Part shown: in pieces, positions 1-32,000 of the stretch
Numbering within the stretch: position 1 is the first letter of the stretch
Layout: each line of letters opens with the position of its first letter
Assembly (NCBI RefSeq): GCF_004102945.1
Contig: NZ_CP019384.1
Coordinates: 1,200,001-1,232,000, forward strand
Length of the DNA: 32,000 bases
Source: Candidatus Velamenicoccus archaeovorus
Lineage (GTDB): Bacteria; Omnitrophota; Gorgyraeia; Velamenicoccales; Velamenicoccaceae
Direction: 5' to 3'
Translations under genes and position numbers: made by a program
Notes under the pieces: model-generated
Told to the model about the DNA's origin: nothing
The model's input: only the letters and a program-made list of their open reading frames with translations
Databases searched by the model: none

Positions 1-1365
<1,365 letters not shown>

Positions 1366-1409
1366 AAAAAACGGTTGTTGACTTTTTACGGTCAACGACT
1401 TCTTGGCTA

Positions 1410-1422
1410 TTTATCAAAGAAC
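1410..1422 (-). promoter_or_regulatory. boxA-like antitermination element in the 16S leader
   Basis: The minus strand reads GTTCTTTGATAAA about 45 nt upstream of the 16S 5' end. It closely resembles rrn boxA sequences recalled from memory (E. coli GCTCTTTAACAA, Bacillus-type GTTCTTTGAAAA). Confidence 0.5.
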
Positions 1423-1614
1423 GAATATCGCTTGCGCGATAAGATATCTATTTTTCTCTATCAAACATCCGCCATCAAATCTTCGGCGGATTATTGTCTT
1501 CGCGCCTTCTGCGTCATACCCTGCGCTTATTGGCACCTGGTCCTTATAAGGAATTGGACCAGTGTTCGCCTTTCTGGCGAAGTATTGCGCGGGTGTTGCG
1601 CCTTCTGCGCAAAT

Positions 1615-1642
1615 AAAAAAGGCATCGAGATGATGCCTTTTT
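1615..1642. terminator. Bidirectional intrinsic-terminator-like hairpin (A6-GGCATC-loop5-GATGCC-T5)
   Basis: Stem 1621-1626 pairs with 1632-1637. It is flanked by an A-run (1615-1620) and a T-run (1638-1642), so either strand reads hairpin plus U-tract. It lies between tyrS and the promoter-like elements on one side and the 16S gene on the other. Confidence 0.6.
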
Positions 1643-1748
1643 CGAAAAATCCAGCATCTCGACAAACAGAACTTTTGGTTATGTTCCCCTGCGCGGGGCC
1701 CTTCTGTCGGTCTTCAAATCTCTTGTCACCTTGGCGGCTTGCGCCAAT

Positions 1749-1760
1749 CTGTAAAAGAAT
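1749..1760 (-). promoter_or_regulatory. Second, weaker boxA-like element just downstream of promoter P2
   Basis: The minus strand reads ATTCTTTTACAG. This is only a partial match to boxA (TCTTT.ACA core). Confidence 0.25.
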
Positions 1761-1787
1761 ATTTCGCACCCTAAGGTGTAGCTGTAA

Positions 1788-1843
1788 GTTATATCAGAAC
1801 ACCCATAAAGTGTCAAGGATTATTTTAAAAATTTTAAATGAGC
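1788..1843 (-). promoter_or_regulatory. Sigma70-type promoter P2 with AT-rich UP-like element, probably rRNA
   Basis: Minus strand: TTGACA (1816-1811), 17-nt spacer, TATAAC (1793-1788). Immediately upstream lies CATTTAAAATTTTTAAAATAATCC (1817-1843), which is UP-element-like. Confidence 0.6.
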
Positions 1844-1844
1844 A

Positions 1845-1881
1845 CATAACTTATGTAATTCAAAGAATTACATAAGTTATG
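1845..1881. repeat. Perfect 17-bp inverted repeat with 3-nt spacer (CATAACTTATGTAATTC aaa GAATTACATAAGTTATG)
   Basis: Arms 1845-1861 and 1865-1881 were verified base by base. The repeat sits directly upstream of the P2 UP-like element and looks operator-like. Confidence 0.9.
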
Positions 1882-1906
1882 GGTGCGAATTTATCCTTGA
1901 GACTTT

Positions 1907-1935
1907 CTCATAAATCACAACAAGGTAGGTGTCAA
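1907..1935 (-). promoter_or_regulatory. Sigma70-type promoter P1 (weaker -10)
   Basis: Minus strand: TTGACA (1935-1930), 17-nt spacer, TATGAG (1912-1907). The context ATCCTTGACAC is identical to that of P2. Confidence 0.45.
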
Positions 1936-1951
1936 GGATCTAATTCACGCC

Positions 1952-1983
1952 GTGACTTATGTTCATTGCATTCCATAAGTCAC
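1952..1983. repeat. 10-bp inverted repeat GTGACTTATG / CATAAGTCAC with 12-nt spacer
   Basis: Arms 1952-1961 and 1974-1983. It lies just upstream of the P1 -35 and shares the ACTTATG/CATAAGT core with the 1845-1881 palindrome. Confidence 0.85.
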
Positions 1984-2022
1984 ACGTTCATTAAAGAACG
2001 TAACTCACGCTAGGAACGAATC

Positions 2023-3228
2023 TTAAGCTTTTCTTTCGACGACGATTTTGACGAAGCTGCGCTTAGCCACCTGGATCAGGTATTCTCCGGGGTTTTTCAA
2101 TTCATAATTCACGGAGTCGATCTTTTCGCCGTTGACCTTTACGGCCCCCTGCTGGATCATGCGCCTGAACTCATTCTTGGTGTTATTGGTGTACAACAGA
2201 TCGACGCCGAGGTCCAAAAGCTGCAGGATGCCGATCGTTTCTTTGTCGCTTGAAACTTTTTTCACGGGCACGTGCTTCGGCACGTTTTTCTCGCGGAAGA
2301 CCGTTTCAAATTCCTTACGGGCGTCGCGCGCCGCATTGAGACCGTGATAGTGTGTGACGATAAAAGAAGCCAGCTTCATCTTGGCGTCCCGCGGATGCAT
2401 GGCAGACACAGCCGCCAAGTCCTCATCCGTCAGGAGCTCATAATATCTCATCATGAGCGTATCGTTGATGGACATGAGTTTACCGAACATCTCCTTAGGA
2501 GATTCGTTGATGCCGACATAATTCCCGAGGGATTTGGACATCTTGTTGGTGCCGTCCGTGCCCTCCAAGAGAGGCATGGTGATGACGACCTGGGGCATCT
2601 GGCCGTATTCCCTCTGCAGCTCGCGCCCAACCAAAAGGTTGAATTTCTGGTCCGTCCCTCCCAGCTCCACATCCGCCCTCAGGACGACGGAATCGTAGCC
2701 CTGGATCAAAGGATACATAAATTCCAGGATGCTGATCGGCCGGTTCTCCTTGAATCGCTTGGAAAAATCGTCGCGTTCCAGCATGCGTGCCACCGTATAC
2801 TTGCTCGAGAGGGCGATGACATCCTGGAACTTCATGCGCTCATACCAGCGGCTGTTGAACACGACGCGCGTGCGGCGGGGGTCCAAGATCTTGAAAATCT
2901 GCTTCTTATATGTCGCGGCATTCCTGATCACCTCTTCCCGCGACAGCTGTTTGCGGACCTCAGAGACGCCCGAAGGATCGCCGATGCGCCCCGTAAAATC
3001 ACCGATCAGAAAATAAACGATGTGTCCGAGGTCCTGAAAGGTTTTAAGTTTCCTCAAAAGGACCGTATGACCGAGGTGGATATCCGGGGCGGTCGGATCG
3101 AACCCCGCCTTCACCTTCAAGGGTTTGCCGGATTTTTCAGACCACCTCAGGCGCGCCACAAGCTCTTCTTCCGCGATGATCTCGCTTGTGCCCCGCTTAA
3201 TGACCTTTAATTGATCTTCGATGCTCAT
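2023..3228 (-). CDS. tyrS: Tyrosyl-tRNA synthetase
   Basis: ORF 2023-3252. It has the class I HIGH motif (HLGH), a verbatim KMSKS and a C-terminal S4-like domain. The start was moved to ATG 3228 ([13 protein letters not shown]), which fits typical TyrS N-termini. The exact start is uncertain. Confidence 0.93.
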
Positions 3229-3237
3229 TAAATGAAC

Positions 3238-3303
3238 GCCCCGGCATCGCACGCGTCCGCCTCCCGCAGAAATCGGGATCCTGGATCACGAGAATGCCGG
3301 GGC
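3238..3303. repeat. 10-bp GC-rich inverted repeat (GCCCCGGCAT / ATGCCGGGGC) enclosing 46 nt in the rpsA-tyrS spacer
   Basis: Arms 3238-3247 and 3294-3303. No U-tract follows. Function unknown; it could be a processing or stability hairpin. Confidence 0.5.
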
Positions 3304-3313
3304 ACCTCACATG

Positions 3314-4861
3314 TTAAGACGCCAGCCCCAGACCGATACGCATCTGGTCGGTGTCCACCTTGATGATCTTGATCTTGATCTTATCGCCGATATTGACCTT
3401 CTCGAATTGGTCCTTCGGGATCTCATTGATATAAAGCAGCCCCTCAAAATCAGCATCGAAACGGACAAAAACGCCGAAGTTGTTCTTGGACGTCACCTCA
3501 CCCTCGCGTTCCGTGCCGATGGGATAGGTTTCAGCGATCTTAGGCCAGGGGCTCTCCATCGCCTGCTTCAAGCCCAAGGATATCTTCTTGTTCTGGGCAT
3601 CGACCGACAAGATGACGACGTCGACCTTCTGGCCTTTTTTGAGGATTTCCTGAGGATTCATGACGCGTCTCGTCCAGGACATGTCCGAGACGTGGATCAT
3701 GCCGTCCAGATTACCGTCCAGCTCCACAAAGGCCCCGAAATCCGTGAAGCCGCTGATCTTGCCAGACACCTTCGATCCGACAGAAAATTTGTTCTCCGCC
3801 TCCAGCCAGGGATTGCCCTCGAGCTGTTTGATGCTCAAAGAGATCCTGCGGCTGTCCTTGTCGATAGTCAACACCTGGACTTCAACAGTATCGCCAACGG
3901 CAAACATCTCCTGCGTATTGATGTTCCTCTTCTGCCAGGAAATCTCGGAAACGTGGATCAGCCCCTCGATGCCCTTTTCCAGCTCGACAAACACGCCGTA
4001 AGGAACGATATTGACAACCTTGCCTTTCAATCTTGTGCCGACCGGGAACTTCTTGTCGACATCCGTCCAGGGATCGGCCATGCGCTGCTTGAGACCAAGG
4101 GACACCTTGGACGTCTCCTTGTTCATGTTCAGAATCACAACCTCGATCCTATCGCCGACGGCCAGCATCTCCGAAGGATGCGAAATGCGCGACCAACTCA
4201 TGTCCGTGATATGCAACAGGCCGTCTACGCCGCCCAGATCGATGAAGGCGCCGAAGTCCGTGATATTTTTGACCAAGCCGTTGACGACGTCTCCGGACTT
4301 GTGGGTCTCCCAGAAACGCAGACGGTTGTCCTCTTTTTCCTTAGCCACGGCTTCCTTGCGCGAAACGATCAAGCTCTTGCGCAGGGAGTTGATCTTGATG
4401 ATCTTGAATTTGAAAGAATGCCCGACAATATCCTTCTCGCTGACATTCCTGAACATGGCGAGGCTCGCAGGCAGGAATCCTTCCAGGCCGTAGACATCGA
4501 CGATAAAGCCGCCCTTGACTTTCTTGCGCACAAAGCCGTCGACCAAGTCCCCTTCTTTGAATCCCTGGTTGATCTTGTCCCAGCCGTGAAGACGTCTGGC
4601 CTTGTCGCGGGAAAGGACGATCATGCCATTATCATCTTCTATCGAATCCACGTAGACTTCCACTTCCTGGCCAACAGCCAGGTCAGGCAGGCCCGTGAAT
4701 TCTTCGCGCGCCACAGCCCCTTCGGACTTGTAACCCACGTCGATCAGGACATCTTTGACGCCGATCCTGACGATCTTGCCCTTGACGATCTCCCCTTCCT
4801 TGATCTCTTTGAAACTCTGTTCGTAGAGTTGCGTTAACGCTGCGTTCTTTTCTTCACTCAC
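3314..4861 (-). CDS. rpsA: 30S ribosomal protein S1 (six S1/OB repeats)
   Basis: The 515-aa ORF has recurring S1-domain signatures (G.VV.G.V..I..FGAFV/FGVFV...G..GL.H.S). A GTG start at 4861 lies 8 nt downstream of AAGGGGGA. Confidence 0.95.
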   Translation of the reverse strand: MSEEKNAALTQLYEQSFKEIKEGEIVKGKIVRIGVKDVLIDVGYKSEGAVAREEFTGLPDLAVGQEVEVYVDSIEDDNGMIVLSRDKARRLHGWDKINQGFKEGDLVDGFVRKKVKGGFIVDVYGLEGFLPASLAMFRNVSEKDIVGHSFKFKIIKINSLRKSLIVSRKEAVAKEKEDNRLRFWETHKSGDVVNGLVKNITDFGAFIDLGGVDGLLHITDMSWSRISHPSEMLAVGDRIEVVILNMNKETSKVSLGLKQRMADPWTDVDKKFPVGTRLKGKVVNIVPYGVFVELEKGIEGLIHVSEISWQKRNINTQEMFAVGDTVEVQVLTIDKDSRRISLSIKQLEGNPWLEAENKFSVGSKVSGKISGFTDFGAFVELDGNLDGMIHVSDMSWTRRVMNPQEILKKGQKVDVVILSVDAQNKKISLGLKQAMESPWPKIAETYPIGTEREGEVTSKNNFGVFVRFDADFEGLLYINEIPKDQFEKVNIGDKIKIKIIKVDTDQMRIGLGLAS

Positions 4862-4979
4862 AAAAAATTCCCCCTTTACGGTGTATTAATAGCGCGCATA
4901 TGGCCGCGTCTATTTGCATGTTGGAGCCCCGCGGCGATAAAGCTGCAGGGCGACACCCCTCCATAACATTCTGGATGAA

Positions 4980-5084
4980 GGATAAGATCCTGCGCTTCAA
5001 GGAAAGCGCAGACCTATCCTTTCTGGATAAGGTCCTGCGCTCTAAGGAAGGCGCAGACCTATCCTTTCTGGATAAGGCCTCGCG
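4980..5084. repeat. Tandem 45-bp repeat: 2 full units plus a partial third, each unit a long imperfect hairpin
   Basis: GGATAAG recurs at 4980, 5025 and 5070, giving a period of 45. Each unit is GGATAAGGTCCTGCGC, a 10-nt loop, GCGCAGACCTATCC, then TTTCT. Three of the four differences between units fall in the loop. It lies in the rpsA 5' leader. Confidence 0.9.
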
Positions 5085-5167
5085 TCCAAAATACTTAGGC
5101 GCCAAGCGTAAACCCCACACCGTCCTGAACCGCGACAGGTTCAAGACTGGTACGCGGGTAGAGCATA

Positions 5168-5195
5168 ATTATCCTTAAAAACAGGAATTTGTCAA
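5168..5195 (-). promoter_or_regulatory. Sigma70-type promoter for rpsA
   Basis: Minus strand: TTGACA (5195-5190), 16-nt spacer, GATAAT (5173-5168). This implies an rpsA leader of about 300 nt. Confidence 0.6.
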
Positions 5196-5205
5196 GCTAA
5201 AATGT

Positions 5206-5814
5206 TCAGACGCCGGCATCAGCCGCCGCCTTGAGAGCACTGACCCGTTCCATCACCCGGCCGGCGAACGCCTCGTCTGACTCTCCCGACCCGGCGGACA
5301 GCGTCATCGACTCTCCGAACCAGACTGTGATCGGCGCCCTTCTGAGCCGCTTGTCCGTCTTAGACAAAGCAGCGTCTGTCCCCCGGACAAAAGCCGGCAC
5401 GACCGGGACGCCGCTTTTGCGTGCAAGGAAACCGACGCCGGCGCGTCCGCGGCCGATCTTGCCGCCCACCGTACGCGTCCCTTCGGGAAACAGCAGCAAC
5501 CCTTCCTGATGCCTTAAACGCCTCAGGGCTTCTTTCATGGCCCCCAGATCTGCGGCGTTGCGTTTCAGAGGAAAAGCACGCACACGCATCAGCAACCAGC
5601 CGAAAAAACGGGCCTTGAACAACGTATCCCTGGCCATGAAACTCAAAAATCTCGGGCAGGCGCAGCCGAAAACGATAGGATCGAGGTAGCTGACATGGTT
5701 GCAAGCCAAAAGAAAACCGCCGCGGCGGGGAATATTCTGTCTGCCGAAAACCTTGAAACGAAAGAACAATTTAAAGACAGAAAAAAATAAAAATCTGCCT
5801 ATGGCATAAATCAT
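5206..5814 (-). CDS. plsC: 1-acyl-sn-glycerol-3-phosphate acyltransferase
   Basis: Carries the NHxxxxD motif (NHVSYLD) and the FPEGTR block typical of the PlsC/LPLAT family. Confidence 0.9.
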   Translation of the reverse strand: MIYAIGRFLFFSVFKLFFRFKVFGRQNIPRRGGFLLACNHVSYLDPIVFGCACPRFLSFMARDTLFKARFFGWLLMRVRAFPLKRNAADLGAMKEALRRLRHQEGLLLFPEGTRTVGGKIGRGRAGVGFLARKSGVPVVPAFVRGTDAALSKTDKRLRRAPITVWFGESMTLSAGSGESDEAFAGRVMERVSALKAAADAGV

Positions 5815-5896
5815 GGGTCGGCACCTGCTCTTTCAAAAGGGAGAGACGCGTTTTCGAATGCCTTAAAGCGCCGGGGAGACGACCACGAGGGCCGGA

Positions 5897-7354
5897 TCAG
5901 GCCGTATAACGAATCTTCTCTTTCACCATCTCGTTGCCCAACTTGATGAGGTCTCTGGCCCTGGCGTAACTCTTGGCTTCGGAATAAACGCGCATCTTCG
6001 GTTCGGTGCCGGAGGCCCGGAACATGAGCCAACTTTCATCCTCGCAAATCAGCTTCGTTCCGTCGTAATCCTTGACTTTAACGACCTTCTTTCCCAAAAG
6101 AGAATTCACACAGAGCGTCTTCATGTCCAAAGCATAATCTTTCGATTTCAATCTCATGTCACTGCGCAGATAGTAATAACGACCGTACTTTTTTTCCATC
6201 TCACGAAGGATCTGGGCTATTTTTTTCTTGCGATGGATCATCATCTCGACAAGCATGAGACCCGCCAATGTGCCGTCGCGCTCCGGGATATAGTTCTTCA
6301 GCCCCATGCCGCCGGCCTCCTCTCCGCCCACGAGGATATTTTTGGTTTCCATCAGGTTGGAAATATATTTGAACCCGACCGGCGTCTCATGAAGCTCGAC
6401 CCCGAGGTCCCGGGCAATATGCTCGAGCATCGTCGTCCCGGCGATGGTCGTCACAATACCGCCGTCCCAGCCTTTATCCTCGCGCAGATGCAGGGCCAAA
6501 AGCCCCAGGATCTTCTGAGGAGGGATATACTCGCCCTTGGAATCTACGGCGGCGATACGGTCCGCGTCACCGTCAAGGATCAAACCGATATCGTGTTTGC
6601 CCTCTTTCATGCGGCGGATGATCTTCTGCACATTGTCTTCCACGGGCTCAGGCCCGCGGCCCTCAAACCACGGATTGACTTCATTGCGCATCAATTCCAA
6701 CCGGATCGAAGTCCCTTTCAAGACGTCGGCGATATAGCTGTTGCCGCTGCCGTACATCGCATCCATCAAAACCCTGAATTTGGCTTTTTTAAACGCCTTT
6801 CTGTCGATATAAGAACGCAAAAAAGAAACGTATTCCTTGGAGATGTCGGCAACCTTGATCGAGCCGTCCGCAATGGCCGAGTCGATTTTTTTGACTTTGC
6901 TTTCCGCCTGCCCGATCAACGACTCGACGCGGCGCGTCACCGTCACATCAGCCGCCCCGCCCTGTGCGTTCTTGATCTTGTATCCGTTGAATTCCGGCGG
7001 GTTGTGGCTGGCCGTAATCATGATGCCGAGGTCGAGCTTTCTATTTTTGACCGCAAAACTCAACGCCGGGGTAGGGACGGCCCTGTCGGAAAGGATGGTC
7101 TCGATATCGTTGGCGGCAAAGACCTCCGCAACCGTCTGGGCGAATTTCGCCGAAAGAAAACGCGTGTCATAGCCGACGCAGACACGCACCTTGCCTTCCT
7201 GCTGTTTGGGAAAATCATCCTTGAGATAGCAGGCCGTCGCCTGCGCCACCTTGCGCAGATTCACAAACGTGAAATCGTCGGCAATCACGGCCCGCCAGCC
7301 GTCCGTTCCGAACTTGATCGCCTTGACCTGTTCCTGTGCCTCTTTATTCGTCAT
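5897..7354 (-). CDS. Phosphoglucomutase/phosphomannomutase (alpha-D-phosphohexomutase family)
   Basis: Has the phosphoserine loop TASHNPPEFNGYK, the metal loop DGDADR and a GEEAGG sugar-binding loop. Substrate specificity is not assignable from sequence. Confidence 0.9.
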   Translation of the reverse strand: MTNKEAQEQVKAIKFGTDGWRAVIADDFTFVNLRKVAQATACYLKDDFPKQQEGKVRVCVGYDTRFLSAKFAQTVAEVFAANDIETILSDRAVPTPALSFAVKNRKLDLGIMITASHNPPEFNGYKIKNAQGGAADVTVTRRVESLIGQAESKVKKIDSAIADGSIKVADISKEYVSFLRSYIDRKAFKKAKFRVLMDAMYGSGNSYIADVLKGTSIRLELMRNEVNPWFEGRGPEPVEDNVQKIIRRMKEGKHDIGLILDGDADRIAAVDSKGEYIPPQKILGLLALHLREDKGWDGGIVTTIAGTTMLEHIARDLGVELHETPVGFKYISNLMETKNILVGGEEAGGMGLKNYIPERDGTLAGLMLVEMMIHRKKKIAQILREMEKKYGRYYYLRSDMRLKSKDYALDMKTLCVNSLLGKKVVKVKDYDGTKLICEDESWLMFRASGTEPKMRVYSEAKSYARARDLIKLGNEMVKEKIRYTA

Positions 7355-8006
7355 TCTTCAATCTCCTTATGGCGTCTTCCATGTTATGAGCTTTAAAAAG
7401 ATACGTCCCGGCGGCCAGAAGATTTGCGCCGCTGCGCACCGCCTGGCGGGCCGTCTTGTCGTTAATGCCCCCATCCACCTCGATATCTCCGGCGAACATC
7501 CGTCTCAGATCAGAAATCTTCGGCAAAACAGCTGTGATGAACTCCTGACCTCCGAAACCTGGATTAACACTCATCACCAACACCCAATCCACCTTCTCCA
7601 AAAGACCCTTGATGTCCGCCAGCGGCGTCGAGGGATTCAGGGCGACCGCCGGACGGACATTGATCTTTTTGAGTTCCTGAATGATGAGATGGGCTTTTTT
7701 GAGACGTGCATGCCTTGTCTTACCCAGGGCCTCGATATGGAAACTGATGATGTCGGAACCGCTCCTGGCAAACGGGGCGATATAATCTTCAGGGGCCTCG
7801 ATCATTAAATGCGAGTGGATCGGCAGGTCTGTCGTCTTGCGCAGGGCGGCGACGACGGCTGGACCGATGGTGATGTTGGGAACAAAATGGCCATCCATGA
7901 CGTCCACGTGCAGAAAATCAGCGCCCGCTTCTTTAGCGCGCCTGGCCTCCTGGGCTAGATTCGCAAAATCCGCAGCCAATATGGACGGTCCAATCTTGAT
8001 CTTCAT
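7344..8006 (-). CDS. rpe: Ribulose-phosphate 3-epimerase
   Basis: N-terminus IGPSILAADFANL..., HVDVMDGHFVPN motif, 220 aa. It overlaps the phosphohexomutase start by 11 nt. Confidence 0.93.
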   Translation of the reverse strand: MKIKIGPSILAADFANLAQEARRAKEAGADFLHVDVMDGHFVPNITIGPAVVAALRKTTDLPIHSHLMIEAPEDYIAPFARSGSDIISFHIEALGKTRHARLKKAHLIIQELKKINVRPAVALNPSTPLADIKGLLEKVDWVLVMSVNPGFGGQEFITAVLPKISDLRRMFAGDIEVDGGINDKTARQAVRSGANLLAAGTYLFKAHNMEDAIRRLKNDE

Positions 8007-8590
8007 TGGTAGAGCCCATGCCTTTCGATATATTTCACCACGCTGTTAGGCGTCAGATAACGGATCGAACGCCCTTCGCGCCTGAGCTTGCGGATCAAGG
8101 AAGAAGAAATATCCACCTGCGCGACGTTGATCTTGATAAAAGGCCGTCCGCTCAGACGCCTGCCGTATCCCGGCCGCCGGGCCAAGACAAAAGCAGCAAG
8201 CGCATAAATCTCATCGACGTTTTTCCAGCTCGGGATTTCCGAAACCAGGTCCGAACCGCAGATAAAAAAAAGCTTTGCGTGCGGATACCGTTCCTTGATC
8301 TGCCGCAGCGTGTCCACCGTATAGGACTTGCCTCTGCGCCGGATCTCAATGTCGGAAACGGAAAAAGCCTTGTTATTGCCTATAGCCAACCCGAGCATCT
8401 CAAAACGATATCTTGCCGGAATAACGTCGCTGTTGCTTTTGTGCGGCGGCATGAACGTAGGCACAAAAATCACCTTGTCGAGCCCCAACTGCCCTCTCAC
8501 CTGTTCCGCGAGGATCAAGTGCCCGAAATGTACCGGATTAAAAGTGCCGCCCAGGATACCTATCTTCATCATTTTAATGACGAATGTCAA
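8003..8590 (-). CDS. nadD: Nicotinate-nucleotide adenylyltransferase
   Basis: Has the GGTFNPVHFGHL nucleotidyltransferase motif. The real start may be the internal ATG at 8572 or 8569 (MMKIGILGG). There is a 4-nt overlap with rpe. Confidence 0.9.
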   Translation of the reverse strand: MTFVIKMMKIGILGGTFNPVHFGHLILAEQVRGQLGLDKVIFVPTFMPPHKSNSDVIPARYRFEMLGLAIGNNKAFSVSDIEIRRRGKSYTVDTLRQIKERYPHAKLFFICGSDLVSEIPSWKNVDEIYALAAFVLARRPGYGRRLSGRPFIKINVAQVDISSSLIRKLRREGRSIRYLTPNSVVKYIERHGLYQ

Positions 8591-8594
8591 AATC

Positions 8595-8678
8595 CAAATG
8601 ACAAATTAATACCAAAAAATTCAATACCCAGTTTTACCTTCCTTCGACATTGGGATTTAATTGGGCATTTGTCATTTG
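8595..8678. repeat. 12-bp inverted repeat CAAATGACAAAT / ATTTGTCATTTG flanking a 60-nt AT-rich spacer (proA-nadD intergenic)
   Basis: Arms 8595-8606 and 8667-8678 were verified. Additional TGACA/TGTCA half-sites lie nearby. Function unknown. Confidence 0.6.
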
Positions 8679-8688
8679 ACATTTGGAA

Positions 8689-9972
8689 TTATTCGCGGAT
8701 CTGTCCCGTGCCTCGTATCTCGTATTTATAGGTCGTCAATTCCTCGAGGCCCATCGGTCCCCGGGCATGCAGACGGTCCGTCGAGATCCCAATCTCCGCC
8801 CCCAGGCCGAACTGGTAACCGTCCGTAAAACGGGTGGAGGCATTGACATAAACGCAGGCGGAATCCACATCCTTCAAAAAGAGCTCCGCATTCTGTTGGT
8901 CCTGCGTGACGATGGCATCGGAATGGGAAGAGCCGTAGCGGTTGATGTGATCGATAGCCTCCCGCACATCTTTGACCACTTTGACCGAAAGAATCAGATC
9001 GAGATATTCGGCATACCAATCCGCTTCCGTCGCCCGGCCAATGCCGCGGACGATCTGACGCGTTCGGCGGCACCCCCTGATCTCGACACCCGCCCGTTGG
9101 AGCGCCTCAGCCATCACGGGCAGAAAGCTCCCGGCGATATCCTGATGCACCAAAAGGGTCTCAACGGCATTGCAGACGGCCGGCCGCTGGACCTTGGCGT
9201 TCAAAACGATCTTTTGGGCCATGGCTGCATCGGCGCTCTTGTCCACAAAGATATGGCAAACGCCCTTGTAATGCTTGATCACCGGGATTTTTGATTTATC
9301 CCTGACCTCCCGGATAAGGGCTTCGCCGCCGCGAGGCATGACGAGATTGATCTGTTGGTCCATCTGCAAAAGCATATCCACGGCCCTGCGGTCAGTTGTC
9401 TTAACAAAATTAATCGCATCCGCCGGAATCCCCTCGCGCTCGACAACCTTCTGCAGGATCCCAAAAATGGCCGCATTCGACCCGATCGCATCGCTGCCGC
9501 CCTTCAAAATCACGGCGTTTCCGGATTTAAAACACAACCCGATGCAATCCGACGTGACGTTCGGCCGCGATTCGTAAATCACAAGAATAACGCCAATGGG
9601 AACGCGGACCTTGGAAATCAACAGGCCGTTCGGCCGGCTCCAGGTCTTGATCTCTGCCCCAACGGGATCCTCAAGTTTGGAAACCTCGCCCAAAGATTCC
9701 GCCATCTCGCAGACACGCTTCTCATTCAGCGTCAGACGCTCAAGAAAAGCCTTGGACAGACCTTTCTTGGCCGCGCGGGCAACGTCCTTTTTGTTGGCCT
9801 CAAGGATCGCCCCCATATGTTCCAGGAGCGCCGATCCCATCGCGCATAAGACTTCGTTCTTTTTCTTGGTACTCAAAGACGCAAGGACTCTCGAAGCCTC
9901 TCTGGCACGAAATGCCATTCTGGCCAGGTTCCTTTCAAGCGCCGGACTCTTTGTTTTTTTTGTTCTTCTCAT
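8689..9972 (-). CDS. proA: Gamma-glutamyl phosphate reductase
   Basis: Aldehyde-dehydrogenase-fold protein with the catalytic-Cys context RPAVCNAVETLLVH. The ORF extends to 10086, but ATG 9972 (MRRTKK...) lies 2 nt after the proB stop and gives a typical length of ~428 aa. Confidence 0.92.
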   Translation of the reverse strand: MRRTKKTKSPALERNLARMAFRAREASRVLASLSTKKKNEVLCAMGSALLEHMGAILEANKKDVARAAKKGLSKAFLERLTLNEKRVCEMAESLGEVSKLEDPVGAEIKTWSRPNGLLISKVRVPIGVILVIYESRPNVTSDCIGLCFKSGNAVILKGGSDAIGSNAAIFGILQKVVEREGIPADAINFVKTTDRRAVDMLLQMDQQINLVMPRGGEALIREVRDKSKIPVIKHYKGVCHIFVDKSADAAMAQKIVLNAKVQRPAVCNAVETLLVHQDIAGSFLPVMAEALQRAGVEIRGCRRTRQIVRGIGRATEADWYAEYLDLILSVKVVKDVREAIDHINRYGSSHSDAIVTQDQQNAELFLKDVDSACVYVNASTRFTDGYQFGLGAEIGISTDRLHARGPMGLEELTTYKYEIRGTGQIRE

Positions 9973-9974
9973 CG

Positions 9975-11066
9975 CTAATCCAAGATAGCAAGATCGTCCC
10001 TGTGGACAACCTCTTTTTTTGCCTTTTTTTGTTTGACCTCGTTCAATTCCGAAGAAGAAAAATTGACCTTCCCCCTGGCGAAGCATAACCCTTTAATGTC
10101 ACAGATATCGACCACATGACCAGCCCGGAAATCGCCTTCGACACCCTTGACGCCCGGCGCCAAAAGACTGCGTCCGCCGGTTATCAAAGCCGTCTTAGCA
10201 CCGTCATCAACAACGATCCTGCCTTTGACTTCAGCTTCGAAGCCGATCCAGTGCTTTTTGCTGCCGATGCATGCGCCAACGGAAAAAAGCGTACCGTCAT
10301 GCCCTTGCGATGATGAAAAAGCGATCTTTAGAAAACTCTTGAGACCATTGGCTAAAAGTACGGGAACGCCGGCATTTGTCGCGATGCGCGCCGCAGCGAT
10401 CTTAGTCGACATACCGCCGACGCATCCGATCTTATCGGTGCCGCAGGCCAGACGCTCGATATCGGGCGTGATCGCCGCGACCTCGGTCAAAAGGTCCTTG
10501 CCCGTCCCGCTCTTGGCATCAAAACTCCCGAATAATCCGTCGATATCCGAAAGGATCAGAAGCCCGTCGGCCTCCACAGCGGCCGCGACCCTGGCTGAGA
10601 GCGTATCATTATCGCCGAATTTGATCTCTTCTGTCGAGATCGCATCGTTCTCATTGATGACCGGAATCACCCCATGATGCAAAAGGGTATTGATCGTGCT
10701 GCGGGCATTTAGATAACGCTGCCGATCATGGAAATCTTCACGGGTGACCAGGATCTGTGCGCACTTCAGGCCGTGCTTTGCGAATTCGGAAGCGTAAGCC
10801 TGCATGAGGATATTCTGTCCGGCGGCAGCAGCAGCCTGGAGCTCGGCCAGCACGGTCGGGCGTTTCTTAAACCCCAAAACCGCCAGGCCGCTCGCCACAG
10901 CCCCTGACGTCACAAGGATCACCTTGCGGCCGTCACCATAGCATCCGGCGATCAGGCGGACAAGCCGTTCCAGGTTCTCGGGAACGATCGCCGTCTGCCC
11001 GCCCGTCAGAAGGCTGGCGCCGATCTTAATGACGATCTTTTGAGAGGTGTTTGCTGATTTCTTCAA
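9975..11066 (-). CDS. proB: Glutamate 5-kinase (amino-acid kinase domain plus C-terminal PUA)
   Basis: Sequence IVIKIGASLLT..., 363 aa, in proB-proA order. The annotated start overlaps the obg 3' end by 41 nt. Confidence 0.92.
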   Translation of the reverse strand: MKKSANTSQKIVIKIGASLLTGGQTAIVPENLERLVRLIAGCYGDGRKVILVTSGAVASGLAVLGFKKRPTVLAELQAAAAAGQNILMQAYASEFAKHGLKCAQILVTREDFHDRQRYLNARSTINTLLHHGVIPVINENDAISTEEIKFGDNDTLSARVAAAVEADGLLILSDIDGLFGSFDAKSGTGKDLLTEVAAITPDIERLACGTDKIGCVGGMSTKIAAARIATNAGVPVLLANGLKSFLKIAFSSSQGHDGTLFSVGACIGSKKHWIGFEAEVKGRIVVDDGAKTALITGGRSLLAPGVKGVEGDFRAGHVVDICDIKGLCFARGKVNFSSSELNEVKQKKAKKEVVHRDDLAILD

Positions 11067-12000
11067 GGAGCTCCTTTAAGCCCTCACCCTGCAGGGCGGA
11101 GACAGCCATGATCTTCTTGCGGCAACGGGTCCGAAAGGCCTTCAGATGCACCGGGGCCGCTTCAAGGTCCATCTTATTGGCGACGATGATCTGTTTCTTG
11201 TCTGCGAGTTCCCCGAAAAACGCTTCCAACTCTTCATTGATAATGCGAAAATCATCCCAAGGGTCGCGGCCGTCCACGCCCGCCATGTCGATCAGGTGGA
11301 CAAGGATTTTTGTCCTCTCCACATGCTTCAAAAACTTATCGCCTAGCCCCTTGCCCTTGTGAGCCCCTTCGATCAAGCCCGGGATGTCCGCCACGATAAC
11401 GTCATCATCACGATCTTCAAACTTCACCACACCCAGCGTCGGGGCTTTGGTGGTAAAAGGATAGCTCGCAATCTTGGGAGTAGCGTTCGAAATCTTCGAT
11501 ATCAACGTCGATTTGCCGGCGTTAGGGAAACCAACGATGCCCACATCGGCGATCAATTTCAGGTCAAAGCCGATGTTTTTTTCTTCGCCTGACTCCCCGG
11601 TCTCGGCATCATGCCGGCGGCTATTGCCCCGGCCTCCGCGCCCTCCGCGGGCGACGACAACCTCGATGCCGTCGTGGTCCAGATCGCGGATCATGCAATC
11701 CGTATCCAGGTCCGTCACGACGGTCCCCACCGGGACACGGATCAGGCAATCATCGCCCCTGGCGCCGGCCTTATCATTGCTGGAACCGTGTTTGCCGTTC
11801 TGGGCCTTGAAATGCCTCTGGTACTGAAAATCCAAAAGCGTGTAAATGCCCTTGTCGGCCTTCAAAACCACGCCGCCGCCGTCGCCGCCGTCGCCGCCGT
11901 TGGGCTTGCCATGTTCAACCCTTGTATCCCGGAAATAACTCTGGCAGCCGTTTCCGCCGTCGCCGGCCTTGACATGGATCTTGGCTGTGTCGATAAACAT
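11026..12000 (-). CDS. obg: GTPase Obg/CgtA
   Basis: Has the Gly-rich Obg fold (GDGGNGC, GGDGGDGG), G1 GFPNAGKST and G3 DIPGLIEGA. Confidence 0.95.
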   Translation of the reverse strand: MFIDTAKIHVKAGDGGNGCQSYFRDTRVEHGKPNGGDGGDGGGVVLKADKGIYTLLDFQYQRHFKAQNGKHGSSNDKAGARGDDCLIRVPVGTVVTDLDTDCMIRDLDHDGIEVVVARGGRGGRGNSRRHDAETGESGEEKNIGFDLKLIADVGIVGFPNAGKSTLISKISNATPKIASYPFTTKAPTLGVVKFEDRDDDVIVADIPGLIEGAHKGKGLGDKFLKHVERTKILVHLIDMAGVDGRDPWDDFRIINEELEAFFGELADKKQIIVANKMDLEAAPVHLKAFRTRCRKKIMAVSALQGEGLKELLEEISKHLSKDRH

Positions 12001-12027
12001 CTGCTCAAACAGATAACGGAGAACAGA

Positions 12028-12090
12028 ACACAGAGGACAAAAAATCCTGTCTGCCCCTGCCCTCCGCTCCCTGTCTCCTGTCCTCTGTGT
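12028..12090. repeat. 12-bp perfect inverted repeat ACACAGAGGACA / TGTCCTCTGTGT with a 39-nt purine-rich (minus-sense) loop, in the rplU-obg spacer
   Basis: Arms 12028-12039 and 12079-12090 were verified. It occupies the position where rpmA normally sits. Confidence 0.8.
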
Positions 12091-12095
12091 AATAT

Positions 12096-12404
12096 TTACG
12101 CTGCCGCGATTTCTTTGATGCGAATCTGCGTTAAGTCCTGCCGATGACCGTGCAGGCGGCGCGAGCTCTTGCGGCGCCTGTACTTGAAAGAAATAAGCTT
12201 GGGCCCGCGGATGCCGCCCAAAACGTCAGCCGTCACCTTGGCCCCCTTGAGATACGGTTGCCCGACGGCCACCTTCTCGCCGTCGCAGATCAAAAGCACC
12301 TCATGGAATGTCACATCCTTCTTGTTATCGATGCACTCGACCGCCAACACATCGCCAGCGCTCACCTTATACTGCTTGCCGCCTGTTTGTATCACTGCGT
12401 ACAT
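12096..12404 (-). CDS. rplU: 50S ribosomal protein L21
   Basis: Canonical N-terminus MYAVIQTGGKQYKV, 102 aa. SD-like AAAGGGG lies upstream. Confidence 0.95.
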   Translation of the reverse strand: MYAVIQTGGKQYKVSAGDVLAVECIDNKKDVTFHEVLLICDGEKVAVGQPYLKGAKVTADVLGGIRGPKLISFKYRRRKSSRRLHGHRQDLTQIRIKEIAAA

Positions 12405-12450
12405 AACCCACCCCTTTTAAGTAGTCAGTAGTTAGTAGATAGTAGTCAGT

Positions 12451-12479
12451 AAAATACTGACAGTTTGACAGAAGTTCAA
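12451..12479 (-). promoter_or_regulatory. Sigma70-like promoter, proximal, upstream of rplU
   Basis: Minus strand: TTGAAC (12479-12474), 17-nt spacer, TATTTT (12456-12451). Confidence 0.4.
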
Positions 12480-12537
12480 TATCTCCAAGAGCTTTTGTTG
12501 TAAAAAAGGGTCCCAAAGCAAGCTCTGAAAGAGGAGT

Positions 12538-12567
12538 AATATAACACACCCAGGGCGGATTCGTCAA
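12538..12567 (-). promoter_or_regulatory. Sigma70-like promoter, distal, upstream of rplU
   Basis: Minus strand: TTGACG (12567-12562), 18-nt spacer, TATATT (12543-12538), preceded by AT-rich AAGTAAAATA. Confidence 0.45.
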
Positions 12568-12677
12568 TATTTTACTTAGAAGAACGGACGGCCGCCAATA
12601 TTATCCCGCACCAGAGAACCCCGAACTCCCTGCCTTGCCGGCAGGCAGGTGCGAAGGATCAACGTTGATTAGCGTTT

Positions 12678-14162
12678 CTAGCTGATCACGACCTTTTCAA
12701 TATGAAAATCTGTGTTGGCTTTGACGTCAGCCCTCACTCCAAAACGGCGGCAGAGACTGCGCAAGGCCTGGAAATTCTCGTTATTGAGGCTCACTGCAAC
12801 ATCCGGATGGACCTCAATCGTGGCCTTTCTGGCCTTGCTCTTCAAAATATACGTCTTGAGTTCCCTCAAGGCTGTCAGGGCGATGGAAAAGGCGGATTTG
12901 ACCTTCCCTTTCCCCTGGCAATAAGGACAATCCTTATAAGAGATGCTCTCCAGCGTCCGGTGGGTGCGCTCGCGCGTCATCTGGATCAGCCCGAGCTTGG
13001 AAATCCCAAGGACGTCGGTCTTGGCGCGGTCGCTGGACAAGGCGGACTTGAAGACATTGATCAGTTCGCGCCGGTGCTTCTCTTCCATCATGTCGATGAA
13101 ATCGATGACGATGATGCCGCCGACATCGCGCAGCCTCAATTGCCGGGCGATCTCCCGGGCGGACTCGCAATTCACGGAAAACGCCATCTGTTCCTGCGAA
13201 ATATTCTTCTTGCGGAATTTCCCGGAGTTGACGTCGATAACGGTCAGGCCCTCCGTCGGCTCGATGACGATATAGGCGCCGCTCCTGAGGAAAACCTTGA
13301 TGGCATACAGTTTTTCAATCTCGCCCTCGATCCCCTTCTTTTCAAAAAGAGGCGTATTCTCCCTGTAGAATTTGACGGCATTGCTCAACCGCGCCATATA
13401 CGACCTGACAAAACGCAAAACCCTCCTGAACTCATCCTTGGAATCCACCCAGATGGAATCGATCTCTTCGTTGAAATAATCGCGCAGCATCCGCAGGGCC
13501 AGGTCATAATCCTCGTAGATCAAAAACGGGGCGTTACGCTTGTGGCCGGCCTTGTCGATGCGGTCCCAGAGACGCAGGAGCAATTGGAAATCGCGCTGGA
13601 CTTCTTTCTCCGTAGCTCCCCAAGCGACCGTCCGCATAATAACACCCATGTGCTCCGGGACCTTCAGCGCGCCCAAGATCGCACGCAGGCGATGCCTTTC
13701 GGCGTCATCTGATATCTTTTTGGAAATGCCGAAATGACGCTCAAAAGGCATGAGCACAAGATACCGCCCCGGCAAGCTGATGTGCGTCGTCAGCCGCGGC
13801 CCCTTAGTCCCAAAAGGCTCCTTGGTCACCTGGACAAGCAATTCCTGGCCTTCCTTGAGCTGGACGTGTTCCGGCCGCCTGCCGCCGCCATTGGCGCCCT
13901 CTTTGAGGTCGATGTCTTCCGTCTCCATGGCCATGGCCAGCGTATCGTTCAAATACAAAAAACCGTTCTTCTCCATGCCGACATTGACAAACGCCGCCCC
14001 GACGGATGGAACAATCGTCTCCACGCGCCCTTTGTAGATATTCCCCAAGATCGTGCGGTCCTGCGCGCGCTCCACGAAATAATTCTCCAGTTTCCCGTCT
14101 TCGAGGATGGCTACGCGCCTTTCCTGATGTTCAAAATTAATAAGTATTTCTTTCTTTTTCAC
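12678..14162 (-). CDS. rng: Ribonuclease G (RNase E/G family, short form)
   Basis: Has an N-terminal S1 domain (GNIYKGRVETIVPSVGAAFVNVG) and an RNase E/G catalytic core. At 494 aa it has no RNase E scaffold tail. GTG start at 14162 lies 6 nt after AGGAGG. Confidence 0.9.
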   Translation of the reverse strand: MKKKEILINFEHQERRVAILEDGKLENYFVERAQDRTILGNIYKGRVETIVPSVGAAFVNVGMEKNGFLYLNDTLAMAMETEDIDLKEGANGGGRRPEHVQLKEGQELLVQVTKEPFGTKGPRLTTHISLPGRYLVLMPFERHFGISKKISDDAERHRLRAILGALKVPEHMGVIMRTVAWGATEKEVQRDFQLLLRLWDRIDKAGHKRNAPFLIYEDYDLALRMLRDYFNEEIDSIWVDSKDEFRRVLRFVRSYMARLSNAVKFYRENTPLFEKKGIEGEIEKLYAIKVFLRSGAYIVIEPTEGLTVIDVNSGKFRKKNISQEQMAFSVNCESAREIARQLRLRDVGGIIVIDFIDMMEEKHRRELINVFKSALSSDRAKTDVLGISKLGLIQMTRERTHRTLESISYKDCPYCQGKGKVKSAFSIALTALRELKTYILKSKARKATIEVHPDVAVSLNNENFQALRSLCRRFGVRADVKANTDFHIEKVVIS

Positions 14163-14213
14163 CTGATGCCTCCTAACAGTTCTGTATGGCCCCCTTTAGA
14201 GAACATTGTTCTC

Positions 14214-14528
14214 TTACGGGATAAATGTAAGCCGCTGGATGACGATACCGGCCGGCAGTTCCTTCTGCCAGCTCTTGCGGATGTCGTTTTCGTTGCGGCG
14301 TTCTTTAAGAACAATCTCTCCTGTCTCGCAATCTGCCTCCACGCCCAACTTGACGGCGCGAAAAAGTTTGATCTTCATGCGCGGGTGAAACCCTTCCGTC
14401 AGGACCACGGGAAGCTCCGCCCTCCGGGCTGCGCGGCCCAAAAGCCGCAGAAGATCCAAGTGCGAGATATAAATGCTCGGCCCGCCCTTGGCAAAATCGA
14501 AACGATACGTATATTTCACCTGCCCCAT
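14214..14528 (-). CDS. Radical-SAM-linked protein, TIGR03936/DUF2344-like (short, 104 aa)
   Basis: The N-terminus ...RFDFAKGGPSIYISHLDLLRLLGRAARRAELPVVLTEGFHPRMKI... matches my recollection of the DUF2344 N-terminal half (FSK.G..RFLSHLD..R...RA.RRA.LP...S.GF.PHPK). Placement next to RNase G is typical. Not checked with an HMM. Confidence 0.65.
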   Translation of the reverse strand: MGQVKYTYRFDFAKGGPSIYISHLDLLRLLGRAARRAELPVVLTEGFHPRMKIKLFRAVKLGVEADCETGEIVLKERRNENDIRKSWQKELPAGIVIQRLTFIP

Positions 14529-14565
14529 ATGCCTGCCGTGCGTTCCTCAAGTTCTTCGGGCCCCG

Positions 14566-14606
14566 CAAAGACAAAACCCCGCACGCCTCCTGTCCATCTG
14601 CGGGGT
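14566..14606 (-). terminator. Intrinsic-terminator-like hairpin downstream of pilQ
   Basis: Minus strand: ACCCCGCA, 15-nt loop, TGCGGGGT, followed by TTTGTCTTT. Stem arms are at plus 14576-14583 and 14599-14606. Confidence 0.6.
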
Positions 14607-14646
14607 CTCCCTCTTTTAATCGGATCCTTGATGAAAAACCGGCGGA

Positions 14647-16242
14647 CTACTTCTGGTTGACTTGTTTAAACCCCAAACTCCGTTCCAACGTCGCCAGTTC
14701 ATCACCCGTCAATTCCCTGTCGTCAACGATATGGGCTGTGATAAAAATCAAAAGCTCGATCTTCTGCGTGTCGACAGTCGTTCTTTCAAAAAGTTTTCCG
14801 ACAAAAGGGATCTTCCTCAAGAAAGGAACCCCCTGCACACTCTCTTCTTTTTGGTCCTTGATCAAACCGCCGATGACAACCGTCTCGCCCGATTTCATCA
14901 ACAGCTGGGTCTGCGCTTCACGGGTCGTGATACGAGGATATCTGTTCTCGATCAGCGTCCCTTCGTCCGTGACCGCCGGATGGACGATCATGTTGATATA
15001 ATCCCGGTCTTTACCCGAAACCTGGGGGATCACGTTGAGCTGGATCCCGATGTCCTTATAGGACTCCAGCGACACATCGACCGTCGTGGATGTGTCCGAA
15101 CTCTTGGTCGTCGCGACGATGGGGAACTGTTCGCCCACGAGGATCGTCGCTTCCTGGTTATCAAGAGTAAGGATGCTGGGGGCCGACAGGATATTGGCCG
15201 CCACATTCTCCTCCAGCGCATGGATCGTGACCTCAAACTCCGAACCGCTGAGTTTTTGGAACACGAAATTCATGCCGGTATTGGCCGTCGTGATGGCTGT
15301 CGCCTGAGGAGCAAAGGCCGCCGGCGTGACACCGACACCGCCGAACGAATGGCCGCCGGCTTTAAGGCTCTGGGTGATGGAATCGGTCGTCACCGTCGTG
15401 CTGGAAGAAGACCCTGCGCCGCCCGTCGCAAAATCAACACCGATGTCCCTGAGTTTATCGAGACTCACCTCGACGATACGCGTCTCGATCAGAACCAGCT
15501 TGGGCTTGACATCGATGGACTTCAAAACCTCCTTGATGCGCTCCAGGACCGGGGGAATGTCTGAAATGATCAACGTTTTTGAACGGCTGGTCGTAGAGAC
15601 TGCCCGGCTCCTCTTTTCAGAAAATGCGCCGCCGAAACCCCAGCCTGCCTGCCCCGTGATCTCCAGGTTTGTGATCTTGCCCCGCGGCGACAATTGCGGC
15701 TCGATAGCCTTCTGCGCGTCAATGGCATCGATATACTGCAGGACAACAACCTCTGTCGCAACCGGCTGGACCTGCGCCAGGTCCTGCTCCATCTTGCGCT
15801 GGGCCGTCAGCTTCTCCAAAGGGGCCACCATGATGATATTTTCCTGCTTATCATACGCATACCCGTAGGTCTTCAAGATGACATCCAGGGCCTTTTCCCA
15901 TGGGACATCGGTGATGCGCACATTCACCGTCCCCGTCACCTCGGGGCTCGCAACGATATTCACCCCGCTCTTGTACGAAATGACCTTCAAGACATCGCGG
16001 ATATTGGCTTCTTTAAAATCCAGCGTGATCAGGTCGGTCTTGACCTGTTCTTCCTCCGGGGGTGCCGCGATCATCTCGATCGACGGGGCCGCCGCGGCGG
16101 ACACAGCCCCCTGAATCGCAGCCTCCTGGTTGCCGGTCGTCTCCTCGTTCATCGCCCCCGGCTCCTGCGCAACACCGATGGCGCCGATCGCAAAAACAAA
16201 AAGAACGCCCAGAAGCATCCGGCAAAATCTCGGCCCTCTCAT
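14647..16242 (-). CDS. pilQ: Type IV pilus secretin PilQ
   Basis: Has a signal peptide, a secretin N-domain (DFKEANIRDVLKVISYKSGVNIV...) and a C-terminal secretin domain (GETVVIGGLI...VPFL..IP..G.LF...ELLIFITAHIV). It lies in pilMNOPQ order. No AMIN domain was seen. Confidence 0.9.
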   Translation of the reverse strand: MRGPRFCRMLLGVLFVFAIGAIGVAQEPGAMNEETTGNQEAAIQGAVSAAAAPSIEMIAAPPEEEQVKTDLITLDFKEANIRDVLKVISYKSGVNIVASPEVTGTVNVRITDVPWEKALDVILKTYGYAYDKQENIIMVAPLEKLTAQRKMEQDLAQVQPVATEVVVLQYIDAIDAQKAIEPQLSPRGKITNLEITGQAGWGFGGAFSEKRSRAVSTTSRSKTLIISDIPPVLERIKEVLKSIDVKPKLVLIETRIVEVSLDKLRDIGVDFATGGAGSSSSTTVTTDSITQSLKAGGHSFGGVGVTPAAFAPQATAITTANTGMNFVFQKLSGSEFEVTIHALEENVAANILSAPSILTLDNQEATILVGEQFPIVATTKSSDTSTTVDVSLESYKDIGIQLNVIPQVSGKDRDYINMIVHPAVTDEGTLIENRYPRITTREAQTQLLMKSGETVVIGGLIKDQKEESVQGVPFLRKIPFVGKLFERTTVDTQKIELLIFITAHIVDDRELTGDELATLERSLGFKQVNQK

Positions 16243-16614
16243 TTATTCCTCCCTTCTCAATTCAATCTCGATCTTCTGGTTGTCCTTGATCACGACAATC
16301 TTGGCCGGCTCTATCTTGCTGACAACGGCACCATTAATGCTCTCTCCCACCTTCAGGAGCTCTCCGTTAATGATAGCCATCGAATTACCGCTGGGGTCAT
16401 ACATGATGCCCTCCAGCCGGATCGTCGCATTCTCCTCTTCTTCCAGATTGATAAGGTACCCTGCCGGCGACACCAAGGGGACAAAAGGATCGCGCTTGCC
16501 CTCGGGCGTGTAGATATATTTCTGCTCCTGCGCCGCAAGATGGCATTCAGACACCGCCAAAGCAACCACGGCAAGAACCCCCGCCACCCCGTAGAACAAA
16601 CGCCAATGTTTCAT
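16243..16614 (-). CDS. pilP: PilP-like pilus assembly protein
   Basis: The 123-aa protein has a signal/TM segment, an RDPF motif and a C-terminal beta domain (LEGIMYD...AIINGELLKVGESINGAVVSKIE). It lies between pilO and pilQ, and its stop TAA abuts the pilQ ATG. No classic lipobox. Confidence 0.6.
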   Translation of the reverse strand: MKHWRLFYGVAGVLAVVALAVSECHLAAQEQKYIYTPEGKRDPFVPLVSPAGYLINLEEEENATIRLEGIMYDPSGNSMAIINGELLKVGESINGAVVSKIEPAKIVVIKDNQKIEIELRREE

Positions 16615-16617
16615 ATT

Positions 16618-17229
16618 TTAACCCTTATTCACGACAACTTCAATAACCATTGTGATCACGTGGTGCATGTAATCCCGGTCATCCGTCCGGATCTCCAGGG
16701 AACTGATGTCAAAAAAATTCGCCGCATTTTCCAAGAAAGCGATAAAACGGCCAAGCTGATGGAAGCCGGCCGTGGCCGAGATGGCGATTTTCTCACGGAA
16801 GATCTTCGTTTCGCCTTTACCAGCGACAGAAACCACAACGGTATTCGTCAAGCTCTGCACCTCGGGGATAGGCTTGATCCTCGTCAGCTTCACGCTGCTG
16901 ACGTCGGCATACTTGGACACCGTTTCCAAAAGCGCCGGGACATTCTCTTCCGGAGGAATCTGTTTTTCAAGCGCGGCTTCTTCCGACTTCAAGGTCTCCA
17001 ACCGCGTCTTATATGTCCCCCCGAACTTCACGTCAAGCACATCGTTCTTGTATTCATTCCTCAGCGTCCGCGCCTCGGAAAAAAGCCGCACCACCTGCGA
17101 CAATTGGCCGCGCAGCAGAAAAGCTGCATCGAGAAGAAACACGCAAGCGGCGATCGCCATGATCGCCCTGGGATTGTGTTTCAGGTTCCTGAAGAACGCA
17201 AACAACTCTTCATTCGAAGGCGTTTTCAT
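16618..17229 (-). CDS. pilO: PilO-like pilus assembly protein
   Basis: Has a single N-terminal TM, a coiled-coil and a C-terminal ferredoxin-like region, in the pilO position. The ORF-track start at 17259 is a TTG. ATG 17229 is preceded by GGAGAGAA and is preferred. Confidence 0.7.
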   Translation of the reverse strand: MKTPSNEELFAFFRNLKHNPRAIMAIAACVFLLDAAFLLRGQLSQVVRLFSEARTLRNEYKNDVLDVKFGGTYKTRLETLKSEEAALEKQIPPEENVPALLETVSKYADVSSVKLTRIKPIPEVQSLTNTVVVSVAGKGETKIFREKIAISATAGFHQLGRFIAFLENAANFFDISSLEIRTDDRDYMHHVITMVIEVVVNKG

Positions 17230-17266
17230 TTCTCTCCGACTCCGCCCTCTCCAGGGCAAGAACCTT

Positions 17267-17824
17267 TCACTTCTTCATCTCTCCGTTCAGGACATAATCA
17301 ACGACATCATAGGTCTTGATGGACCGCCTCTGCACAGAACCCAGCTCCAGCCTGGGGAATGCCGTGGAGAATGTCTTATTGCTTTTAAGATTCTGAAGAA
17401 ATCTTCCAATGATCGTCATTTCGTTCTGGGTCAGGGAGATAACCGTTCCCTGAATGATAAGACTATGGCCCGAAAGAGAGAAGCGGTCGATCCACAACCC
17501 CCTGGGAACAGCATCGCTCAACCCGGACAGAAGTTCCGTGAAACTGACCCGGCGGGACAAAACACCCTTGAGTGTATTGGTCCGCGTTTCCAGCTCTTTG
17601 ATCTCCGACTTCGTCTTGGCCGCTTCCTTGGCCGAAACGGCGATCTTATTGATGCTGCCATGGAGAGCAATCACCTGTATTTTCTTCATCGCGGCGACGC
17701 CGAAAAGCAAAAGATGAAGAAGGACAAGACCCGTCACTCCTAAAAGCAAGTACACCTTATAGGGGACGACCGCCTTGTTTTCCGTCTTGCGCAACTGTCT
17801 GGGAAGAAGATTGATCGTGATCAT
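17267..17824 (-). CDS. pilN: PilN (fimbrial assembly protein)
   Basis: N-terminal INLLP motif followed by a TM helix, 185 aa. There is a 4-nt overlap with pilM. Confidence 0.85.
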   Translation of the reverse strand: MITINLLPRQLRKTENKAVVPYKVYLLLGVTGLVLLHLLLFGVAAMKKIQVIALHGSINKIAVSAKEAAKTKSEIKELETRTNTLKGVLSRRVSFTELLSGLSDAVPRGLWIDRFSLSGHSLIIQGTVISLTQNEMTIIGRFLQNLKSNKTFSTAFPRLELGSVQRRSIKTYDVVDYVLNGEMKK

Positions 17825-18909
17825 GCCGCATCCCTCAACGCCAATCCCAGAGAGACCGCCAAAAGGTCGCTGTCCGCCGCGAACGCCTGGCGGTCGATGC
17901 CTTCGCCCAGCGCGAGACGATCTGCATAGTCGAGGAATTTGACCTCCACGGCCAAGGCACGCTCCATATATTCCCTGATGCCGGCAAGACGGCTTGCGCC
18001 CCCCGTGATCAGAACCAGATCCGCGGCCTTGCCGCCCCGCGATTCGAAATAATCAAGAGAGACGCGGATCTCGGACGTCAAGTTGCTCAAGACAGGCTCC
18101 CAGATGGAAAAGAGTTCATTTTCGCGGCCTTGCGGAGTGCATTTTAATTTTTCGGCTTCAGGGATATCAAGGCTGAGCGTCTCTGCGGTCTTTTTGGTGA
18201 AATCATCCCCGCCGACAAAGATATCTCGGCTCAGGAACGGCTGGCCGTCGACAAGAATGTCCATATTGCAGCACGTCTTCCCCATGTTGATGACCGCGCA
18301 ACAGGCGTCGTTTTTCACATTCCCGATGATCTCCGTGTAAAAATTTGCCAGGGCCAGGGAATCCAGTTCCATCGCCTTGACCTTCAGGCCAAGCTCCTGG
18401 GCCAGGGTGAATTTTTTCTGGATGAGCTCATTTTTAGCGGCCGCTATCAGGATGTTCATCTTGGCCTTCCCCTTCATCTCGCCCAAAAGCATATAATCCG
18501 TGGCGACATCGGCCAGGGGAAACGGGACGTATTTCTCTATCTCAAATTTCATCGAAGATTCGAGCTCCGTCTTGTTCATGGAAGGTAATTCGATGTAACG
18601 CGAAACGGCTCCCTGTCCGCTGACAGAAAACACACAGACCCCATTTTGAATAGTGCGATCCCTCGCCAATGCCCGGCTCAGGGCATCCCGATAATTCTTG
18701 TTCTCTACCTTTTCGACAACATAAGCCGAAAGCACGGGAGGCTGTTTCGACACATCCAGGCGGCAGATCTTAACGGCATTCGTACCAACATCAACCCCCC
18801 AGGTACCGCTCTCAACCTTAGCCGCAAGCATCTTCTGGCTCAGCAACCCCTTCGCGGCCATCGGGAAACCGTTAAGCTGCTTCTTCAACTGTTGCAAATC
18901 CATCTTCAT
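17821..18909 (-). CDS. pilM: PilM (actin-like ATPase-fold pilus assembly protein)
   Basis: Has the VGVDVGTNAVKI phosphate-1-like motif, 362 aa, followed by pilNOPQ. Confidence 0.9.
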   Translation of the reverse strand: MKMDLQQLKKQLNGFPMAAKGLLSQKMLAAKVESGTWGVDVGTNAVKICRLDVSKQPPVLSAYVVEKVENKNYRDALSRALARDRTIQNGVCVFSVSGQGAVSRYIELPSMNKTELESSMKFEIEKYVPFPLADVATDYMLLGEMKGKAKMNILIAAAKNELIQKKFTLAQELGLKVKAMELDSLALANFYTEIIGNVKNDACCAVINMGKTCCNMDILVDGQPFLSRDIFVGGDDFTKKTAETLSLDIPEAEKLKCTPQGRENELFSIWEPVLSNLTSEIRVSLDYFESRGGKAADLVLITGGASRLAGIREYMERALAVEVKFLDYADRLALGEGIDRQAFAADSDLLAVSLGLALRDAA

Positions 18910-19005
18910 ATATTCCTTCTTTTCGGAACGAGGTATGGACGCTTCGGCAACCTTTCGGCAGTGGCAAAATCTAGTCTAGCCGCCATATAAAATATTAATA
19001 AATCT

Positions 19006-19033
19006 ATATTAATGGCATTACTGTAAAAGTCAA
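19006..19033 (-). promoter_or_regulatory. Sigma70-like promoter for pilMNOPQ
   Basis: Minus strand: TTGACT (19033-19028), 16-nt spacer, TAATAT (19011-19006). Confidence 0.45.
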
Positions 19034-19103
19034 CGGAATTTACTCACTTTTCAGGCCCGAAGGGCCGGCAGGAGAGAAGATTCCGAGGAAAGGGCGGTGC
19101 AGA

Positions 19104-19129
19104 CTTATGCCTGCATAAACAGGCATAAG
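19104..19129. repeat. 10-bp inverted repeat CTTATGCCTG / CAGGCATAAG (6-nt loop)
   Basis: Arms 19104-19113 and 19120-19129. It contains the same ACTTATG...CATAAG core as the palindromes at 1845-1983. It lies between the pilin terminator and the pilM promoter. Confidence 0.8.
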
Positions 19130-19136
19130 CAGGCAT

Positions 19137-19171
19137 AAAAAAAAGCGGCTGCGCGAAGCAGCCGCTTTTTT
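19137..19171. terminator. Bidirectional rho-independent terminator after the pilin gene
   Basis: A8, GCGGCTGC (19145-19152), 5-nt loop, GCAGCCGC (19158-19165), T6. On the minus strand the hairpin is followed by U8, 14 nt after the pilin stop. Confidence 0.85.
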
Positions 19172-19184
19172 CTTCCTGAACAGA

Positions 19185-19607
19185 TTACTCGATCGGTGTG
19201 CCGGCAGTGGTATTGCCAACTCTCACAACACCCGACTGATCGACAAAGAACGACCTGACACCCGTCACGTTCTCCGTCTGGGGCGTAGCAACGATGCCAT
19301 ATGTATTGCCGCCGCCGCTCAACGTGAACGTATAACCAGACTTATTGCCGCCCGCCAAAACAGAATCTATGTAGGGCGGATTGGAGGCGTTCAGGTTTGT
19401 CAAAGCCGTCGGATAGGCCGGTGGAGACTGGGCCGCCCTGTATGATTCCATGGCGGTGCTCAATGTCCTCATCGCCGCAATTGCCGTCGCCTCGTTGGCG
19501 CTTAATCTGGCCCTCAAGAGGTTCGGGATTGCGATCGCAGCCAAAAGGACGATGATGGCCACAACGATCATGATTTCAACAAGCGTGAAACCTTTTCTGG
19601 AGCGCAT
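19185..19607 (-). CDS. pilA: Type IV pilin (prepilin with class III signal peptide)
   Basis: MRSRKG|FTLVEIMIVVAIIVLLAAIAIPNLL is a prepilin cleavage/N-methylation motif with Glu at +5. ATG 19607 lies 8 nt after AAGGAGG, so the ORF-track start 19631 is rejected. 140 aa with no cysteines. Confidence 0.9.
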   Translation of the reverse strand: MRSRKGFTLVEIMIVVAIIVLLAAIAIPNLLRARLSANEATAIAAMRTLSTAMESYRAAQSPPAYPTALTNLNASNPPYIDSVLAGGNKSGYTFTLSGGGNTYGIVATPQTENVTGVRSFFVDQSGVVRVGNTTAGTPIE

Positions 19608-19689
19608 ATTTCTTTCCTCCTTTCTCGGCATGGATTGACTCTACGCTCAACTCTAAAAGATGATACAACTAGACCTTACTGTTTTCGAA

Positions 19690-19706
19690 AGCGTAAAGCC
19701 TGCCAA
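19690..19706 (-). promoter_or_regulatory. Sigma54-like -24/-12 element (weak)
   Basis: The minus strand reads TTGGCAGGCTTTACGCT with GG-N10-GC spacing, about 85 nt upstream of the pilin ATG. The -12 region (ACGCT) is a poor match to TTGCA/T. Confidence 0.25.
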
Positions 19707-19718
19707 CAAGTTACAACA

Positions 19719-19748
19719 ATTTTATCTCACCCCCTTCCTCATTGTCAA
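19719..19748 (-). promoter_or_regulatory. Strong sigma70-type promoter for the pilin gene
   Basis: Minus strand: TTGACA (19748-19743), 18-nt spacer, TAAAAT (19724-19719). It is preceded by AT-rich ATTATTATAAATATTTA. Confidence 0.6.
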
Positions 19749-19785
19749 TAAATATTTATAATAATGTCTTGCGACAACAGGGCAT

Positions 19786-19829
19786 AAAAAAACCTATTCC
19801 CTTCTTCCAAGAAGTCCTTGGGAATAGGT
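19786..19829 (-). terminator. Rho-independent terminator (10-bp stem plus U6) inside the pilC-pilin spacer
   Basis: Minus strand: ACCTATTCCC, 18-nt loop, GGGAATAGGT, TTTTTT. Arms at plus 19820-19829 and 19792-19801 were verified base by base. Confidence 0.8.
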
Positions 19830-19851
19830 GCACATGCGCCTTGCTTCGACA

Positions 19852-19944
19852 GCTGGACCCTCCTTAGCATGGATGCGGAGGTCCGCCCTTCCTGGGCTGG
19901 ACCCTCCTTAGCATGGATGCGGAGGTCCGCCCCTCTTGGGCTGG
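19852..19944. repeat. Tandem 44-bp repeat: 2 full units plus a 5-nt start of a third, each unit a hairpin
   Basis: GCTGG recurs at 19852, 19896 and 19940, giving a period of 44. The units differ at only 2 positions, both in the linker. Minus-sense unit: GGACCUCC-GCAUCCAUGC-UAAGGAGGGUCC. Confidence 0.9.
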
Positions 19945-20022
19945 CTGCCATCGTTTATAAAATACGATTAGGCCCTGTAGCTTTGTGCCCCACTCTTTCG
20001 AGCCCTTCCTGTAAAGAAGAGG

Positions 20023-20043
20023 TTCCGCGCCCTGGGCGCGGAA
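20023..20043. other. Perfect 9-bp GC-rich hairpin TTCCGCGCC-ctg-GGCGCGGAA
   Basis: Arms 20023-20031 and 20035-20043. It lies about 150 nt downstream of the pilC stop. No clean U-tract. Confidence 0.7.
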
Positions 20044-20074
20044 TGGTTTACTCGTTTGGCCGGTTTCTATTATA

Positions 20075-20102
20075 AGTATAACATTGCTTCGGCGGGATTC
20101 AA
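20075..20102 (-). promoter_or_regulatory. Sigma70-like promoter inside the pilC-pilin spacer
   Basis: Minus strand: TTGAAT (20102-20097), 16-nt spacer, TATACT (20080-20075), immediately followed by TATAAT (20074-20069). Confidence 0.35.
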
Positions 20103-20192
20103 GAGAACGCCTGTCAGGCAGGACGCACCGGGGAAGCGGAGGCGCGCCCGACAACCCATGCCCCAAAATCCAAGCCAGAATGCAGGATAGGG

Positions 20193-21386
20193 CTATCTGA
20201 TAAGCTCGGTGATCTTAAAGATGGGCATGAAGAGCGCTATAACGATGCCGCCGATAACGATCCCCAGAAAACCGATAACCACAGGCTCGATCATGGAGGT
20301 CAAACCTGAAACCGCCGCATCGACCTGCTCATCATAAAAATCGGCGATCTTGGTCAACATCTTCTCCAACTGCCCCGTCTGTTCACCGACGGAAATCATG
20401 CGCACGACCATGGGCGGGAAAACCCCGCTTTTGGACAAGGGGTCGGCGATGGGCTCGCCTTCCTTGATGGATGTCCGCGCATTCATGACCGCCTCTTCGA
20501 CGACAAGATTGCCGGCGGTCTTTCCGACGATCTCCAGCGCATTGAGGATGGGGACACCGCTCCGGACCAAGGTCGAGAGCGTCCGCGAGAACTTGGCAAC
20601 GACAACCTTTCGCAAGAGGGGTCCGAACAGCGGCATGCGCAACAGACTGCTGTCCAGTTGATAGCGCCCTCTGGGCGTATCGATGTATTTTTTAAAAACG
20701 AAACCGAAAACGACAAATCCGACGACAACGAAAGGGAAAAAATGACGCAGCGTATCGGAGATCAAGATCAAGACCTGCGTGGGCAGAGGCAGGGTGCCGC
20801 CGAGGGACGCAAAAATACCCTTGAACGTCGGGACCACCTTGACCAAAAGAACGATCGTGATCAATACCGCCATGGAAATGACGACGATGGGATAGACGAG
20901 CGAAGACTTTACCTTCCTCTGGAGGGCGCTTGATTTTTCCAGATAACCGGCCAACCGATCAAGGATCTCGTCGAGCAAGCCGGAGGCCTCCCCGGCCTTC
21001 ACCATGTTGACATAGAGATTCGAAAAAATCTTGGGGTGCTTATTCAGCGCCTCGTGAAGACTGGAACCGCTCTCGATATCTTCCTTGATCTTGAGCGTCA
21101 CATCCGAAAGGGTTTTGCTTTCAGCCTGCTCGCTCAAAATACTGAGCGCCTGGACAAGGGTGATGCCGCTTTCAACCATGGTCGCCAATTGACGAGAAAA
21201 AATAACCAGATCGTCGAGCTTAACCGCCTTCTCGACCATCTTTCTGACCCTCTCTTCCTTGACGGAAATAACGACCAGGTTTCTCTTGTGCAGCGTGGCA
21301 ATGGCGTCCTGTTCGCCCGCGGCCTCAAGGATCCCCGTCAATCTTATTCCCTGACTGTCTTTTGCGACATAGCTGTAGAGCGCCAT
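20193..21386 (-). CDS. pilC: Type IV pilus platform protein PilC (GspF family)
   Basis: 397 aa with duplicated T2SS-F domains and three TM segments. N-terminus ...YSYVAKDSQG....G.LEA....A...L. SD GAGGAGAAGGG lies upstream. Confidence 0.92.
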   Translation of the reverse strand: MALYSYVAKDSQGIRLTGILEAAGEQDAIATLHKRNLVVISVKEERVRKMVEKAVKLDDLVIFSRQLATMVESGITLVQALSILSEQAESKTLSDVTLKIKEDIESGSSLHEALNKHPKIFSNLYVNMVKAGEASGLLDEILDRLAGYLEKSSALQRKVKSSLVYPIVVISMAVLITIVLLVKVVPTFKGIFASLGGTLPLPTQVLILISDTLRHFFPFVVVGFVVFGFVFKKYIDTPRGRYQLDSSLLRMPLFGPLLRKVVVAKFSRTLSTLVRSGVPILNALEIVGKTAGNLVVEEAVMNARTSIKEGEPIADPLSKSGVFPPMVVRMISVGEQTGQLEKMLTKIADFYDEQVDAAVSGLTSMIEPVVIGFLGIVIGGIVIALFMPIFKITELIR

Positions 21387-21416
21387 GCCCTTCTCCTCAT
21401 AAGACGCAACCGTCTC

Positions 21417-22484
21417 TTACACGAATGTATCGACGACTTTCAAAAATGCCTCGACGACTTTGGGATCGAACTGCGAACCGCTGTTCTTCTTGATCTCCTC
21501 GACAGCCTCTGACTTCATCAAGCCCACCTTGCGATACGGCCGGGCCGACACCATCGCGTCGTAGCTGTCGGCGACGGTCATGATGCGTGCGCCCAGCGGG
21601 ATCTCTTCGCCTTTAAGCCCGTCGGGATAGCCCTTGCCGTCCCAACGCTCATGATGGTGTTTGACGATCGTGATGACGCTTTCCAGGAATTTTAGCGGCT
21701 CCAGGATCTGGGCGCCTTTCTCGGCGTGCTGCTTGATCTGGTTGAATTCATCATCCGTGAGGGCCGAAGGTTTGCTGAGCACATTATCGTGGACGCCGAT
21801 CTTGCCCAGATCGTGCAACTGACATGCGTCCCTGATATCATTGATATAGGAGGGGTCCACGTTCATCTGCCGCGCAATCGCTTCCGCATAACGCGTCACG
21901 TTGTCCGAATGCGAAAAGGTGTAATGATCGCGCGCATCGATCGCGTGCGCCAACGCCTTGATCGTGCGCATATATGTCTCTTTGAGATCCTCATAGAGAC
22001 GCGTCAAATTCTTCGTGCTCTCTTCGATGCGGCGCGCCAAAAGAAGATTCTGTTTCTGCAGCGCTATATTGCGCTCTTCGATCCCCTTGAGGGCGCGGCT
22101 GTTGTTAACGACGAATTTCCTGATCTCAAATGCCTGCTTGGCCTTGAAGTAAACCTCCTCGGACCTGAGCGGCTTGTAAAGATAATCGGTAGCGCCCAAT
22201 GCCAGAGACTCCTGGACAAGATTGGCCGTCTCGGTATAGCCCATGATGATGATAACCATGGCTTCATCCCTGTGGTGAAATTCACGCACGAGATAGCGGA
22301 CATCGAGGTCTTTAAGGCCGAGATCGATAAAAACGGCACCCGGCGTGTCTTGCTCATAAAACTGCAGGCCTACGCGCGCCGTCAGCGCCACCGTCACCTG
22401 ATAACCCCGCGTCGTCAGCGCCGTTTTGATCAAGGCGCAGCTTGCTTCATCACTATCGATCACCAAAACCTTCTGTTCGCTCAT
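21417..22484 (-). CDS. Response regulator with HD-GYP domain (predicted c-di-GMP phosphodiesterase, RpfG-like)
   Basis: The REC domain has an acidic pocket (VIDSDE), a phospho-acceptor context (VFIDLGL) and a conserved K (DYLYKPL). The HD-GYP domain has H-S-DNV, QLHDLGK and HHERWDGKGYPDGL. The start was moved to ATG 22484 (MSEQKVLVID), preceded by AAGGTG. Confidence 0.88.
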   Translation of the reverse strand: MSEQKVLVIDSDEASCALIKTALTTRGYQVTVALTARVGLQFYEQDTPGAVFIDLGLKDLDVRYLVREFHHRDEAMVIIIMGYTETANLVQESLALGATDYLYKPLRSEEVYFKAKQAFEIRKFVVNNSRALKGIEERNIALQKQNLLLARRIEESTKNLTRLYEDLKETYMRTIKALAHAIDARDHYTFSHSDNVTRYAEAIARQMNVDPSYINDIRDACQLHDLGKIGVHDNVLSKPSALTDDEFNQIKQHAEKGAQILEPLKFLESVITIVKHHHERWDGKGYPDGLKGEEIPLGARIMTVADSYDAMVSARPYRKVGLMKSEAVEEIKKNSGSQFDPKVVEAFLKVVDTFV

Positions 22485-22674
22485 TCGGACACCTTTGGTG
22501 GAATCTCCCGGGGTTCGCTCCCGAGGCAGCACCGCATTCCTCCCCGGTTTTTCCCGCTCCATTATCTTTTGTCCGGCGGGATCCCGCAAGGCAAGAAAAG
22601 CCGGGGATTCCTGCCGAGGGATTGAATCCTATTATACAAGGCTTAACGGCCTTGCCTACAAAAATCAGAAAGTT

Positions 22675-24390
22675 TTATTCCTCTGTCGTCGCGCGCAGGG
22701 CCTCTTCGATGGTCGTGATTCCCCGTGCCACCAACAACATGGCGTCATCCCTCAAGGTCCTCATCCCCTTTTCTTTCATGGCAAACTCTTTGATGTGGCC
22801 GCTGGAAGCCCTTTGGATGATCAACCCGCGGACCGCATCGTCAATCATCAGCACCTCGTGGATCCCGATACGCTCGAAGTAGCCGGAGTTATTACAAACA
22901 TGACACCCCTTGCCTTTAAAAAACGTCGGTTTCTCTCCGGCGCCGAGCACCCGCTCCAATCCGAGTTTCTTCCATGTCTCCCTGGGGATATCGATGGGCT
23001 CCTTGCAATGCTGGCAGATACGCCGGCAGAGGCGCTTGGCCGACGTCACAATGAGGCTGGAAGCGACCAGGAACGGCTCAATACCCATATCGATGAGACG
23101 CGTGATGGCTCCGACGGCGTCGTTAGTGTGGAGCGTCGACAAAACCACCTGCCCTGTCAATGATGCCTTGATCGCGATATCGGCGGTCTCGGAATCCCTG
23201 ATCTCGCCGACCATGACGACGTCCGGGCTCTGTCTCAAGACCGACCTTAAACCGGAGGCAAAAGTCAGGCCGATCTCGGGTCTCACGGCAATCTGCGTGA
23301 TGCCTTCCACCTGGTATTCCACAGGATCCTCGATCGTCACGATGTTGGACTCCGGTTTATTCAGCTTGTTAAGGATGGAATACAGCGTCGTCGACTTCCC
23401 GCAACCCGTCGGACCGGTGATCAAGATCATGCCGTAAGGTTTGATGATCGCCTCCTCGAACAGCCGGCGCGGCTCCTCCGTCATGCCCAGGGAGTCAAAT
23501 CCGACGGAGAGCTTGGACTTATCAAGTGTGCGCAAGACGAACTTCTGTCCGAAGGTTGTTGGGAGCGCCGAGACGCGGAAATCGATCTCCCGATCCTTCA
23601 GCTTGACCTTGAACCGCCCATCCTGCGGCAGGCGGGCCTCTGTGATATCGAGACCGGAGATGATCTTCAGACGCGCCAAAACCGCGTTCTGGTTTTTCTT
23701 CGGCAGCCGGAAGACATCAAAAAGATGGCCATCGATGCGGTAACGTATCCTCAGGTCGTGCTCCATGGGCTCCACATGGATATCGGAGGCGCGTTTTTTC
23801 AAGGCCTCTGTCAACATCAAATCGACGATCTTGACGATCGGGGCCTTCTCGCTCTCCTCAACAACAACCCCCAGCTCAATCGTCCCATCGGTCTTGACGA
23901 CCTCGACCTCTCCTCCCACCTCTTCTGCGGCGGCGGCCATCTCCTCGCTGCCCGTCGTCCCCTTAAAGAACCTGTCGAGGGCTTTGATGATGTCTTTCTC
24001 GCTGGCAAGGACGATGTCGACATCATGGCCGGTGATCGCCTTAAGGTCGTCAATCGCAAAAACATTCAAGGGATCGCTCATCGCGACACTCAGGACATTG
24101 CCGATCTTGGACAAGGGGATCGCCTTATATTGCCGTGCCACTTTTTCCGGGAGCATTTCGACAACCTGGGCATCGATTTTGTATTTCGCCAACTCGAGAT
24201 AAGGGATGAAAAGCTCCTTGGCAAGCGCGGCGATCAGGTCTTTTTCTTTTACGAAACCCTGCTTGACCAAAATATCCTTCAGGTTTTCCCCTGTCTTGGC
24301 CTGGATCTGCTCCGCCTTCTCCAAATCCTGAGGAGTCAACAATTTCGCCTGCAGAAGGGCATCCATGAGTCTTTTTTTAAGAGTTGCCAT
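22675..24390 (-). CDS. pilB: PilB/GspE-family assembly ATPase, copy 1
   Basis: Has an N-terminal T2SSE_N/MshEN-like domain, Walker A GPTGCGKST, Walker B DVVMVGEIRD, His box STLHTNDA and tetracysteine CQHC...CHVC. 571 aa. Confidence 0.92.
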   Translation of the reverse strand: MATLKKRLMDALLQAKLLTPQDLEKAEQIQAKTGENLKDILVKQGFVKEKDLIAALAKELFIPYLELAKYKIDAQVVEMLPEKVARQYKAIPLSKIGNVLSVAMSDPLNVFAIDDLKAITGHDVDIVLASEKDIIKALDRFFKGTTGSEEMAAAAEEVGGEVEVVKTDGTIELGVVVEESEKAPIVKIVDLMLTEALKKRASDIHVEPMEHDLRIRYRIDGHLFDVFRLPKKNQNAVLARLKIISGLDITEARLPQDGRFKVKLKDREIDFRVSALPTTFGQKFVLRTLDKSKLSVGFDSLGMTEEPRRLFEEAIIKPYGMILITGPTGCGKSTTLYSILNKLNKPESNIVTIEDPVEYQVEGITQIAVRPEIGLTFASGLRSVLRQSPDVVMVGEIRDSETADIAIKASLTGQVVLSTLHTNDAVGAITRLIDMGIEPFLVASSLIVTSAKRLCRRICQHCKEPIDIPRETWKKLGLERVLGAGEKPTFFKGKGCHVCNNSGYFERIGIHEVLMIDDAVRGLIIQRASSGHIKEFAMKEKGMRTLRDDAMLLVARGITTIEEALRATTEE

Positions 24391-24413
24391 AGAAAAATTA
24401 ATTAAAAATTAAC

Positions 24414-24556
24414 AATGAAAAATGAAGAATTAAAAATCCTCAAAGAAGCAAATCTGTTTCTCATTCACCGACCGCCAAAAGGCCGATGGCTGACACTCAA
24501 ACGCCCCGCCCTCGTGCTTGTTTCCATTGTTCATTCTCAATTTTTCATTTTTCATT
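24414..24556. repeat. 13-bp inverted repeat AATGAAAAATGAA / TTCATTTTTCATT bracketing the pilB2-pilB1 spacer
   Basis: Arms 24414-24426 and 24544-24556, the latter overlapping the pilB copy-2 stop codon. The spacer is 117 nt. Confidence 0.7.
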
Positions 24557-26278
24557 CTTCTCAATCGGTTCATCCGGTGCCGTGACGCGCAGGACTTCCT
24601 CCAGGGATGTCGCGCCTTCCAGGACCTTTTTAATGCCGTTCTCCCGCAGCGTCTTCATACCTTCTCTGCGGGCGGCCGCTTTGATTTCATACTCTTGCGC
24701 CCTCTGGATGATCAGATCTTTGATCTTCGGCGTCAGCACCAAGGCTTCGCCGATAACCAGACGGCCTGCATAACCGATACCGAAACATCTTTTGCACCCT
24801 CTCCCGCGAAACACGGTAATGCCCTTCTTGGCCGCAGAGATCCCCAAAGATGCCGCCGCTTCCGGCGTCAATTCATAACCTTCTTTACAGGAGTCGCACA
24901 CCTTGCGGACCAGGCGCTGGTTGATCAGACAGATAACAGAAGAAGTGATCAGAAAAGGTTCGACGCCCATATTGACAAGCCGGACAATGGTGCCTGCGGC
25001 AGTCGTCGTATGGAGCGTGCTTAAAACCAGATGGCCGGTCAAGGCGCTTTTGATGGCGATGTCCACGGTCTCGAAATCACGGATCTCGCCGACCATGATC
25101 GTATCCGGGTCCTGCCTGAGGATCGAACGCAGACAGCCGGCGAAGGTCAGGCCGATCTCGGGACGCACGCTTACCTGGTTAATGCCTTCCAGCTGATACT
25201 CCACAGGGTCTTCGACGGTCACGATGTTGTCTTCCGGCGTATCGACGTATTTCAAAACAGAATAAAGCGTTGTCGTCTTCCCGGACCCCGTCGGGCCGCA
25301 GACGAGAATCATGCCGTGAGGCCGGTCGGCGCCCGACTTGATGGTGGCCAGCGTCTCGGCGTCGAATCCCAGACGATCCAAATCAAGGGTCGCCATGCTC
25401 TTGTCCAAAATGCGCAGCGCCACCTTCTCGCCGAAAAAAGATGGAAGGATCGAGACGCGGAAATCGATAAAACGGTCCTGTATCTTGACTTTGAAGCGGC
25501 CGTCCTGCGGCAGGCGGTGTTCGGCAATGTCCAATTCCGACATGACCTTGATGCGCGAAACGATCGGGGCATGAAACTTCAAGGGCGGGCCTTCGATCTC
25601 GCGCAGCATCCCGTCCACCCGCACCCGCACGCGCATAGAATGCTCCCAGGGCTCGATCAAGATATCGCTGGCATTCATCTCGATGCCTTTTTCCAAAAGC
25701 AGGTTCGTGATCTTAATGACCGGCGCTTCTTTTGTCAAACGCACGAGTTCCTGGGTGTCGGGGCCGCCTTCGTGCGCGGCCCGGACCACCTCGATATCCA
25801 TATCGGAAATATCCTTGATGATCTCATCCAAGACCTGGGTCGCCGGCTCTTCATAATACTTTTCGATGGCCATCAGGATCTCTTTCTGCTCGGCGATAAT
25901 GGGATTGATCTCAAAACCCGTCAAGGCCTTGACATCATCAATGGCGAACACATTCAAGGGGTCGGCCATGGCCACGGTCAGCGCATGCCCCATTTTGCCG
26001 ACGGGGACGATCAGGTAATGCTTGGCCATATCTTTGGGGATAAGTTTGATGATTTCGGGGTCGATCTTAAAACGCGCCAGGGAAATGGGCGGGAATCCGA
26101 GACCTTCGCTGAGCGCCACAAGAAGGTCTTTTTCGCTGATGAGATTCAATTTCACCAGACAATCGCTCAGCCGGCCGCCATGCTCCTTCTGGACCTGCAG
26201 GGCCAGCTTAAGGTCGTCTTCGGATATCAGCTTGTTCTTAATGAGAATGTCCTGCAGGCGTTCTCTTAGGGAACTCAT
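24545..26278 (-). CDS. pilB: PilB/GspE-family assembly ATPase, copy 2
   Basis: Has an N-terminal T2SSE_N/MshEN-like domain, Walker A GPTGSGKTT, Walker B DTIMVGEIRD, TGHLVLSTLHT and tetracysteine CDSC...CKRC. 577 aa. Confidence 0.92.
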   Translation of the reverse strand: MSSLRERLQDILIKNKLISEDDLKLALQVQKEHGGRLSDCLVKLNLISEKDLLVALSEGLGFPPISLARFKIDPEIIKLIPKDMAKHYLIVPVGKMGHALTVAMADPLNVFAIDDVKALTGFEINPIIAEQKEILMAIEKYYEEPATQVLDEIIKDISDMDIEVVRAAHEGGPDTQELVRLTKEAPVIKITNLLLEKGIEMNASDILIEPWEHSMRVRVRVDGMLREIEGPPLKFHAPIVSRIKVMSELDIAEHRLPQDGRFKVKIQDRFIDFRVSILPSFFGEKVALRILDKSMATLDLDRLGFDAETLATIKSGADRPHGMILVCGPTGSGKTTTLYSVLKYVDTPEDNIVTVEDPVEYQLEGINQVSVRPEIGLTFAGCLRSILRQDPDTIMVGEIRDFETVDIAIKSALTGHLVLSTLHTTTAAGTIVRLVNMGVEPFLITSSVICLINQRLVRKVCDSCKEGYELTPEAAASLGISAAKKGITVFRGRGCKRCFGIGYAGRLVIGEALVLTPKIKDLIIQRAQEYEIKAAARREGMKTLRENGIKKVLEGATSLEEVLRVTAPDEPIEKNEK

Positions 26279-26373
26279 TGGTCTTTCCTGTGGAAGGAGA
26301 TTAGGACGAAGCCTCGGCGTGGAACCGTGAAACTCAGGACCGGTCTCTTGAAAGAAATCATCTCTGCAAAGGC

Positions 26374-32000: not shown

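Follow-up and report, generated by a model that had tools for sequence, protein, structure and literature searches.

The spacer between pilC and the type IV pilin gene in the window (here, the whole 32,000-nt stretch of DNA that was analysed) is, in our reading, the leader of a transcriptional c-di-GMP-I riboswitch placed before the pilin gene, with OFF logic, with repeats that are a recent insertion and with a copy that is probably weakened; we give this reading as a whole a probability of about 0.8. By sequence, bases 20063-19940 and 19851-19843 of the spacer are homologous to the aptamer of the c-di-GMP-I family (GEMM-I, RF01051) (Table 1). An earlier note on this DNA had described the spacer as a small transcription unit built from hairpin repeats. 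The elements that it listed on the minus strand (two promoters, a GC hairpin, two repeat units and a terminator) are all present where it placed them, and it was right that the spacer RNA is structured and non-coding, with its own promoter and terminator, all of which are conserved in related loci. The conservation of promoter, RNA and terminator therefore makes the spacer more than a pilC 3' UTR. What had been overlooked is the conserved core, which is not the repeats but the c-di-GMP-I aptamer, flanked by the GC hairpin on one side and the repeats on the other. The spacer RNA thus does not amount to a new type of small RNA, and the idea of a ribosome or S1 sponge is not supported.

Table 1. 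Features of the pilC-pilin spacer and its flanking genes, in order of transcription
Feature	Coordinates	Strand	Details
pilC (T2SSF platform protein), gene upstream of spacer	20193..21386	-	
Promoter P1	20075..20102	-	-35 TTGAAT 20102-20097, 16-nt spacer, TG-extended -10 TATACT 20080-20075
c-di-GMP-I-like aptamer, 5' junction through P3 3' strand	19940..20063	-	RF01051 and R1 match
Two extra hairpins within P2 helix	20003..20043	-	hp1 20043-20023 (9-bp GC hairpin), hp2 20022-20003
Aptamer core segment GAGUGGGGCACA, proposed antiterminator 5' half	19984..19995	-	
Two tandem 44-nt hairpin units	19852..19939	-	19939-19896 and 19895-19852
Displaced aptamer 3' end: pocket strand and P1 3' strand	19843..19851	-	U90 G91 U92 (19849) C93 G94 A95, UGUCGAAGC
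UGUGCACCUAUUC, GUGCC-type segment and terminator 5' arm, proposed antiterminator 3' half	19822..19834	-	
Intrinsic terminator	19786..19829	-	10-bp outer stem and inner CUUCU/AGAAG stem, then U run
Proximal pilin promoter P2	19719..19748	-	TTGACA-18-TAAAAT, 11/12 consensus match
Pilin 5' UTR	19608..19718	-	long-range stem 19704-19691 with 19646-19627; SD AAGGAGG 19622-19616
Type IV pilin gene	19185..19607	-	140 aa, N-terminal methylation motif

The aptamer sits where it would be expected in a riboswitch leader, upstream of the pilin gene and followed by a terminator and a competing helix. The gap of 560 bp given in the earlier note is about right if the pilin is read from its first in-frame ATG (19631; 561 nt), but it measures 585 nt from the ATG at 19607, the start that has AAGGAGG 9 nt upstream and yields MRSRKGFTLVEIM. 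MshEN is a c-di-GMP-binding type of domain, and the pilus cluster also encodes a GGDEF cyclase, two MshEN-domain pilus ATPases and a REC-HD-GYP protein. The pilin 5' UTR is 100% identical to that of related loci L001 and L086 and 95% identical to that of L002 and L003; compared with L001, the window is 90% identical over the aptamer, 97.3% over pilC and 100% over the pilin UTR.

At the gathering threshold, an Rfam scan of the whole window returned the 16S gene alone. The riboswitch surfaced only in a permissive scan, in which the c-di-GMP-I model matches 20019-19935 with 25.6 bits and thus misses the family's gathering score of 35 bits; the same model finds no match in L001 and L086, both carriers of the repeats. 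The aptamer does pass that score, with 38 to 72 bits, in 15 syntenic, repeat-free Omnitrophota loci (passers between pilC and pilin include L002-L008, L010, L012-L014, L082, L084 and L085), and a clade model, R1, built from 15 repeat-free relatives aligns with the window from end to end at 80.7 bits (E about 1e-16). Pairing in the relatives is well kept, with standard pairs in 98.8% of cells and compensatory change at four pairs (0/500 shuffles), in a column-wise count that leaves out the P1 helix and the P3 apical stem because of their variable junction and loop lengths. Read by eye, the P1 helix also covaries among the relatives (UCG/CGA, AUCG/CGAU, GUUG/CGAC, CAUUG/CAAUG). No aptamer was found downstream of pilC in the more distant Omnitrophota loci L015-L080, many of whose contigs end shortly past pilC.

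The anatomy of the element is that of the family. The P2 helix has CCA/UGG at its base and a hairpin, CUCGAAAGAG (20002-19993), with a GNRA (GAAA) tetraloop; the tetraloop receptor in P3 reads CCUAAU...GAUGG, and both the GNRA/receptor pair and the three-helix junction are found. The core, UGGGGCACAAAGCUACAGGGCCUAAUCG, occupies 19992-19965 with A47 at 19984, and the P3 3' strand, CGAUGGCAGCCAGC, occupies 19953-19940. Between the helices runs the junction segment GGGGCACAAAGC. The junction pairs G21-C46 and U22-A45 (G21/U22 at 20051-20050) and the intercalating A47 are all present in the window; L014 has C22-G45, compensatory to U22-A45. The two arms of hp1 (20043-20034 and 20032-20023) are 100% complementary, and its insertion site within P2 holds two hairpins, of differing sequence, in 15 of the 20 clade sequences and none in five compact relatives. 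We considered and rejected the GC hairpin as a terminator of pilC, given that it is hp1 of this two-hairpin insertion and covaries among relatives. At the 3' side, the P3 strand and the pocket/P1 strand are not contiguous in the window, where 88 nt of repeats separate them, and the displaced 3' end is collinear with CCAGCUGCCGAAGC of the repeat-free L002 and L003.

The transcription signals around the aptamer are conserved as well. Promoter P1 has TG directly before TATACT, with an overlapping TATAAT, and its transcript would start near 20068; by direct reading, L001-L012 and L081-L086 all keep the motif CTTGAA(A/T)-N15/16-TGTTA(T/C)ACT ahead of the aptamer. The outer stem of the terminator (19829-19820 with 19801-19792) is complementary at 10 of 10 positions, its U run reaches 19786, and the stem CCUAUUC...GAAUAGG is kept across the clade. 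Promoter P2, with its purine-rich spacer, is conserved in L002-L012 and L081-L085.

In the mechanism that we posit, promoter P1 would start an RNA with the aptamer in its first ~130 nt, made up of a P2 helix with the GAAA tetraloop and the two extra hairpins, the junction, and P3 with the tetraloop receptor; the intrinsic terminator would follow, and then promoter P2 and the conserved 5' UTR leading into the pilin gene. In the ligand-free RNA, UGUGCACCUAUUC would pair with GAGUGGGGCACA of the aptamer core and block the terminator, so that promoter P1 transcripts would enter the pilin gene. In the ligand-bound RNA, the aptamer would be locked, the terminator would form, and promoter P1 transcripts would stop at about 19786. 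The conserved pairing of the pre-terminator segment with the core suggests, as far as folding predictions go, an OFF switch like Cd1. It speaks against this sign that the c-di-GMP-II riboswitch before C. difficile pilA1 works the other way, as an ON switch. In the window, the duplex of 19984-19995 with 19834-19822 is worth -16.3 kcal/mol; over the clade it ranges from -13 to -16 kcal/mol, and at 14 of 20 loci it outdoes pairing with shuffled partners, a count in which the row for L001 is invalid, the wrong CCUAU site having been matched. GUGCC is kept immediately 5' of the terminator despite the variable linker around it. The core segment that pairs with the pre-terminator is invariant, so covariation has no bearing on the antiterminator helix. 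In 12 of 20 leaders, the window included (P(terminator) = 0.00), the unconstrained minimum-energy fold breaks the terminator; in seven compact relatives it retains the terminator without ligand, and there the OFF logic must therefore rest on folding kinetics.

What, then, are the 44-nt repeats? The two units are nearly identical and differ in the linker only, as the earlier note had observed (two mismatches, both in the 5' linker), and a match this good was reached in no shuffle of the window. Each folds as GGACCUCC...GGAGGGUCC at -14.5 kcal/mol. The SD/anti-SD pairing proposed for this fold holds in that AAGGAGG is paired with CCUCC, but its stability is ordinary for the composition, with none to spare over dinucleotide shuffles (z = -0.44). 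The repeats had also been expected to be conserved, and they are not. Unit copy number is two in the window, three in L001, L086, L088 and L089, and zero in L002, L003, L083 and all other loci; loci whose PilC is 93% identical lack the repeats, as does every more distant locus, and between 98%-identical strains the repeats vary in copy number and in sequence, all spacer differences between the window and L088 (98.1% identical over 5.4 kb) falling inside the array. An assembly artefact was rejected, the array being found in five independent assemblies (window, L001, L086, L088 and L089). A coding reading, through a 68-aa ORF at 19745-19951 that crosses the repeats, was rejected on the period of 44, the variable copy number and the absence of the repeats in relatives, which bears out the earlier view that the repeats are not coding. 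The search for a generic intergenic repeat, a further possibility raised at the outset, found no other copy elsewhere in the 32-kb window at up to three mismatches and none outside the pilC-pilin site in about 640 kb of related loci. An exact pattern of the repeat core likewise had no match in JGI metagenome or viral contigs; it would miss the L086 units, which have one changed base relative to it, and is therefore too strict for these scans to be more than weak negatives. Because each unit ends in CCAGC, duplicating the end of the P3 3' strand, the repeats can loop out of the P3 internal bulge, and a constrained fold makes this feasible in the model (-82.6 kcal/mol with the distal CCAGCU versus -81.4 with the proximal copy). 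The 44-nt units are a recent variable-number tandem insertion in a narrow clade, inside the aptamer, and not the functional core. The linker that holds them carries other hairpin insertions in L083 and L001, and a second, unrelated tandem hairpin repeat of 45 nt lies at 4980-5089 of the window.

The state of the ligand pocket bears on whether this copy still responds. One guanine of the ligand pairs with C92 in c-di-GMP-I aptamers. The other is read by G20 (PMC6140456). In 15 repeat-free relatives, G20 and C92 are both invariant; position 20 is A in the window (20052) and in L088 and G in L086, and position 92 is U in all three (GCUGUCGA versus GCUGCCGA). The P1 helix of the window sets CCA opposite CGA, with one of three pairs, where L002 has UCG/CGA. 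From A20, U92 and the weakened P1 helix together, we infer that the ligand response of the window copy is probably weakened or lost. Single G20A variants of Vc2, however, still bind c-di-GMP tightly (53 nM; PMC6140456), and Cd1 binds its ligand without a stable P1 (PMC9262584). The core P2/P3 sequence is identical in the window, L086 and L088 and still at clade consensus, which argues against complete decay. Pointing to erosion, on the other hand, are the four non-canonical pairs of L001 (only 53.6 bits) and the lower identity of the window to L001 over the aptamer than over pilC and the pilin UTR. The window copy is thus a derived member of a known riboswitch class, possibly an eroding one. 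Because A20 occurs in the window and L088 only and the close relative L086 has G20, we regard it as a strain-level change and not as the mark of a stable class; with A20 limited to strains and U at position 92, the signature of GEMM-Ib (3'3'-cGAMP) is absent.

Could the same anatomy work with the opposite sign? The end of the terminator and the -35 of the near-consensus promoter P2 are only some 40 nt apart, and termination there might relieve occlusion of promoter P2 by read-through from promoter P1, such that high c-di-GMP would raise pilin, or the element might be a true ON switch. The MshEN domains on the pilus ATPases fit c-di-GMP favouring pili, and c-di-GMP promotes C. difficile pilA1 expression (PMC6366702). 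However, we found no fold that would let bound ligand keep the terminator from forming, and the terminator's only conserved competitor involves aptamer core residues; we consider an opposite sign rather unlikely. Alternatively, the window copy may be a functional, re-tuned riboswitch, with the array tolerated as a P3 branch, A20 and U92 shifting affinity or specificity (toward 3'3'-cGAMP or c-di-AMP) and two versus three units tuning strains. G20A alone turns Vc2 bispecific for cGAMP and c-di-GMP (PMC6140456), and A20 with U92 is the pocket of the Vc2 G20A/C92U mutant, a c-di-AMP binder (PDB 3MUV, cited in PMC7288161). Besides this, folding in the distal register costs no stability relative to the proximal one, the core P2/P3 is unaltered in the window, L086 and L088, and the hairpin of the units survives both a compensatory change from G-C to A-U and C-to-U wobble changes. 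This covariation amounts to one evolutionary event, though, and the restriction of A20 to the window and L088 against G20 in L086, the four broken pairs in L001/L089, the single remaining pair of three in the window's P1 helix and the flanking genes, all of them c-di-GMP-related, weigh against re-tuning, which we consider quite unlikely. Very doubtful, too, is that the split GEMM-I aptamer with A20/U92 is a working sensor of shifted specificity or threshold in which the gain and loss of units tunes pilin between near-identical strains.

Two further readings concern the repeats themselves. If the unit were a small palindromic element, mobile or of the REP/MITE kind, that landed in the riboswitch by chance, CCAGC would be a 5-bp target duplication, and the 39-nt insert between direct CCAGC repeats, the hairpin termini, the tandem array, the other hairpin insertions in the linker of L083 and L001 and even the unrelated 45-nt repeat would be in keeping with it. 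Against this, the searches described above (the window at three or fewer mismatches, about 640 kb of related loci, and exact matches to the unit core in the JGI metagenome and viral collections) yielded no other copy, and the unit is locally similar to flanking spacer sequence, which fits a local origin; we judge a mobile origin very improbable. The terminated RNA of ~280 nt could also act in trans, its SD/anti-SD repeats titrating ribosomes, S1 or an RNA-binding protein, as the earlier note proposed, or stabilising neighbouring transcripts. It is a discrete unit from promoter to terminator, every unit of the array has AAGGAGG and ACCUCC, and the 3' half of the unit resembles the pilin ribosome-binding region. 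Yet the nearest repeat-free relatives have the whole transcription unit without the repeats, nowhere does the locus vary more than in the array, and the GGA and SD motifs are located in stems, mutually paired with CCUCC within the units, and not exposed in loops. The hairpin energy is ordinary, AAGGAGG is no commoner in the window than chance, and a known cis-acting riboswitch explains the conserved part. A sponge of the CsrB/RsmY kind fares no better, the repeats not being conserved and no such Rfam family having matched in the window scans. Action in trans thus seems extremely improbable.

As the leader of a c-di-GMP-I riboswitch, the spacer element would place the major type IV pilin of an Omnitrophota lineage under cyclic-dinucleotide signalling. 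A paper that makes no mention of c-di-GMP presents type IVa pili as probably central to the way in which this uncultured phylum lives attached to hosts (PMC10066038). The window also illustrates that a lineage-specific insertion can drop a genuine riboswitch homologue under the Rfam threshold. The clade further provides a natural series of aptamers with 0, 2 and 3 units and with G20/C92, G20/U92 and A20/U92 pockets, usable for studying the insertion tolerance or the decay of aptamers. Should erosion be all that is happening to the copy, the result is an ordinary one, namely, a known riboswitch class with a local tandem duplication.

Several known systems resemble parts of this leader. Bc1 of the Bacillus cereus group also joins a GEMM-I aptamer to an unusually long structured expression platform and binds ligand with little regulatory response (PMC11218506); it differs in having two terminators in that platform, no tandem hairpin array and its extra length past a complete aptamer. 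The Vc2 G20A/C92U mutant (PDB 3MUV) shares the A20 and U92 pocket of the window and binds c-di-AMP (PMC7288161), but this V. cholerae RNA was engineered, its P1 is intact and its junction is contiguous; the RNA of the window is a natural sequence. The GEMM-Ib (3'3'-cGAMP) riboswitch of Geobacter metallireducens pilM has the GEMM-I fold with A at position 20, like the window, and acts at the transcription level ahead of a gene for type IV pilus assembly (PMC9262584, PMC6140456). Unlike our leader as predicted, it is an ON switch, and its equivalent of C92 is retained; A20 is a fixed trait of that class, whereas in the window it is strain-specific and accompanied by U92 and an 88-nt insertion. 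Cdi-2-4 of C. difficile pilA1 likewise places a c-di-GMP riboswitch and terminator directly before a major type IV pilin gene (PMC6366702), with an aptamer of class II and as an ON switch. Cd1 (Cdi-1-3, before the flgB operon of Clostridioides difficile) controls flagella and not pilin, has its G20 and C92 equivalents and is without a second promoter past the terminator, extra P2 hairpins or any tandem array separating P3 from the pocket strand. Like the spacer, it has an intrinsic terminator after a GEMM-I aptamer; it binds its ligand without a stable P1, the helix that is weak in the window, and leaves behind a terminated short RNA, as the pilin leader would (PMC9262584, PMC6366702). Cd1 is a transcriptional OFF switch whose antiterminator comes from an aptamer strand (PMC9262584, PMC6366702), the same logic as that predicted for the pilin leader.

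The promoter, GC hairpin, 44-nt units, terminator and second promoter that the earlier note had described are all present between pilC and the type IV pilin gene (see the table). The proposal that they form a separate structured transcription unit stands; the repeats, however, are not the core of that unit, and the suggestion that they act as an SD/anti-SD sponge does not hold. In a permissive scan of the spacer against Rfam, the one relevant match was the c-di-GMP-I aptamer RF01051 (20019-19935), whose 25.6 bits, below the gathering score of 35, are only a lead on their own. We therefore gathered related loci: 80 genome loci via PilC, seven metagenome loci via the aptamer core and two contigs encoding identical pilin. 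PilC also places the organism in Candidatus Omnitrophota.

Features of the pilC-pilin spacer and of the neighboring c-di-GMP genes (window positions)
Feature	Position	Strand	Detail
HAMP-GAF-GGDEF gene	26884-28347		
T2SSE ATPase genes (two)	24545-26278 and 22675-24390		with MshEN domains
REC-HD-GYP gene	21417-22589		between pilB and pilC
pilC end	20193	minus	
Promoter P1 (distal)	20102-20075	minus	TTGAAT-16-TATACT and overlapping TATAAT
Perfect GC hairpin	20043-20023	minus	
Two 44-nt repeat units	19939-19852	minus	differ at two linker positions
Terminator	U run to 19786	minus	10-bp stem
Promoter P2 (proximal, pilin)	19748-19719	minus	TTGACA-18-TAAAAT
Pilin gene start	19607	minus	AAGGAGG 9 nt upstream; product MRSRKGFTLVEIM, N-terminal methylation motif

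A common spacer layout is found in every locus with at least ~68% PilC identity: a promoter, CTTGAA(A/T)-N15/16-TGTTA(T/C)ACT; the motif GGUAAACCA; a hairpin with a GAAA cap; the junction GGGGCACAAAGCUACAGGGCCUAA; a 3' strand, GGCAGCCAGUUGCCGA; a linker that is short and variable; a terminator whose stem is CCUAUUC...GAAUAGG; and, in most of them, a further promoter plus a conserved pilin 5' UTR. Fifteen syntenic loci score at or above the c-di-GMP-I gathering score in Rfam (38-72 bits), and in an alignment of 15 of these loci, standard pairs occupy 98.8% of cells and compensatory changes occur at four pairs, which no shuffle matched. Read by eye, helix P1 covaries as well (UCG/CGA, AUCG/CGAU, GUUG/CGAC, and CAUUG/CAAUG). 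A covariance model built from 15 relatives (the clade model) gives 80.7 bits for the window (20063-19931) and 80.7, 80.4, and 53.6 bits for the repeat-bearing loci L088, L086, and L001, respectively; its scan of L015-L080 returned no match. In total, the layout, the Rfam scores, the pair support, and the clade-model scores argue that what is conserved in the spacer is a riboswitch leader of the c-di-GMP-I type that has its own promoter. Its expression platform is the clean terminator, whose hairpin an automated terminator scan missed because the loop exceeds 8 nt; the stem was seen in self-complementarity and in folds. Helix P2 carries two hairpins inserted in its 5' strand, and the 9-bp GC hairpin is the first of them; this site holds two hairpins of varying sequence in 15/20 clade sequences and none in five compact relatives.

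The relatives are plain RF01051 members. The window copy is a clear homologue but departs from the class on four of the criteria tested (Rfam gathering score, G20, C92, and contiguous junction), and it is therefore filed as a derived variant, possibly a decaying one. Among the wider set of loci, L004 (5200-5660) and L006 (5200-5480) have long direct repeats of low complexity that fill the stretch from pilC to the riboswitch promoter. Many Omnitrophota contigs (L016-L074) stop 0 to 2.5 kb downstream of pilC, a pattern that points to assembly breaks close to the pilin gene, perhaps through strain heterogeneity or repeated pilin sequences.

The 44-nt repeats are confined to a narrow clade. The window has two copies; L088 (98.1% identical to the window over 5.4 kb), L086, L001, and L089 (the last three with pilC at ~97% nucleotide identity) have three each; and L002, L003, and L083 (PilC identity, 93%) and all more distant loci have none. 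Every difference between the window and L088 in the 585-nt spacer falls within the array, as one extra unit and several point changes. No further copies occur in the window or elsewhere in the fetched loci, the exact unit core had no match in the JGI metagenome or viral collections, and none of the window shuffles reproduced the two units. The unit does fold as first drawn and the hairpin is retained at 97% of cells (nine distinct units), supported by a single compensatory change, from G-C to A-U in one lineage event, plus two wobble changes (C to U); at -14.5 kcal/mol, however, it is no stabler than same-composition shuffles (z = -0.44).

Comparison with the repeat-free L002, which reads GGCAGCCAGCUGCCGAAGCAAGG where the window reads GGCAGCCAGC, two units, and UGUCGAAGCAAGG, places the insertion between the P3 3' strand and U90 G91 N92 C93 (Vc2 numbering, assigned with the Rfam consensus alignment and PMC6140456). 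As CCAGC is the end of each unit, P3 can be closed with either the proximal or the last CCAGC; constrained folds of the two registers are about equally stable (-81.4 versus -82.6 kcal/mol). As modeled, the last-CCAGC register can bring back the A49-U90 pair and make the pocket strand contiguous, looping 88 nt out of the P3 AG bulge, and the insertion need not be destructive to the aptamer. The same linker took up other hairpin insertions in L083, L001, L007, and L012 and is therefore a site tolerant of extra structure. In L083 (~3040-3130, minus) and L001 (5575-5640), a hairpin-rich ~60-nt insertion in the aptamer-to-terminator linker contains CCGACCUCCGAAGGAGCGUCGG and shares a CUCC...GGAG theme with the 44-nt unit; the insertions in L007 and L012 are different. 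The 3' half of the unit, AUCCAUGCUAAGGAGG, is similar to the RBS region of the pilin gene (AUCCAUGCCGAGAAAGGAGG, 19616-19635), and the 5' half, GGGCGGACCUCCGCAUCC, to a stretch immediately following pilC (GGGCGCGCCUCCGCUUCC, 20132-20149), a hint at a local origin of the unit.

The window has another tandem hairpin repeat, unrelated in sequence (4980-5089; period 45, 2.5 copies). It is flanked by an acyltransferase gene (5206-5814) and the ribosomal protein S1 gene (3314-4861), both on the minus strand, which places it in the minus-strand rpsA leader. The 16S rRNA gene (1-1367, minus) is cut by the window edge, with its anti-SD 3' end outside; the related L015 ends in GGAUCACCUCCUUUC.

G20 and C92 are invariant in 15/15 repeat-free relatives. 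The window and L088 carry A20 (20052 in the window), U92 (19849), and CCA opposite CGA, whereas relatives have a 3- to 5-bp helix P1; L086 has G20 and U92; and L001 and L089 have four noncanonical pairs in a core that otherwise does not vary, together with 2 nt inserted after C92. Aptamer identity to the window is 90% for L001 and 95% for L086 (12 and 6 substitutions, small numbers), pilC identity is 97.3% and 97.5%, respectively, pilin UTR identity is 100%, and the unconstrained gap from pilC to promoter P1 is at ~86%. On these small numbers, the aptamer evolves faster than its surroundings in exactly the repeat-bearing lineages. The helix P2/P3 core of the window and L086 still matches the consensus exactly, and complete loss of function is therefore not implied for these aptamers. 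In L009, the aptamer has decayed, and the GGGCAC/GUGCC pair and terminator are retained.

How might such a leader switch? GUGCC is conserved just 5' of the terminator stem, and the rest of the linker is variable. In the window, UGUGCACCUAUUC (19834-19822) can pair with GAGUGGGGCACA (19995-19984), the helix P2 3' strand and junction residues 42-47, over 12 bp with one bulge (-16.3 kcal/mol). Duplexes of this kind are better than shuffled partners in 14/20 loci, and in 12/20 leaders the unconstrained minimum-energy fold replaces the terminator with this and adjacent pairings (for the window leader, P[terminator] = 0.00). L013 and L014 have a further antiterminator, formed by aptamer CCAGUU(G/A)CC and GGUAACUGG in the terminator. 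In all cases, the terminator would be released once ligand stabilizes the aptamer fold, giving an OFF switch. With a strong promoter downstream of the terminator, only the promoter P1 share of pilin mRNA would be gated; alternatively, the switch could relieve occlusion of promoter P2, which would reverse the net sign.

The -35/-10 spacer of promoter P2 is purine rich and conserved, AAGGAGGTGAG in most relatives and GGAAGGGGGTGAG in the window (19719-19748; also in L002-L012 and L081-L085), and may be a regulator binding site. A long-range stem, GGCAGGCUUUACGC paired to GCGUAGAGU...UGCC, is conserved in the pilin 5' UTR (19627-19704); it ends beside the SD, shows apparent compensatory changes in relatives (e.g., GACA/UGUC in L005), and matches no Rfam family.

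A local c-di-GMP module (21417-28347) adjoins the pilus genes, the rest of the cluster being pilC, the riboswitch, the pilin gene, pilM, pilN, pilO, and a secretin; this context fits a c-di-GMP-responsive leader.

The element thus belongs to a known riboswitch class, as a new variant that carries an insertion. Its A20/U92 pocket has the same bases as an engineered Vc2 RNA, the G20A/C92U mutant, shown to bind c-di-AMP (PMC7288161); with G20A alone, the RNA is bispecific for cGAMP and c-di-GMP (PMC6140456). That the window aptamer is a re-specified sensor tuned by repeat copy number strikes us as improbable. By mechanism, the closest known system is Cd1, a class I transcriptional OFF switch for which the OFF logic, deduced here, was shown experimentally (PMC9262584, PMC6366702); by target, the closest are two ON switches, the GEMM-Ib riboswitch of Geobacter pilM and the class II riboswitch of C. 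difficile pilA1.
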